Assembly: GCA_963762145.1 (NCBI GenBank)
Contig: CAVXJS010000009.1
Location: 128,001-192,000, forward strand
DNA: 64,000 nt
DNA from: an uncultured Candidatus Rokubacteria bacterium
GTDB taxonomy: Bacteria > Methylomirabilota > Methylomirabilia > Rokubacteriales > CSP1-6
Direction: 5' to 3'
Below are positions 1 to 64,000 of this stretch, piece after piece. Numbering within the stretch: the first letter of the stretch is position 1; the number at the start of each line of letters is the position of its first letter. Made by a program: the position numbers and the translations under genes. The notes beneath the pieces are model-generated. The model was not told the DNA's origin. It searched no databases and saw only the letters and a program-made list of their open reading frames with translations.

Positions 1-693
1 ATCAGCGCGGCGTCCGCCACCGTGCGGGTCATGGGCCCGATGTGCGAGAGCCCCCACGCGGCGCTGAACGGATAGATCGGCACGAGGCCGAACGTGGGCT
101 TGATGCCGTAGATGCCGGCCAGCGAGGCCGGGATGCGGATCGAGCCGCCGCCGTCGGTGCCGATGGCGAGCGGGCCCATGCCCGGCGGCCACCGCCGCGC
201 TGGCGCCGCCGCTCGAGCCGCCCGGCGTGCGATCGAGGTTCCACGGATTGCGCGTGGCGCCGAAGAGCAGGTTGTGCGTCGCCCCGATCCAGCCCAACAT
301 CGGCGTGTTGGTCTTGCCGAGCTGGATCGCGCCCGCGGCCTGCATGCGCTCCACCATCGGCGCGTCCTCGGCGGGCACGTTGTCGGCGAAGAGCCGCGTG
401 CCGAACGTGGTGCGGATGCCCCGGGTGATCACGAGGTCCTTGGTGGAGAACGGCACGCCGTGGAGCGGCCCGAGCTTGGCGCCCTTCTTCATCACCGCGC
501 GCTCCGCCGCGCGCGCGTCCTTGAGCGCCTGGTCCGCGGTCAGCGTGACGAAGGCGTTGAGCGCGCGGGTTCAGCCGCTCGATGCGGGCGAGCACCGCCT
601 TCATCACCTCGACCGGGGAGAGCTTCGCGGCGCTTGATGGCGGGGCCATCTCGGACGCGGGCATCCAGCAGAGGTCGTCGGCACGTCGCTCAT
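1..693 (-). CDS. Amidase-signature family protein (GatA-like amidase), truncated at window edge, frameshifted
   Basis: Frames join to [61 protein letters not shown] (amidase signature with Lys/Ser/Ser triad). Confidence 0.9.
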
Positions 694-725
694 CGCGAGT
701 GTTCCCTCGACGCTGCCTTCCGGAT

Positions 726-1631
726 CTAGCCGCCGCGGAGGCGCGGATCGAGCGTGTCGCGGAGCGCGTCGCCGAGCAGGTTGGAGCCGAAGACGGCGAG
801 GCTGATGGCCAGCCCCGGGAACAGCACGAGCCACGGCGCCTTCTGCGCGTACTCCGCCGCGGAGACCGAGAGCATCCGGCCCCACGAGGGATACGGCTCG
901 GGCACGCCGAGGCCCAGGAACGACAGCGCGGCCTCCACCAGGATCGCGCTGCCGAGCTGCGCGGTGCACAGCACGATGAACGGGCCCATGGTGTTGGGCA
1001 GGACGTGGCGGAACGCGATGCGCAGGTGCCGGAGGCCGACCGCGCGGGCCGCCTCCACGTACTGCATCTCGCGGATCGACAGCACGCTCGCGCGGATGAC
1101 CCGCGCCGCCCGCGGGATGATCGGGATCGAGATGGCGATGATCACGTTCGGGATCGACGGTCCGAGCGCCGCCGACATCACCAGGGCCAGCACGAGCAGC
1201 GGCAGCCCCTGCAGGATGTCCATCACCCGCTGGGTGATGAGATCGGTCTTGCCGCCGATGTAGCCGGACAGGAGCCCGATGATCCCGCCGAGCACCGAGC
1301 CGAGGAGCGTGGAGGCCAGAGCCCGACGATGAGCGAGACCCGCGCGCCGTGGACGATGCGCGAGTAGATGTCGCGCCCGAGGTGATCGGAGCCCAGCCAG
1401 TGGTCGGCCCCCGGCCGGGCCAGGGTCTGCGCCGCGTCGGTCGCGATCGGGTCGTGGGTCGCGAGCTGGTTGGCGAAGACCGCGGTCAGCGAACATCACC
1501 ACCATGAGCACGCCGCCGACCGCGCCCAGCGGCTTCTTGCGGCAGAAGCGGCCGAGCACGGTCCACGCCCCCGGCCGGCGCAGGCCGATGCTGACCTGCG
1601 GCACCTCGACCCCGAGCGGCCTAGTGGCCAT
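726..1631 (-). CDS. ABC peptide/nickel transporter permease (DppC/OppC-like), with compensating indels
   Basis: VLSIREMQYVEAARAVG EAA loop, HVLPN, EAALSFLGLG, NLLGDALRDTLDPR. Confidence 0.9.
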   Translation of the reverse strand: MATRPLGVEVPQVSIGLRRPGAWTVLGRFCRKKPLGAVGGVLMVVMFADRGLRQPARDPRPDRDRRGADPGPAGGRPLAGLRSPRARHLLAHRPRRAGLAHRRALASTLLGSVLGGIIGLLSGYIGGKTDLITQRVMDILQGLPLLVLALVMSAALGPSIPNVIIAISIPIIPRAARVIRASVLSIREMQYVEAARAVGLRHLRIAFRHVLPNTMGPFIVLCTAQLGSAILVEAALSFLGLGVPEPYPSWGRMLSVSAAEYAQKAPWLVLFPGLAISLAVFGSNLLGDALRDTLDPRLRGG

Positions 1632-2577
1632 AGCGGACGCGCGGGTCGAGGACGCCGTAGAGCATGTCCACGACCAGGTTGGAGACGATGACCACGATGG
1701 CGATGAACATGACGAGGTTCTGCACGATCGGGTAGTCCCGCCAGAGGATCGCCTCCACCAGGAAGCGCGCGAGCCCGGGCAGGTTGAAGACAGTCTCGGT
1801 CACCACGAGCCCGCCGATGAGGAACGCGAACTCGATGCCGATGACGGTGACCACGGGCAGGATCGCGTTCTTCAGCGCGTGGCGCCAGATCACGACGCTG
1901 CCGGACTGGCCCTTGGCCCGCGCGGTGCGGATGTAGTCCTCGCGCATCACCTCGAGCAGCGACGAGCGCGTGATGCGCATGATCAGCGCCGACGAGCGGT
2001 AGCCGACCGCGAGCGACGGGCAGCGCGAACTGCACCGCGTGGAGCCAGAAGTTCTCGGACGGCGACACGTAGGTCACCGGCGGGATCCAGCCGATCCACG
2101 CGACCAGCCCCAGGATGATGACCATGCCGAGCCAGAACGACGGCATGCTGAGGCCGGCGAGGCTGAACACGCGCAGCGCGTAGTCGAGCGGGGTGTCCTG
2201 GCGGACCGCGCTGATCACGCCGAGCGGGACGCCGAGCACCACCGACACGATCAGCGACAGCATCGCCAGCTCGAGGGTGACCGGGATGAGCGGGCGGATG
2301 ATCTCCCACGCGGGCAGATCGTAGCGGTACGACTTGCCGAGATCGCCGGTCATGATCTGGCGCATCCACTCGACGTACTGCACCCACACCGGCCGGTCGA
2401 GTCCCGAGCTCCTTCACGATCGCCAGCCGCTCCACCGGGTTCACGTAGCCCGCCGGTGGAGAAGAGAATGTCGACGATGTCGCCCGGGGCCAGGCGCAGC
2501 ATGCCGAAGATCACGATCGACATGCCGAGCAGGGTCAGGAGGCCGATGCCCAGCCGCTGGGCGATGTACGTCTTCAC
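1621..2577 (-). CDS. ABC peptide transporter permease (DppB/OppB-like), frameshifted
   Basis: Pieces: RLAPGD, GLSMPSFWLG, RITRSSLLEVMREDYIRTARAKG, ETVFNLPGL, DMLYGVLDPR. Confidence 0.9.
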
Positions 2578-2603
2578 CGTCGAGCCCGGGGCGCGCGGGT
2601 CGC

Positions 2604-4211
2604 TTACTTGTCCCGCCACACGTCGGCCATGCGGCCGAAGTTGTAGATGTTGTCGTGCGGGATCAGGTTCTTCACGTGCGGCCAGAACGTGAAGTAGTCG
2701 AGCCTCCAGTCGAGGATGGGCCGCGCCGCGTCCTCCTCGACCTTGCTTCTGGAGCCCCGCGAGCAGCAGCAGGCGCTTCTGCGCGTTGAGCTCCTGGGAC
2801 TGCTGGTCGACCATCTTCATCACTTCCTCGCTGCAGTACTGGCTGTAGTTCCGCGGCGAGCCGCAGGCGTAGTTCTCGTAGTAGTTGGCGTCCGGCTCGT
2901 CGACGCCGAGGCCGGTGAGGTTGGCCCCGATCTGGTAGTCGCCGCGGGTGGCCATCGCGTGCCACTGCGCGGTCTCCACCTGCTTGAGGCTGGCCTCGAT
3001 GCCGACCTGCTTCAGCTCGTTGATGACGAAGGAGGCCATGTCCACGTAGATCGCGATGGCCCGGGTCGCCATCTCCACGCTGAGCGGGTTCTGCGGGGTG
3101 ATGCCCGCCTCGCCGAGCAGCTTCCGGGCGCTGCGCCTTCATGTCCTCGGGCTTGCCGTACCCGGGGAGGCGCGGCGAGGTCCTTCTCGAGCAGCCCCCA
3201 GACGCCGTACGGCTTTGGCTGCATCGAGGCGCCCAGCACCGCGCCGCCCTGGTGCACGGCCTGGATGAGCGCGCGCCGGTCGATCGCGTAGCTGACGGCC
3301 TGCCGCACCTTGGGATTGTCGAACGGCGCCTTCTTCGTGTTCATGATGATGTTGTCGCTCACCGCCTGGGCGACCGGCGTGATCACGAGCTGCGGGACGG
3401 CCTTCTTGAGCTGCTCGGCCGCGGTCTTGGTGGTCTCGCCCGGGAACGAGACGTCGAGCTGCCCCGACTGCAGCGCGGCGACGCGGGTGCCGCGCTCCTT
3501 GATGATCACGTAGCGGAGGCTGTCGAGGTAGGGACGGCCCTTCATGAAGTAGTCCGGGTTCTTCACGTAGTCCACGAACTCGCCCTTCCGCCACTCCTTC
3601 ACCTTGAAGGGACCGGTGCCGATGCAGCCGGTGCGATACGTGGCGGGATTGACGTGGGCCGCGTAGATCGGCGTGTAGCCGGAGGCGAGCATGTTGAGCA
3701 GGCCCGGCTGCGGCCGCTTGAGCCGGAAGACCACGGTATGGGAATCCGCCGCCTCGACCGCCTCGAGGTTCGCGTACCAGTCCTTGCGGGGATTGATCCG
3801 GAGCTTCCCGGTGGCGTCTGGGGCCTCGCGCAGCATGTCGAAGGTGAACTTCACGTCCTTCGACGTGAACGGCTGGCCGTCGTGCCACTTGACGTTCTTG
3901 CGCAGGAAGAAGACCAGGTTGCGGTAGTTGTCCTGCCAGGACCATTTCTCGGCGAGCTCGCCCACGATGTTCTCGGGGGTCTCGGGCCGCTTCAACTGGT
4001 CGAAGACCACCAGGTTGTTGAAGCACGGCATCGACGGGAACGAGGTGGAGATCGTCGAGGACTCGTGAACCGCGAAGCCCGGCGACAGGTCCTCCCTGAG
4101 CATGATGTTCAGATGCCCGCCGGACTTCGGCGTTTGGGCAGTGGCGGCGCCCGCCCCGAGGACCAGCAGGGACAGAACCAGCACCAAGGGCATGCAGCGG
4201 GAACGCGTCAT
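2604..4211 (-). CDS. ABC transporter substrate-binding protein, family 5 (DppA-like), frameshifted
   Basis: Signal peptide, GELAEKWSW, VKWHDGQPFTSKDVKFTF, IGTGPFK, PFDNPKVRQAV. Confidence 0.9.
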
Positions 4212-4376
4212 TGTGTCCCTCCATTCGCGAGAACGCCGGGGCGGTCGCGGGTGAAGCCGGAGTCGGAAAGTGCTGAAGAATATACGACAATGCGCCGACT
4301 CCGACAACTGCTACCGCCCCGGCGCCGCGGCGGGCCCGCGGGCCCAACGGCCCGGAGGGCGCGTGGAGGCCGGCGC

Positions 4377-4889
4377 CTAGACCGTGGCGTGCGGCTCCCG
4401 GATGCCCCGGCGCACGTCGCGGCGGGTGAGCAGCTCCTCGAGCGCGATCGTGCGGGCTCCGCCCCGGCGCCGCAGCTCGGGCCGCGTCAGGATCGGGCGC
4501 TGGCGGATCTGCGAGGCCAGCCCGTTCCGCACCGCTCGGTCGGCGTAGAGGCTCCGCAGCGCGCGGCACATCAGCGGCCGGCCCCGGTTGTACCCGAAGC
4601 GGTGCTTGTACTCGTCGGCCGTCAATCCGTGGCTTCGCAGGTGCGTATTCGTGAGCTGGCGAAAGACGCCGCCGCAGACGAGGCAATGGATCGCGTCCTC
4701 CTGCACGGCCTGCCGCGGATCGGCCCGCAGCCCGGACAGCGTGCGACGACTTCCGGCCGGGCTCGCGAAAAGACCCGCGCGACCGACGGCCGAGGCGGCA
4801 CGGACCCGGTCGCGTTGGATCGCCGGAGCACCGTTCCGGGGCGTGAGGAGCCCGAGCGAAGCGTTGAGCGGCGTGCCGACCTCGGACAT
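4377..4889 (-). CDS. MucR/Ros family zinc-finger transcriptional regulator
   Basis: IHCLVCGGVFRQLTNTHLRSHGLTADEYKHRFG..PLM..GLA matches the prokaryotic Cys2His2 Ros/MucR domain. AAGGAGG RBS precedes ATG 4889. Confidence 0.82.
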   Translation of the reverse strand: MSEVGTPLNASLGLLTPRNGAPAIQRDRVRAASAVGRAGLFASPAGSRRTLSGLRADPRQAVQEDAIHCLVCGGVFRQLTNTHLRSHGLTADEYKHRFGYNRGRPLMCRALRSLYADRAVRNGLASQIRQRPILTRPELRRRGGARTIALEELLTRRDVRRGIREPHATV

Positions 4890-4947
4890 GTCAGCCTCCT
4901 TGAGAGATGAGCAGCAGATGAGGGAAAGAAAACATGCCCCTACACAT

Positions 4948-4963
4948 CGCAAACCAAATGCCA
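4948..4963 (-). promoter_or_regulatory. Sigma54 (RpoN) -24/-12 promoter for the mucR-like gene
   Basis: Minus strand TGGCATTTGGTTTGCG: GG-N10-GC with TGGCA and TTGC boxes, 60 nt upstream of the ATG. Confidence 0.8.
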
Positions 4964-4979
4964 CGGAAAAAGGCAGTGA

Positions 4980-4992
4980 GATCAATAGCTTG
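4980..4992 (+). promoter_or_regulatory. Probable IHF binding site
   Basis: GATCAATAGCTTG vs consensus WATCAANNNNTTR (one mismatch), in AT-rich DNA between the sigma54 promoter and the UAS-like repeats. Confidence 0.6.
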
Positions 4993-5022
4993 TCAAATTA
5001 GGTATTAACGGTCGGTGTTCGA

Positions 5023-5053
5023 CTGGTAAGAATCTGACCAGCAACTTGACCAG
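5023..5053. promoter_or_regulatory. Candidate bEBP upstream activator sequence
   Basis: Imperfect palindrome CTGGTAAGAATCTGACCAG (5023-5041) plus a second TGACCAG (5047-5053), about 85-115 nt upstream of the predicted sigma54 start site. Confidence 0.55.
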
Positions 5054-5084
5054 TAAGGGCTTCTGCGTTAATCCTTACCGCGCG

Positions 5085-8000
5085 ATGGATCCTTGGAGCG
5101 ATCTCCTGGGACGGAGCGCCGCAATGGAGACCGTGCGGGAGACGGTCCGGCGGCTTCCGGGACGCCAGCACGCGGGCCGCCGGCTCCCGGCGATCCTCCT
5201 GCAAGGCGAGACCGGGACCGGCAAGGGTCTCGTCGCCCGGCTCATCCACCGCCTCGGTCCGCGCGCCACCGGGGAGTTCGTGGACATCAACTGCGCGGCG
5301 ATCCCGGAGACGCTGCTCGAGGCGGAGCTGTTCGGCTTCGAGCGCGGGGCATTCACCGACGCCCGCAAGGCCAAGCCCGGCCTCTTCCAGACCGCGCATC
5401 ACGGCACCATCTTCCTGGACGAGATCGGATCGACGCCCGAGGCGCTGCAGGCGAAGCTCCTGACCGTCATCGAGGAGCGTGTGGTGCGGCGGCTCGGCGG
5501 CACGCGGCCCGAGCCCGCGGACGCCTGGATCATCAGCGCCACGAACACGGATCTCCTCGCGGGCGTCCGCGAGCGCCGCTTCCGGGAGGACCTGTATCAT
5601 CGGCTCGCGGTGCTGACCCTGCGCCTGCCTCCGCTCCGGGAGCGCGGCCAGGACGTCCTGCTCCTCGCCGAGCGGTTCCTCGCGCGCGTCTGCGCCGACT
5701 ACGGCCTGCCGGTGAAGATCCTGGCCGCCGACGCGCGCGAGCGCCTGATCGCCTATCCGTGGCCCGGCAACGTGCGCGAGCTGTCGAACGTGATCGAGCG
5801 GGTCGCGCTCCTCACCGAGGAGCCCGTCATCACGGGCGAGCACCTGGGCCTGAGCGACGGAAGCCCGGCCCCCGGGCCCGCGCCGGCCGACGCGGGCGAC
5901 GCCCCGCCCCTGATCTCGTTCGGCGACGCCATACGCGCACACCTGCGCGCCACGCTCGATCAGACCGGCTGGAACATCTCCCGCACCGCCGCCATCCTCA
6001 ACATCTCCCGCAACACCGTGCGCGCGCGCATGGAGAAGCTGGGACTACGCGAAGGTCCTCCCGTCCCGGCGAAGCGTCACGCGCGCGCGCCGGGTGTCGC
6101 CCGCCCGGCCCCGAGGCCCCCCTCGCTCGCGTCCGTACCCGGACCCGCGGCGCGCACCGCGCCGCCCACCGTCCGCTGGGAGCGCCGGCCCATCGCCCTG
6201 ATGCGCGTGGCGCTCATGGTGCCGGAGGCCGGCGATGTCCTCTCGGACGCCTCGCGCGCGCTCGAGACGCTCATCGAGAAGGTCGAGAGCTTCGGAGGGC
6301 GGGTCGAGGCGCTCGGGCAGCGCGCCCTGGACGCCGCGTTCGGCGTGGAGCCCGTCGAGGACGCGCCGCGGCGCGCCGCCCACGCCGCGATGGCGATGCA
6401 GCGGGCCGTCGAGCGGATCCGCGGGGATTCCCTCGCCCCGCTCGCGACCCGGATCGCCATCCACGCGGCCCAGGCCCTGGTGGCCCAGGCGGGACGCATG
6501 ATCCAGATCGACCGGGAAGCGAAGGAGCAGAGCGCGTTCGTGCTGGACGACCTGATCGCGGCCGCCGAGCCCGGCGGGATCCTGGCCAGTCCCGCCGCCG
6601 GCGTGCTGCTCGAGCGGCGCTTCGATCTCGTCCCCCTCGATGGGACGGAGGAATCCCCGACCGCGTTCCGCCTCGTCGGGCGCGAAGGACCGGGGCTCAG
6701 CGCGGCCGGGCGCATGGCGAGCTTCGTGGGCCGCCATCAGGAGATGGCGGTGCTGCACAGCCGGCTGCTCTCGGCCCTCCGGGGCCGGGGCCAGCTCGTC
6801 AGCATCGTCGGGGACGCCGGGATCGGGAAGTCCCGCCTGCTCTACGAGTTCAGCCAGAGCGTGAGCGCGGAGCAGGCCGCCTACATCGAGGGGCGCTGCC
6901 TGTCGTACGGGAGCACGATCCCGTACCTCCCGGTGCTCGACCTGATTCGCGGCGTCTGCCGCGTCACCGAGACCGAGGGCGCGGCGGACGCGGGCGAGAA
7001 GATCAGGCAGGCGCTCGGGCGGGCGGGCATGGATCCGTCCAAGCTCACCCCCCACCTGCTCGATCTCCTGGGATACAAGGACGTCACCGAAGGGCTCGAT
7101 CTCGCGCCGCCCGACGCGATCAAGGTCGGTATCTCGGAGGCCCTCCGCCAGATCACGCTGGGCGCCAGCCACCGCCAGCCGTTGCTCGTCGTGATCGAGG
7201 ATCTCCACTGGATCGACCAGGCGTCGGAGGAGCTGCTCGCGTCCATGGTGGACGGCCTGCCCGGCGCGGCGGTGCTCCTGGTCGTGACCTACCGGCCGGG
7301 ATACGAGCCGCCGTGGACGAATCGATCCTTCGCCACCCAGCTCTCGCTGCCGCCGCTGTCGAACGAGGACAGCCTGACCGTCACGCGCTCGGTGCTTCCC
7401 GCGGTGGCGCTGCCCGACGCGGTCGCGGAGGTGATCCTGAGCCGCGCCGAGGGCAATCCGTTCTTCCTCGAGGAGCTCGCCCTGTCGCTCCAGGATCGCG
7501 GCGGCCTGGCCGCCGACCTGGCGGTTCCCGACACGGTGCAGGGCGTCCTGCTGAGCCGGATCGGCCGCCTCGCCGAGACCGAGCAGGCGCTCCTCCAGTC
7601 CGCCGCGGTGATCGGCAAGGACGTCCCGCTTCCGGTCCTGGCCGCGGTGACCGAGCTCGCCGAGGACCCGCTCGTGCAGGCGCTTCGCCAGCTGAGCGCG
7701 GCGGAGTTCCTCTACGAGGTCAGCAGCTTCCCGGAGGTCAAGTACCGGTTCCGGCACGCCCTCACCCACGAGGTCGCCTACGAGAGCCTCCGACCGGAGC
7801 GCCGCCGGTTGCTCCACGCCCGCATCGTCCTCGCCATCGAGGCGAGCCGCTCCGACCGTCTGCTCGAGGACGTCGGCCGCCTCGCGCATCACGCGACGCG
7901 AGGAGAGCTCTGGGAGAAGGCGGTGGAGTACGCGCGGCAGGCCGGCGCCAAGGCCGCCACGCGCTCCGCCCACCTGCAGGCGGTCGCGTACTTCGAGCAG

Positions 8001-9197
8001 GCGCTGGAGGCTCTCACGCGTCTGCCCGAGGATCGGGCGCGGCTCGAGCAGGCCATCGATCTACGCCTCGAGCTGCGCAACTCCCTGCACCCGCTCGGGG
8101 ACCCGGAGCGGATCCTCGCCCGGCTCCGGGAGGCCGAAGGGCTCGCCCGGACCCTCGACGATCCGCGGCGGCTCGCGCGGATCTTCTCGTTCATGACCCA
8201 GTACTACCGGCTGATGGGACACCTCGATCTCGCGGTGGAGTCGGCCGAGCGCGCCCTCGCGCTCGCCGACCGGCAGCGGGACGGCGCGCTCTGGGTCGTC
8301 GCGAGCACGTATCTGGGCTCGGCCTACGATGCCCAGGGCGAGTACCGCAAGGCGGCCGACGTGCTCCGCAAGAGCGTGGAGGCCCTGCCCGGCATCTCGA
8401 TCGGCCAGGACGCGCGCGTTGCCGGCCTCGTGCCGGTCTTCGCGCGGATCTACCTGGCGTACTGCCTGGCCGACATGGGCGAGTTCCGCGAGGGCCTGGC
8501 GTACGGGGACGAGGGCACGCGGCTCGCCGAGGCCGCGGATGACGCGTACAGCCTGATCTTCGCCTCCTGCGGCGTGGGCACGCTCCACCTCCTGCGGGGC
8601 GACGTGGAGCCGGCAATCGCCACCCTGGAGCGCGGGCTCGCGCTCTGCCGGACGCTGACGGTGCCGGTGGCGCTCCCGCTGATCGCGTGCGCGCTCGGGG
8701 CCGCGTACTCGCTCGCCGGCCGGTCGGGCGACGCGATCGCCCTGCTGGAGGAAGGGGCGCGGGAAGGCCTCGCGATCGGGAGGATGGGTGGGCACTCCCT
8801 CCTGATCTTCCGCCTGGGCGAGGCCTATCTCCGCGCCGGGCGCCTCGACGACGCCGACGACGCGGCCCGCCGGGCCCTGCTGATGGCCCGCGAGAAGCGG
8901 GAGCGCGGGCACGAAGCCTACGCCCTGCACCTCCTGGGCGAGGTGGCGGCCCGGCGGACGCCCAAGGATGCGGGCGCCGCCGAGGCCGCGCTCCGGCAGG
9001 CCTCGGCCCTCGCCGAGGAGCTCTCGATGCGGCCGCTCCTGGCGCACTGCCACGTGAGCCGCGCCCGGCTCGAGGGGCGGGCGGGGCGCGCCGCGACCGC
9101 TGGGCAGCTTCGCGACGCGGCCACCGCGGCCTTCCGTGAGCTGGACATGCCCTACTGGCTCGGGCGGGTGGAGGCCGAGGTCCGGCCGCTAGCCTGA
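5085..9197 (+). CDS. Multidomain sigma54 enhancer-binding protein: AAA+, Fis-HTH, degenerate class III cyclase, STAND NTPase, TPRs
   Basis: GETGTGKG, ELFGFERGAFTDA, IFLDEIG, FREDLYHRL, WPGNVREL; HTH WNISRTAAILNISRNTV; second P-loop GDAGIGKS, LVVIEDLHWID, GNPFFLEEL; helical TPR-like tail. Confidence 0.9.
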   Translation: MDPWSDLLGRSAAMETVRETVRRLPGRQHAGRRLPAILLQGETGTGKGLVARLIHRLGPRATGEFVDINCAAIPETLLEAELFGFERGAFTDARKAKPGLFQTAHHGTIFLDEIGSTPEALQAKLLTVIEERVVRRLGGTRPEPADAWIISATNTDLLAGVRERRFREDLYHRLAVLTLRLPPLRERGQDVLLLAERFLARVCADYGLPVKILAADARERLIAYPWPGNVRELSNVIERVALLTEEPVITGEHLGLSDGSPAPGPAPADAGDAPPLISFGDAIRAHLRATLDQTGWNISRTAAILNISRNTVRARMEKLGLREGPPVPAKRHARAPGVARPAPRPPSLASVPGPAARTAPPTVRWERRPIALMRVALMVPEAGDVLSDASRALETLIEKVESFGGRVEALGQRALDAAFGVEPVEDAPRRAAHAAMAMQRAVERIRGDSLAPLATRIAIHAAQALVAQAGRMIQIDREAKEQSAFVLDDLIAAAEPGGILASPAAGVLLERRFDLVPLDGTEESPTAFRLVGREGPGLSAAGRMASFVGRHQEMAVLHSRLLSALRGRGQLVSIVGDAGIGKSRLLYEFSQSVSAEQAAYIEGRCLSYGSTIPYLPVLDLIRGVCRVTETEGAADAGEKIRQALGRAGMDPSKLTPHLLDLLGYKDVTEGLDLAPPDAIKVGISEALRQITLGASHRQPLLVVIEDLHWIDQASEELLASMVDGLPGAAVLLVVTYRPGYEPPWTNRSFATQLSLPPLSNEDSLTVTRSVLPAVALPDAVAEVILSRAEGNPFFLEELALSLQDRGGLAADLAVPDTVQGVLLSRIGRLAETEQALLQSAAVIGKDVPLPVLAAVTELAEDPLVQALRQLSAAEFLYEVSSFPEVKYRFRHALTHEVAYESLRPERRRLLHARIVLAIEASRSDRLLEDVGRLAHHATRGELWEKAVEYARQAGAKAATRSAHLQAVAYFEQALEALTRLPEDRARLEQAIDLRLELRNSLHPLGDPERILARLREAEGLARTLDDPRRLARIFSFMTQYYRLMGHLDLAVESAERALALADRQRDGALWVVASTYLGSAYDAQGEYRKAADVLRKSVEALPGISIGQDARVAGLVPVFARIYLAYCLADMGEFREGLAYGDEGTRLAEAADDAYSLIFASCGVGTLHLLRGDVEPAIATLERGLALCRTLTVPVALPLIACALGAAYSLAGRSGDAIALLEEGAREGLAIGRMGGHSLLIFRLGEAYLRAGRLDDADDAARRALLMAREKRERGHEAYALHLLGEVAARRTPKDAGAAEAALRQASALAEELSMRPLLAHCHVSRARLEGRAGRAATAGQLRDAATAAFRELDMPYWLGRVEAEVRPLA

Positions 9198-9413
9198 CGT
9201 CCCCTTCCCGCGCGTCTCTACCCGCACCTCCACGAGGTCCAGGCCGCACGCCCGGGCCAGCCGCCTGATCTCCAGGCCGACCGCCTCGAGCGTGTGAGAG
9301 CCGATCAGGCCGTCCAGCTCGATGCTACCGACGACGACGGCGGCGGCCGGCCTTGCCGGCCTTGGCGGCCCGCTTCTTGGCCGCGGCGGCGTGCGCCTTC
9401 CACTTCTTCTCAA
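9189..9413 (-). CDS. Small hypothetical protein (start uncertain)
   Basis: C-terminal part VVVGSIELDGLIGSHTLEAVGLEIRRLARACGLDLVEVRVE looks protein-like with GC3-rich codons. Only an upstream TTG start is available. Confidence 0.4.
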   Translation of the reverse strand: MRRSGRRTPPRPRSGPPRPARPAAAVVVGSIELDGLIGSHTLEAVGLEIRRLARACGLDLVEVRVETRGKGTSG

Positions 9414-9534
9414 TGGCCTTCACTCCCTTCTTGAACTGGGCGAGGAGCGCCCGCGTCTGGGGGCTCTTGGGCGTCCCCGCGATCCGGATCGTGGTACGGC
9501 CCTTCCGCGTGGTCTGGCTCACTTGAAGCATCAT
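9325..9534 (-). CDS. 69-aa very basic Lys/Arg/Ala-rich peptide
   Basis: GGAGGAG RBS 9 nt before ATG. Sequence MMLQVSQTTRKGRTTIRIAGTPKSPQTRALLAQFKKGVKAIEKKWKAHAAAAKKRAAKAGKAG followed by an Arg run; AAG/GCC codon bias. Confidence 0.7.
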   Translation of the reverse strand: MMLQVSQTTRKGRTTIRIAGTPKSPQTRALLAQFKKGVKAIEKKWKAHAAAAKKRAAKAGKAGRRRRRR

Positions 9535-9611
9535 TGGCGTTGTCTCCTCCGGGCGCCGGTTGGCGTTGTCTCCTCCGGGCGCCGGTTGGCGTTGTCTCCT
9601 CCGGGTGCCGG
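9534..9611. repeat. 3 x 26-bp tandem repeat containing a Shine-Dalgarno motif
   Basis: TTGGCGTTGTCTCCTCCGGGYGCCGG at 9534, 9560 and 9586 (one substitution in the third copy). Confidence 0.95.
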
Positions 9612-9631
9612 TTGCCATGTTGCGCTCGCCT

Positions 9632-10705
9632 CTAGCCGCGAGCGTCCTCCACTCCCTCGAAGAACTCATCGGCGTGAAACACGCGCGGGACCGAGTCGAT
9701 GTCCCGCAGCATGTAGTGGTGCGCGGTCCCCTCGTACTCCTCGTGGAGACTCACGCGCTCGCCCCGGGCGAGGTCGAGGTACACCGCGGTCATGTTGTGC
9801 TTGCCGGTCAGGTCCAGGAGGTTGGTGCTGGACGTGAAGCGGCCCGCGTTGATCTCGGTGACACGCGGAACCTGGCGCGCGTCCTCCTTGAGGTCCACCG
9901 CGAACACGCCCGAGGCCTTGCGATCGACCGCGCGGATGGCCCGGACCGCGACCTCGAGCACCCGCGGCTCGTGGACGGTCTTGGTGAGCGCGCCCACCGC
10001 CGACACCTCGCTGGGCTGACTGGCGCTGCCGAGGTACGACAGGCGCTCGTACGTCTTCGCGAGGGCCAGGCGGCCGTCCTTCCACACGCTCTGGCAGCCG
10101 AAATCACGGCCCGGCAAGTACTCGGACAGGGTGAACGCGGAGACCGGGATCCCCCGCATCGTGCGCCAATATCCGATCCAGCTTCGAGCCTGGTCCGGCC
10201 CCGCGACCGGCGCCGCGCCCCGCGAGCCCGCACCCGTGCGGATGCGACACCACGCGCGGGCCGGATTTCCCAGCCGCTCGAAGATGCGCTCGAGCCGCCG
10301 CAGGTCGGTCACCCGATGGGTCGCGGGCGCGGGCACGCCGCGCGCCCGCAGCCACTCGATGAGGACGTACTTGTCGCCGCAGCGCTCCACCGTGGCGGCC
10401 CGGGGAAGGAAGAGCCGCCCGTCGAGCGCGCTCCGCGCGCGCGAGAGCGCGGCGACGTCTCCGTCGCCGGCGGGGATGACGAGGTCGATCCGCTCCGCTT
10501 CCACGATCCGGCGCAGCGAGCGACGCCACCCCGGATGCGCGATCGGAGGGACGAGATAGTTGCGATCCGCGGTGGAGTTCTTGAGGATGAACTGGTCGTC
10601 GTGGCAGCCGACGATGGTGAGCCCCGCGGTCCCCGCCCGGAGACTCCGCATGAGGTTGACACTCGCTCCGCTGCCCGCGCTCGTAACGAGCAACCGCGCG
10701 TCCAT
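9632..10705 (-). CDS. ATP-grasp domain protein (CarB-like subfamily)
   Basis: LLVTSAGSG, IDLVIP, CGDKY, GAGSRG loop, LSEYLPGRDF, VDLKED..VTEINAGRF (ExNxR motif). Confidence 0.85.
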   Translation of the reverse strand: MDARLLVTSAGSGASVNLMRSLRAGTAGLTIVGCHDDQFILKNSTADRNYLVPPIAHPGWRRSLRRIVEAERIDLVIPAGDGDVAALSRARSALDGRLFLPRAATVERCGDKYVLIEWLRARGVPAPATHRVTDLRRLERIFERLGNPARAWCRIRTGAGSRGAAPVAGPDQARSWIGYWRTMRGIPVSAFTLSEYLPGRDFGCQSVWKDGRLALAKTYERLSYLGSASQPSEVSAVGALTKTVHEPRVLEVAVRAIRAVDRKASGVFAVDLKEDARQVPRVTEINAGRFTSSTNLLDLTGKHNMTAVYLDLARGERVSLHEEYEGTAHHYMLRDIDSVPRVFHADEFFEGVEDARG

Positions 10706-10825
10706 CGGCGCGGAGCCTAGACGATATCCAGCGCGACCGCAAGCGTCCCGCGCGCCCGACGATGGCGCTGTGCTTACTGGGTCCGGGCCCAAGCGCGAAT
10801 CACTTCACGCGCTTCCCGTCATGCG

Positions 10826-10862
10826 AAAAAAGAAACGGGCCGGGTCCTGGAGACCCGGCCCG
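10826..10862 (-). terminator. Rho-independent terminator after ior-sodC
   Basis: Perfect 11-bp stem CGGGCCGGGTC/GACCCGGCCCG followed by TTTCTTTTTT on the minus strand. Confidence 0.85.
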
Positions 10863-10886
10863 CGCGATCGTCTCGCCGGCCCGCGA

Positions 10887-11408
10887 CTACTTCGCGATGA
10901 CCCCGCAGGCGATGCGCCCGCCGCTGTTGCCGGTGGGATCGGTCTTGTCGTCGTCGGGATTGGCGTGCACGACGAGCGAGGTCGGCTTGTCGCCGAGCAC
11001 CGAGTTGGGACCGGGGCTCAGGGTGAAGGCCTTCGTGGTGATGTCGATGCCGCCCTCACCCGACGCCGCCACCACCAGGTTGGGCAGGTCGCCCGCGTGC
11101 GGGCCGGCCGGGTTCTGGCGGCCGTGCTGCTTGCCGGTGGGGTTGAAGTGCGCGCCCGCCGACGTGAACTCCGGCGGCTCGCACAGCCCGACCGCGTGGA
11201 TGTGCAGCCCGTGCCCGCCCGGGGGCAACCGGTAGCCGGTCACCGCCAGGCGCACGCCTTCCGGGGTCTCGATGAACGTCGCCACGCCCACCGGCTTGCC
11301 GTCCTTGTCCTTGAGAGCCGCCTCGGCCGACAGCGGTCCCCGGTCGCCGGGCGTGCTCGCGCATCCGGCCAGCATTGCGGCCACCCCGAGCAGCAGTAGT
11401 GGTCTCAC
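10887..11408 (-). CDS. sodC: Cu/Zn superoxide dismutase, lipoprotein
   Basis: LAGC lipobox; GLHIH, GAHFNP..HG..HAGDLPN, LVVH, GNSGGRIACGVI. Confidence 0.95.
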   Translation of the reverse strand: MRPLLLLGVAAMLAGCASTPGDRGPLSAEAALKDKDGKPVGVATFIETPEGVRLAVTGYRLPPGGHGLHIHAVGLCEPPEFTSAGAHFNPTGKQHGRQNPAGPHAGDLPNLVVAASGEGGIDITTKAFTLSPGPNSVLGDKPTSLVVHANPDDDKTDPTGNSGGRIACGVIAK

Positions 11409-11427
11409 CGTTGAGTGCCCTCCTCGT

Positions 11428-14400
11428 TCAGTTGAGCTGCGCGATGAGCTGCTTGGCCTTCTCCCGGAACCGCGCCACGCCCTCGAGCTTGATGTGCTCG
11501 TAGCCGCGGATCTCGTCCGGCAGCTCGGCGAGGGTCACCGCCGCGCGGTGCGTGACGGGGCTGAGCCGCACGAGCGCGGTCTCGATGAGCTGGCGGTACT
11601 CGGCGATGAGTGCCCGCTCCACCTTCCGCACCTCCGCGTAGCCGAAGGGATCGAGCGAGGTGCCCCGGAGGCCCTTCATGGCGCGGAGCATCCGGAAGGC
11701 GGGCGCGAACCAGGCGCCGAGCCGGATCTTCTTCTTGAGGCCGAGCGCGCGCAGGAGCGGCGGGTGGAGGTGCCAGTACGTACGGACCTTCTGGCCGAAC
11801 TTCGCCTGGAGCTGCGCGTCCACCGCCGCGTCGAGATGCAGGCGTGCCACCTCGTACTCGTCCTTGTAGGCCATGAGCTTGTAGAGGTGCCGCGCGACGG
11901 ACTCCGCGAGCCCCGCGCTGCCGGGCGCGCGCTCCACCTCCACCTGGACCACGCGGCGGACGAAGTCCACGTACTCGCCCGCGTAGGCCGCGTTCTGGTA
12001 CGCGATCAGCTCGGGCACGCGGATCTCGAGCAGGCGCCGGAGCTCTCCCGACGCTTCCACGCGATCCACCAGCGCCCGCGCCTCCGCGCTCAGCACGCGC
12101 GGGGCCTCGACCGCCTGCGCGGTGGCCTGGGCCACCGCGGCCTCCACCTGCGGTGCGGTCGACCACCGCCATCCGGCCCCACCGGAAGGCGAGCACGTTC
12201 ATGTCCACCGAGACGCCGTTGATCCGGATGGCCCGCTCGATGGCCGCGGCCGAGATCGGCAGCGCGCCCGCCTGGAAGGCGGCCCCGAGCATGATCGGGT
12301 TCACCGCCATGTGGTCGCCGAAGAGCCCCTCCGCGATGGCCTGGGCGTCGAGGTAGACGTTGTCGGATCCTTCCGGGTCACCCGGTCGATGCTCATCAGC
12401 ATGCTGCTGAGCTCGGGGAAGTGCACCGCGGTGTCCACCACCATCTGGCCGGTGGGGATCTGGCTCGTGGAGACCACCGCGATGGTGCGGCCCGATTCGG
12501 CCTTGTCCAGGTTGACCGGATCGGTGGACACCAGGAGGTCGAAGCCCAGGTAAAGGTCGGCGGCCTCCCGCCGAGATCTTGTTCGCGCGCTCGATCGGCT
12601 CGGAGCCGATCTTGAGGTCGGAGACCACCGGCCCGCCCTTCTGGCTGAGCCCGGTCTGGTCGAGCCCGCGCACGTGCCGGCCGTCGAGCATGGCCGCGGT
12701 GCCGAGGATCTGGTTCATGGTGACGACCCCGGTGCCGCCGATGCCCATCATGTGGAGCGCGAAGCCCTCGCCGGGCACCTTCAGCACCGGCTCGGGCAGC
12801 TCGACGTCGAGCGGGCGTGAGCCGCCGCTCCTTCTTCGCCGCGGGCGCGGCGCCCTCGATGGTCAGGAACGACGGACAGTCGCCGAGCAGGCACGAGTAG
12901 TCCTTGTTGCACGACGACTGGTGGATCGCGGTCTTCCGTCCGAACTCGGTGTCGATCGGCTGCACGGACAGGCAGTTCGACTTCTTGCCGCAGTCCCCGC
13001 ATCCCTCGCACACCCGCTCGTTGATGAAGACGCGGGTCGTCGGGTCGACCATCTTGCCGCGCTTGCGCAGCCGCCGCTTCTCCGCCGCGCAGTGCTGGTC
13101 GTGGATCAGCACCGTGACGCCCGCTGATGGCCGCGAGCAGGGACTGGGCCTCCAGCAGCCGGTCGCGATGCCAGACCTCCGCGTTGCCCGCGATCGAGAT
13201 CCCCGAGTACTTGGCCGGATCGTCGGTCGTGATGATGATCCGCTTGACCCCTTCGGCCTCGAGGCGCCGGCTGAGCGCGGGAATGGGGAGAGCTCCCGCC
13301 GCGTTCTGGCCGCCGGTCATCGCGACCGCGCCGTTGTAGAGGATCTTGTAGGTGATGTTCACCCCGGAGGCCACCGCGTAGTTCAGCGCGAGCCCGCCCG
13401 AGTGGAAGAACGTCCCATCGCCGATGTTCTGGAAGAGGTGCGGCGTCTCGGTGAACGGCGCGATCCCGACCCACTGCGCGCCTTCCGCGCCCATGTGGGT
13501 CACCCCGATGATGCCGCGGTCCATCCCCATCGCCATGCCGTGACAGCCGATGCCCGCGGCGGCCACGCTGCCCATCCGGGATCACGGTGGAGCGGTTGTG
13601 GGGGCAGCCCGAGCAGAAGAACGCGGAGCGGGCCAGGGTCAGCGTCTTCGGGCGGCGCTTGAGCTCGTCGAGGTGCTGGATGCGCGCCTCGACCGAGTCG
13701 ATCCTGACGCGGCGGGCGAGGCGCCGGGCGATGGCGCGCGCGATGAGGTCGGAGTCGAGCTCGCCGACCGGGGACAGCAGGGGCCGGTCCTCCTCGTCGA
13801 GCTTGCCCACCACCTGCGGCCGGTCCGCCTGTCCGTAGAGCACGTCCTTGCAGAACATCTCGAGGAACGAGCGCTTCTCCTCCACGACGAGGATCTCCTG
13901 CAGCCCGCGCCCGAACTCGCGCACGATGCGCGGCTCCATCGGGAACAGCATGCCGATCTTGAGGATGCGGATGCCGTAGCGGCGCAGTGCCCCGTCGTCG
14001 AGCCCGAGCTCGACGAGGGCCTGGCGCACGTCGTAGTAGGTCTTGCCGCTCGTGACGATGCCGAGCCACGCGTTCGGCGACGCGATCGTGATCCGGTTGA
14101 GCTTGTTCTCGTACGCGTAGCGGCGGGCCAGCTCGAGGCGCGCCCCGTGAATCGTGCGCTCCATGTCGAGGCCGTAGGGCGGGATCAGGTTCACGTTGAT
14201 CTGGTGCTGGAAGGGCTTCCCGTCCAGCTCCACCACCGGGATGATCGGGCTCACGCGCTCCGGATCCACCTCGGCGGTGCCCGCCTCGTCCGCCACGTTC
14301 GTGACGATCTTGACGCCCACCCAGAGACCGGACGTGCGCGAGAGCATGAAGCCGTGCAGGCCGAGATCCAGGATCTCCTGCACGTTGCCCGGGTAGAGCG

Positions 14401-14914
14401 TGGGCATCAGGGCGTCGTAGAGCGCGACCTCGGAGTGACTCGGCAGGGTCGACGACTTGGACAGGGGATCGTCCCCGGCGAGCGCGAGCACGCCGCCGTT
14501 CTTGCCCACGCCCGCGTAGTTGGCGTGCTTGAAGACGTCGCCGGAGCGATCCACGCCGGGCGCCTTGCCGTACCACATGCCGAGCACGCCGTCGAACCGG
14601 GGATTCGGGAAGAGTCCCGCCATCTGGCTGCCGTACACCGCGGTGGCGCCCAGATCCTCGTTGAGCCCGGAAGAGAACACGACGTCGTGGGCGCGGAGCA
14701 GCGTGGTCATCCGCTCGAGCGTCTGGTCGAGCCCGCCGAGGGGGGAGCCTCGGTAGCCCGAGATGAACGTCGCCGTCTTGAGGCCCCGCCGGATGTCGGC
14801 GCGATGCTGATCGAGGGGGAGCCGGACCAGCGCCTGGATGCCGGACAGATACACGCGTCCGCGGTCCTGGGTGTACTTGTCCTCGAGCGAAAACTCTCCG
14901 GTCGGTGTGGTCAT
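11428..14914 (-). CDS. Fused indolepyruvate:ferredoxin oxidoreductase family protein, frameshifted
   Basis: [38 protein letters not shown] (TPP site), CEGCGDC..C (Fe-S), [22 protein letters not shown]. Confidence 0.92.
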
Positions 14915-14961
14915 GAGCTCCCCTTGTGGGGTGGCGACGTTAGACAACGAACGACGGCCAT

Positions 14962-14990
14962 ATAGTAGTCGGGAAAGGCGTTTCGAGCAA
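14962..14990 (-). promoter_or_regulatory. Sigma70-type promoter for ior
   Basis: TTGCTC-N17-TACTAT on the minus strand. Confidence 0.55.
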
Positions 14991-15067
14991 TAGGCGCGCA
15001 CCGGTCGCCCGCAGATTCAGAACGGTTGTTGGCAGATCCACGAATGGTTGACCGCCATCTGGGGGAG

Positions 15068-15097
15068 TGCGGGGGCCATTTCTGGGCCCCCGCATTT
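15068..15097. terminator. Intergenic hairpin downstream of tesA (terminator or REP-like)
   Basis: 10-bp stem TGCGGGGGCC/GGCCCCCGCA with a 7-nt loop, followed by TTT on the + strand. Confidence 0.5.
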
Positions 15098-15132
15098 AAT
15101 AGAGCTTAAAGAACTAGACGGTTGTCCGCGCG

Positions 15133-15747
15133 CTACTTCCGCAGCAGCGGCACGAGAAACGGCCACAAGTTGTCCACCACGATCGCGTACCCCTCCGCGG
15201 TGGGGTGAATGCCGTCGGGCTGGTTGAGGCGGGGAATGGCCCCGACGCCTTCGAGAAAGAACGGCAGGTAGGGCGCGTTGCGGGCTCGCGCCACCTCGCT
15301 GAAGAGCCGGCGAAAATCATCGGCGTAGGGAGCGCCGTAGTTCGGGGGCAGGCGCATGCCCGCCACGAGCACACGGGCGCCGGCCGCCTGGAAGCGCGTC
15401 ACGAGCTGATCCAGGTTCGCCCGTACCGAGGCCAGGTTCTGGCCGCGGAGGGCGTCGTTCACGCCCAGCTCCAGGATCACGATCTCGGGCTTGAGGCGCA
15501 GCGCCCAGTCCACGCGGCGGAGCCCGCCCGCGGTGGTGTCGCCCGACACGCCGGCGTTGACGACCTTGTACGGGTAGCCCTCGCGCCGGAGCCGCGCGTC
15601 GAGCAGCGCGGGATAGGTCTGATCGACCGGCACGCCGAGCCCCGAGGTGAGGCTGTCGCCGAAGGCGACGATGACGCGTTCCGAGGCCGCCGCCTCGCCG
15701 GTCGCGAGCTGCAGCACCAGCAGGAGCAGCCAGACGAAGCCGCGCAT
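15133..15747 (-). CDS. tesA: Arylesterase/thioesterase I, SGNH-GDSL family
   Basis: Signal peptide, FGDSLTSG, NAGVSGDTT, ELGVND, DGIHP. Confidence 0.92.
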   Translation of the reverse strand: MRGFVWLLLLVLQLATGEAAASERVIVAFGDSLTSGLGVPVDQTYPALLDARLRREGYPYKVVNAGVSGDTTAGGLRRVDWALRLKPEIVILELGVNDALRGQNLASVRANLDQLVTRFQAAGARVLVAGMRLPPNYGAPYADDFRRLFSEVARARNAPYLPFFLEGVGAIPRLNQPDGIHPTAEGYAIVVDNLWPFLVPLLRK

Positions 15748-15754
15748 GCCGCTA

Positions 15755-15769
15755 GTGTAGTATGGGCGG
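15755..15769 (+). repeat. Direct repeat, left of the TIGR03790-like gene
   Basis: GTGTAGTATGGGCGG; partner copy at 16834-16848. Confidence 0.7.
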
Positions 15770-15799
15770 CGAGCGCCCGAAGCGGGGAGCGGACGGTAC

Positions 15800-16810
15800 G
15801 TGCGCACGATCCGGACATCGACGATCCACCTGCTCGTCCTCGGGGCCCTCCTCGCCCCCGCCCCCGCGGTGGCCCTCGGTCCCGAGCAGACCGCCGTGAT
15901 CGTCAACACCGCGGATCCGTATAGCGTGGAGATCGGCGCCTACTATGCCCGCCGGCGGGGCATCCCGCCCGGCAACGTGGTGTTCGTCAGGCTGCCGGTG
16001 GGCGAGAACGAGATCAGCCGCCAGGACTTCGAGAGCGCCCGGGCGGAGGTGGACGCTCGCCTCCCCGCGACCATCCAGGCGCTGGCCCTCGCCTGGACCA
16101 CGCCGTTTCGAGTCGACTGCCTGTCGATCACCACCGCGTTCGCGTTCGGCTTCGATTCGGCCTTCTGCGCCCAGGGCTGCCGGCCCACGCGGCGGAGCCC
16201 GTACTACAACGCTCCGAGCCGCGCCCCGTTCTCCGACCTGAAGCTCCGACCCGCCATGCTCCTGGCCGGCCAGAGCGTGGACGAGGGCAAGGCGGTGATC
16301 GACCGCGGCGTCGCCGCCGACGGCACATTCCCGGACGGGACCGCGTACCTGCTCTCCACGTCCGACCGGGCCCGCAACACGCGGGCGGCGGGCTACGCGC
16401 AGATCGACGCGCTGAAGCCCTCCGTGCGGGTGGAGCGGCTCGAGGCGGACGCGCTCCGGGATCGCCGCGACGTGCTCTTCTACTTCACCGGCCTCCCGGT
16501 CGTCGCGGGGCTCGAGAGCCTTCGCTTCCGCCCCGGCGCCATCGCCGACCACCTCACCTCGAGCGGCGGCGTGCTGACCGGGCAGTCCCAGATGAGCGCG
16601 CTCCGGTGGCTTCAAGCCGGCGCGACCGCCAGCTACGGCACGGTGGCGGAGCCGTGCAACTTCCCCGCGAAGTTCCCGCATCCCGCCCTGGCGATCACGC
16701 GATACACGCGCGGCGAGACCCTGCTCGAGGCCTACTGGAAGAGCGTGGCCATGCCCGGACAGGGCGTGTTCGTGGGCGAGCCCCTCGCCGCGCCGTTCCG
16801 CGCCCGCTAG
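15800..16810 (+). CDS. TIGR03790-like exported protein
   Basis: Signal peptide, AVIVNTADPYSVEIGAYYARRRGIP, PGAIADHLTS, GATASYGTVAEP, GEPLAAPF. Family recognised from memory. Confidence 0.8.
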   Translation: MRTIRTSTIHLLVLGALLAPAPAVALGPEQTAVIVNTADPYSVEIGAYYARRRGIPPGNVVFVRLPVGENEISRQDFESARAEVDARLPATIQALALAWTTPFRVDCLSITTAFAFGFDSAFCAQGCRPTRRSPYYNAPSRAPFSDLKLRPAMLLAGQSVDEGKAVIDRGVAADGTFPDGTAYLLSTSDRARNTRAAGYAQIDALKPSVRVERLEADALRDRRDVLFYFTGLPVVAGLESLRFRPGAIADHLTSSGGVLTGQSQMSALRWLQAGATASYGTVAEPCNFPAKFPHPALAITRYTRGETLLEAYWKSVAMPGQGVFVGEPLAAPFRAR

Positions 16811-16833
16811 GACCGGGTGCGGCCCGCCGGGCC

Positions 16834-16848
16834 GTGTAGTATGGACGG
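16834..16848 (+). repeat. Direct repeat, right of the TIGR03790-like gene (contains a -10-like TAGTAT)
   Basis: GTGTAGTATGGACGG, 14/15 identical to 15755-15769. Confidence 0.7.
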
Positions 16849-16852
16849 GACC

Positions 16853-17514
<662 letters not shown>

Positions 17515-17518
<4 letters not shown>

Positions 17519-20005
17519 GCCGCTTCGTCTTCCGGCTCGCGTGGCGGGAGACGCGCGGGGCGTGGCGGCACTTCGGCTACTTCTTCGCCTGCATCACCCT
17601 GGGCGTCAGCGCGCTGGTCGGGGTGGGCAGCTTCGCGGACAGCCTCGAGCGCACCGTCGCCCGCTCCGCCCGGGCGCTGATGGGCGGCGACGTCGAGATC
17701 CGCGGCACGCAGCCCCCGCCCCCGGACGCGGCGCCCCTGCTCGCGGAGTCGGACACCACGCGCGTGCGCGAGATGGTGGCCATGGCGCAGGCGGGCCCGG
17801 GGCAGAGCCACATCGTCGAGCTCAAGGCGGTGGAGCCTGGCTATCCCTTCTACGGCGCGCTCGTGACCGAGCCGGCGCGCCCGCTCGAGACCCTGATCGG
17901 CGAGGGCCGTGCGCTCGTGCACGACTCGCTCCTCGCCCGCTTCGACCTCCGGGTCGGCGACCGCCTCCGCGTGGGCGACCTCGAGCTGATCATCAGCGGG
18001 GTGATCCAGAAGGAGCCGGACCGTGCGATCGGCGTGTTCTCGCTGGGCCCGCGGGTGCTGATCGCGGGCGCGGACCTCGACCGCACCGGGCTGCTCCGTC
18101 CCGGCAGCCGGGTGCGCTACCGCACGCTGGTGCGCCTCCCCGAGGGCGGCGACGCCCAGGCCTTCCGCGACCGGCTCGCGGCCGCGCTCCCCGCGGGTCA
18201 GCGCGTGTCGACCTACGGCCAGGCCCAGCCCGGCCTGCGACGATTCTGGGATCAGCTCACGATGTACCTGGGGCTCACCGGGCTGGTGGCGCTGATGGTG
18301 GGCGGCATCGGGGTCGCGGTGAGCGTGAACGCCTTCGTGCGGCAGAAGCTGGCGTCGATCGCCATCCTGAAGGCGCTCGGGGCGGGCTGGCGGCCGCTGC
18401 TCGCCGCGTACCTGCTGCAGACCGCGCTGCTCGGGCTGGGCGGCAGCGTGCTCGGCGCGATCCTGGGCAGCGCGGTCCAGCCCCTGCTCGCGCCCACGCT
18501 CACGCGCCTCCTGCCGATCGAGCTGACGCTGTCGTTCTCTCTTCGCGCGGTCCTGCGCGGCCTCGCGATGGGGGTGGGCGTGACCCTGCTCTACGCCCTC
18601 TGGCCGCTACTGCAGATCCGGTACGTCCCGCCGGCCCTGATCCTGCGCCGCGAGGTGGAGCCGCGCCTGCGCGGCCGCCGTCCGTGGGCCGCCGCGCTCC
18701 CGCTCGCGGCCGGCCTCGCCGCGCTCGCGCTCTGGCAGGCCGGCTCCTGGAAGATCGGCGCGCTCTTCGCGGGCGGCCTCGCCGCCGCGCTGATCCTCCT
18801 GGCCCTCGGCGCCCGCCTCGTCATCGCGCTGGCGCGCCGCGTGCGCTGGCGCTCGCCCGCCTGGCGGCAGGGCGCGGCCAATCTCCACCGCCCCGGCAGC
18901 CACGCGGGTCCGGTGCTGGTCTCGCTCGGCCTGGCGGTGATGCTCGTCGTCTCCATCGCCCTGCTCGACCGGAGCCTGCGCGCGCAGCTCGTGGACCGCG
19001 CCCCCGGCAGCGCCCCCGCGTTCTTCTTCATCGACATCCAGACGGACCAGGCCGAGCCCTTCGCGCGGCTCGTGGCGGCCAGCGGCGCGACCTCGCCCGC
19101 GGAGCTGACGCCGGTGGTGCGCTCGCGCCTGGCCGCGGTCAACGGGGTCTCGATCGCGCAGGACGAGCGCGCGCGACGGGAGGACGCGTGGTACCTCACG
19201 CGCGAGTACGTGCTGACCTGGGCCGAGAGGCCGCCCGGGCACAACACGGTCGTGGCCGGCCGCTGGTGGACGCCCGAGGAAGCGGCCCGCGAGCCACTGA
19301 TCTCGGTCGAGGAGGAGATCGCGCGCCAGCTCGGGGTGGGGCTCGGCGACACCCTCACCTTCGACGTGCAGGGGGTGCCGGTGAGCGCGCGCGTGACGAG
19401 CCTGCGCCACGTGGACTGGCGCTCGCTCACGTCCAACTTCTTCGTGATCTTCTCCCCGGGCGCGCTGGAGGGCGGCGCCGAGCACCTTCATCGCCACGGT
19501 GGGCGCGCGGCCCGAGCAGGAGAACCGGCTGCAGGCCGCGGTGGTGGCCGCGTTCCCGAACATCACCGCGATCCCGATCCGAGAGGTGCTCGAGCGCGTC
19601 AACGCGATGCTCGACCAGATCGCCCTCGCGGTCCGGCTGGTGGCCGCCTTCAGCATCGGGGCCGGGCTCATCGTGATGGCGGGCGCGCTCGCGATCACCC
19701 GGCAGCAGCGGCTCTACCAGTCCGTGATCCTGAAGGCGCTCGGCGCGACCCGCGGCTTCGTCTCCCGCGTGTTCGCGGTGGAGTACGCGCTCCTCGGCGC
19801 CGCCGCCGGGCTGGCGGGCAGCGCGCTGGCCGCGCTCCTGGCCTGGGCGGTGCTCCGCTGGGCGCTCGAGGTGCCCTGGCGCTGGGCCCCCGGCACGCTG
19901 CTCGCCGGGGTGGCCACCGCCACCGCGCTCGCGCTGCTGGTGGGCTTCCTGGGCACCCGGCGCCTGCTCGGCCGCCGGCCGCTCGGCGTGCTCCGAAGCG
20001 AGTGA
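17515..20005 (+). CDS. ybbP: FtsX-like ABC permease (YbbP-like), one frameshift near 19475
   Basis: [35 protein letters not shown] twice; C-terminus continues in ORF 19499-20005. Confidence 0.87.
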
Positions 20006-20805
20006 CGCTGCTCGAGCGGCTGCGCGCGCTCTACCCGGAGGCGTCGGGTCGGAGCCTCAAGCAGTGGCTCGAGGCGGGGCGCGTGGAGGTCAACGGCCGG
20101 CCCGCCAAGGACGGGCGGCTCGCGCTGACCGCGGACGACGCGGTCGCGCTCGCCGCGCGCCGGGCCGCGCCCTTCCCGCGCGGCCTCTCGCTCGTGCACG
20201 AGGACGAGACGATCCTCGTCGTGGCCAAGCCGTCCGGCCTGCTCTCGATCGCCACCGATCGCGAGCGGGAACGCACCGCCTACCGTCTGCTCTGGGACTA
20301 CCTGGCCGCCAAGCGCCAGCGGCCCTTCATCGTCCACCGCCTCGATCGCGAGACGTCGGGGCTGCTCGTCTTCGCCAAGTCCGAGGAGACGAAGCGGGCG
20401 CTCCAGGCGCAGTTCGAGGCCCGCAGCGTGGAGCGCGTGTACCTGGCGCTGGTCGAGGGCGGCCCGCCCGACGAGCGCGGCACCCTCGAGAGCACGCTCG
20501 CGGAGGATCGCATGCTGCGGGTGCGGTCGGCCGAGAAGGGCCGCCAGGCCATCACCCACTACCGCGTGCTGCGGCGGCGGCGCGAGGGCTGCCTGCTCGA
20601 GCTCCGCCTCGGCACCGGGCGGCGGCACCAGATCCGCGTGCAGCTCGCGGAGGCGGGGTGGCCGATCGTCGGCGACGTCACCCACGGCGGCGCCCGGGGC
20701 AGCGCCGGGCGGCTGTGCCTGCACGCCACGCGGCTCGGCTTCGTGCATCCGGCGACCGAGCGGCAGGTCGTCTTCGAGAGCGCGCCGCCCGCCGACTGGG
20801 TATAA
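20002..20805 (+). CDS. RluA family pseudouridine synthase
   Basis: KPSGLLS, VHRLDRETSG (catalytic Asp), TGRRHQIRVQL, PIVGD, LHATRLGF. Confidence 0.92.
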   Translation: MTLLERLRALYPEASGRSLKQWLEAGRVEVNGRPAKDGRLALTADDAVALAARRAAPFPRGLSLVHEDETILVVAKPSGLLSIATDRERERTAYRLLWDYLAAKRQRPFIVHRLDRETSGLLVFAKSEETKRALQAQFEARSVERVYLALVEGGPPDERGTLESTLAEDRMLRVRSAEKGRQAITHYRVLRRRREGCLLELRLGTGRRHQIRVQLAEAGWPIVGDVTHGGARGSAGRLCLHATRLGFVHPATERQVVFESAPPADWV

Positions 20806-20839
20806 TCCGCGCGGTCGCGGGGATCTCCCCCGATCACCA

Positions 20840-20874
20840 CCCCTCACCCTGCCCTCTCCCCTGAGGGGAGAGGG
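20840..20874 (+). repeat. REP-like palindromic element
   Basis: CCCCTCACCCTGCCCTCTCCCC-TGA-GGGGAGAGGG; same element occurs at 26298-26378. Confidence 0.8.
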
Positions 20875-20894
20875 GGAAAAGGACCGGAGGCACT

Positions 20895-21693
20895 ATGGCT
20901 GGGTCGCCGTTTTCCATCGAGGACAAGGTCGCCATCGTCACCGGCGGCGGGGTCGGCATCGGCAAGTCCATCGCGCTCGAGTTCGCCCGCGCGGGCGCCG
21001 ACGTGGTGATCGCGAGCCGCAAGATCGAGAATCTCGAGCCGGTCACCGCCGAGATCCAGAAGCTGGGCCGCCGCTCCTTCTGCGTGGCGCTCGACGTCCG
21101 CCAGGAAGACCAGGTCAAGGACCTGGTCGGAGCGCACCGTGAAGGAGATGGGGCGGCTCGACGTCATGATCAACAACGCGGGCGCCTCGTTCCGCGCCAA
21201 GGTCGAGGACATCTCGGCCAACGGCTGGAACACGGTGGTCGGGATCAACCTGAACGGCACCTTCTTCGGCTGCAAGTGGGCCGCCAAGCAGATGATGGAC
21301 CAGCCGGGCGGCGGGTCGATCATCAACATCTCGTCGATCGCGGGCGTCTACGGCTCGACCATGATGTCGCACTACGGCGCCTCCAAGGCCGCGGTGATCA
21401 ACTTCACCCGCGCGCTCGGCATGGCGTGGGGCCGCAAGGGCGTGCGGGTCAACTGCATCGCGCCCGGCCCGGTGGAGACCGAGGGCTATCTCGGCGTCCT
21501 CACCAAGCAGGACCCGGCCGCGGCCAAGAAGGCCTACGACACGGTGGCCAGCCGCGTGGGCATGGGCCGCTGGGGCAAGGTGGAGGAGATCGCGTATCCG
21601 TGCATCTTCCTCGCCTCCGCCGCGTCCTCGTTCATGACCGGCGAGACCATCGTCATCGACGGCGGAGCCGCGCCCCAGCTCGGCGACGGCTGA
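20895..21693 (+). CDS. SDR family NAD(P)-dependent oxidoreductase, frameshift near 21130
   Basis: IVTGGGVGIG, NNAG, YGASK, VNCIAPG. Confidence 0.92.
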
Positions 21694-21700
21694 GGCGGCC

Positions 21701-22561
21701 ATGCCCGAGCTGCCCGAGGTCGAGGCGGCGCGGCGCGCGGCCCAGAAAGTTGCGGCGGGACGCCGCATCTCCGAGGTCTGGGTCGCCGACGATCCGATCG
21801 TCTTCGAAGGCGTCGCGCCCGCCCGATTCCGCCGGGCCCTCGTCGGCCGCCGGGTGACGGCGGTGCGGCGCCACGGCAAGCACCTCTGGCTCGAGCTCGA
21901 CCGGCGGCCGTGGCCGTGTCTCCACTTCGGCATGACCGGCGGCATTCACGTTCCGGCGGGGCGCGCGGTGCGGCTCGTGTCGGATGGGACGCCCAATACA
22001 TCTGAAACGATCCGGCCGGACTGGCCGCCGCGCTTCACCAAGCTCCACCTGCGCTTCGCGGGCGGCACCGAGCTGGCGCTGGCCGACGGGCGCCGTCTCG
22101 GCCGCATCCGGCTGCGCCGGGATCCGCCCAGCGAGCCGCCGATCAGCGCGCTCGGCTTCGATGCCCTGCGGGCCATGCCCACGCCGGCGCGGTTCCACGC
22201 GATGCTCCGCGAGCGGAAGTCGCCGATCAAGGCGGTGCTGCTCGACCAGTCGTTCGCGGCCGGCATCGGCAACTGGATCGCCGACGAGGTGCTCTACCAG
22301 GCCGGCATCGCGCCCAAGCGCCGCGCCAGCACGCTCTCCCCGGCCGAGGCGGGCCGGCTGCGGACCCGGATCCGCTCGGTGATCGGCGGCGCGGTGCGGG
22401 CGGGGTCCGACAGCGATCGCTTCCCGCGCTGGTGGCTCTTCCACCGGCGCTGGGGCCATCGCCGCGGGGGCCCGTCCGCCACCACCGTGCGGGGCGAGCA
22501 CATCCGCCACGAGACGGTGGGAGGCCGCACCACGGCCTGGGTGCCCTCGGCGCAGCGCTGA
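21701..22561 (+). CDS. Fpg/Nei DNA glycosylase lacking the zinc finger
   Basis: MPELPEVE, HFGMTG, LLDQ..AGIGNWIADEVL; C-terminus GGRTTAWVPSAQ has no Cys. Confidence 0.92.
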   Translation: MPELPEVEAARRAAQKVAAGRRISEVWVADDPIVFEGVAPARFRRALVGRRVTAVRRHGKHLWLELDRRPWPCLHFGMTGGIHVPAGRAVRLVSDGTPNTSETIRPDWPPRFTKLHLRFAGGTELALADGRRLGRIRLRRDPPSEPPISALGFDALRAMPTPARFHAMLRERKSPIKAVLLDQSFAAGIGNWIADEVLYQAGIAPKRRASTLSPAEAGRLRTRIRSVIGGAVRAGSDSDRFPRWWLFHRRWGHRRGGPSATTVRGEHIRHETVGGRTTAWVPSAQR

Positions 22562-22594
22562 AGGAGGGCGCGCACGCCGGAACGATCGCGTCGC

Positions 22595-23716
22595 TCAGTC
22601 GACCCGAACGCGGTCGCCCGCGCTGACGCCGGCGACGATCTCGGTGGTGATCCCGTCCGAGAGACCCAGCTCGATGGCCCGGCTCTGAAAGACCCCCGGC
22701 GCGGTCTCGACGTTCACGTACGGGCGGCCCTCGCGGAACCGCACGCACCGCTCCGGGAGGGCCCAGACCCCCTCGCGCCGCGCGACGACCACTTCGGCGG
22801 TGGCGCTGTAGCCGGCCCGCACCACGCGGCCGGGTCGGAGTATCAGGGCGGCACGCACCTCGAAGGTGGTCACGCCGTCCTTGTCGGTGGCCTTCGGCGC
22901 GATGAAGTCGAGACGCCCGTCGAAGCGCTCGCCGGGGAGGGCCCCGATCGACACCGACGCCGGCATGCCAACCTGCACGCTCCCCGCGTCCGGCTCGTCC
23001 AGCTTGCCCCGGAAGATGAGATCGGACATGTCGGCGATCGAGACGATCGTCGTTCCCTCGTTAAAGGTGTTGCTCTCGATCACGAAGGCCCCGATCTCGA
23101 CCGGCCGTTCCAGGATCGTGCCGTGCACGGTCGCCCGGACCTCTGACGCGCTACGCCCCAGCGCGGTCGAAGCGCCGGTCTGCACGATCTCCAGGCGCCG
23201 TCGGGCCGCGGTCAGGCGCTGCTCGGCCAGACGGAGCTCCGTCTCCAGCTTCTCGAACTCGGCGCGCGCCACCAGGTGCCGGCTGAACAGCCCCTCCACT
23301 CGCCTGAACTCCTGCTGCGCCTGGGCGTGGCTGATGCGCGCGCCGTCCACCTCGGCCTCGGCCGCGTTCACGTTGGCCGGATTGGGCAGCGGACGGATGA
23401 CCGCGAGCAGGTCGCCGGTCCGCACGGTGTCCCCGCGCGCCACCAGCACCTGTTCGATCACGCCGGAGATCTGGGGCTTGACGTTGACCTCCTTGCGCGG
23501 CGAGATCGTGCCGTTGGCGACGACGGTTCGACGGATCGTGGCCTGGAACGGCTGGATCGTCCGGTACTCCGTCGCCGACCGAGTCGTTCTCGGGTAGAGG
23601 AGATAGCCGGCCGCGGCCAGGAGCCCGAGGAGGAGCGACGTCGCGAGCACCGTCGCCCCGAGCCGTCGCGCCCGCCGCCCCCTCCCGTCGCCGCCGGAGG
23701 GCGTCTCTTCACTCAT
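22595..23716 (-). CDS. Efflux periplasmic adaptor (MacA-like)
   Basis: N-terminal TM, VKPQISGVIEQVLV..GD lipoyl-like halves, helical hairpin, IELGLSDG. Confidence 0.88.
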   Translation of the reverse strand: MSEETPSGGDGRGRRARRLGATVLATSLLLGLLAAAGYLLYPRTTRSATEYRTIQPFQATIRRTVVANGTISPRKEVNVKPQISGVIEQVLVARGDTVRTGDLLAVIRPLPNPANVNAAEAEVDGARISHAQAQQEFRRVEGLFSRHLVARAEFEKLETELRLAEQRLTAARRRLEIVQTGASTALGRSASEVRATVHGTILERPVEIGAFVIESNTFNEGTTIVSIADMSDLIFRGKLDEPDAGSVQVGMPASVSIGALPGERFDGRLDFIAPKATDKDGVTTFEVRAALILRPGRVVRAGYSATAEVVVARREGVWALPERCVRFREGRPYVNVETAPGVFQSRAIELGLSDGITTEIVAGVSAGDRVRVD

Positions 23717-24932
23717 GCCGCAGGGCCTCGACGGGGTCGACGCGCGCCGCCTGTCGCGCCGGGATGAGCCCGGCGATGACGCCGCCCGCGACCAGGACCA
23801 GCAAGGCGGTCCCGGCCCCCAGCAGATCGACCTCCGGATCGCGGAAGTACTCGGCCCGAAGTCCCGATCGCCGGACTATCTCGATCACGCCGATTCCGCT
23901 CACGAGGCCCGCGAATCCCGAGGCGATGGTGATCACCAGGGACTCGTGGAGGATCATCACCAGGATCGCTCGAGACGTGGCCCCCACCGCCTTGCGCAGA
24001 CCGATCTCCCGCGTCCGCTCGCGAACGGTGATGATCATGATGTTGCCCACGCCGACGAGCCCCGCGAACAAGGTTCCCACTCCCACGATCGCGCCGAAGA
24101 CCGAGATGCCGTTGAACACGGCCCGGAACTTCTTGTACTCCTCCAGGTTGTTGAAGATCGAGAGCGCAGCGCGGTCGGACGCTTCGAAGCGGTGCCGGGC
24201 CGCCAGCGTGGCGCGGATCTGCGACTCGAGGGCGACCCCGTCGGTGTCTCCGGGAACCGTGAAGGTGATGATGTCGAGGAGACGGTCCTGGCCGAACGAC
24301 CGCTGATACGCCGGATAGGGAACGTAGATCCGGCGGAGCTCCCTTTCCCCGCCCGTATCGGTGAACGTGCCGACGACCAGGTACCCGGCGCCCGCCACGT
24401 CGATGCGCTCGCCCAGGGGATCTCGCGCCCCGAAGAGCAGCTCGACGACCCGCGTGCCGATGACCGCGACCCGTCGGGCCTCCTGCACGTCACGCCAGTT
24501 GATGAGACGCCCCTCGATCAGGATGGTGCGCTCGATGACGTGGTAGCCGGGATGAATGCCCAGGATCTCGAACGCATGACTCTTGCGCCCGACCGTGACC
24601 GGCCGGTCGGAATTCCGCCGCGGGGTCACGTTGTCGATGGTGGGGAGCGCTCTCCCGACCGCGTGCAGGTCGTCGATCGTGAGCTTGATCGGCCGTCCGG
24701 GGACGAGCCCCTGATAGGGGACCGAGGCATGACCACCGTAGATCCAGATGCTGTTGAAGGCGTCGTCGCGGAAGATCTCGAACACGCCCCGCTCCATGCC
24801 CTTCCCGACGCCGAGGAGGAGCACCATCATGAAGACCCCCCAGAACACGCCGAGCGCGGTGAGGCCGGTGCGCAGCTTGTGCCGCGAGAGGCTGACTGCG
24901 ACCAGGCGCCAGTGATCGGCGAGTCGCATCAC
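23709..24932 (-). CDS. MacB/FtsX-type ABC permease (no NBD)
   Basis: HKLRTGLTALGVFWG, VGNIMIITVRERTREIGLRKAVGA, PARQAARVDPVEALRHE. Confidence 0.88.
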   Translation of the reverse strand: MMRLADHWRLVAVSLSRHKLRTGLTALGVFWGVFMMVLLLGVGKGMERGVFEIFRDDAFNSIWIYGGHASVPYQGLVPGRPIKLTIDDLHAVGRALPTIDNVTPRRNSDRPVTVGRKSHAFEILGIHPGYHVIERTILIEGRLINWRDVQEARRVAVIGTRVVELLFGARDPLGERIDVAGAGYLVVGTFTDTGGERELRRIYVPYPAYQRSFGQDRLLDIITFTVPGDTDGVALESQIRATLAARHRFEASDRAALSIFNNLEEYKKFRAVFNGISVFGAIVGVGTLFAGLVGVGNIMIITVRERTREIGLRKAVGATSRAILVMILHESLVITIASGFAGLVSGIGVIEIVRRSGLRAEYFRDPEVDLLGAGTALLVLVAGGVIAGLIPARQAARVDPVEALRHE

Positions 24933-25090
24933 TCAGTGGGTGGCCATGACCGCGGTAGGATTCTACACCGCCCCGGCCTTGTCAAAGGTCCCGGGGGGGG
25001 GGCGCCCCGGGCTTTTCCAGGGGATCCCCCTGAGCCGTCCCTTCGGGTATACTCCCCGGGTATCCTCCCCCAAGAGAAAGGAGCCCCCCA

Positions 25091-26278
25091 ATGAGAGAGG
25101 CTGTCGTCGTCGCCAGCTCCCGCACCCCGCTCGCCAAGTCCCATCGCGGGTCGTTCAACATCACCCGCCCGGATGATCTGGCCGCCCACTGCATCAAGGA
25201 CGTGCTCGGCAAGGCCCCGCAGCTCGACATCGCCGAGATCGAGGACGTCATCATGGGCTGCGCCCAGCCCAACGGTCCGCAGGGCAGCAACGTCGCCCGC
25301 GTGGCCCTGATCCGCGCGGGGCTGCCGGTCTCGGTCGCGGGCACGACGGTGAACCGCTTCTGCTCGTCGGGGCTGCAGGCCATCGCGATGGCCGCCCACC
25401 AGATCATCCTGGGCGGCGCGGACGCGGCGATCGGCGGCGGTCTCGAGTCGATCAGCATGATGAAGCGCGACGGGGATCCGAACCCGTGGGTGAAGGAGAA
25501 GAAGCCCGGCATCTACATGGTGATGGGCGACACCGCGGAGGTGGTGGCCAAGCGCTACAACGTCACCCGCCAGATGCAGGACGAGTACTCCCTGGTGAGC
25601 CAGCAGCGCACCGCGCGGGCCCAGCAGGAGGGCTTCTTCAAGGAAGAGATCGCGCCGATGCAGGTCGTGCGCGGCATCGTCGACAAGAAGACCGGCGAGA
25701 TCACCGGCAAGGAAGACGGCTACGTGGAGAAGGACGAGTGCAACCGTCCCGACACCACGCTCGAAGGCCTGCTGTCGCTCCAGCCGCACTTCGACAAGAC
25801 GAGCGGCAAGGGCAGCGTCACCGCGGGCAACTCCTCGCAGCTCTCGGACGGGGCCTCCGCCACGCTCCTGATGTCGGCGGACCGCGCCAAGGCGCTCGGC
25901 ATCAAGCCCAAGCTCATCTTCCGCGGCTTCGCGGTCGCGGGCTGCGAGCCGGACGAGATGGGGATCGGGCCGGTCTACGCGATCCCGAAGCTGCTCAAGC
26001 GCAACGGCCTCAAGATGGACGACATCGACATGTGGGAGCTGAACGAAGCCTTCGCCTCGCAGGTTGTCTACTGCCGCGACAAGCTGGGCATCCCGATGGA
26101 GAAGCTCAACCTGAACGGCGGCTCGATCTCGATCGGCCACCCGTTCGGGATGACCGGCTCGCGCATGGTCGGCACCATCGCCAACGAGATGCTGCGCCGC
26201 AAGGCGAAGTACGGCGTGGTGACGATGTGCATCGGCGGCGGTCAGGGCGCCGCGGGCCTCTTCGAGTCCTGTCTCTAG
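25091..26278 (+). CDS. Acetyl-CoA C-acyltransferase (thiolase)
   Basis: NRFCSSG, ELNEAFA, GHPFGMTG, MCIGGGQG. Confidence 0.95.
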   Translation: MREAVVVASSRTPLAKSHRGSFNITRPDDLAAHCIKDVLGKAPQLDIAEIEDVIMGCAQPNGPQGSNVARVALIRAGLPVSVAGTTVNRFCSSGLQAIAMAAHQIILGGADAAIGGGLESISMMKRDGDPNPWVKEKKPGIYMVMGDTAEVVAKRYNVTRQMQDEYSLVSQQRTARAQQEGFFKEEIAPMQVVRGIVDKKTGEITGKEDGYVEKDECNRPDTTLEGLLSLQPHFDKTSGKGSVTAGNSSQLSDGASATLLMSADRAKALGIKPKLIFRGFAVAGCEPDEMGIGPVYAIPKLLKRNGLKMDDIDMWELNEAFASQVVYCRDKLGIPMEKLNLNGGSISIGHPFGMTGSRMVGTIANEMLRRKAKYGVVTMCIGGGQGAAGLFESCL

Positions 26279-26297
26279 TCTCCCCGCCGTGAATCCG

Positions 26298-26378
26298 CCC
26301 CTCACCCTGCCCTCTCCCCTCCGGGGCGAGGGTGGAGGACAACCCTCTCCCCCCTGGGGAGAGGGCAGGGTGAGGGGG
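26298..26378. repeat. Inverted pair of REP-like elements
   Basis: One copy at 26298-26332 and an inverted copy at 26343-26378 (…GGGGAGAGGGCAGGGTGAGGGG). Confidence 0.82.
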
Positions 26379-26392
26379 ATGTCTCCCCTCAG

Positions 26393-27556
26393 GTGACCGA
26401 CATGCCCTACGACTTCGACCGCGTCATCGAGCGCCGCGCCACCGCCAGCAACAAGTGGCGGAAGTATCCCGCCGACGTGCTCCCGCTCTGGGTCGCGGAC
26501 ATGGACTTCGCCTCGCCGGAGCCGGTGATCCGCGCGCTGCGCGAGCGGGTCGAGCACGGCGTGTACGGCTACGGCTTCGAGGAGCCGGAGTTCGCTCAGG
26601 TCTTCGTGGACCGCCTGCAGAAGCGCTACGGCTGGACGGTGTCACCCGAGGCGGTCGTCATGATCGCGGGCGTGATCCCCGGCTTCAACGTGGCCTGCCG
26701 CGCGCTCACCCGGCCGGGCGACGGGCTCCTCATGCAGGTGCCGGTCTATCCCCCGATCCTCCGCTCGCCGGGCAATCACGAGCTGACGCGCGACGACGTC
26801 CCGCTCGCCCGCGATCGCGACGGCCGCTACGCCCCGGATCTGGACGCGTTCCGCGCCGCCATCCACGCCCGCACGCGCGCGTTCCTGCTCTGCAACCCGC
26901 ACAACCCGGTGGGTCGCGTCTTCACGAGAGAAGAGCTCGCGGGCATGGCTCGGATCTGCGTCGAGCGCGACCTGGCGATCATCGCGGACGAGATCCACTG
27001 CGACCTGCTCTACCAGGGTCAGCGCCACGTCCCGATGGCCTCTCTCGGCCCCGAGATCGAGCAGCGCACGATCACGCTGATGGCGCCCAGCAAGACGTTC
27101 AACCTCGCCGGGCTCAAGGTCTCGGTGGCGGTCATCCCGAACGCTCCGCTGCGCGAGCGCTTCATGGCCGCGCGCGGCGACTACGTGCAGACCCAGGTCA
27201 ACGTGCTCGGCTACGCGGCGGCCTTCGCGGCGTACCGGGACGGCGACGCGTGGCTCGGCGAGCTGATGCGCTACCTCGAGGCCAACCGGGACTACCTGAC
27301 CGACTACGTGAGCCGCCACCTGCCCGGCGTCACCATGCCGTCGCCGGAAGGCACGTACCTCGCCTGGCTCGATTGCCGGGGCACGCGCGCCGCGGCGGAC
27401 CCCTTCACGTTCTTTCTCGAGCGCGCGAAGGTGGCGTTCAACGACGGAGCGCTCTTCGGCCCGGGGGGCCAGGGCTTCGTCCGCCTCAACTTCGGCTCGC
27501 CCCGGTCCATCCTGACCGAGGGGCTGGAGCGGATGCGCCGGGCCCTCGCCGGCTGA
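26393..27556 (+). CDS. MalY/PatB family PLP C-S lyase (cystathionine beta-lyase-like)
   Basis: LPLWVADMDF, LCNPHNPVGRV, DEIH, APSKTFNLAG, EGTYLAWLD. Confidence 0.93.
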   Translation: MTDMPYDFDRVIERRATASNKWRKYPADVLPLWVADMDFASPEPVIRALRERVEHGVYGYGFEEPEFAQVFVDRLQKRYGWTVSPEAVVMIAGVIPGFNVACRALTRPGDGLLMQVPVYPPILRSPGNHELTRDDVPLARDRDGRYAPDLDAFRAAIHARTRAFLLCNPHNPVGRVFTREELAGMARICVERDLAIIADEIHCDLLYQGQRHVPMASLGPEIEQRTITLMAPSKTFNLAGLKVSVAVIPNAPLRERFMAARGDYVQTQVNVLGYAAAFAAYRDGDAWLGELMRYLEANRDYLTDYVSRHLPGVTMPSPEGTYLAWLDCRGTRAAADPFTFFLERAKVAFNDGALFGPGGQGFVRLNFGSPRSILTEGLERMRRALAG

Positions 27557-27709
27557 GCCTCGACGGGCCTTAGACGGGGCCCGCCCCGCAGTCGTTTACA
27601 CGCCTCCTCGCCCGGATCTGACCGTCGTTCCTACCCGAATGTCCTCCGGATGGCCCTCGTCTGACTGCATGTAACCAGACCTCACCGGCCCGGCGGCCAG
27701 GAGAACGCG

Positions 27710-28021
27710 ATGCGTGGCAGGCGAAGCGTGACGGCAGTGGCGGCGACCGTGCTGGGCGTGGGGCTGTGCGCGGGTTGCGCCACCGCGCCCGCGGGCCCGA
27801 GCGTGATGGTCCTGCCGGGCGCCGGCCGGCCCTTCGATCAGTTCCAGGCCGACGTGAGCGTCTGCCGCGACTGGGCCGCGCAGCAGGTGAAGGGCGCCTT
27901 CATGGACGCGCCGTCGTTCGAGGTGCAGCGCCGCTACGACAACGCCTACATCCAGTGCATGTACGCCAAGGGGCATCAGGTCCCGGGATTCGACCTCCCC
28001 GCCCGGACGCCCCCCAGGTAA
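27710..28021 (+). CDS. Small Cys-containing lipoprotein
   Basis: CAGC lipobox; GPSVMVLPG..FQAD..C..QRRYDNAYIQCMYAKGHQVP; AGGAG RBS. Confidence 0.7.
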   Translation: MRGRRSVTAVAATVLGVGLCAGCATAPAGPSVMVLPGAGRPFDQFQADVSVCRDWAAQQVKGAFMDAPSFEVQRRYDNAYIQCMYAKGHQVPGFDLPARTPPR

Positions 28022-28043
28022 CGCCCGAGTGACGGAGGCCACC

Positions 28044-30287
28044 ATGAGCCACACCTTCAAGCGACTGATCGCCAGCCTCCTGGCGTTGATGCTCTTCGTG
28101 GGGGCCGCGCCGCTGGCGCGTGCCGCCTCGCCCGCTCCTCCCGCACCGCCCGCGCCGCCGGCCGCCTCCGGGCCAGCAGATGGCGAGGCCGACGACAGCC
28201 AGAACCCGGCGCCGACGCCGCCCCGGCTCAGCTACACCAACGGTGACGTCTCGTTCTGGCGCCCCGGCGGCGAGGACTGGGCGCCGGCGCAGGTGAACAC
28301 CCCGCTGGCCCCCGGCGACCAGCTCTATACCGGCAATCGCGGCAACCTCGAGGTGCAGATCGACTCCCGGAGCTTCGTGCGGGCCTGGGGCGACAGCCAG
28401 CTCGGCCTCGAGAACCACGAGCCCGATTTCCTCCAGATCAAGGTGGCGGCCGGCCACGTCTCGCTCGACCTACGCGCGCTGGAGGGCGGGCGCACGGTGG
28501 AGCTCGACACGCCGGCCGCCGCGTTCACCATCGACCGGCCGGGCTACTACCGGGTGGACGTGGCCCCCGATCGCACGTCGTTCGTCACCCGGCGCGGCGG
28601 CACCGCGAGCATGACGCCGGGCGGCGGCGAAGCGGTCCGCATCGCGGCGAGCGAGCAGGTGGTGTTGACCGGCACCGGCCCCTCCGCCGTCCAGACCTTC
28701 GTCGCGCCCGAGCAGGACGTGTGGGACCGCTGGAACTACGCGCGCACCGAGGCCCTCGTGGACACCGTGAGCGCGCGCTACGTGCCGCCGACGGTCTCCG
28801 GCGTGGACGATCTCGACCAGCACGGCAACTGGCGCGTGGTGCCGGAGTACGGCTCGGTGTGGGTGCCGGAAGGCGTCGGGACCGACTGGTCCCCCTACAC
28901 CACCGGCCGCTGGGTCTGGGACCCGCGCTTCGGGTGGAGCTGGGTGGACACGGCCCCCTGGGGCTGGGCGCCCTATCACTACGGCCGCTGGGTCCACCTC
29001 GACCGCGTCTGGGCCTGGGCACCCGGGCCCGTGGTGGTGCGCCCGGTCTACGCGCCGGCGCTCGTGGCCTTCTTCGGGGCGCCCGGCGTGCGGGTCGCCA
29101 TCGGCGCGCCCTTCGTGAGCTGGGTCGCGCTCGGCTGGGGCGAGCCGTGCGTGCCGTGGTGGGGCCGCCCGGGCTTCGTCGGCCGTCCCTGGTGGGGCGG
29201 CTGGGGCGGGCCGCGTGTGGTCAACAACGTGGTCGTCAACCGCACCACGGTGGTGAACGTGACCAACATCAACGTGTACCGGAACGTCAACGTGCGCAAC
29301 GCGGTGGTCGCGGTGCGGCCGGATCGCTTCGGACGCGGGCCGGTCGGTGAGGCACGCATCCGTCAGGTGGACACCCGGCAGCTCGAGCCGGTACGCGGCG
29401 CGGTGGACGTCCGGCCGGATCGCGCGAGCTTCGCCGCGGCGAGCGGCCGCGGCATCCGTCCCCCGGAGAACGTGCTGGATCGGGGCGTCGTCGCGACACG
29501 GCCGCCGATAACCCGGGCCCTGCCGCGCGAGCCGGAAGGCCGCGGACCGGCGCCTCGCATCGTGGCGGCGCCCAGGCCCAGCGAGGTGGGTGACGCGCGG
29601 CCGCCGCTCGGCCAGAGCCGGCTCGAGCGCGCCCGCCCGCCGCGGGCGCCACGCTTCGAGAGCGACCAGCGTCCGGGCGCCACGCCGCCCGCGGCCCGTC
29701 GAGAGGATGCGGCGGGGCCGGAGCGGGGACGCCGGCCCGACGCCCAGCGGGTTCCGGAACCGCAGCGGACGCCCGACTCACCGCGAGGCCCAGAGCCGCC
29801 GCGCGGGCCGGAGGTGCCGCGTGCGCCGGAGCTCCAGCGCGTGCCGCAGCGGCAGTCGACGCCACCGGTGCAGCCGACTCCGCAGGCCCAGCCGACACCG
29901 CAGGTCCAGCGCCCGCCGGACACACCGCGCGAGCGCCGCGCGCCGGCGGACGTCCCGGGGCGCTCGCGACGCGAGACGCCGGATCAGCCTCGCTCCGCCG
30001 AGCGGCCCGCGGCGCCCGCGCCATCGCCGCGTCAGGCGGAGCGGCCTGCGGCTCCGGCCCCGCAGCCGCGCCAGGTGGAGCGGCCCACCGCGCCGCAGCC
30101 GCGCACCGAGGCGCCGCGCCCGCAGCAACGGGGACTGCCCGGTGAGCCGGCGAACCGGCTCTATCCCGGTGGCCGTGTGGAAGCCCCCGCGCGCCGCGGG
30201 CCCGAGTCGCACCCGATGGCCCGTCCGCGCCCGACCCAGGAGCGCGGGGGCGGCCGGGAGCGGGGGCCGGCGCGCGAGCACCGCTAG
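28044..30287 (+). CDS. Exported FecR-like/DUF6600-type protein with Pro/Arg/Gln-rich tail
   Basis: Signal peptide, RLSYTNGDVSF..NTPLAPGDQLYT, Trp-rich DLDQHGNW..PWGWAPYHYGRW, low-complexity C-terminus. Confidence 0.82.
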   Translation: MSHTFKRLIASLLALMLFVGAAPLARAASPAPPAPPAPPAASGPADGEADDSQNPAPTPPRLSYTNGDVSFWRPGGEDWAPAQVNTPLAPGDQLYTGNRGNLEVQIDSRSFVRAWGDSQLGLENHEPDFLQIKVAAGHVSLDLRALEGGRTVELDTPAAAFTIDRPGYYRVDVAPDRTSFVTRRGGTASMTPGGGEAVRIAASEQVVLTGTGPSAVQTFVAPEQDVWDRWNYARTEALVDTVSARYVPPTVSGVDDLDQHGNWRVVPEYGSVWVPEGVGTDWSPYTTGRWVWDPRFGWSWVDTAPWGWAPYHYGRWVHLDRVWAWAPGPVVVRPVYAPALVAFFGAPGVRVAIGAPFVSWVALGWGEPCVPWWGRPGFVGRPWWGGWGGPRVVNNVVVNRTTVVNVTNINVYRNVNVRNAVVAVRPDRFGRGPVGEARIRQVDTRQLEPVRGAVDVRPDRASFAAASGRGIRPPENVLDRGVVATRPPITRALPREPEGRGPAPRIVAAPRPSEVGDARPPLGQSRLERARPPRAPRFESDQRPGATPPAARREDAAGPERGRRPDAQRVPEPQRTPDSPRGPEPPRGPEVPRAPELQRVPQRQSTPPVQPTPQAQPTPQVQRPPDTPRERRAPADVPGRSRRETPDQPRSAERPAAPAPSPRQAERPAAPAPQPRQVERPTAPQPRTEAPRPQQRGLPGEPANRLYPGGRVEAPARRGPESHPMARPRPTQERGGGRERGPAREHR
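29985..30104 (+). repeat. Degenerate 39-bp (13-aa) coding repeats
   Basis: QPRSAERPAAPAP / SPRQAERPAAPAP / QPRQVERPTAP. Confidence 0.7.
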
Positions 30288-30301
30288 ACCCGCCGGGTTC
30301 C

Positions 30302-30814
30302 TCAGGGATAGACGGGCCGCAGGTCCACCGTCCGCAGGGCGGGCGACGGCGCATGGTCGATCGCGCCCGCCGGCAGGATGTGAACGACCCGCCAGCCCCG
30401 GACGAGGAGCGCGTCCGAGAGCAGCCCGCGGTGGCACCGGGACGGCTCCGCCTCCGCGCACATGATCGCGGTCGCGCCCGCCGCCGCCAGCGCCTCCAAC
30501 CCCTCGAGCCCGCGCCGGAACTCGTCGGTCTGCATGTGATCGGCGTAGCCGCGGAACCCCGCGCTCCGCAGCCCCAGGTTCACCGAGTCCGGCCGCGGCC
30601 GGCGGAGGCCACCGAGCGCCGGGAGATGCGCATACCCGATCCCGATCGCCTCGAGACACGCCGCGAGCGCCTCGCGGGCGAACTGAGGGTTGTGCCGCGA
30701 GTGGGGCAGGCTGCGGACGTCGGCGAGGGTCACGATCTGGTGCGAGCGCAAGAGGGTGGTGAAAGCATCTGCGGAGTGCGTCGAGTGCCCGATGGTGTGG
30801 AGCGTACGGATCAT
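30302..30814 (-). CDS. DUF488 family protein
   Basis: TIGHST, DVRSLPHSRHNPQF, LGG, MCAE..CHR. Confidence 0.88.
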   Translation of the reverse strand: MIRTLHTIGHSTHSADAFTTLLRSHQIVTLADVRSLPHSRHNPQFAREALAACLEAIGIGYAHLPALGGLRRPRPDSVNLGLRSAGFRGYADHMQTDEFRRGLEGLEALAAAGATAIMCAEAEPSRCHRGLLSDALLVRGWRVVHILPAGAIDHAPSPALRTVDLRPVYP

Positions 30815-30853
30815 GACTGTGAAGAGTAGCGCAGCGTCGGGTCCACGTGAAAC

Positions 30854-30889
30854 CGGCCGGGCACGGGAGCTGGTCCCCGTGCCCGGCCG
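30854..30889 (-). terminator. Hairpin downstream of the degP-like gene
   Basis: Perfect 14-bp stem CGGCCGGGCACGGG/CCCGTGCCCGGCCG; short U-tract on the minus strand. Confidence 0.7.
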
Positions 30890-30908
30890 TGGAACGGTGT
30901 GGCCCGGG

Positions 30909-32393
30909 CTACGACGCCATGGCCACGTAGAGGCTGGAGCCGTCGCGCGTGATCATGACGACCAGCGGGGCGCCCTTGGGGTGCTTCTCCATCGCCTGCT
31001 TCATCTCGGCCGCGTCGGCCACCGCCTTGTGGTTCACCTCGGTGATGACGTCACCCGGCCGGACGCCCGCGTTCTCCGCCGGGCTGCCGCTGCGCACCCC
31101 GCGCACCAGCACGCCGCGAGGCTCGGACAGCTTGAGGTTCCTGGCCATGCTCGGGGTCACCGTCTCGACCGTGAGGCCGAGCCGGCCCTTCTCCTCCTCG
31201 GCCTGCGCCACCACCGGCTGGCCGGGCTCGTCCATCTGCGCGATCGTGACGTTGAGCCCGACCGTCTTGCCCTCGCGGACCACGGTGACGGGAACCTGAC
31301 GGCCTACCTTGGTGGCGGCCACCAGCTTGGGAAGATCCGCCGACGTCCCGACCTTCTGGCCGTCGTACTGCGTGATGACGTCGCCGGCCTTGATGCCCGC
31401 CTGCGCGGCGGGCGACTTGTCCTGCACGCCGGACACCAGGGCGCCGGTGCCCTCCGCCACGTTGAAGCCCTTCGCGAGCTCGGCCGTCATCGGCTGGATG
31501 CTCACGCCGAGCCAGCCCCGCGTCACCTTGCCCGACGCGACGAGCTGGGTCACGACGGTCTTGGCCTGGTTGGCCGGAATGGCGAAGCCGATGCCCACCG
31601 AGCCGCCGGACTGGCTGAAGATGGCGGCGTTGATGCCGACCGCCTGGCCGCGCGCGTTGATGAGCGGGCCGCCGCTATTGCCGGGATTGATCGACGCGTC
31701 GGTCTGGATGAAGTCGTCGTACGGGCCCTGGCCGATGACGCGACCGGTGGCGCTGACGATGCCGGTGGTCACGGTCCGCTCGAGACCGAACGGGTTGCCG
31801 ATGGCCATCACCTGCTCGCCGACCTGGAGCTGGGCCGAATCGCCCAGCGGGATCACGGGCAGCCCGGTCGCCTCGACCTTGAGCAGCGCGAGGTCGGTCT
31901 TGGGGTCGCGTCCGACCATCGTCGCCGACAGCTCGCGGCCGTCGTCGATCTTGACCCGGATGTCGGTGGCGCCCTCCACCACGTGGTTGTTGGTCACGAT
32001 GTAGCCGTCCGGATTCACGATGAAGCCCGAGCCCATGCTGCGCACGGTGCGGGGCGACGGCGTCTCGCCGAACCGCTTGAAGAACTGCCGGAGCTGCTCG
32101 TTGTCCCCGAACGGATTCTGGCCACCGAACGGATTCTGCATCTGCGCGCGGTCCTCCACGCGCTTGGTGCTGATGTTGACGACCGCCGGCTTCAGCGCCC
32201 GGGTCAGCTCGACCCAGTTCGGCTGAGGCACCGCCGCCGCGGCGGCGACCGGCACCGGGCGCTCGCTCCAGAGCGGGGCGGACGTGGTGGTGTAGCCCAG
32301 GTGCGGCGCGAGCGCCACGAGCCCCACGATGGCGATCGTGGCGACGCCCATCCAGGCGGCGCGACTTCTGGTGACGAATCTGTTCATGGACAT
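30909..32393 (-). CDS. DegP/DegQ (HtrA) serine protease with two PDZ domains
   Basis: GSGFI, TNNHV, DLALL, IQTDASINPGNSGGPL, two PDZ-like repeats. Confidence 0.95.
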   Translation of the reverse strand: MSMNRFVTRSRAAWMGVATIAIVGLVALAPHLGYTTTSAPLWSERPVPVAAAAAVPQPNWVELTRALKPAVVNISTKRVEDRAQMQNPFGGQNPFGDNEQLRQFFKRFGETPSPRTVRSMGSGFIVNPDGYIVTNNHVVEGATDIRVKIDDGRELSATMVGRDPKTDLALLKVEATGLPVIPLGDSAQLQVGEQVMAIGNPFGLERTVTTGIVSATGRVIGQGPYDDFIQTDASINPGNSGGPLINARGQAVGINAAIFSQSGGSVGIGFAIPANQAKTVVTQLVASGKVTRGWLGVSIQPMTAELAKGFNVAEGTGALVSGVQDKSPAAQAGIKAGDVITQYDGQKVGTSADLPKLVAATKVGRQVPVTVVREGKTVGLNVTIAQMDEPGQPVVAQAEEEKGRLGLTVETVTPSMARNLKLSEPRGVLVRGVRSGSPAENAGVRPGDVITEVNHKAVADAAEMKQAMEKHPKGAPLVVMITRDGSSLYVAMAS

Positions 32394-32462
32394 CGTTCCC
32401 CTCCTCGGAGGTGTGCAGGTTTGGCTGATCCCAACGGCCTGCGACAACCATAGCCGGGCCGG

Positions 32463-32490
32463 ATGAGAGCCCGGTGAGGCGGAGATGAGA
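32463..32490 (-). promoter_or_regulatory. OmpR-family operator, three hexamers at 11-bp period
   Basis: Minus strand TCTCAT-N5-CCTCAC-N5-TCTCAT between the kinase and the degP-like gene. Confidence 0.6.
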
Positions 32491-32496
32491 ATTCGC

Positions 32497-33897
32497 TTAT
32501 CCGGCCTGGGCCAGGGGAAGGCGAATGATGAAGCGGCTGCCCGAGCCGGGCCGGCTCTCCACCGACAGCGTGCCGCCGTGGGCGACCGCGATGGATCGGG
32601 CGATCGCCAGCCCGAGTCCGGCCCCGCCCGTGTCGCGGGCGCGGGCCGCGTCGAGCCGCACGAACGCCTCGAAGATGCGATCCGTGTCGGCCGCGGGGAT
32701 CCCGATGCCGGTGTCGGACACCGTGAGCACCGCGGCCCCATCCGCGGTGGCCAGGCCCAGCTCGACCTTGCCGCCCGACGGCGTGTACTTGACCGCGTTC
32801 TCGACCAGGTTGCGCAGGGCCCGGTTCAACGCGACCGCGTCGCCCCATACGATTGCGGGCGAGGCGGTGTCGATGCGCACGCTCACGCCGGCGGGCCGGC
32901 CGAGCCGCGCGCCCACGTCGAAGACGTCGAGCAGGAGCGGCTCCAGGTCGACCCGCGCGCGGGGTCCGTCCGGCCCGGCCGTCGAGCGCGACAGGAGGAG
33001 CAGGTCCTCGGCGAGCCGGATCAGGCGCTCCACCTCCTCGAGGCTCGAGGCGAGCACCCGCCGGTACTCCTCGGGCGAGCGCTCGGCCCGCAGGGTCACC
33101 TCGATTCCGCCGCGGAGCGCGGCGAGCGGCGTTCGCAGCTCGTGGGCGGCGTCGGCCGCGAACCGGCGCGTCTGGGCGAAGGACTCCTCGAGGCGCGCGA
33201 GCATCCCGTTCAGGGTCTCGGCCAGCCGCGCCATCTCGTCGCCCGTTGCCGGCCGCTCCACCCGCCGGCTCAGATCCTCGGCGGTGATGCGACGGGCGGT
33301 CAGGGTCATCCGGTCCACCGGACGGAGCGCGGCGCGGGCGATGATCGCCCCTCCGAGAGCGGCGAGCGCCACGCCCAGCGGGATCAGCACGAGGAGGGTG
33401 TGGAGATAGCGGTCGAGGAGCCCCTCGACCCCCCGCAGCGACATCCCGACCTGGACGATGTCCGCCACGCGGCCGTTCCGCACGATCGGCATCGTGAAGA
33501 CTCGGAGGGGCTCCGCGCCGGGGCCGGTGACGGTCTCGAGCGTGCTCTCCCCGCGCGCGGCACGGGCGCGGGCGGTGGCGGACAGGGGCAAGGCGTCGCC
33601 GCGCCGCTGGCCGGTGGGGCCATGCGGCCGGCCCTCCGGATCCAGGAGCCGGAAGAGCTTGTCGTAGAGCTCGGGGCCGAGCAGGTTGCGGAGCAGCGCC
33701 TCGACCTCGCCCTCGGTCTGTCCCGGAGCGCCGGAGTCCTTGATGGCCCGGGCCACCGCGAGGAGCGAGGCATCGAGGTCCTGATGGGCGGTGCGGCGCA
33801 GCCAGGAATAGGACAGCGCGCCGATCGCGACCAGGATCACGAGCAGGAGCGCGCTGTACCAGAGCGTGAGCCGGGTGCGGATGGACAGCGCCTTCAT
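32497..33897 (-). CDS. Sensor histidine kinase (CusS/CzcS-like, HAMP domain)
   Basis: Two TMs, HAMP, AAHELRTPL, NLVENAVKY, DTGIGI, GAGLGL. Confidence 0.93.
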   Translation of the reverse strand: MKALSIRTRLTLWYSALLLVILVAIGALSYSWLRRTAHQDLDASLLAVARAIKDSGAPGQTEGEVEALLRNLLGPELYDKLFRLLDPEGRPHGPTGQRRGDALPLSATARARAARGESTLETVTGPGAEPLRVFTMPIVRNGRVADIVQVGMSLRGVEGLLDRYLHTLLVLIPLGVALAALGGAIIARAALRPVDRMTLTARRITAEDLSRRVERPATGDEMARLAETLNGMLARLEESFAQTRRFAADAAHELRTPLAALRGGIEVTLRAERSPEEYRRVLASSLEEVERLIRLAEDLLLLSRSTAGPDGPRARVDLEPLLLDVFDVGARLGRPAGVSVRIDTASPAIVWGDAVALNRALRNLVENAVKYTPSGGKVELGLATADGAAVLTVSDTGIGIPAADTDRIFEAFVRLDAARARDTGGAGLGLAIARSIAVAHGGTLSVESRPGSGSRFIIRLPLAQAG

Positions 33898-34571
33898 CGC
33901 TCGACCCGCAGCGAGTAGCCCGCGCCGCGCACCGTCTGCACCAGGCGGGTCTCTCCGTCCGCGTCGATCTTGCGGCGCAAATAGCCCACGTAGACGTCGA
34001 CGATGTTGCTCTCGGGGTCGAAATCCATCCCCCAGACGTGCTGGGTGATCATGGGCCGGGTGAGCACGCGGCCCGTGTTGCGCAGCAGATACTCGAGCAG
34101 CGCGTACTCGCGGGCGGTCAGCGAGATGCGGCGCCGGCCCCGGGTGACGATTCGCGTGGCGGGATCCAGCGAGAGGTCGCCCAGGCGGAGCACCGGCGCG
34201 GCGCCGCCGGACCCGCGCCGCAGGAGCGCCCGCACCCGCGCGAGGAGCTCCTCGAAGGCGAAGGGCTTGACCAGGTAGTCGTCGGCGCCCGCGTCGAGCC
34301 CGGCGACCTTGTCGGCCACCCCGTCCCGCGCGGTCAGGAGGAGCACGGGGGCCTGCATCCGGCTCGCCCGGAGAGCGCGGAGCACCTGGAGGCCGTCGCG
34401 CTTCGGCAGCATCACGTCGAGGACGACGAGATCGAAGGGCGGGCCGTCCGCCACTGCGTCGAGCGCGGCCTCGCCGTCCGCCGCCACCTCCACCGCGTGC
34501 CCTTCCTCCGCGAGTCCCTGGCGGATGAAGGCCGCGACCTTCCGCTCGTCTTCGACCACGAGGATCCGCAT
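33894..34571 (-). CDS. OmpR-family response regulator
   Basis: ILVVEDE, LDVMLP, GADDYLVKPF, VDVYVGYLRRKID..TVRGAGY. Confidence 0.95.
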   Translation of the reverse strand: MRILVVEDERKVAAFIRQGLAEEGHAVEVAADGEAALDAVADGPPFDLVVLDVMLPKRDGLQVLRALRASRMQAPVLLLTARDGVADKVAGLDAGADDYLVKPFAFEELLARVRALLRRGSGGAAPVLRLGDLSLDPATRIVTRGRRRISLTAREYALLEYLLRNTGRVLTRPMITQHVWGMDFDPESNIVDVYVGYLRRKIDADGETRLVQTVRGAGYSLRVER

Positions 34572-34624
34572 GGCGGATGTAGAATCGCACACATGCTCGT
34601 GACAAGACCAACGGAGGCGCCGTC

Positions 34625-35656
34625 ATGATCGATCTCTACAGCGACACCCTGACGAAACCCACCCCCGACATGCGCCGGTTCATGTGCGAGGCCGAGGTCG
34701 GCGACGAGCAGAAGGGCGAGGACCCGACCGTGAACCTGCTGCAGGAGACGGTGGCCGATCTCCTCGGCAAGGAGGCGGCGGTCTTCCTCCCGTCCGGCAC
34801 CATGTGCAACGAGATCGCGGTCAAGGTGCACACGCGGCCCGGCGACGAGGTGCTGGCCGACCGCACCTCGCACCTGATCCACTTCGAGGGCGGCGGCCCC
34901 GGCCTGCTCTCGGGCGTGCTGATGGGCTCGCTCGACGGCGAGCGCGGTGTCTTCACCTCCGCCCAGCTACGCGCCGCCACGCACCCGCGCTCGCGCTACG
35001 CGCCCCCGACGCGCCTGGTCTCGGTGGAGAACACCAGCAATCTCGGCGGCGGCCGGGTGTGGTCCCTCGCCCAGGTGGAGGACGTGAGCCGCGCCGCGCG
35101 CGGGCTCGGGCTCGCCACCCACATGGACGGGGCGCGGCTGCTCAACGCGGTGGTGGCCTCGGGGACGCCCGCGCGCGCCTACGCCGCGCACGTGGACTCG
35201 CTCTGGATCGACTTCAGCAAGGGGCTCGGCGCGCCGGTGGGCGCCTGCCTGGCCGGCTCCCGCGCCTTCATCGAGGAGGCCTGGCGCTACAAGCAGGCGC
35301 TGGGCGGCGCCATGCGGCAGGCCGGCATCATCGCGGCGGGCGGCGTCTACGCGCTCCGCCACCACGTGAGCCGGCTCGCGGAGGACCACGACAACGCGAA
35401 GGCGTTCGCGCGCGGGATCGCGGGCCTGCGCGGGATCGGCCTCGATCCCGCGCACGTCGAGACCAACATCGTGATCTTCGACGTGGCGGGCACCGGGGTC
35501 ACCGCCCAGGCCCTCGCCGACCGGCTCCTCGCCACCCCCGCGAACGTGCGGCTCAGCGTCATGGGCGAGAGCCGCCTGCGCGCGGTCACCCACCTCGACG
35601 TCTCGCGCAAGCAGATCGACGCCGCGGTCGAGGCCATGGCGGCCGTCACCGCTTGA
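34625..35656 (+). CDS. ltaE: Low-specificity L-threonine aldolase
   Basis: [38 protein letters not shown]. Confidence 0.9.
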
Positions 35657-35681
35657 CAGAGGGAGGCGGCCCGTTTAGCGT
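35653..35681 (+). promoter_or_regulatory. Sigma70 promoter, probably leaderless, for the sulfurtransferase operon
   Basis: TTGACA-N17-TAGCGT ending 7 nt before ATG 35689. Confidence 0.65.
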
Positions 35682-35688
35682 CCGGGAG

Positions 35689-37278
35689 ATGACTGCCGCC
35701 GCGATCTCCCCCGAGCAGCTCGCCACGCTCCTCGAGCAGCCCTCCCCGCACGCCCTCCTGGACGTGCGCGAGCGGGCCGCCTTCGAGCGCGGACACATCT
35801 ATCGCGCGACCCCCCTGCCCCGGCGGCTCATCGAGCTGCGCCTGCCCGGGCTGGTGACCGCGCCGGGCACGCTGATCGTGCTCTACGACGACGATGGCAG
35901 CCTCGCCGCGCTCGCCGCGCTCACCCTCGCCGAGATGGGCTACACCGAGGTCTTCGTGCTGACCGGCGGCCTCGAGGCCTGGCGGCGCGCCGGGCACCCG
36001 GTGGTCCAGGGCCTCAACGTGCCGAGCAAGGTCTTCGGCGAGCGCGTGCTGCACGACTTCAAGACGCCCGAGATCACCTGCCTCGAGCTCTCCGCGCAGA
36101 TGACGGAGGGGCGCGACATGGTGATCGTGGACACCCGCACCCCGGAGGAGTACTCGCGCGGCTGTCTGCCCGGCGCGTGGAGCATGCCGGGCGGCGAGCT
36201 CGTGCTCCGGATCGGCGAGCTGGTGGCGAGCCCGGAGCAGACCATCGTCGTGCACTGCGGCGGGCGGACCCGCTCCTACCTGGGCGCCGAGTCGCTCCGC
36301 CGCATGGGGCTGCCCAACCCGATCGTGGCGGTGAAGAACGGCACGATGGGCTGGCAGCTCGACGGGCTCGAGCTCGAGCGCGGGGCGACCCGCTGGCCGC
36401 CCGCGCCCTCCGAGAGGAGCCGCGCGCGGGCCGTCGAGATCGCCACGCGCGTGGCCGCGGAGGACGGCACCCCGCTCGTCTCCGCGGACGCGGTCGCCGA
36501 GCGCTGGAACCGGCGCGAGCGCGAGAACGTGACGATGTTCGACGTGCGGACCCGGGAGGAGTACGACGCCGGGCACGTGCCGGGGTCGACCTGGGTGCCC
36601 GGCGGCCAGGCGGTGCAGGCCACCGACGACAACATGGCGGTGCGCGCCGGCTGGCTGGTCCTGATCTGTGACGGCTTCGGCCGCTCGGTCATGACCGCGG
36701 GCTGGCTCAAGCGCATGGGCTTCCCCCACGTGGCGGTGCTGGACGGGGGCGTGCCGGCGTGGCAGCGCTCCGGTCGCCCGCTCGAGACCGGCGAGCCGGT
36801 CGCCACCCCGTTCGGCTTCGACGCGGCCCGCCGCGTGGTCGAGCACGTGCCGCCCGGGCCGGTCGGCGACGCGGTGGTGCTGAGCGTGGACCCGAGCGAC
36901 GTCTACCAGCGGGGGCACGTGCCCGGCGCGCGGTGGATCGGTCGCGGGCGGCTCGAGCTGCTCATCGGCCGCGCCGCGCCCGACACCGGCGCCGCCGTGC
37001 TCTTCACCTGCGCCGACGGCGTGCAGTCCACCCTGGCCGCGGCCACGCTGAGACGTCTGGGCTATGCGGCCGCGCGCGTGCTGGACGGCGGCCTCGCGGC
37101 CTGGAGGGCGGCCGGTCTCCCGGTGGAGACCGGAGCCGGCACCATGCTCGGCGAGACGGACGACGTCGTCCAGAAGCCGTACGAGCGCGGGCGAGCCGCC
37201 ATGGAGGCGTACCTGCGCTGGGAAGAGGCGCTCGACCAGCGCGGCGTGAGCCCGCACGCGCTGCTGCCGCCGCGATGA
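35689..37278 (+). CDS. Four-domain rhodanese sulfurtransferase
   Basis: Four units (DVRE..GHI, DTRT..GCLPGA, DVRT..GHVPGS, GHVPGA) with loops YDDDG, CGGRTRS, CDGFGRS, CADGVQS; NVPSKVFGE. Confidence 0.88.
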   Translation: MTAAAISPEQLATLLEQPSPHALLDVRERAAFERGHIYRATPLPRRLIELRLPGLVTAPGTLIVLYDDDGSLAALAALTLAEMGYTEVFVLTGGLEAWRRAGHPVVQGLNVPSKVFGERVLHDFKTPEITCLELSAQMTEGRDMVIVDTRTPEEYSRGCLPGAWSMPGGELVLRIGELVASPEQTIVVHCGGRTRSYLGAESLRRMGLPNPIVAVKNGTMGWQLDGLELERGATRWPPAPSERSRARAVEIATRVAAEDGTPLVSADAVAERWNRRERENVTMFDVRTREEYDAGHVPGSTWVPGGQAVQATDDNMAVRAGWLVLICDGFGRSVMTAGWLKRMGFPHVAVLDGGVPAWQRSGRPLETGEPVATPFGFDAARRVVEHVPPGPVGDAVVLSVDPSDVYQRGHVPGARWIGRGRLELLIGRAAPDTGAAVLFTCADGVQSTLAAATLRRLGYAAARVLDGGLAAWRAAGLPVETGAGTMLGETDDVVQKPYERGRAAMEAYLRWEEALDQRGVSPHALLPPR

Positions 37279-38126
37279 TCCCGTTCGGCCAGGATCCGCT
37301 CGTGAGCACCGAGTGGCTGGCCGCCCACCTGGGCGAGCCCGATCTCCGGGTGGTGGACGCCACCTTCTATCTCCCGCACCTCAAGCGCGACGCGCGCGCC
37401 GAGTTCGAGCAGGCCCACCTGCCGGGGGCGGTCTTCTTCGACATCGAGACCATCTCGGACCACGCCAACCCGCTGCCGCACATGCTGCCGGACGCTCGCG
37501 AGTTCGCTCACGCGGTGGGCGCGCTGGGCATCGGGACGGGCGACCGGGTGGTGGCCTACGGAGGGCGCGGGCTGATCGCCTCCGCGCGGGTGTGGTGGAC
37601 CTTCCGCGCCTTCGGCCACGAGCGGGTGGCGGTGCTCGACGGCGGCTCGGCCAAGTGGAAGAAGGAAGGCCGTCCGGTCGAGTCGGGCACGCCCTCCCCG
37701 GCCCCGCGGCAGTTCGCGGCCACGCTCCACAAGGAGCTGGTGGCCGACCTCGACCGCGTGCTTGCCACGCTCGAGCGGCGCGACGCCCAGATCATCGACG
37801 CGCGCTCGCGCGGGCGCTTCGCGGCCACCGAGCCCGAGATCCGTCCCGGTCTCCGGGGTGGCCACATCCCCGGGAGCCTCAACCTGCCCTACAACGAGCT
37901 GTTCTCGCCCGACGACGACGTGCTCCGTCCGGAGACGGACGTGCGCGGCGCCTTCCAGGGCGCGGGCCTCGACCTGACGCGCCCGGTGGTGGCCACCTGC
38001 GGCTCCGGCGTGAGCGCGGCGGTGCTGGCGCTCGCGATGTACCGGCTGGGCCGTCGCGACGCGGCGGTATACGACGGCTCGTGGACCGAATGGGGTGGCC
38101 GCCGCGACACCCCCGTCGCTCCCTGA
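37275..38126 (+). CDS. sseA: 3-mercaptopyruvate sulfurtransferase
   Basis: LVSTEWL, HLPGAVFFDI, GHIPGS, CGSGVSA active loop, YDGSWTEW. Confidence 0.92.
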   Translation: MIPFGQDPLVSTEWLAAHLGEPDLRVVDATFYLPHLKRDARAEFEQAHLPGAVFFDIETISDHANPLPHMLPDAREFAHAVGALGIGTGDRVVAYGGRGLIASARVWWTFRAFGHERVAVLDGGSAKWKKEGRPVESGTPSPAPRQFAATLHKELVADLDRVLATLERRDAQIIDARSRGRFAATEPEIRPGLRGGHIPGSLNLPYNELFSPDDDVLRPETDVRGAFQGAGLDLTRPVVATCGSGVSAAVLALAMYRLGRRDAAVYDGSWTEWGGRRDTPVAP

Positions 38127-38151
38127 GCGGCCGCCGACTGGAGAATCGACG

Positions 38152-38715
38152 ATGTCGTCCGAGACCTATACCCTCGAGCAGTTCGTGGCGGACCTCGACC
38201 GGATCACCGCGCGTGAGACCGCGCCCGAAGCCATCACCGCCCAGATCGAGCCGCTCCTCGCGCGCCTGATCAGGAATCCCGACGCGATCCCCGCCCGGTT
38301 CCGCGGGCGCGCCCCGGACGGCGGGCGCGGGCGCTTCATGCTCCACAGAGCGAAGCGCTTCAACGTCACCTCGGTGGTGTGGCGGCCCGGCGACCGCGCG
38401 GGCGCCCACAACCACGAGACGTGGGGCGTGATCGGCGTCATCGACAACGAGATCGAGGAGACCCGCTATCGGGTGACCGAGCGCGCGGGCGGCAACGCCA
38501 CCGTCGCGGTCACCAGCGTCACCCGCCACGCGGCGGGCGCGATATCGCGCCTGGTGCCGCCGGCCGACGAGGTGCACGCCATGCACAACCCGACCGCGCG
38601 CGACACGGTCGAGATCCACGTGTACGGCAAGGATCTCTACGGGCTGTCACGCAAGACGTGGGCCGCCGACGGCCGCGTCTCGTCGCTCGTCAGCTCGAAA
38701 TACGTCAACTGCTGA
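38152..38715 (+). CDS. Thiol dioxygenase (CDO/3-mercaptopropionate dioxygenase family cupin)
   Basis: VVWRPG..AHNHETWG..EVH (3-His iron site), IHVYG. Confidence 0.82.
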   Translation: MSSETYTLEQFVADLDRITARETAPEAITAQIEPLLARLIRNPDAIPARFRGRAPDGGRGRFMLHRAKRFNVTSVVWRPGDRAGAHNHETWGVIGVIDNEIEETRYRVTERAGGNATVAVTSVTRHAAGAISRLVPPADEVHAMHNPTARDTVEIHVYGKDLYGLSRKTWAADGRVSSLVSSKYVNC

Positions 38716-38741
38716 GCCACCCCGGTCAGGAGGACCACCAC

Positions 38742-39377
38742 ATGTCACTGAGACTCGGAGACACCGCGCCCGACTTCACCGCCGAGACCACCCAGGGACC
38801 GGTCAAGTTCCACGACTGGATCGGGGACGGCTGGGCCATTCTCTTCTCGCACCCGCGCGACTACACGCCGGTGTGCACCACCGAGCTGGGCTACGTGGCG
38901 CGGCTCAAGGGCGAGTTCGACAAGCGGGACGTCAAGTGCATCGGGCTGTCGATCGATCCGCTCGACTCCCACAAGGGCTGGATGGCCGACATCAAGGAGA
39001 CGCAGGGGCACGAGCCGAAATTCCCGGTGATCGCGGACCCCGAGCGTAAGGTCGCCAACCTCTACGGCATGATGCACCCCGCGCACGACGAGGTGTACAC
39101 CGTGCGCACCGTGTTCGTGATCGACCCCAAGAAGAAGATCCGCCTGATGATCACGTATCCCCAGACCACCGGCCGCAACTTCGACGAGATCCTGCGCGTG
39201 ATCGATTCCCTCCAGCTCACCGACGGCTACCGGGTGGCCACTCCCGTGAACTGGAAGCCGGGCGAGGACGTCATCATCGTGCCCGCGGTCACCGACGAGG
39301 AAGCGAAGAGCAAGTTCCCCAAGGGCTGGAAGGCGCTCAAGCCCTACCTGCGCCTCACCCCGCAGCCGAACAAGTAG
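38742..39377 (+). CDS. 1-Cys peroxiredoxin (Prx6)
   Basis: FSHPRDYTPVCTTELG, YPQTTGRNFDEILR, ATPVNW. Confidence 0.95.
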   Translation: MSLRLGDTAPDFTAETTQGPVKFHDWIGDGWAILFSHPRDYTPVCTTELGYVARLKGEFDKRDVKCIGLSIDPLDSHKGWMADIKETQGHEPKFPVIADPERKVANLYGMMHPAHDEVYTVRTVFVIDPKKKIRLMITYPQTTGRNFDEILRVIDSLQLTDGYRVATPVNWKPGEDVIIVPAVTDEEAKSKFPKGWKALKPYLRLTPQPNK

Positions 39378-39398
39378 CGACCACCCGGGCCTCTTCCC

Positions 39399-40493
39399 AT
39401 GAAAGGCGCCGACGTGCTCGTGGTCGGAGCGGGGTGCGTCGGCGCCAACGTGGCCTATCGACTCGCCGAGCGCGGGGCCACCGTGACCGTGCTCGACGCG
39501 GGCTCCCCCGGCGCCGGGGCGTCGGGGGCGAGCTTCGCGTGGACGAACTCGTTCAACAAGACGCCGCGCGACTACCACGACCTCAACGTCGCGAGCATGG
39601 AGGAGCACGCCGCCCTCGCCAAGGAGCTGGGCGGCGGCGGCTGGCTCCACCAGGACGGCGCGCTCGCGTGGGAGGAGGGGCCGGCCGGGCTCGCCCGCCT
39701 CGGGCAGGCGGTGGAGCGCCTCACCGGCTGGGCCTACGCGGTCGAGCGGATCACTCCGAGGCAGGCTCTCGAGATCGAGCCCGATCTCCGCATCGGCCCC
39801 GACGTCGAGCAGGTCGTGTGGACCCCGGGCGAGGGCTACGTGGAAGCGGTCCCGTTCATCGGCGCGCTGCTCGCCGAGGCCACGCGGCGCGGCGCCCGCG
39901 TGCTCCCCGGCCGGCGCGTGGCCGCGGTGATCCGCTCGGGCGCCCGCGTGCGCGGCGTGAGCACCGCGAGCGGTGAGCGTTTCGAGGCCGACGTGCTCGT
40001 GGACTGCGCCGGCGTGGCCATGGACGAGATCGCCCTCCTGGCCGGCGTCGCCCTCCCGATCGACCGCGTGCCCGGCCGCCTGATCTACACCGCGCCGGTC
40101 GCCACGACTCTCCGTCGGCCGATCCACGCCCCGGGCTGCCACTTCCGTCCGGACGGCGGCGGGCGCATCGTGCTGGCCGAGGGCGCACACGACCAGGTCT
40201 GGGCCGAGGCCGCCCCAGCCTGGCCGCCGGAGCGCTCGCTCGCGACGGTGGCCGCGCATCTGCCGGCGCTGGCGGGCGCACGGGTCGAGGCGACGCGCAT
40301 CGGGGTACGCCCGATGCCGCGGGACGAGCAGCCGATGGTCGGCGGCATCCCCGGCCTCGACGGCTTCTACGTCGTCGCCTCGCACAGCGGCGTCACGCTC
40401 GGCCCGCTCTGGGGCCGCATCGCCGCCGCCGAGCTCCTCGACGGTGCCCTCGACCCGCGCCTCGTCCCCTATCGCCCCGCCCGCTTCCTGTAG
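39399..40493 (+). CDS. FAD-dependent oxidoreductase (DAO/glycine-oxidase family)
   Basis: VVGAGCVG, ASGASFAW, GVRPMPRD..P..G, HSGVTLGP. Confidence 0.88.
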   Translation: MKGADVLVVGAGCVGANVAYRLAERGATVTVLDAGSPGAGASGASFAWTNSFNKTPRDYHDLNVASMEEHAALAKELGGGGWLHQDGALAWEEGPAGLARLGQAVERLTGWAYAVERITPRQALEIEPDLRIGPDVEQVVWTPGEGYVEAVPFIGALLAEATRRGARVLPGRRVAAVIRSGARVRGVSTASGERFEADVLVDCAGVAMDEIALLAGVALPIDRVPGRLIYTAPVATTLRRPIHAPGCHFRPDGGGRIVLAEGAHDQVWAEAAPAWPPERSLATVAAHLPALAGARVEATRIGVRPMPRDEQPMVGGIPGLDGFYVVASHSGVTLGPLWGRIAAAELLDGALDPRLVPYRPARFL

Positions 40494-40498
40494 GGGAC

Positions 40499-40771
40499 AT
40501 GACGCGTCAGGCCCTCGCGGCCGCGGTCCTGGCGCTGCTCATCGCCGCCGCGCCCGCGGGAGCTCACGCCGCCGAGATCAAGTCTCTGACCGAGATCATC
40601 CTGAGAGAGATCGGCCTCGTGGGCCCCTGCCGCCGGAGATACAGTCGACGGTGTACTTCGCGGGTGGAGTCAGCGCGGCCGGCAACCGGAGCGGCCCGGC
40701 AGCTCATCGCGTTCCTGAAGTGCCCGCGGGCCGCCCAGGTAATCAGGGCCCGAGGCATGAGCCCGGAGTGA
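40499..40771 (+). pseudogene. Internally deleted ModA-like solute-binding protein remnant
   Basis: Signal peptide plus AEIK joined almost directly to VGPLPPEIQ..YFAGGV..ARQLIAFLK..IRARGM (family C-terminus); the core is missing. Confidence 0.6.
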
Positions 40772-40870
40772 GCGAGCCGAGCCCGGCCCCGCTGCCGCGA
40801 CCCGTTTGACCTGCCCCGGGGGATCTGGCAGGATCACGCGATGGCGTTGCCCCTCCCAAAGGAGAGATGA

Positions 40871-41856
40871 ATGAGAGTGCTGCTCGCGGTCGTGCTCGTC
40901 GTGGCGGTCGGCGTGTCGGGGGCGGCCGCCCAGGCGCCCGCGCCGGTCAATCTCGCCTTCTCCACCCTGGATACCGGCAGCGCCTGGTACGTCTACGGCG
41001 CCACCATCGCCGAGCTGCTGCGGAAGACCTGCCGGCGGGCTCGAACATCGACGTCAAGCCGCGCGCCGGCGGCGTCGGCAACCCGCGGCTGGTGGCCAAG
41101 AACGAGACGCCGCTCGGCCTGTCGTTCACGGTGACCAACCGCTGGGCCCTCGAGGGCAAGGAGGCCTACGACCGAGAAGCTCGAGAACATCCGCGCCCTC
41201 GTCGGCGGCTTCGACACCTACTATCTCGTCGCCATGGCCACCAAGAAGCTCGGGATCACCTCGGTGCGCGAGCATCCGCGACAAGAAGCTGCCGGTCCGC
41301 GTCTACACCCAGCCGGTCGGCTCGCTCGGCGAGTTCGCCGGGCGCCAGGTAGCTGCGCGCGGCCGGCCTCAGCTACGCCGATATCAAGGGCTTCGGCGGC
41401 TCCACCCAGCACGTGGGCTACAACGTCATCATCGACGCCTTCAAGGACGGCCGCGCCGACATCCTGTTCGCGGTCGTGACCCCCAAGCACCCGTCGGTGA
41501 GCGAGATCGTGTCCTCGGTGGACGTGGAGTTCCTGGGTCTCGACGCGGATACCGCGAAGGCGCTGCTGCCGCTCGGCTACGTCGCGGCCACGATGCCGCC
41601 CGAGACCTTCAAGAACCAGTCGAAGCCGGTCAGCACCGTCGGATTCCCCACGGTGCTCATCACCAACTCGGACCTGCCCGAGCCGATCGCCTACACGGTG
41701 ACGAAGACCGTGGTGGAGAACAAGGACGCGCTCGTGCGCGGCCACGGCGGGCTGGCCGATTTCGATCCGCGGACGGCGTGGCAGCCCGATAAGGTCGGCA
41801 TCCCCCTGCATCCGGGCGCCGAGCGGGCGTACCGCGAGAAGGGGTGGATGAAATAG
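40871..41856 (+). CDS. TAXI-family TRAP solute-binding subunit, frameshifted
   Basis: Signal peptide, GSAWYVYG, GGVGN, AYTVTKTVVEN, IPLHPGAERAYREKG. Confidence 0.88.
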
Positions 41857-43515
41857 CCGCCGACCTCGTTCTCGTCAACGGCCGCATCCTGACCCTCGAC
41901 CCCCGGCGCCCCGTCGTCGCCGCGCTCGCGGTCGCCGACGGGCGGATCGCGGCCACCGGGGGGCGCGCGGAGGTCGAGCGGCGGCGCGACCGGCACGCGC
42001 GGGTGATCGACCTGCGCGGGGCGCACCGTCATCCCCGGGCTCGTGGACGCCCACGCCCATCTCGATCGCGAGGGGCTGAAGCTCATCTATCCCTCGCTCG
42101 CGCGGTGCCGCTCGATCGCCGATATCCAGCGGCTGATCCGCGGGCAGGCGGCCCGCCGGAAGCCGGGCGAGTGGATCGTCACCATGCCGATCGGCGCGCC
42201 GCCGTTCTACCAGGGCATGCCCGACGGCCTGGCCGAGCGGCGATGGCCGACGCGGGCGGACCTCGACGCCGCCGCGCCCGACCATCCCGTCTACATTCGC
42301 GGGATCTGGGGCTACTGGAACCGGCCGCCCGTCTACTCGGTCGCGAACAGCCGCGCGCTCGCGCTGGCCGGCATCACGCGCGACACGGTGCCGCCGCCGG
42401 GCGTGGAGATCCTGAAGGACGCCGCCGGCGAGCCCACCGGCGTGCTTCGTCGAGCACAATCTCATCCAGGTCGTCGAGTTCACCCTGATGCGTGCGGCGC
42501 CGCGCTTCACGCCCGCGGACCGCCTGCGCGCGCTCCGCGTCTCGCAGCGCCGCTACGCGGCGCGCGGGGTGACCGCGGTGTACGAGGGCCATGGGATCGC
42601 GCCCGAGGTGCTGGCCGCCTACCGGGAGAGCCACGCGCGGGGCGAGCTCCGGCTGCGCTGCGCGCTCGCGGTCAGCCCGACGTGGGACGCGGCCGGGGCC
42701 GCACGCGCGATTCCCGAGCTGGCCGCGTGGGCCGGTGGGCGCGGGCTCGGCGACGACCGCCTGCGCGTGGGCGGCATCTGCCTGCACTACGGCGGCGACC
42801 CCGGCGTCGCGCGCATCCTGCACGCGTCCCAGCCCTATACCGGATGGGCGGGGTTCGTCGAGAGCGCCAACGACCCCGCCGCCTATCGCGAGCAGGCCGA
42901 GCTGGCCGCACGCCACCGGCTGCGCGTCAACACACTGGTGACGCGGTGCTTGCCGGAAGTGCTCGACGCGTGGGAGGACGTGGCGCCGACGCCATCCCAT
43001 CCACGATCTGCGCTGGGTCCTCGTGCATCTCAACGCGGCCAGCGCCCGAGCAGCTCGCGCGCATCCGCCGGCTCGGCGCGGTGGCCACGACCAACCCCAT
43101 CTCCTACCTCTACCGCTCGGCCGGCGACGAGGTGGCGAAGCTCGGCGGCGCCGCCGACCAGCTTCTGCCTCACCGGAGCCTGGCCCGCCACCGCATCCCG
43201 TTCGGGATGGCCACCGACAACAAGCCGGCCGATCCGTGGGTCGCTTTCGCCGCGGTGGTAGCCCGCCGCGACATGCGCACGGGCATCGTCGTGGGCGAGC
43301 GCGAGCGGCTCACCCGGACCCAGGCGCTCGTCGCCCTCACGCAGGGCGGCGCCTGGGTGACGTTCGCCGAGCGGGAGCGCGGCCGGCTGGCCCCGGGCTG
43401 GGCCGCCGACCTCGCGGTGCTCGAGCACGACCCGCTGACCGCGCCGCTCGAGGCACTGGTCGGACAGACGGCGCGCCTCACCATGGTCGGCGGCGAGATC
43501 GTCCACGATGCCTGA
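41844..43515 (+). CDS. Amidohydrolase-3 (YtcJ/NfdA-like), frameshifted
   Basis: ADLVLVNGRILT, VIPGLVDAHAH, GEPTG, GRLAPGWAADLAVL, TMVGGEIV. Confidence 0.87.
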
Positions 43516-45400
43516 GCTGCGCTCGCCGCGGGTGTGGCTGGCCATCGCCTGGTCGAGCTTCCAGCTCTACACGGCCTACGCCGGGCTCTACGACCTGCTG
43601 ATCCAGCTCCCGGTGCACGTGGCCTTCGCCATCGCGCTCGGGTTCCTGACCGAGCCGACGCCCGACTCGTCCGAGGCCGCAGCCCGGCTGGCCTCACAGC
43701 GCCCTCGGCGCTGGCTCGACGGCGGCCTGGCGCTGCTGGCCTTGCTCTGCGCCGCACACTACGTGTGGCACAACGAGCGGCTGGCGAGCCGCATGGCCAT
43801 GGTGGACGATCCCGGAGCGCGTGGATGTCGTCGTCGGCGTGCTCTTCACCGTGCTGCTGCTGGAGGCGTCTCGCCGCCACATCGGCCCGGCCCTCGTCAT
43901 CCTGGCGCTCGTCTTCGTGGCGTACGCGTTCGCTGGCCCCTGGCTGCCCGGCTTCGTCGGCCACGGCGGAGAGACGTTCCTCAAGCTGATCGACCAGCAG
44001 ACGCTGACGACCCAGGGGATCTTCGGCATCCCCACGCTGGTCTCGGCCACGTTCATCTTCCTGTTCGTGGTCTTCGGCAGCGTGATGTCCCACGGAGGCC
44101 TGCTCGCGCTTCTTCACCGACGGCGCCCTCGCGGTCGCCGGCGGCACCCGCGGCGGCGCGGGGAAGGTCGCGGTGATCTCGAGCGGGCTGTTCGGCACGG
44201 TCAACGGCAGCGCGATCGCCAACGCGGTCACCACGGGCGCGTTCACGATCCCGCTGATGAAGCGCGCCGGCTACCGGCCGGAGTTCGCCGCCGGGGTCGA
44301 GGCGTGCGCGTCGATGGGCGGCCAGCTCATCCCGCCGGTCATGGGCGCGGCCGCCTTCATCATGGCGGAGACGCTGCAGGTGTCGTATGCCTCGATCGCG
44401 GTGGCGGCCGCGATCCCCGGCGTGCTCTACTTCGTCGCGGTCGGCGTGATGGTCCACTTCGAGGCCGCGCCGCCGGGGCCTGCCCGTGCTGGACCGCAGC
44501 GCGCTGCCGCGCCTGGGCGCCGTCCTGCGACGCGACCTGCACCTGCTGGGGGGCCCGGCCGTGCTCGTGTACTTCCTCGTGGACGGGCGCTCGCCGCTCT
44601 TCGCCGGGTTCTGGGCGCTGGTCGCGGCGTTCGCCCTGTCGTGGGTGCGTCGGGACACCCGGATCGGGCTGGCCCGCAGCCTCTCGATCCTCGTCGACAG
44701 CGCCCAGGCCGCGATGCCGGTGGCGCTGGCGTGCGCGACGGTCGGGCATCGTGGTCGGCGTCGTGACGCACCACCGGGCTCGGGCTCAAGCTCGCCACCG
44801 GCATCGTCGGCCTGGCCGGAGGCAGCCTGCTCCTCACGTTGATCCTCACGATGGTCGCCGCGCTCGTGCTGGGCACCGGGCTGCCGACCTCCGCGACCTA
44901 CATCATCACGTCGATCATGGCCGCCCCGGCGCTGGTCGAGCTGGGCGTGCCCAAGCTGGTCGCGCACATGTTCGTGTTCTACTTCGGAATCCTGGCCGAC
45001 CTCACCCCGCCGACCGCGATCTCGACCTACGCGACCTCGTCGATCGCGGGCGCCGACGTGTGGCGCACGCAGTGGCTGGGCATGATGCTGGCCCTGTCGG
45101 GCTTCATCATCCCGTTCTCGTTCGTCTACGACCCGGCGCTGCTGCTGATCAACGCCTCGGTGCCCCACATCGTCTTGCGGACACTGGCGGCCACGCTGGG
45201 GATCGTCATGCTGGGGGCCGGCCTCATCGGGTACTTCCGCGACGCCGACCCGTCTCTGGGAGCGCGTGCTGCTCCTGGCCGGCGCGCTGCTGCTGATCTT
45301 TCCCGGCGCCTGGACCGATGCGGCCGGGATTCTCTGCTTCGCCGCGGTAGTCGTCTCGCAGCGCGCCGCTCGACCGGCCGGCGCCACGGAGGTAGCGTGA
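43508..45400 (+). CDS. TRAP 4TM/12TM fused permease (TAXI type), frameshifted
   Basis: GIFGIP, GSAIANAVTTGAFTIPLMK, GGQLIPPVMGAAAF, LGTGLPT, TPP. Confidence 0.9.
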
Positions 45401-46771
45401 TGGCACAGGGCATCCGGGACTTCGTGGCCGGCTACGAGCGCGCCTTCCCGGGCGAGGTCGTGCACGTGACCGAGCCGGTGACGACCGATCACGACATCAT
45501 GGCGCTCGTGCTCGAGTACGAGCGGCGGCGGCGCTGGCCCATCCTCCTGTTCGAGAAGGTCACCGGCGCCGACATGCCGATCATCGCCAACGTGGTGGCC
45601 AGCCGCACCGCGCTCGCGTGGGCGCTCGGGGTGCCCGAGGCGCGCCTGGCGCGGGAGTACGCGCGGCGCATCAAGGACACGATCAAGCCCACGGTGGTCG
45701 CGCGCGCGCCGTTCCACGAGCGCGTGCTGACCGGCGCCGACCTCGATCTCGGCCGCGCTGCCGATCCCGACCTATTTCCCGGGTGACGCGGGCCGCTACC
45801 TGACCGCCGGCATGCTCGTCGCGCGCGATCCCGAGACCGGGGTGGAGACCGAGGGCTATCACCGCTTCCAGGTGAAGGGCCGCGACCGCATGGGCGTGAG
45901 CCTCCATTCGCGCCGCCGCATGTTCGAGTACCAGCGCCGCGCGGAGGCGCGCGGCCAGGCGCTGCCGTGCGCGGTCGCGCTCGGCCTGCACCCGCTCGTG
46001 TCGATGGGCTCCCTCGCCTACCCGCCCGCCGAGGTCGGCAAATTCGAGGTGGTGGGCGGCCTCTTCGGCGAGCCGCTCGAGGTCGCGCCCTGCACCACCA
46101 TCGACCTCACGGTCCCCGCGGCGGCCGAGATCGTGATCGAGGGCGAGATCCTGCCCGGCGTGCGCGAGCCCGAGGGGCCGTTCGGCGAGTTCACCGGCTA
46201 CTTCTCGCGCCGCTCGACCGAGCACGTCTTCCAGGCCAAGGCGATCTCGATGCGGACGAGCCCCTGGTTCCAGTCCATCGGCTCCGGCCGCGCGGGCGAC
46301 CACATCACGACGCTGGCGCTCGTGCGTGAGGCGGAGATCTGGAACGCGCTCCAGCGCGTGATCCCCAACGTGACCGGCGTCCACGTGCCGCTGTCCGGCA
46401 CGTCGTCCTTCACCGCCTACGTCGCGATCAAGCAGGGCCGCCCGGGCGAGGCCAAGCACGTGATCCCGATCGTGCTCGGGGTGGACCACTACCTCAAGCT
46501 CGTGATCGTGGTGGACGACGACATCGACGTGTTCGACGAGTCCGACGTGATGTGGGCGGTGGCCACCCGCATGCAGGCCGACCGCGACCTCGTCACCATC
46601 GGCGGCAGCCTCGGGGCCCTGCTGGATCCGAGCGCCGACGAGCGCGGGGTGACCGCCAAGCTCGGCATCGACGCCACCCGGCCGTTCGGAGAGCCTTTCG
46701 CGGACAAGCTCGTGATGGATCCCGCGAAGATGGCCTGGGCGCGCACGCTGGTGGATCGCCTCGGGGGCTGA
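45400..46771 (+). CDS. UbiD family prFMN-dependent (de)carboxylase, frameshift near 45757
   Basis: DAGRYLTAG, YHR, AEIVIEG, EGPFGEFTGY, VVDDDIDVFD..WAVATR, KLGIDAT. Confidence 0.92.
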
Positions 46772-46796
46772 AGCACACACCTCAAGGAGGTTTCTC

Positions 46797-48026
46797 ATGA
46801 CCACGCCTCGTCGCATCAATGTCTCCTCCGGCCGGACCCTCGAAGAGACGGCGCACTACTCGCGCGCGGTCCGTGTCGGCGACACGGTGCTGCAAGCCGG
46901 CACGACCGCGATCGACCGGAAAGGCGACGTGCGCGGCGTCGGCGACGCCACGAAGCAGGTCGAGACGATCATGGCCATCGCGGAGTGGAGCATGGGCAAG
47001 GCGGGCGGTCGCCTCGACGACGTGGTGCGTTCCCGGATCTACGTCACCGACATGAAGGTCGCGGACGAGGCGGCGCGCGCCCTAGCCAGGCGCTTCCGTG
47101 ACGTGCGGCCGGCCTCGACGCTGGTCGAAGTCCGTGGGCTCGCGCGCCCGGAACAGCTCGTCGAGATCGAGCTCGAGGCCGTCGACGGTGCCGGCAAGAG
47201 CGCCCGCCGCATCGGCTCGGGACGGTCCATCGAGGACCAGTACGCATACTCCCGGGCGCTCCGGGTGGGCGACCGCGTGTTCATCTCCGGCAGCACCGCC
47301 CTCAACGCGCAGGGTGGGATCGACGGGCCCGGTGACATGTACCGCCAGACCCGGAGCACCCTGGACACGATCTTCGCGGCACTGGCCGAGGCCGGCGGCA
47401 AGCCCGCCGATCTCGTCTACACGAAGAGCTTCTTCTCCGATCTCTCGCACATGGCCGACTACACGCGCGCATGGCTGGAGGCGTTCGGCGACGTCCGGCC
47501 GACGTCCACCACGCTCGGCATCCCCGCGCTGCTGCGGCCGGAGATGCTGATCGAGATCGAGGCGGAAGCGATCATCGGCGCCGCGAGGACACGGCGCGAC
47601 GTCTACACGCAGCAGCAGCGCGAGAAGTCTCGGGGCTATGCGCGGCTCGTGGAAATCGGGGAGCGGATCTACATGAGCGGGTGCACCGACCTCGATGCGG
47701 CCGGCCAGCTCCAGGCGCCGAACGACTGGGCGGCCCAGTACGACCACGCGCTCGAAACCGTGCGCTGGTCGCTGGATCAGGTGGGCGCATCCCTCGACGA
47801 CGTCGTCCGGCGCCAGACGTTCACCGTCGATCGCGCGCAGGTGAATCGTGCGCCCGGTCAGGGCCCGGCGTACTTTGCCGGGAGCCGGCCCGCGTCGATG
47901 GGCTGCCGCATCATGGGCCTCGGGCGGCCGGAGCTGCTCGTCGAGATCGAGGTGATGGCCGTGAAGGGCGCCGGCACCGGGATCGAAGCGATCGGTCCGG
48001 ATTCCGTGGATCCGGTCGATCGCTGA
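46797..48026 (+). CDS. Protein of three tandem Rid (YjgF/YER057c/UK114) domains
   Basis: Three ~130-aa units, each with Y(S/A)R..G, RP(A/T)S and L(V/I)EIE; AAGGAGG RBS. Confidence 0.88.
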
Positions 48027-48042
48027 AGCATCGATGGGCCGC

Positions 48043-48951
48043 CTACTCGCCGCGGAGCCGGGGATCGAGCAGGTCGCGGAGCGCGTCGCCCACCAGGTTG
48101 AAGGCGAGCACCGCCAGCATGATCGCGAGCCCGGAGAACGTGGTGATCCACGGGCAGCACTTGATGTACTGGCGGCCCTCGCTGAGGATGTTGCCCCAGC
48201 TCGGCGTGGGCGGCGGGATCCCGAGGCCCGAGGAACGACAGGCTCGCCTCGGTCCGGATGGCGGTCGCGATGTAGAGCGTGCCCACGACCACCAGCGCGT
48301 AGAGCGCGTTGGGGAAGACGTGGCGGGCCATCACGCGGAGCTGCCCGCTGCCGAGGGCGCGCGCGGCCATGATGTAGTCCTGCTCGCGGATGGTCAGGGC
48401 GAGGCTGCGCGCCAGGCGCACGAAGTTCGGGGTCAGCGCGATGCCGATGGCCAGGATCTCGTTGATGAGCGAGCCGCCCAGCGCGGTGACGATGATCAGC
48501 GCCAGCAGGAGCGTGGGAAACGCCATCAGCATGTCCGCGCACCGCATGATCAGCGGTCTCGACCTCGCCGCCGCGCACGCCGGCGAGGATGCCCAGCGGC
48601 ACGCCGAGCACGAAGCCCCAGAGCACCGAGGCGAGGCCGACCTGCAGCGAGACGCGCGCGCCCCAGATGATGCGGCTCAGGATGTCGCGCCCGAACTCGT
48701 CCGTCCCCAGCAGGTGGCGCTCGACGCGCCCGGCCCCTTGAGCACGGCGTCGGAGAACTGCGCCGACGGGCTCAGCGGCGCGATGAGGGGCGCGGCGGCC
48801 GCCATCACGACCATGGCCACCGCCATCAGGAGCCCGATCCCGATGGGCAGCCAGCGGCGCAGGTAGCGGCGGCGCGCGGGCGCGCCTGCGCCTCTCGCCT
48901 CGGCGGCGGCGACGCTGAGGTCGAGCGATCCGCGCTGCGAACGATGGCCAT
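48043..48951 (-). CDS. DppC-like ABC permease, frameshifted
   Basis: [49 protein letters not shown]. Confidence 0.88.
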
Positions 48952-48968
48952 GGCGGCTCCGGTCCGGC

Positions 48969-49980
48969 CTACCGGTAGGTGATCGCGGGGGTCGACGACC
49001 GCGTAGAGCATGTCGACGACCAGGTTGACGACGATGATGATCATGGTGAACACGGTGATGGCGCCCTGGGCCAGCGGGTAGTCGCGGGCGCCGATGGCGT
49101 CCACCAGCATCTTGCCGAGCCCGGGCCGCGTGAAGACCGTCTCGGTGAGCACGGTGCCGGTCAGCGCGATGGCCACGAAGATCCCGATGATGGTGAGCAG
49201 CGGGACCATCATGTTGCGGAGCGCGTGCTTGTAGACGACCAGCGCGCTCGCCCTGGCCCTTGGCGCGCGCGGTGCGGATGTAGTCCTGGCTGATCACCTC
49301 CAGCATGGCCGAGCGCGAGAGCCGGCTGACCGTGGCGGCCAGCGTGAAGCCGAGCGCGAGCGCGGGCAGGGCCAGGTGGTGGAGGACGTCGCCCACCGCG
49401 GCGAGGAAGTCGCGCGGGCTCGGTGAAGACCTCGCCGGAGCGGATCATGGCGAGGACGCCGTCGAGGTCGCCGCCGCCGATGAGCGGGAAGATGTCGAGG
49501 TGCAGCGAGAACACGATCAGGAGCAGGATCCCGAGCCAGAACACCGGCATCGACAGGCCGAGCAGCGCGAAGATCCGCAGCGGGTAGTCGATCAGCGGGT
49601 TGCGGCGCTTGAGCGCGGAGATGATGCCGATCGGGATGCCGATCAGGGCCGCCACGACGGCGCTCGCCACGACCAGCACCAGGGTGTGCGGGAACATGCG
49701 GGCGATGTACTCGCTGACCGGGTAGCCCTGGCGGAAGCGAGTTGCCGAAGTCGAACTGCACCGACCGCCAGATGTAGTCGGCGTACTGGACCGCCAGCGG
49801 CCGGCTGCAGCCCGAGGTTCTTGGTGCAGTCCGCGAGCGCCTCGGTGGTCGCCTGGTCGCCCATCATGGCCACGCACGGGTCGCCCGGGCAGGATGCGCA
49901 TCGCGAAGAACACGATGCTCATGGCCCCGAGCAGCATCGGCACCGCGACCAGGAGCCGCCGCACGCACGTACTTGAACAT
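48969..49980 (-). CDS. DppB-like ABC permease, frameshifted
   Basis: GLSMPVFWLG, RSAMLEVISQDYIRTARAKG, ETVFTRPGLG. Confidence 0.88.
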
Positions 49981-49996
49981 GGCTCGCGAGCTCAGC

Positions 49997-51616
49997 TCAG
50001 TTGAGGACCTTGAGCATCTCCGGGTAGTTGTAGCTGTAGTGCAGCGAGAACTCCCCGTACTCCGGGTCGAACGGGCGTGCTCACCCGCTTGGGGTTGCGC
50101 GCCCACTGCCCCGGCACGTCGCTGATGGGCAGGCAGATCAGATCCCGCTCCATGCGCTTCTGGGCCTCCGCGTAGATCGCGGCCCGCTTCTTCACGTCGC
50201 GCTCCAGCCGGCCCGCGGCGAGCAGGTCGTCGATCGCCCTGGTAGTGGGCGAAGTTGGTGCCCTTGTTGCCGGTGGCCGGGTCGGGAATCTCCTTGCGAG
50301 TCGAAGAACAGCGAGAGCCAGGGGTCGGCGTCGGTGATGCGCGTGCCGCCGTAGAGCACGAAGGGGTTCAGGTTCTTCCGGATGTTCTCGTGGTAGGTCG
50401 CGTGCTCGACGACCTGCAGCTCCACGTTGATGCCCACCTTCTTGAGCTGCTCCTGGGCCAGCGTGAGCACCTTGGGATAGAAGAACGACTTGCTGATGAA
50501 GTAGTTCTTGATCGTGAAGCCGTTCGGATGGCCGGCCTCGGCCAGGAGCTTCTTGGCCTTCTCGGGGTCGTACTCGGGGAACGTCCATCGGGATGTGGCC
50601 GAAGTAGCCGGGGGGCACGCAGCTCGATGGCCAGCCGCGCCAGACCGCCGGGGTACATGGTCTCCTTGATGGCCTTGCGGTCGATGGCGTGCATGAAGGC
50701 CCGGCGCACGCGGATGTCGTCGAAGGGCGGCTTGGTCATGTTGATGTAGAAGCGCTCCTGCCCGCCCGGGCCCCGCCGGTCGATGACCGCGCCCATCTTC
50801 TTGACCTGGTCGGCGAAGTCGGCGGTGACCGCCTCCGGGATAGAGCAGGTCGAACGTCCCCTTCTCGAGCCCGATCAGCTTGGTGGCGTCCTCGGGCACG
50901 TCGAACCAGTGGACCTCGTCGATCTGGGGCTGCCCGCCGTGGTACTTGTCGAAGGCCTTGAGGACGATCTTCTCCCGCGGCGAGTGCCGCTCGAAGTAGA
51001 AGGGGCCGGTGCCGACCGGGTTCCACTTGAACTGCTCGCCGTGCTTCTCGGCCGCCTTCTTCGAGACGATGTAGCCCTGCTGGTAGCCGACCATGCGCAG
51101 GAGGAAGATCGGGTCGAAGGCCTTCAGCGCGATCTGGACGGTGTGGGGATCGACGACCTCGATGGACTTGATCACCTCGAGGTTGACGCCGAAGCGCGTG
51201 CCCGGCGCCCGGTTGATCTGCCGCTCGAAGCTGAACTTGACGTCCTCGGCGGTCAGCTCGCCGAAGCCCTTGTGGAACTGCACGCCCTTCTTGAGCTTGA
51301 ACGTCCACACCGTGCCGTCGGGCGAGAGCGTCCAGCTCTCGGCGAGGTCGGGCTCGACCTCGGCGGTGGTGACCTTGCCGTCCTTGATGGCGAACCGGGT
51401 GAGCCCCCGGTACATGAAGCGCTTGATGGCCTGGGTCTGCCCGAGGATGCTCGTGTGCGGATCGAGGGTGTCGGGCTCCTTGGCCGCGATGTTCAGGACC
51501 TTCTTCTGGGCCTGGGCCGCGGGCGGCGCCGCGAGGGCGCCCAGGCCCATGATCAGCAGGACCGCGAGGACGGTGACGGACCGGAACGCGAACCATGAGC
51601 GGAGCGGGCTCGGCAT
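49997..51616 (-). CDS. Family-5 ABC substrate-binding protein, frameshifted
   Basis: EPDTLDP, PDLAESW, VGTGPF, PFDDIRVRRA. Confidence 0.88.
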
Positions 51617-51874
51617 GGGTATCCCCCTTGCGTGGAGTCGATGGGAAGCGGGCACAGGAATCGTAGCGCGGCCGGGAGGCGCCGCGATCGTGGACCTCGA
51701 GCGGGCCGGGACCGGGTCGGTCATCAGCGACCTCCGGCGGACCGTTGGGGGGCCAGCCCTCGACCCGCGGGCACCGCGCGCGGGGAGCGCCGCGGCTCAC
51801 CCGACGGGGTCAGGGTGCCGCCCAGGATAGTCGAGGTCGTCGCCCGCGACAAGCGGCAAGTAGCCGGGAACGGC

Positions 51875-52809
51875 CTACTTGAGCCGCGGGTCGAGGGCGT
51901 CGCGGAGGCCGTCTCCGAAGAGGTTGAACCCCAGCACGGTGACGAAGATGGCAGGCCCGGGAACAGGGACAGCCACGGGTTGGCCTGGATGAAGGCCACG
52001 TTCGCCTTGAGGTCCCATCCCCAGCTCGGCGTCGGGGGCTGGGTCCCCAGGCCCAGGAAGCTCAGCGTGGCCTCCACGATGATCGAGGTGGCGATGCCCA
52101 GGGTCGTGGTCACGATGATGGGAGCCAGGCAATTGGGCAGGATGTGGCGCGCCAGGATCATCGGATCGCGTACCCCGAGGGCCCGGCAGGATTCGATGTA
52201 CTCCTTCTCCTTGATCGAAAGCACACTGCCCCGGACGAGCCGGGCGTAGATGGGAATGCGCACGATCGCGATGGCGCCCGTCACCTTGATGGTGCCGATC
52301 AGCCCCGCGGTGGGCGTGAAGATGACCATCAGGATGATCGCCAGCAGGTAGATCGGGAAGGCGAGGATGAGGTCCATCGCGCGCATCACGACGCTGTCGA
52401 CCCGACCGCCGTAGTAGCCGGCGATCAACCCGAACGGCACCCCGACGAAGAGGGCGAGCAGCACCGAGGACACGCCGACCAGGAGCGAGATCCGGGTGCC
52501 GTGGATCACGCGGCTCAGCATGTCGCGTCCGAGCTGGTCGGTCCCGAGCGGATGGTCCCAGCTCGGGCGCGCGAAGGTCTGCGTCTGGTCGTTGGCGATC
52601 GGGCTCTGCGGCGCGAGGACGTCCGCGAAGAGGGCCACCAGCAGCAACCCGGCCACGATGACCACCCCGATGACGGCGGTCGTGCTCTTGCGCAGCCGAC
52701 GGATTGCCTGCCGGAGCGGCGACTCCGAGCGATCGCCGGCCGACACCGCGATGCCGACGGGCAGCGCGGCCTCGAGAGCTCCCCTGAACGACTCCCCGCC
52801 GTTGGCCAT
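51875..52809 (-). CDS. DppC-like ABC permease, frameshift near 51955
   Basis: HPLGTDQLGRD, EYIESCRALG, EATLSFLGLG, GDGLRDALDPR. Confidence 0.9.
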
Positions 52810-52819
52810 CGCGCCCTCC

Positions 52820-53794
52820 TCAGGCGTACCGGATCCGCGGATCCAGGAACGTGTAGGTCAGGTCCACGAGCAGGTTGATGACCACGAACGCGAGCGCGGT
52901 GATGAGGGCGAAGCCCTGCACCTGCTGATAATCACGGGCGACGATGGCGTCGATGCCGAAGGTGCCGAGCCCGGGCATCGCGAAGAGGGTCTCCACCACG
53001 ATCGCGCCGCCGATGAGGAAGCCGACCTGGAGGCCCATCACGGTCACGGTCGGGATCAGGGCGTTCTTGAGCGCGTGCTTGAACACCACCGGCCGCTCTC
53101 CCAGGCCCTTGGCCCGCGCGGTGGTGACGTACTCGGTCCGGATCACCTCCAGCATGCTCGCGCGGAGCAGTCGGGTGAGGATGGCGGCACGCCCCACCCC
53201 GAGCGCGAAGGCGGGCATCAGCACATGCATCGTGTTACCCCACAGGCTCGCGCTGCAGACGATCGAGGGGCAGGTGCCCGGCAGGTAGACCCACCCGGAG
53301 CTCGGGAGCAGGCCGCCGAGGCCGATGGAGAACGCGAGCAGGAGCAGCACCCCGATGAAGAACTCCGGGATCGAGACCCCGATCATGGCCGCGGTCGTCG
53401 CGGTGTAGTCGGCCCAGGTGTTCTGCCGCAGCGCCCCGATGATCGCGGCGGGCACCGCGATCACCAGGGCCACGAACATCGACAGCACGATCAGCTCGAG
53501 GGTCACCGGCAGGCGGATCAGGACGTCCTGGAGCACCGGGCGCCCGGTGAGGATCGAGGCGCCCCAGTCGCCCTGCACGAGCTTGCCGAGCCAGATGAGA
53601 TACTGGACGACGATTGGCTTGTCCAGGCCGTAGGCCTCGCGGGCCTTGATCGCGTCCTCCTCGGTATAGGCGTCGCCCAGGACCGAGACCACCGGATCAC
53701 CGGGCACCGACCGCATCATCACGAAGACCACGAAGGTGATCATGAGGACCGTCGGCACGATCTGGACCAGGCGCTTCAAAATGTACGTGCGCAT
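52820..53794 (-). CDS. DppB-like ABC permease
   Basis: Intact ORF; EYVTTARAKG, HALKNALIP, ETLFAMPGLG. Confidence 0.93.
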   Translation of the reverse strand: MRTYILKRLVQIVPTVLMITFVVFVMMRSVPGDPVVSVLGDAYTEEDAIKAREAYGLDKPIVVQYLIWLGKLVQGDWGASILTGRPVLQDVLIRLPVTLELIVLSMFVALVIAVPAAIIGALRQNTWADYTATTAAMIGVSIPEFFIGVLLLLAFSIGLGGLLPSSGWVYLPGTCPSIVCSASLWGNTMHVLMPAFALGVGRAAILTRLLRASMLEVIRTEYVTTARAKGLGERPVVFKHALKNALIPTVTVMGLQVGFLIGGAIVVETLFAMPGLGTFGIDAIVARDYQQVQGFALITALAFVVINLLVDLTYTFLDPRIRYA

Positions 53795-53812
53795 CGCGCG
53801 GCCGGCTCCCGC

Positions 53813-55432
53813 CTACCGGTCCAGCCAGACCTTGTCGTAGTGCACTTCGAACTCGGCGTTGTACGTGTAGCCCTTCATCCACGGCTGCGCGACCATGTAG
53901 AAGGGCGAGCCGGAGATGGTGTTCCAGTACATGTTCTCGGTCATGTACTCCAGGAACTCCTTCCCGAGCGCCTTGCGCTTCGCCACGTCCAGCTCCCTGG
54001 CGTAGCGCGCGTAGTAGTCGTCCACCTTGGTGTCGGTGTGCCGCGGATGGCTCCACGCCGAGGACTTGGTGGAGACGTACGCGCTCGAGAGGTAGCCGTT
54101 GCTGTCGATGGTGAGCAGGGACAGGAGATCCTCCACGTACATGTCCCACGGCCCGTCCCCGAGGGTCGTGTTCATCCAGGAAACCTTGTCCACGAGCCGG
54201 ATGTTGGCGGTCACGCCGATGCGCGCGAGTTGCTCCTTGACCACGGTGGCGATGACGTTGAACACGCTCTTCTCGGTATTGGTCATCAGCTCGAGGGTCA
54301 GCGGCTTCGAGGGGCCGTAGCCCGCCTCGGCGAGGAGGGCCTTCGCCTTCGCCTGATCGTAGGGGCACAGGTGGTTGACGTTCACGGATTCGAGCGTACC
54401 CGGCGGAGCCATGCCCACCCAGGGCGTCGCCTGGCCCTTGAACGCGATCTTCACCACCTCCTGGCGGTCGATGCCGTGGCAGCCGATGGCCTTGCGGACC
54501 CGGACATCGCCGAAGATCGGGTGGGGCGCGCGGTCCGGCGACATTGGCTTGCCGTCCTTCGGGACGGTCACCTTCATCGCGGCCAGCATCGGCGTCGTTT
54601 CCTTGCCGGTCATGATCTGCGCCTTCGGGTTCTGGGTCCGCATCGTGTCCACGTGATCCGGGGAGAACGAGGCGACGAAGTCGATCTCGCCGGCCTTGAA
54701 GGCAGCCATCTCGGTGACCGGGTCCTTGATCACTCGGATGATGACCTTGTCGAGGTAGGGAAGCCCCGGCTGGAAGTACTTGTCGAAGCGCTCCATTAGG
54801 AGGTGGCTGCCCTTCACCCACTCGACGAACTTGAACGGCCCGCAGCCGATGATCGCCCCCGGCTTGCCCTGCTTGCGGTCGTCCACCCCGAACTTCTGGA
54901 TGGAGGCCGGCGAGAGGAGGACCAGCCCGGTGCGGTAGGCCGCGAGCATGTGCAGGAAGAACACGTAGGGCTGCTTGAGCCGGACCTGCACGGTCTGCGG
55001 GTCCAGGATCTCGATGCTGTGGACCGGCTCGTAGAAGGGGCGCATCCCGGACTTGGTGGCCGGGTCCATCATCCGCTCGATGTTGAACTTGACGGCGGCG
55101 GCGTCCACCGGGGTGCCGTCATGGAAGAGCACGTTCTTCCGGAGCTTGAACGTGTAGCTGAGCCCGTCGGGCGTGCTCTGCCAGGACTCGGCCGCGTCGC
55201 CCACGAACTTGCCGTCGGGGGTGATGTTGACGAGGCCGCAGCCGACGTTCATGGCGACCCACATCATTTCGTAGCCGGGGGCAGTGTGGAAATCGAGGTG
55301 GGCGATCTCGTTGCCGTAGCTGACGCGGAGCGTGCCTCCACGCTTCGGCGTCTGGGCCAGCGCCGTGCTGGAGACGAGGGCGAGCGAAAGCACCAGAGCG
55401 GTCGGGACGAGCAGGAAGGGTCGGAAGTTCAT
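53813..55432 (-). CDS. Family-5 ABC substrate-binding protein
   Basis: Signal peptide, PKRGGTLRV, FHDGTPVDAAAVKFN, GCGPFKF. Confidence 0.92.
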   Translation of the reverse strand: MNFRPFLLVPTALVLSLALVSSTALAQTPKRGGTLRVSYGNEIAHLDFHTAPGYEMMWVAMNVGCGLVNITPDGKFVGDAAESWQSTPDGLSYTFKLRKNVLFHDGTPVDAAAVKFNIERMMDPATKSGMRPFYEPVHSIEILDPQTVQVRLKQPYVFFLHMLAAYRTGLVLLSPASIQKFGVDDRKQGKPGAIIGCGPFKFVEWVKGSHLLMERFDKYFQPGLPYLDKVIIRVIKDPVTEMAAFKAGEIDFVASFSPDHVDTMRTQNPKAQIMTGKETTPMLAAMKVTVPKDGKPMSPDRAPHPIFGDVRVRKAIGCHGIDRQEVVKIAFKGQATPWVGMAPPGTLESVNVNHLCPYDQAKAKALLAEAGYGPSKPLTLELMTNTEKSVFNVIATVVKEQLARIGVTANIRLVDKVSWMNTTLGDGPWDMYVEDLLSLLTIDSNGYLSSAYVSTKSSAWSHPRHTDTKVDDYYARYARELDVAKRKALGKEFLEYMTENMYWNTISGSPFYMVAQPWMKGYTYNAEFEVHYDKVWLDR

Positions 55433-55626
55433 CGGCTTGACTCCTTCCGGCGACCGGTTGTCGCCGAGAAACCACGAGTGGGTCGTTACATGGGGTCAGG
55501 GCTCCTCTTGTCGAAAACGAGACGGATCACGCCAGCCATGCTCCCGGGGTCCGCCAGGAGGCGGACGAGGAATCGGGACGTTGCGGGAGTGTGCCCCCGG
55601 TTCCTACCGCTTTGCAACTGAATTCG

Positions 55627-56535
55627 TCAGATGACGCGGGGGTCCAGGGCATCCCGGAGCCGGTCGCCCACCAGGTTGATGGCGAGCACGGTGAGGAGGA
55701 TGGCCAGGCCGGGGAAGGTGGGGAACCACCAGGCCACGCTCACGAAATCCCGCCCGAGTGCGATCATATGGCCCCAGGTCGGATAGGCGCTTCCCGTCCC
55801 CACCCCCAGGAAGGACAGGGCCGCCTCCTGCAGGATGGCCTGGGCCACCTGCAGCGTGGACAGCACGATGATGGACGAGAAGGTATTGGGCAGCAGGTGG
55901 CGCAGGAGCGTGCGCAGGGGGCTCGCCCCGATGGCGCGGGCGGCCTCGATGAAGTCCTTCTCCCGCAGGGCGAGCACCTCCGCCCGCACCACCCGGGTAT
56001 AGCGCTCCCACCCGGTGAGGCCGAGGACGATGATGATGGTGATCAGGCTGGGGCCGAGCGCGGCCACGAAGGCGAGCGCGAGCAGGAGCTGGGGGAAGGA
56101 CAGCATCACGTCCACCACCGTCATGATCGCGGTGTCCACCCGTCCCTGCAGGAAGCCGCTCATGAGCCCCAGGGTGACTCCCACGGTCAGGCTGACCAGA
56201 ACCGCCGAGATCCCGACGATCAGCGAGACGCGGGCCGCGTGGATGATACGGCTCAGGATGTCACGGCCCACCTGGTCGGTGCCGAGCAGGTAGGTCGCCT
56301 TACCCCCCTCGGCCCACACCGGCGGGGTGAGTCGGCGGATCAAGCTCTGGCGCGTGTGCTCGTGCGGAGCCACGTAGGGCGCGAAGATGGCGGCGCCGAT
56401 GACGACCAGGAGGATCAGCGCGCCCGCGATCGCGGCCGGGTTGCGCACGAACTTGCGCCAGACCCGAGAGCGCTCCGTGGTGTGGCCGAGGCCGGCCGCA
56501 GCGTTCATGGGCGGCGCGAGGGTGCCGATGGCCAT
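55627..56535 (-). CDS. DppC-like ABC permease
   Basis: LLGTDQVGRDILSR, FIEAARAIGA, EAALSFLGVG. Confidence 0.93.
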   Translation of the reverse strand: MAIGTLAPPMNAAAGLGHTTERSRVWRKFVRNPAAIAGALILLVVIGAAIFAPYVAPHEHTRQSLIRRLTPPVWAEGGKATYLLGTDQVGRDILSRIIHAARVSLIVGISAVLVSLTVGVTLGLMSGFLQGRVDTAIMTVVDVMLSFPQLLLALAFVAALGPSLITIIIVLGLTGWERYTRVVRAEVLALREKDFIEAARAIGASPLRTLLRHLLPNTFSSIIVLSTLQVAQAILQEAALSFLGVGTGSAYPTWGHMIALGRDFVSVAWWFPTFPGLAILLTVLAINLVGDRLRDALDPRVI

Positions 56536-56540
56536 GACGC

Positions 56541-57455
56541 TCAGCGCACCCGGATCTGCGGATTCAGGTAGATGTACAGCAGGTCCACCGCGAAGTTCAC
56601 CAGCACCACCATCAGGGCGATCATGAACACGCCGGCCTGGACGATGGGGAAGTCGAGCTGACGGATCGCGCCGATGATGAGGCGGCCCAGTCCGGGGACC
56701 GCGAAGACGGTCTCGGTGATCACCGCGCCACCCAGGTTCAAGCTGAACTGCAACCCGGCCACCGTGACCAGCGGCAGCGCCGCATTGGTCAGGGCGTGGC
56801 GGCAGATGACGAACCACTCCGAGACGCCCTTGGCCCGCGCGGTGCGCACGTAGTCGAGGTTGATGACCTCCAGCATGCTCGAGCGGACGATTCGCAAGAG
56901 GAGAGGGGTCGAGAAGGTGGCCAGGGTGGCCGCGGGCAGCAGCAGCGCGGCCCAGCTCTCCCAGCCCGAGACCGGCAGCACGCGGAGCTGGACCGCGAAG
57001 AGCAGGATGAGCATGATCCCCGTCCAGAAGACGGGCATGGAGGTGCCGAGGAAGACGACGAGCGTGGCGGTGTGATCGAAGACGGAGTTGCGGCGGATCG
57101 CGCTCACGATGCCGATGGGCAGCGCGATGGCCAGGGACACCGTCATCGCGAGGAGGGTCAGGAGAACGGTGGTCGGCAGGCGGGCCAGCACCAGCGGCAG
57201 CGCCGGCTCGCGGTGGAAGAAGGACTGGCCGAAATCGCCGCGGACGATGTTGCTGACGAAGCGGGCGAACTGCACGGGCAGCGGGTCGTTGAAGCCCATG
57301 GACTGGCGCAGCACCGCCCGGTCGGACTCGGGCGCTTCCGGCATCATGAGCGCGACCGGGTCTCCGCTCGCCTGGAGGATCGCGAACGTGACCAGCGACA
57401 CGCCTACGAGCACCACCAGGAGGCGGGCGACCCGGCGCACGAGCACGGTGAACAC
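56541..57455 (-). CDS. DppB-like ABC permease
   Basis: SMPVFWTG, DYVRTARAKG, ETVFAVPGLG. Confidence 0.93.
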   Translation of the reverse strand: MFTVLVRRVARLLVVLVGVSLVTFAILQASGDPVALMMPEAPESDRAVLRQSMGFNDPLPVQFARFVSNIVRGDFGQSFFHREPALPLVLARLPTTVLLTLLAMTVSLAIALPIGIVSAIRRNSVFDHTATLVVFLGTSMPVFWTGIMLILLFAVQLRVLPVSGWESWAALLLPAATLATFSTPLLLRIVRSSMLEVINLDYVRTARAKGVSEWFVICRHALTNAALPLVTVAGLQFSLNLGGAVITETVFAVPGLGRLIIGAIRQLDFPIVQAGVFMIALMVVLVNFAVDLLYIYLNPQIRVR

Positions 57456-57496
57456 GTCGACCGCCTTACCTCAGCCCGAGCGCGGCGCCTCCGGGC

Positions 57497-59029
57497 CTAC
57501 CTGGCCGCGGGCTTGGCGTCATAGAGCCAGAGCCACTCGTCCGGTCGGGCCGCGTACTGCACCTTCTTCGAGATGCCCAGGGTGTCGTACTGCGTGTACA
57601 GGAAGATGGTCGGTGCCTCCTCCCGGATCATCTGCTGGATCTGCGTGTAGAGCCGCTTGCGCTTGGGCTGGTCCACGCTCGAGCGGGCTTCGTCGATGAG
57701 CTTGTCGAGCCCCTCCACGCGCGCGTACCACTTGCCGACCCAGCCGCCCGGCTCGGTGTGGTAGAGCGGATGCAGCACCGCGTCGGCGTCGAAGACCGAG
57801 TAGTTGCCCCAGGTCCCGTACCAGCCGTGGGTCGACTTGCCCTCCGACTGGAAGAACTTGTTCCACGCCGGGCCCGGATCCCACATCCGCGGGGTCGTGC
57901 GAATGCCGACCTCGGTGAGCATCTGGGAGACGGCCTCGAACGAGGGGCGATCCGCGACGGAGGCGCTGTGCAGCGTGATGTCCACCCCGTTCGGGAAGCC
58001 GGCCTGGGCGAGCAGCTCCTTGGCCTTCTTCTGGTCGAAGGGATAGGGCTTCACCTCGGCGTCGAAGCCGAAGGCGGGCGGCTGTACGGTGGTCGAGACC
58101 TGGGTGCCCAGTCCCGCCATCAGCTTCTGGATGATGGTCGGCTTGTCCACCGCGTAGTTCGCGGCCTGCCGGGCCGCCTTCTTGTCGAACGGGGCCGTGC
58201 GCATGTCCAGCCCGACGTAGTGCACGCGCAGGATCGGCGTCGAGGAGATGTAGGCCACCGGATGCGTCTTGAGCTCGGGAAGGATGTCCGCGGCGACGTT
58301 GCGGATGATGTCGACCCCGCCGGTCTTGATCTCGGCCACCTGGGTCGCCACCTCGGGGATGTTGCGGAAGTTCAGGTTCTTGAAGGCGGGCTTCCCGCGC
58401 CAGTGCTGGTCGAAGGCCTCGAGGCGGATGACCTGGTCCCGCTTCCACTCTACGAACTTCCAGGGGCCGGTGCCCACCGGAGACGTCGTCCCGAAAGCCT
58501 GGTCCCCCACCGTCTCGACGTGCTTCTTGTTCACGATCGGGAAGAACACGAGCCGCTCGAGCAGCAGCGGGAAGGGCTTGTCGGTGATGATGTGGACGGT
58601 CTCCGCGTCGACCACCTTCACTTCCTTGATCGCGCGGATATTGCCGTACTGGGGCGACTTCTTCGTCTGGTCGATGACCCGGTCGAAGGAGTACTTCACG
58701 TCCGCCGGGGTCAGCACGTCCCCGTTGTGGAAGCGGACGCCCTTGCGGATCTTGAACTCCCACTGGGTGTCCGAGAGCGCCTTCCACGAGGTCGCCAGCG
58801 ACGGCTCGAACTCGAGCTTGGTGCTCCGGTGCAGGAGCGAGTCGAACATGTTGATGTTCACGAGGATCCCGACCCGCTCGAAGTGCATGTGGGGATCGAG
58901 GGTCGGGGCGTGGGACACCAGGGCGACGGTCAGCGTGTCCTTGGCCTGGGCGGAGACGGCCGGGGGCACGGCGGCCAGCGCCAGGAGCGCCAGGACCAGG
59001 GCGGCAGCTAGTGGGGCGCATCGCTTCAT
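57497..59029 (-). CDS. Family-5 ABC substrate-binding protein
   Basis: GAGGAGG RBS, signal peptide, PTLDPH, PSLATSW, VGTGPWKF. Confidence 0.93.
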   Translation of the reverse strand: MKRCAPLAAALVLALLALAAVPPAVSAQAKDTLTVALVSHAPTLDPHMHFERVGILVNINMFDSLLHRSTKLEFEPSLATSWKALSDTQWEFKIRKGVRFHNGDVLTPADVKYSFDRVIDQTKKSPQYGNIRAIKEVKVVDAETVHIITDKPFPLLLERLVFFPIVNKKHVETVGDQAFGTTSPVGTGPWKFVEWKRDQVIRLEAFDQHWRGKPAFKNLNFRNIPEVATQVAEIKTGGVDIIRNVAADILPELKTHPVAYISSTPILRVHYVGLDMRTAPFDKKAARQAANYAVDKPTIIQKLMAGLGTQVSTTVQPPAFGFDAEVKPYPFDQKKAKELLAQAGFPNGVDITLHSASVADRPSFEAVSQMLTEVGIRTTPRMWDPGPAWNKFFQSEGKSTHGWYGTWGNYSVFDADAVLHPLYHTEPGGWVGKWYARVEGLDKLIDEARSSVDQPKRKRLYTQIQQMIREEAPTIFLYTQYDTLGISKKVQYAARPDEWLWLYDAKPAAR

Positions 59030-59148
59030 GCGGGTGTCCTCCTCAGTGTCACGGGAGCCGTGGGAGATGGGAGAGGGCGGCGGTGGCCTCAACGCTTTCG
59101 GTGCGTATACCACAAAGGCCCCACCCAGGACAATGCCCCGGGGGAACG

Positions 59149-61749
<2,601 letters not shown>

Positions 61750-62787
61750 TCAGCCGGACAGGCTGTAGGCGGCCACCGGCGCCTCCTTGCCGCGCAGGTC
61801 GAGCTCGCCGCACCGCCGGGCCAGGACGCCCGGCGGCAGCTCGAGCCGGCGCAGCAGCGCGTCCGACACGACGAGGTCCAGCCCCGCCCGCTTGGCGTAC
61901 TCCTCGAGCCGCGCCGCGGTGTTGAGGATGTCGCCGACGAAGACGATCTGCCGGCGCAGGTCCCCCAGCTCGCCCGCGGTGACCGTGCCGCCGTGGAGCC
62001 CGCCGCGGAAGCGCGGCACCGTGCCGAAGTCGCGCGTGTACCGCGCCGCCTCCCGGGCCACCGCGGCGCGGCCCCAGAAGAAGCAGCGGACGCAGTTGGC
62101 CGCGCGCACGCCCTCGGCGAGGGGCCACGTCACCACCACCTCGTCGCCCGCGTACTGGTAGATCTCCCCGCGCGAGGCCACGATCGGGTCGGTGAGGTCG
62201 TCCACGAAGCGCCGGAGCAGCTCGAAGTAGCGGGCGCTCCCCAGGCGCTCGGCCAGGGTCGTCGAGCCCTCGAGGTCGAGGAAGAGAAAGATGCGCTCCT
62301 CGGCGGTCGGACGATGGTAGCGCCCGGCCACGAAGTAGCGCAGCACGTTGGCGCCGATCATGCGGTTCATCTGCAGGGCGAACAGCATCGCCACCGCGAG
62401 GACCACGAAGTACGGCAGGGCGTAGTAGAGCAGATGCGGCTCGCCGAGGCTCGTCACGAAGCGCGAGGGGTCGCCGCTCGTCAGCACCTGCCCCAGGCCC
62501 CGCCCGATCAGGAACAGCGCCACCACCGTCACGCTGCTGATGGCCAGGTCCGCCACGAAGCGCCGCCGCCGGAACCAGGCGCGCAGATAGCCGTCCCGGA
62601 CGAGCTGCAGGTAGCCGCCCACGAGCCCGGTCACCAGCACGCCGTCGACCACCCCCTGGACCGCGGAGCGGAGCGTGGGCGCGCTCGTCAGCACGTTGAA
62701 GATCGGCGTGACCGCGCAGACCGCCAGCATCATGACCCCGATCTGGCGGAGCTGGATGCGTGCGCGGCTGTCCCCGCGGCCGATCAC
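61750..62787 (-). CDS. Membrane-bound class III adenylate/guanylate cyclase
   Basis: About four N-terminal TMs, FLFLDLEGST, YAGDEV, GDILNTAARLE, LRGK. Confidence 0.87.
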   Translation of the reverse strand: MIGRGDSRARIQLRQIGVMMLAVCAVTPIFNVLTSAPTLRSAVQGVVDGVLVTGLVGGYLQLVRDGYLRAWFRRRRFVADLAISSVTVVALFLIGRGLGQVLTSGDPSRFVTSLGEPHLLYYALPYFVVLAVAMLFALQMNRMIGANVLRYFVAGRYHRPTAEERIFLFLDLEGSTTLAERLGSARYFELLRRFVDDLTDPIVASRGEIYQYAGDEVVVTWPLAEGVRAANCVRCFFWGRAAVAREAARYTRDFGTVPRFRGGLHGGTVTAGELGDLRRQIVFVGDILNTAARLEEYAKRAGLDLVVSDALLRRLELPPGVLARRCGELDLRGKEAPVAAYSLSG

Positions 62788-62810
62788 TCGACCCTCGTCG
62801 CGGCGACCCG

Positions 62811-63879
62811 CTACGCGTCGCGGAAGTGCGGCATGACCTCCCGGGCGAAGAGCTCCATGGAGCGGCGGATCTTGTCCTGGGGCAGGCCGCCGAAGTTCAT
62901 CCAGCAGAGCACGTGGCCGATGCCCATGGCGCGCATGGCCTCGATGTGGCGGGCCACCGTGTCCGGCGAGCCGAAGGCGACGGTCTCCGCCACCAGGCCC
63001 TCCCACGTGACCTTCTTGAACCGCTCGGCGGCGGCCCGGAACCCGGGCTGCAGGCTCGGATGCGCGTCCTCGATGCGCTCGGGCACCTGGAAGCGCCGCA
63101 GCGAGTCCTGGTACCACATCTCGGCGTCCTTGGCCTCGGCGAGGGCCTGCGCGTCGGTGGCGGCCACGTAGATCTGGCGGGACACGCCCCAGTCCTTCAT
63201 CAGCCCGGCGATCTCGGCCTCGGTGCGCCCGTGCTTGCGCAGCGCGGTGAGGTAGCTGTCGCGCCGCTTGACGAGCTGGTCCATCGGCCCGGTGAGGAGC
63301 GAGTTCAGCATGGGCCAGCCGCGCGCGGCCGAGCTCTCGATGCCGTCGTCGCTGCCGCAGACCTGGTAGATCGGCGGGATGGGGCCGCTGCCAGGGCTTC
63401 GGGATCACCCGGGTCTCGCCGATCGTGAAGAAGCGCCCCTCGTGGGCGAAGCGATCCTCGGTCCAGGCCTTGAGCATGATGTCCACGGCCTCGTCGAAGC
63501 GCTCGCGGTTCTCCTGCTGGGGCACGTGGTAGCCCTGGAACTCGGCCGGGCGGTTGCCGCGCCCCACGCCCACGTCGAGCCGGCCCTTCGACATGATGTC
63601 GATCAGCGCCATCTGCTCGGCCAGCCGCAAGGGATGGTGGAACGGCAGGATGGCCGCGGCCAGGCCGATGCGCACCCGGCTGGTGCGGGCGGCCGCGGTG
63701 GCGGCCAGGCTGGCCGGATCCACCGACAGGCCGTAGTCGATGAAGTGGTGCTCGGTGAGCCAGATCTGATCGAACCCGAGCTCCTCCGTCCACACCATCT
63801 GCTCGATCTCGCGATGGATGACCTCGGCGTGGGTGAGGCCGGGGGCGGCCTGGAAGAAGTAGAAGGTCCCGAAGCGCAT
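62811..63879 (-). CDS. LLM-class flavin-dependent oxidoreductase, frameshift near 63378
   Basis: EELGFDQIWLTEHHF, HPLRLAEQ..D..SKGRLDVGVGRG, FGSPDTV, FAREVMP. Confidence 0.92.
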
Positions 63880-63888
63880 GCTACCGAG

Positions 63889-63898
63889 GATTATAATC
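63889..63898. promoter_or_regulatory. Palindromic bidirectional -10 element
   Basis: GATTATAATC reads TATAAT on both strands in a 35-bp divergent gap. Confidence 0.6.
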
Positions 63899-63914
63899 AC
63901 GCCGGAGGCACTCC

Positions 63915-64000
63915 ATGGAGACCAAAGTCGACGAGATCGCCGAGCGGATCTATCGCCTGTCCACGTTCTTGCCCGCCGTCGGGCCGCGCGGCCTCACGTT
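63915..64000 (+). CDS. N-terminus of a probable MBL-fold/flavodiiron-like protein (partial)
   Basis: GGAGG RBS; METKVDEIAERIYRLSTFLPAVGPRGLT. Confidence 0.55.
   Translation, partial: METKVDEIAERIYRLSTFLPAVGPRGLT

Follow-up and report, generated by a model that had tools for sequence, protein, structure and literature searches.

In the textbook account, bEBPs assemble into hexamers gated by an N-terminal sensor, and STAND/NLR proteins are hubs of ligand-driven oligomerisation. The gene pspF lies divergent from its sigma-54 target, with the UAS beside its own start and an IHF site between UAS and promoter. Co-binding of PspF and IHF is cited in PMC7175178, where the canonical bEBP has the order R-C-D, i.e., an N-terminal regulator, a central AAA+ module and, at the C terminus, a domain for DNA binding. 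On the STAND side, the logic outlined in PMC6468293 is that of a resting monomer with ADP whose multimerisation is driven by an inducer; among STAND transcriptional regulators, the available part of PMC13581612 names only the MalT, GutR and AfsR kinds.

Here we describe a locus within a 64,000-nucleotide window (the whole stretch of DNA analysed) of an uncultured Rokubacteria/Methylomirabilota bacterium, in which a fused activator faces the gene for a Ros/MucR-type zinc-finger protein. As in PspF-pspA (group V bEBPs, which lack an N-terminal regulatory domain), the AAA+ module begins at the start of the protein and the gene is divergent from a single sigma-54 target; moreover, the putative UAS stands beside the activator start and is separated from the promoter by a candidate IHF-type site. 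PspF, however, ends after its HTH (PspA acting in trans) and carries GAFTGA, whereas the activator continues for ~1050 residues after the HTH and reads GAFTDA. Like the STAND regulators MalT, GutR, AfsR and PH0952, it combines a DNA-binding/transcription effector with a NOD NTPase and a sensor of the TPR type; AfsR and PH0952 likewise carry the effector at the N terminus (PMC10936776; PMC6468293). The effectors of those four proteins are LuxR, SARP or ArsR-type DNA-binding domains serving sigma-70 holoenzyme, while that of the fused activator is a hexameric AAA+ motor for sigma-54, which gives two oligomerising NTPases per chain.

Results and discussion

Organisation of the locus

The two genes and the elements between them are as follows:

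4377-4889, minus strand: mucR-like gene, 170 aa, with a Ros/MucR-type zinc finger (Pfam ROS_MUCR)
4891-4935, minus strand: 14-codon ORF (MFSFPHLLLISQGG*), its ATG ~2 nt past the predicted TSS
4895-4899, minus strand: Shine-Dalgarno GGAGG, 5 nt ahead of the mucR-like ATG 4889 (read from sequence)
4936-4947, minus strand: conserved block GTGTAGGGRC, running from the -12 element to the ATG and spanning the predicted TSS G4937 (alignment)
4948-4963, minus strand: sigma-54 promoter TGGCAT-N5-TTGCG (only match in the window)
4980-4992, plus strand: IHF-like site GATCAATAGCTTG (consensus match)
5023-5053, no strand assigned: putative UAS, three CTGGTMA heptamers (sequence, conservation in relatives)
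5046-5074, plus strand: possible sigma-70-type promoter for the activator gene (sequence reading, partial conservation)
5085-9197, plus strand: fused activator gene, 1370 aa, encoding bEBP, cyclase-like, STAND and TPR parts (Pfam domain matches)

Because homologues align from MDPW on and the preceding bases are the conserved repeats, the activator is likely to start at ATG 5085 rather than at TTG 5046 of the ORF list. With this start the gap between the genes (4890-5084) measures 195 bp, the size given in the original prediction; its AT-richness is borne out by a drop in GC (0.575 in 4801-5000 versus ~0.70 in the flanks), and the repeats, IHF-like site, sigma-54 promoter and RBS each lay where they had been placed. 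The Shine-Dalgarno sequence (AGGAG/GGAG) is kept in aligned relatives whose mucR start is near the promoter; no such sequence precedes the activator ATG 5085. A sigma-70-type promoter, composed of TTGACC at 5046-5051 (within the UAS) and GTTAAT/TAATCC at about 5067-5074, may perhaps drive the activator gene, though a consensus scan for such a promoter made no call.

Promoter, leader and upstream elements

The promoter has its -24 GG at 4962-4961 and its -12 GC at 4950-4949, and TGGCATTTGGTTTGC at 4963-4949 of the minus strand is the sole TGGCAYNNNNNTTGC match within the 64 kb. The form TGGCAY-N5-TTGC was seen once in the window against 0.10 expected, with at least one match in 8 of 100 shuffles. 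Across the genome there are 77 TGGCA[CT]-N5-TTGC sites, this promoter among them, mostly upstream of an RBS and ATG, and the genome makes wide use of sigma-54. The original prediction depended on rpoN, and the gene is present (449.9 bits versus a cut-off of 277.35).

Since C(-12) is 4949, the TSS is predicted near G4937 on the minus strand. The GTGTAGGGRC block around it is kept in an alignment of 18 related loci and in more distant ones, and was not seen 3' of paralog promoters. The short ORF that follows ends with a TGA 1 nt ahead of the mucR-like ATG; an ATG lies 12-14 nt past the -12 block in 25 of 28 promoters, and in relatives that ATG either starts the first gene of the operon or, in eight loci, runs in frame into the mucR-like gene. 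An ATG placed ~2 nt past the predicted TSS suggests a leaderless translation start.

Upstream, the CTGGTMA heptamers occupy 5023-5029 (plus), 5035-5041 (minus) and 5047-5053 (minus). Read toward mucR, two are direct with a spacing of 12 bp and the third is inverted, forming CTGGTCA-N5-TTACCAG. As single heptamers they are without enrichment in the window (nine versus 6.77 expected, three of the nine in the gap), and the 6.26-Mb genome contains only one copy of the complete composite motif. The HTH of the activator probably binds these heptamers.

The candidate bend site, GATCAATAGCTTG, agrees at 12 of 13 positions with WATCAANNNNTTR, the IHF-site consensus. At the same offset in relatives, ten of 18 loci have a site with at most one mismatch, 12 of 18 with at most two, and six of 18 have three or more. 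Six HU/IHF-family genes were found in the genome, none of which reaches the cut-off of the IHF equivalog models TIGR00987 or TIGR00988 (alpha, 94 versus 120.25; beta, 111.7 versus 119.95). The promoter may be served by IHF or an HU-type relative.

Conservation of the pair in relatives

The same pair and motifs were sought in related genomes, as the original prediction had proposed, using Rokubacteria/Methylomirabilota MAGs. In 41 related genomes the 20 best mucR-like loci were compared; a divergent fused activator is present at 18 of them, and in all 18 the promoter and the repeats are present at fixed spacing: TGGCA and TTGC are invariant (the N5 spacer varies), and the repeat end is 59-63 bp from the -24 element. 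Among 19 further non-duplicate loci, eight retain both activator and promoter but have additional genes (TauE-like, SoxY-like or a secreted protein) ahead of the mucR-like gene, which brings the pair to 26 distinct loci. The STAND/TPR-fused bEBP and its divergent sigma-54 promoter are therefore a conserved unit, at 18 of 20 loci plus the eight with insertions. In deeper relatives the mucR-like gene ends a longer sigma-54 operon that also contains TauE-like and SoxY-like genes. Without exception the mucR-like gene is followed by a gene for an ABC-transporter binding protein, which has a conserved promoter of its own, and chromosomal synteny at the loci is conserved.

At two loci (L089 and L091) promoter and repeats survive beside the relic of an activator; these promoters are either dying or served by a copy in trans. 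The retention of both elements without an intact adjoining activator is what one would expect if another of the ~20 bEBPs of the genome served the promoter and the divergent arrangement were incidental. We regard this as highly unlikely, given a pair that recurs in 26 distinct loci with fixed spacing and class-specific repeats, and a composite repeat found once in the genome.

Domain architecture of the activator

The order of domains along the activator is Sigma54_activat, AAA lid, HTH_8, an apparently degenerate class III cyclase fold, an AAA_16 (STAND) NTPase and TPR:

5106-5846, plus strand: sigma-54 AAA+ module (Sigma54_activat residues 8-179, AAA_lid_14 residues 185-254)
5937-6041, plus strand: HTH_8, Fis-type DNA-binding domain, residues 285-319, mid-protein (Pfam 2.9e-9)
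6174-6674, plus strand: fold of a class III nucleotidyl cyclase, approximately residues 364-530 (AF2 model, Foldseek)
6723-7280, plus strand: STAND-type P-loop NTPase, AAA_16 residues 547-732, GDAGIGKS and EDLHWID (Pfam 6.2e-27)
7950-9194, plus strand: TPR sensor region, about residues 956-1370 (TPR_12 3.3e-15)

This departs from the R-C-D order: the AAA+ module begins at residue 8 with no N-terminal regulatory domain before it, the HTH occupies residues 285-319 in a chain of 1370, and three modules follow. The AAA+ part is well matched by Pfam (Sigma54_activat, PF00158, E 6.5e-58; AAA_lid_14, 5.1e-21), and its translation reads Walker A GETGTGKG, GAFTDA and Walker B FLDEIG. In the L1 loop, GAFTDA in place of GAFTGA retains F and T and has Asp at the fifth position; it is nearly invariant among 29 aligned family members. 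Most GAFTGA mutants do not activate, according to PMC7175178. The GAFTDA variant is family-wide and is found together with conserved promoters.

The region between the HTH and the STAND NTPase gave no match to Pfam, Guanylate_cyc included, even at E 10. Its fold was recognised in an AF2 model of residues 330-760 (pLDDT 81.8), for which the top Foldseek matches were 2w01, 3r5g and 7yz9 (E 6e-10 to 3e-9, probability 1.00, TM by target 0.62-0.76). L107, a canonical cyclase paralog from the same genome (PF00211 E 6.6e-21), keeps residues that the activator has lost: in a BLASTP alignment of the two, which leaves the first strand outside, the Asp of GDG is Arg and the Arg of LAARME is Asp in the activator. 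Under the catalytic assignments that we assume for such cyclases (a metal-binding Asp pair and a transition-state Arg), the domain is apparently catalytically degenerate.

In the STAND NTPase, the P-loop residues G250, G252, K253 and S254 (numbered on the segment from residue 330) are invariant in 29 family members. The PDB sequence matches of the sensor region are TPR proteins; TPR_MalT was also matched there (residues 956-1103, 3.3e-5), under the Pfam cut-off. The C-terminal 970 residues align with TIGR03903 (TOMM kinase/cyclase fusion), activator residues 403-1316 falling on profile positions 332-1254 with E 5.6e-93, and this C-terminal part shares ~40% identity with CHD-AAA_16-TPR proteins encoded in the same genome. 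Membership in TIGR03903 was rejected (312.7 bits versus a cut-off of 705.75). Unlike the cyclase-ATPase-TPR proteins, which carry a kinase or a zinc ribbon, the activator has a bEBP as its N-terminal effector. Relatives have full-length homologues, with open frames of about 1350-1440 aa and no internal stop; in the source genome the activator gene is the sole one of 21 full Sigma54_activat genes with an open frame above 1000 aa.

The same architecture could be read with the activator-promoter pair unchanged but with the cyclase-like, STAND and TPR parts acting as a cis-inhibitor or as a docking platform for an anti-activator, so that a signal relieves inhibition. This reading, in which the module would act as PspA does on PspF or as the N-terminal domains do in NtrC1 and XylR, we judge rather unlikely. 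It draws on the lack of an N-terminal regulator, on TPR arrays being protein-binding modules, and on bEBP regulatory domains being typically constitutive inhibitors (PMC7175178); the invariant AAA_16 P-loop, however, argues against a passive scaffold and for a working nucleotide switch. Moreover, inhibition in cis and STAND oligomerisation are compatible, as STANDs are autoinhibited at rest (PMC6468293).

The wider family of fused activators

The source phylum, Methylomirabilota, is a soil phylum with few cultured members. At least 2639 protein clusters contain the bEBP-STAND fusion, and of 121 genomes sampled from the phylum 73 encode it, often in several copies. The circuit is no one-off but a branch of this very large family. 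In a set of 40 fused-activator paralogs, a divergent TGGCA-N6-T[TC]GC was found 106-194 bp from the start of 23, and one of the 40 has a site of this kind oriented like the activator gene; 17 gave no strict divergent sigma-54 promoter. Paralog classes carry other, class-specific repeats at the UAS position, with GGTCAAG-type cores shared between related classes. The presence of different repeats at the paralogs' own sigma-54 promoters indicates that the repeats belong with the activator and not with mucR. Fused activators, then, pair family-wide with private divergent sigma-54 promoters.

Their targets include small secreted proteins, LPG_synthase_TM membrane proteins, acyl-CoA dehydrogenase, TauE-like and SoxY-like proteins and the zinc-finger protein. 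On the activator tree, target class changes 14 times versus 31.6 in shuffles (none of 200 shuffles as low), a statistic that overstates the case as kin share labels. With a STAND NTPase joined to a repeat sensor, many diversified paralogs per genome and the prominence of STANDs in defence (PMC13581612), the protein might be taken for an Avs-type STAND, an NLR-like sensor of phage whose response to infection is transcriptional. We find this very improbable: PADLOC matched RtcR/PspF-type AAA-HTH models only (residues 6-321) and nothing in the STAND part, no nuclease or toxin was found among the targets of the fused activators, and the chromosomal synteny is conserved.

No published description of the family or the circuit was found in the literature searched, in keeping with the original prediction, which had not recognised the circuit as described.

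The zinc-finger protein

The mucR-like protein matches ROS_MUCR (PF05443; E 6.8e-15, 55.6 bits versus a cut-off of 25.4) over residues 55-123, covering profile positions 53-121 of 123, i.e., the zinc-finger part only, and its residues 58-124 can be aligned with Ros87 (2jsp_A, E 3.9e-6). Like alphaproteobacterial Ros/MucR, it has a zinc-finger domain with an invariant Cys-X2-Cys and two His: C69, C72, H83, H87 and C108 are invariant in 20 mucR-like sequences. Compared with Ros87, its first His comes one residue later in an ungapped alignment. The layout is a variable N-terminal tail, the zinc finger and a conserved basic C-terminal extension of ~45 residues, an addition relative to Ros/MucR. 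The oligomerisation part of ROS_MUCR (profile 1-52) is unmatched: residues 1-55 have no Pfam match at E 10, and residues 1-47 are variable in the alignment and predicted disordered (pLDDT <50). The host phylum also differs, MucR-type proteins being reported mainly from alpha- and delta-proteobacteria in PMC7710501.

These features bear on the idea that the output is a MucR/H-NS-like silencer, through which the switch would reprogram chromatin-level silencing. The ROS_MUCR zinc finger, the similarity to Ros87 and the basic C-terminal extension fit that idea, and MucR proteins bind AT-rich DNA (PMC7710501). N-terminal oligomerisation, however, is part of the MucR silencer model, and homologues that lack the oligomerisation domain are a divergent group in the same source; moreover, the position at the end of operons and the adjoining ABC-transporter binding-protein gene fit a local regulator better. 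We consider such a silencer improbable, and the chromatin-level reading is unsupported because the oligomerisation domain is missing. The original prediction, an NLR-like receptor on sigma-54 that switches on a chromatin-level regulator, thus survives in its fused bEBP/promoter unit (18 of 20 loci) and is unsupported in its chromatin-level part.

Proposed mechanism

Our preferred reading, to which we give a probability of roughly 0.72, is that the locus is a self-contained sigma-54 switch built on a one-component bEBP with a C-terminal pseudo-cyclase, STAND NTPase and TPR array. It builds on computed results, namely the order of the domains, the conserved promoter and repeats with their fixed geometry, and the family-wide pairing of activators with private promoters. 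HTH dimers would bind the three heptamers; a bend of the IHF/HU type at 4980-4992 would bring the AAA+ ring to sigma-54 holoenzyme at the promoter; and ATP hydrolysis would open the DNA near G4937, yielding a transcript for the Ros/MucR-type DNA-binding protein that relays the signal. The input would enter through the C-terminal STAND-TPR module: a ligand on the TPR sensor would let the NOD swap ADP for ATP and oligomerise, whereby the bEBP hexamer would be allowed, or driven, to assemble. The STAND gating is an inference, as are the targets on which the zinc-finger protein would act.

A broader and more tentative proposal, to which we give somewhat less than even odds, is a large Methylomirabilota class of one-component sigma-54 activators in which ligand-induced oligomerisation of the NOD in an NLR-like receptor builds the bEBP hexamer, UAS and promoters are private, the transcript of the mucR branch is leaderless and the zinc finger controls the adjacent ABC-transporter promoter. 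In such a class the STAND-TPR receptor would lie C-terminal to the DNA-binding domain, joined to it through a dead cyclase domain, and a private UAS and promoter for each paralog would make for orthogonal plug-and-play switches.

Conclusions

The locus is probably a real, self-contained sigma-54 switch, and it combines known kinds, a bEBP and a STAND regulator. It places both engines in one chain, in an order reversed from the usual bEBP layout. At its output, a new phylum is added to the range of Ros/MucR zinc fingers, which here are truncated and inducible, and the truncation bears on the reach of the silencer model. If the STAND part gates ring assembly, the fused activators would represent a new way of controlling bEBPs, and together they would offer a naturally occurring set of sigma-54 switches that are orthogonal and tightly off.

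The divergent genes and their intergenic region

In the source assembly (6.26 Mb, 70% GC), two divergent genes occupy window positions 4377-9197: a mucR-like gene of the Ros/MucR zinc-finger type on the minus strand and, on the plus strand, a fused activator that joins a bEBP to cyclase-like, STAND and TPR parts.

Features of the locus (window coordinates; domains in residues of the fused activator)
3012-4214, minus: SBP_bac_5 solute-binding gene
4279-4307, minus: promoter of the SBP_bac_5 gene
4377-4889, minus: mucR-like gene, 170 aa (ROS_MUCR, Pfam, E 6.8e-15)
4889, minus: mucR-like ATG
4899-4895, minus: GGAGG RBS
4935, minus: start-proximal ATG
4936-4947, minus: conserved block GTGTAGGGGC, between the -12 element and the start-proximal ATG
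4963-4949, minus: sigma-54 promoter TGGCATTTGGTTTGC
4980-4992: IHF-like site GATCAATAGCTTG, matching 12/13 positions of the IHF consensus
5053-5023, read toward the mucR-like gene: three CTGGTMA heptamers (UAS)
5085, plus: ATG, most likely start of the fused activator, 1370 aa
Residues 8-179: Sigma54_activat (Pfam, E 6.5e-58)
Residues 185-254: AAA_lid_14 (Pfam)
Residues 285-319: HTH_8 (Pfam)
Residues 547-732: AAA_16 (Pfam, E 6.2e-27)
As far as the C-terminus: TPR repeats (Pfam)

The UAS-like repeats, sigma-54 promoter and RBS that the original prediction had placed between the two genes are present, as is the IHF-like site, a predicted one; the 195-bp gap is richer in AT than its flanks (GC 0.575 versus ~0.70 around it). 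Two of the three heptamers are direct copies 12 bp apart and the third is inverted, giving CTGGTCA-N5-TTACCAG. The promoter is the sole such site in the 64 kb (0.10 expected), and since C(-12) lies at 4949, transcription is predicted to start at G4937, the same position as originally proposed. The gene rpoN, on which such a circuit would depend, was found in the source genome, as were 21 full sigma-54 activator genes and 77 TGGCA[CT]-N5-TTGC sites, most of them ahead of an RBS and an ATG.

Comparison of homologue loci favored ATG 5085 as the activator start, and the upstream TTG at 5046 was dropped. The UAS repeats, which include the sequence TTGACC, lie 32-62 bp upstream of this ATG, so that autoregulation of the activator is plausible; the promoter scan called no sigma-70 site at the UAS. 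A 12-nt inverted repeat (4999-5010 / 5066-5077, 83% complementary) flanks the UAS and is kept in the closest relatives only.

Conservation of the activator-promoter pair

Taken together, the data argue strongly that the fused activator and the sigma-54 promoter are a cognate pair. When 41 related genomes were searched with the mucR-like protein, matches were found in 20, all of one family, and the divergent fused activator was present at 18 of the 20 top-ranked loci (L004-L023, the window locus among them); at the other two (L021 and L022) none was found inside 1.5 kb. The recurrence of the pair with its promoter and UAS motifs, proposed as a check of the circuit, was borne out: TGGCAY-N5-TTGC was found in 18/18 paired loci, the -24/-12 letters being identical throughout and the spacer variable, and in the alignment of these loci the UAS repeats were kept, ending at a fixed 59-63 bp from the -24 element. 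The IHF-like site, at the same offset, had at most one mismatch in 10/18 loci and at least three in 6/18.

A one-genome-per-species scan returned 37 loci from Rokubacteria or Methylomirabilota MAGs plus some under other labels, 18 of them duplicates of the first set and 19 new. Among the new loci, eight kept activator and promoter with 670-2200 bp from promoter to mucR-like gene, two retained the promoter with its repeats next to an activator in decay, one was without upstream sequence, and eight were diverged paralogs without the pair. At the two loci with the decaying activator (L089 1642-1868 and L091 1556-1846) the activator is a short N-terminal relic with a membrane protein gene in its stead, and repeats, promoter and operon persist.

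In the longer loci the promoter drives other genes first, encoding a TauE/SafE-like permease (PF01925), a SoxY-like protein (PF13501) and a ~200-aa secreted protein with no Pfam match, and the mucR-like gene comes last. Therefore the arrangement in the window, where the mucR-like gene comes first after the promoter, is probably a reduced operon.

An ATG stands 12-14 nt past the -12 block in 25/28 promoters, and a leaderless or near-leaderless translation start appears likely. In relatives this ATG is the start codon of the first operon gene or, at 8 loci, continues in frame into the mucR-like gene. In the window, ATG 4935 heads a frame of just 14 codons that is out of register with the mucR-like gene and ends in a TGA one base short of the mucR-like ATG. 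ATG 4935 was therefore dropped as the true mucR start in the window, and may be the start in the eight relatives. The block GTGTAGGGRC is kept across genera and missing from paralog promoters. In the related locus L077 (2349-2878), similarly in L080 and also in L014-L016, the promoter-proximal ATG opens a 31-codon lipoprotein-signal-like ORF, whose TGA overlaps the GTG of a SoxY-like ORF (GTGA), a layout shared by three genomes.

The output protein and its neighbor

The original prediction had taken the output to be a chromatin-level regulator of the H-NS-like silencer type, and this part was not supported. The ROS_MUCR match is confined to profile positions 53-121 of 123, and the Ros87 zinc finger (2jsp_A) aligns with residues 58-124 (E 3.9e-6). 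C69, C72, H83 and H87 are invariant, and residues 48-155, basic C-terminal extension included, are highly conserved. The MucR silencer model, as set out in the excerpted text of PMC7710501, rests on an oligomerisation domain; this domain is missing here, because residues 1-47 are variable and predicted to be disordered (low-confidence model), and the protein is therefore not filed as such a silencer. The AlphaFold2 model of the whole protein (pLDDT 55.9) was too low in confidence for a fold search. A second mucR-like paralog (G000:C14:135495-135839, on another contig of the source genome) stands outside the system, being without a neighboring bEBP and without a -24/-12 site; this paralog (L003 1453-1932) shares 64% identity across the finger region.

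Downstream of the mucR-like gene, on the same strand, at least 26 of the 37 loci have an SBP_bac_5 gene, which could be read as the main, co-transcribed output of the switch. This is less likely because a separate, conserved sigma-70-like promoter (TTGTCG-N17-TATATT) precedes the SBP_bac_5 gene; that promoter may itself be a candidate target of the zinc-finger protein. The SBP frame looks broken near 3012-3080, where ORF 3012-4307 shares sequence with ORF 2350-3078, which is read in another frame; alignments with relatives likewise switch frame at about residue 350. A frameshift or an error in the assembly would account for this.

Domain organization of the fused activator

The linker at residues 320-552 had no significant sequence match in Pfam or PDB, and residues 331-1370 matched only generic TPR proteins among PDB sequences. 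The cyclase-ATPase-TPR part of TIGR03903 (NCBIfam) covers residues 403-1316 with a score far under the cut-off. Residues 330-760, modelled with AlphaFold2 (pLDDT 81.8), matched class III nucleotidyl cyclases in Foldseek (2w01, 3r5g and 7yz9; E 6e-10 to 3e-9), these two methods being the only source of the cyclase fold. In an alignment with L107, a same-genome paralog whose Guanylate_cyc domain is canonical (E 6.6e-21), the Asp of GDG is replaced by Arg and the Arg of LAARME by Asp in the fused activator. We take both to be catalytic cyclase residues, and the cyclase-like domain looks catalytically dead.

L107 (G000:C21:143951-147355) combines a double zinc ribbon, Guanylate_cyc, AAA_16 and TPR without the bEBP part. 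Since L107 has the sensor module without a bEBP, the cassette pairs with other N-terminal effectors; many proteins in the homologue search match activator residues 391-1370 only.

A family of bEBP-STAND fusions

The bEBP-STAND fusion is not unique to the window locus. Full-length matches (query 1-1370; frames of ~1350-1440 aa) occur in every sampled family of the order, often at least five per genome, and GAFTDA replaces GAFTGA throughout. With the junction (residues 150-650) as query, at least 2639 protein clusters reached E <=1e-10 among 8000 candidates scored; those with a name are annotated 'sigma 54-interacting transcriptional regulator' and come from Methylomirabilota, Rokubacteria or NC10. 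The junction was present in 73/121 sampled genomes of the phylum, a count that, unlike the others, includes three unpublished genomes; by family it was found in 60/73 (f1), 8/8 (f4), 1/1 (f3), 3/15 (f7) and 0/23 (others).

When the upstream regions of 40 paralogs were compared, TGGCA-N6-T[TC]GC lay divergently 106-194 bp from the activator start in 23 and in the same orientation in one. The first target genes mostly encode ~175-aa secreted, LPG_synthase_TM or ~158-aa membrane proteins, with one acyl-CoA dehydrogenase, and each target class has its own repeats at the position of the window's CTGGTMA. In a tree built with FastTree from 55 full-length activators the target class clusters (14 changes versus 31.6 in shuffles, a count inflated by relatedness). 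Strict monophyly of the mucR-linked activators was not found: on this tree (FastTree only, local supports) 11 rows fall into one clade, inside a 13-row group, and three into a separate clade.

Possible role of the C-terminal module

According to the excerpted text of PMC6468293, the resting state of STAND proteins is an ADP-bound monomer, and an inducer bound at the repeat sensor causes them to multimerize; bEBPs, in that of PMC7175178, are active as hexamers only and normally gated by an N-terminal domain. The simplest fit would be that the STAND module drives or licenses assembly of the bEBP ring; the main rival is that the C-terminal module is inhibitory. No description of a bEBP-STAND fusion was found in literature searches limited to main texts outside subscription journals, or in passages of PMC12316311, PMC13581612, PMC7159879, PMC6468293 and PMC7175178; a 2026 STAND survey, as excerpted, cites MalT, GutR and AfsR-type regulators only (PMC13581612). 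The fusion is of real interest for those working on sigma-54 or on STAND/NLR proteins.
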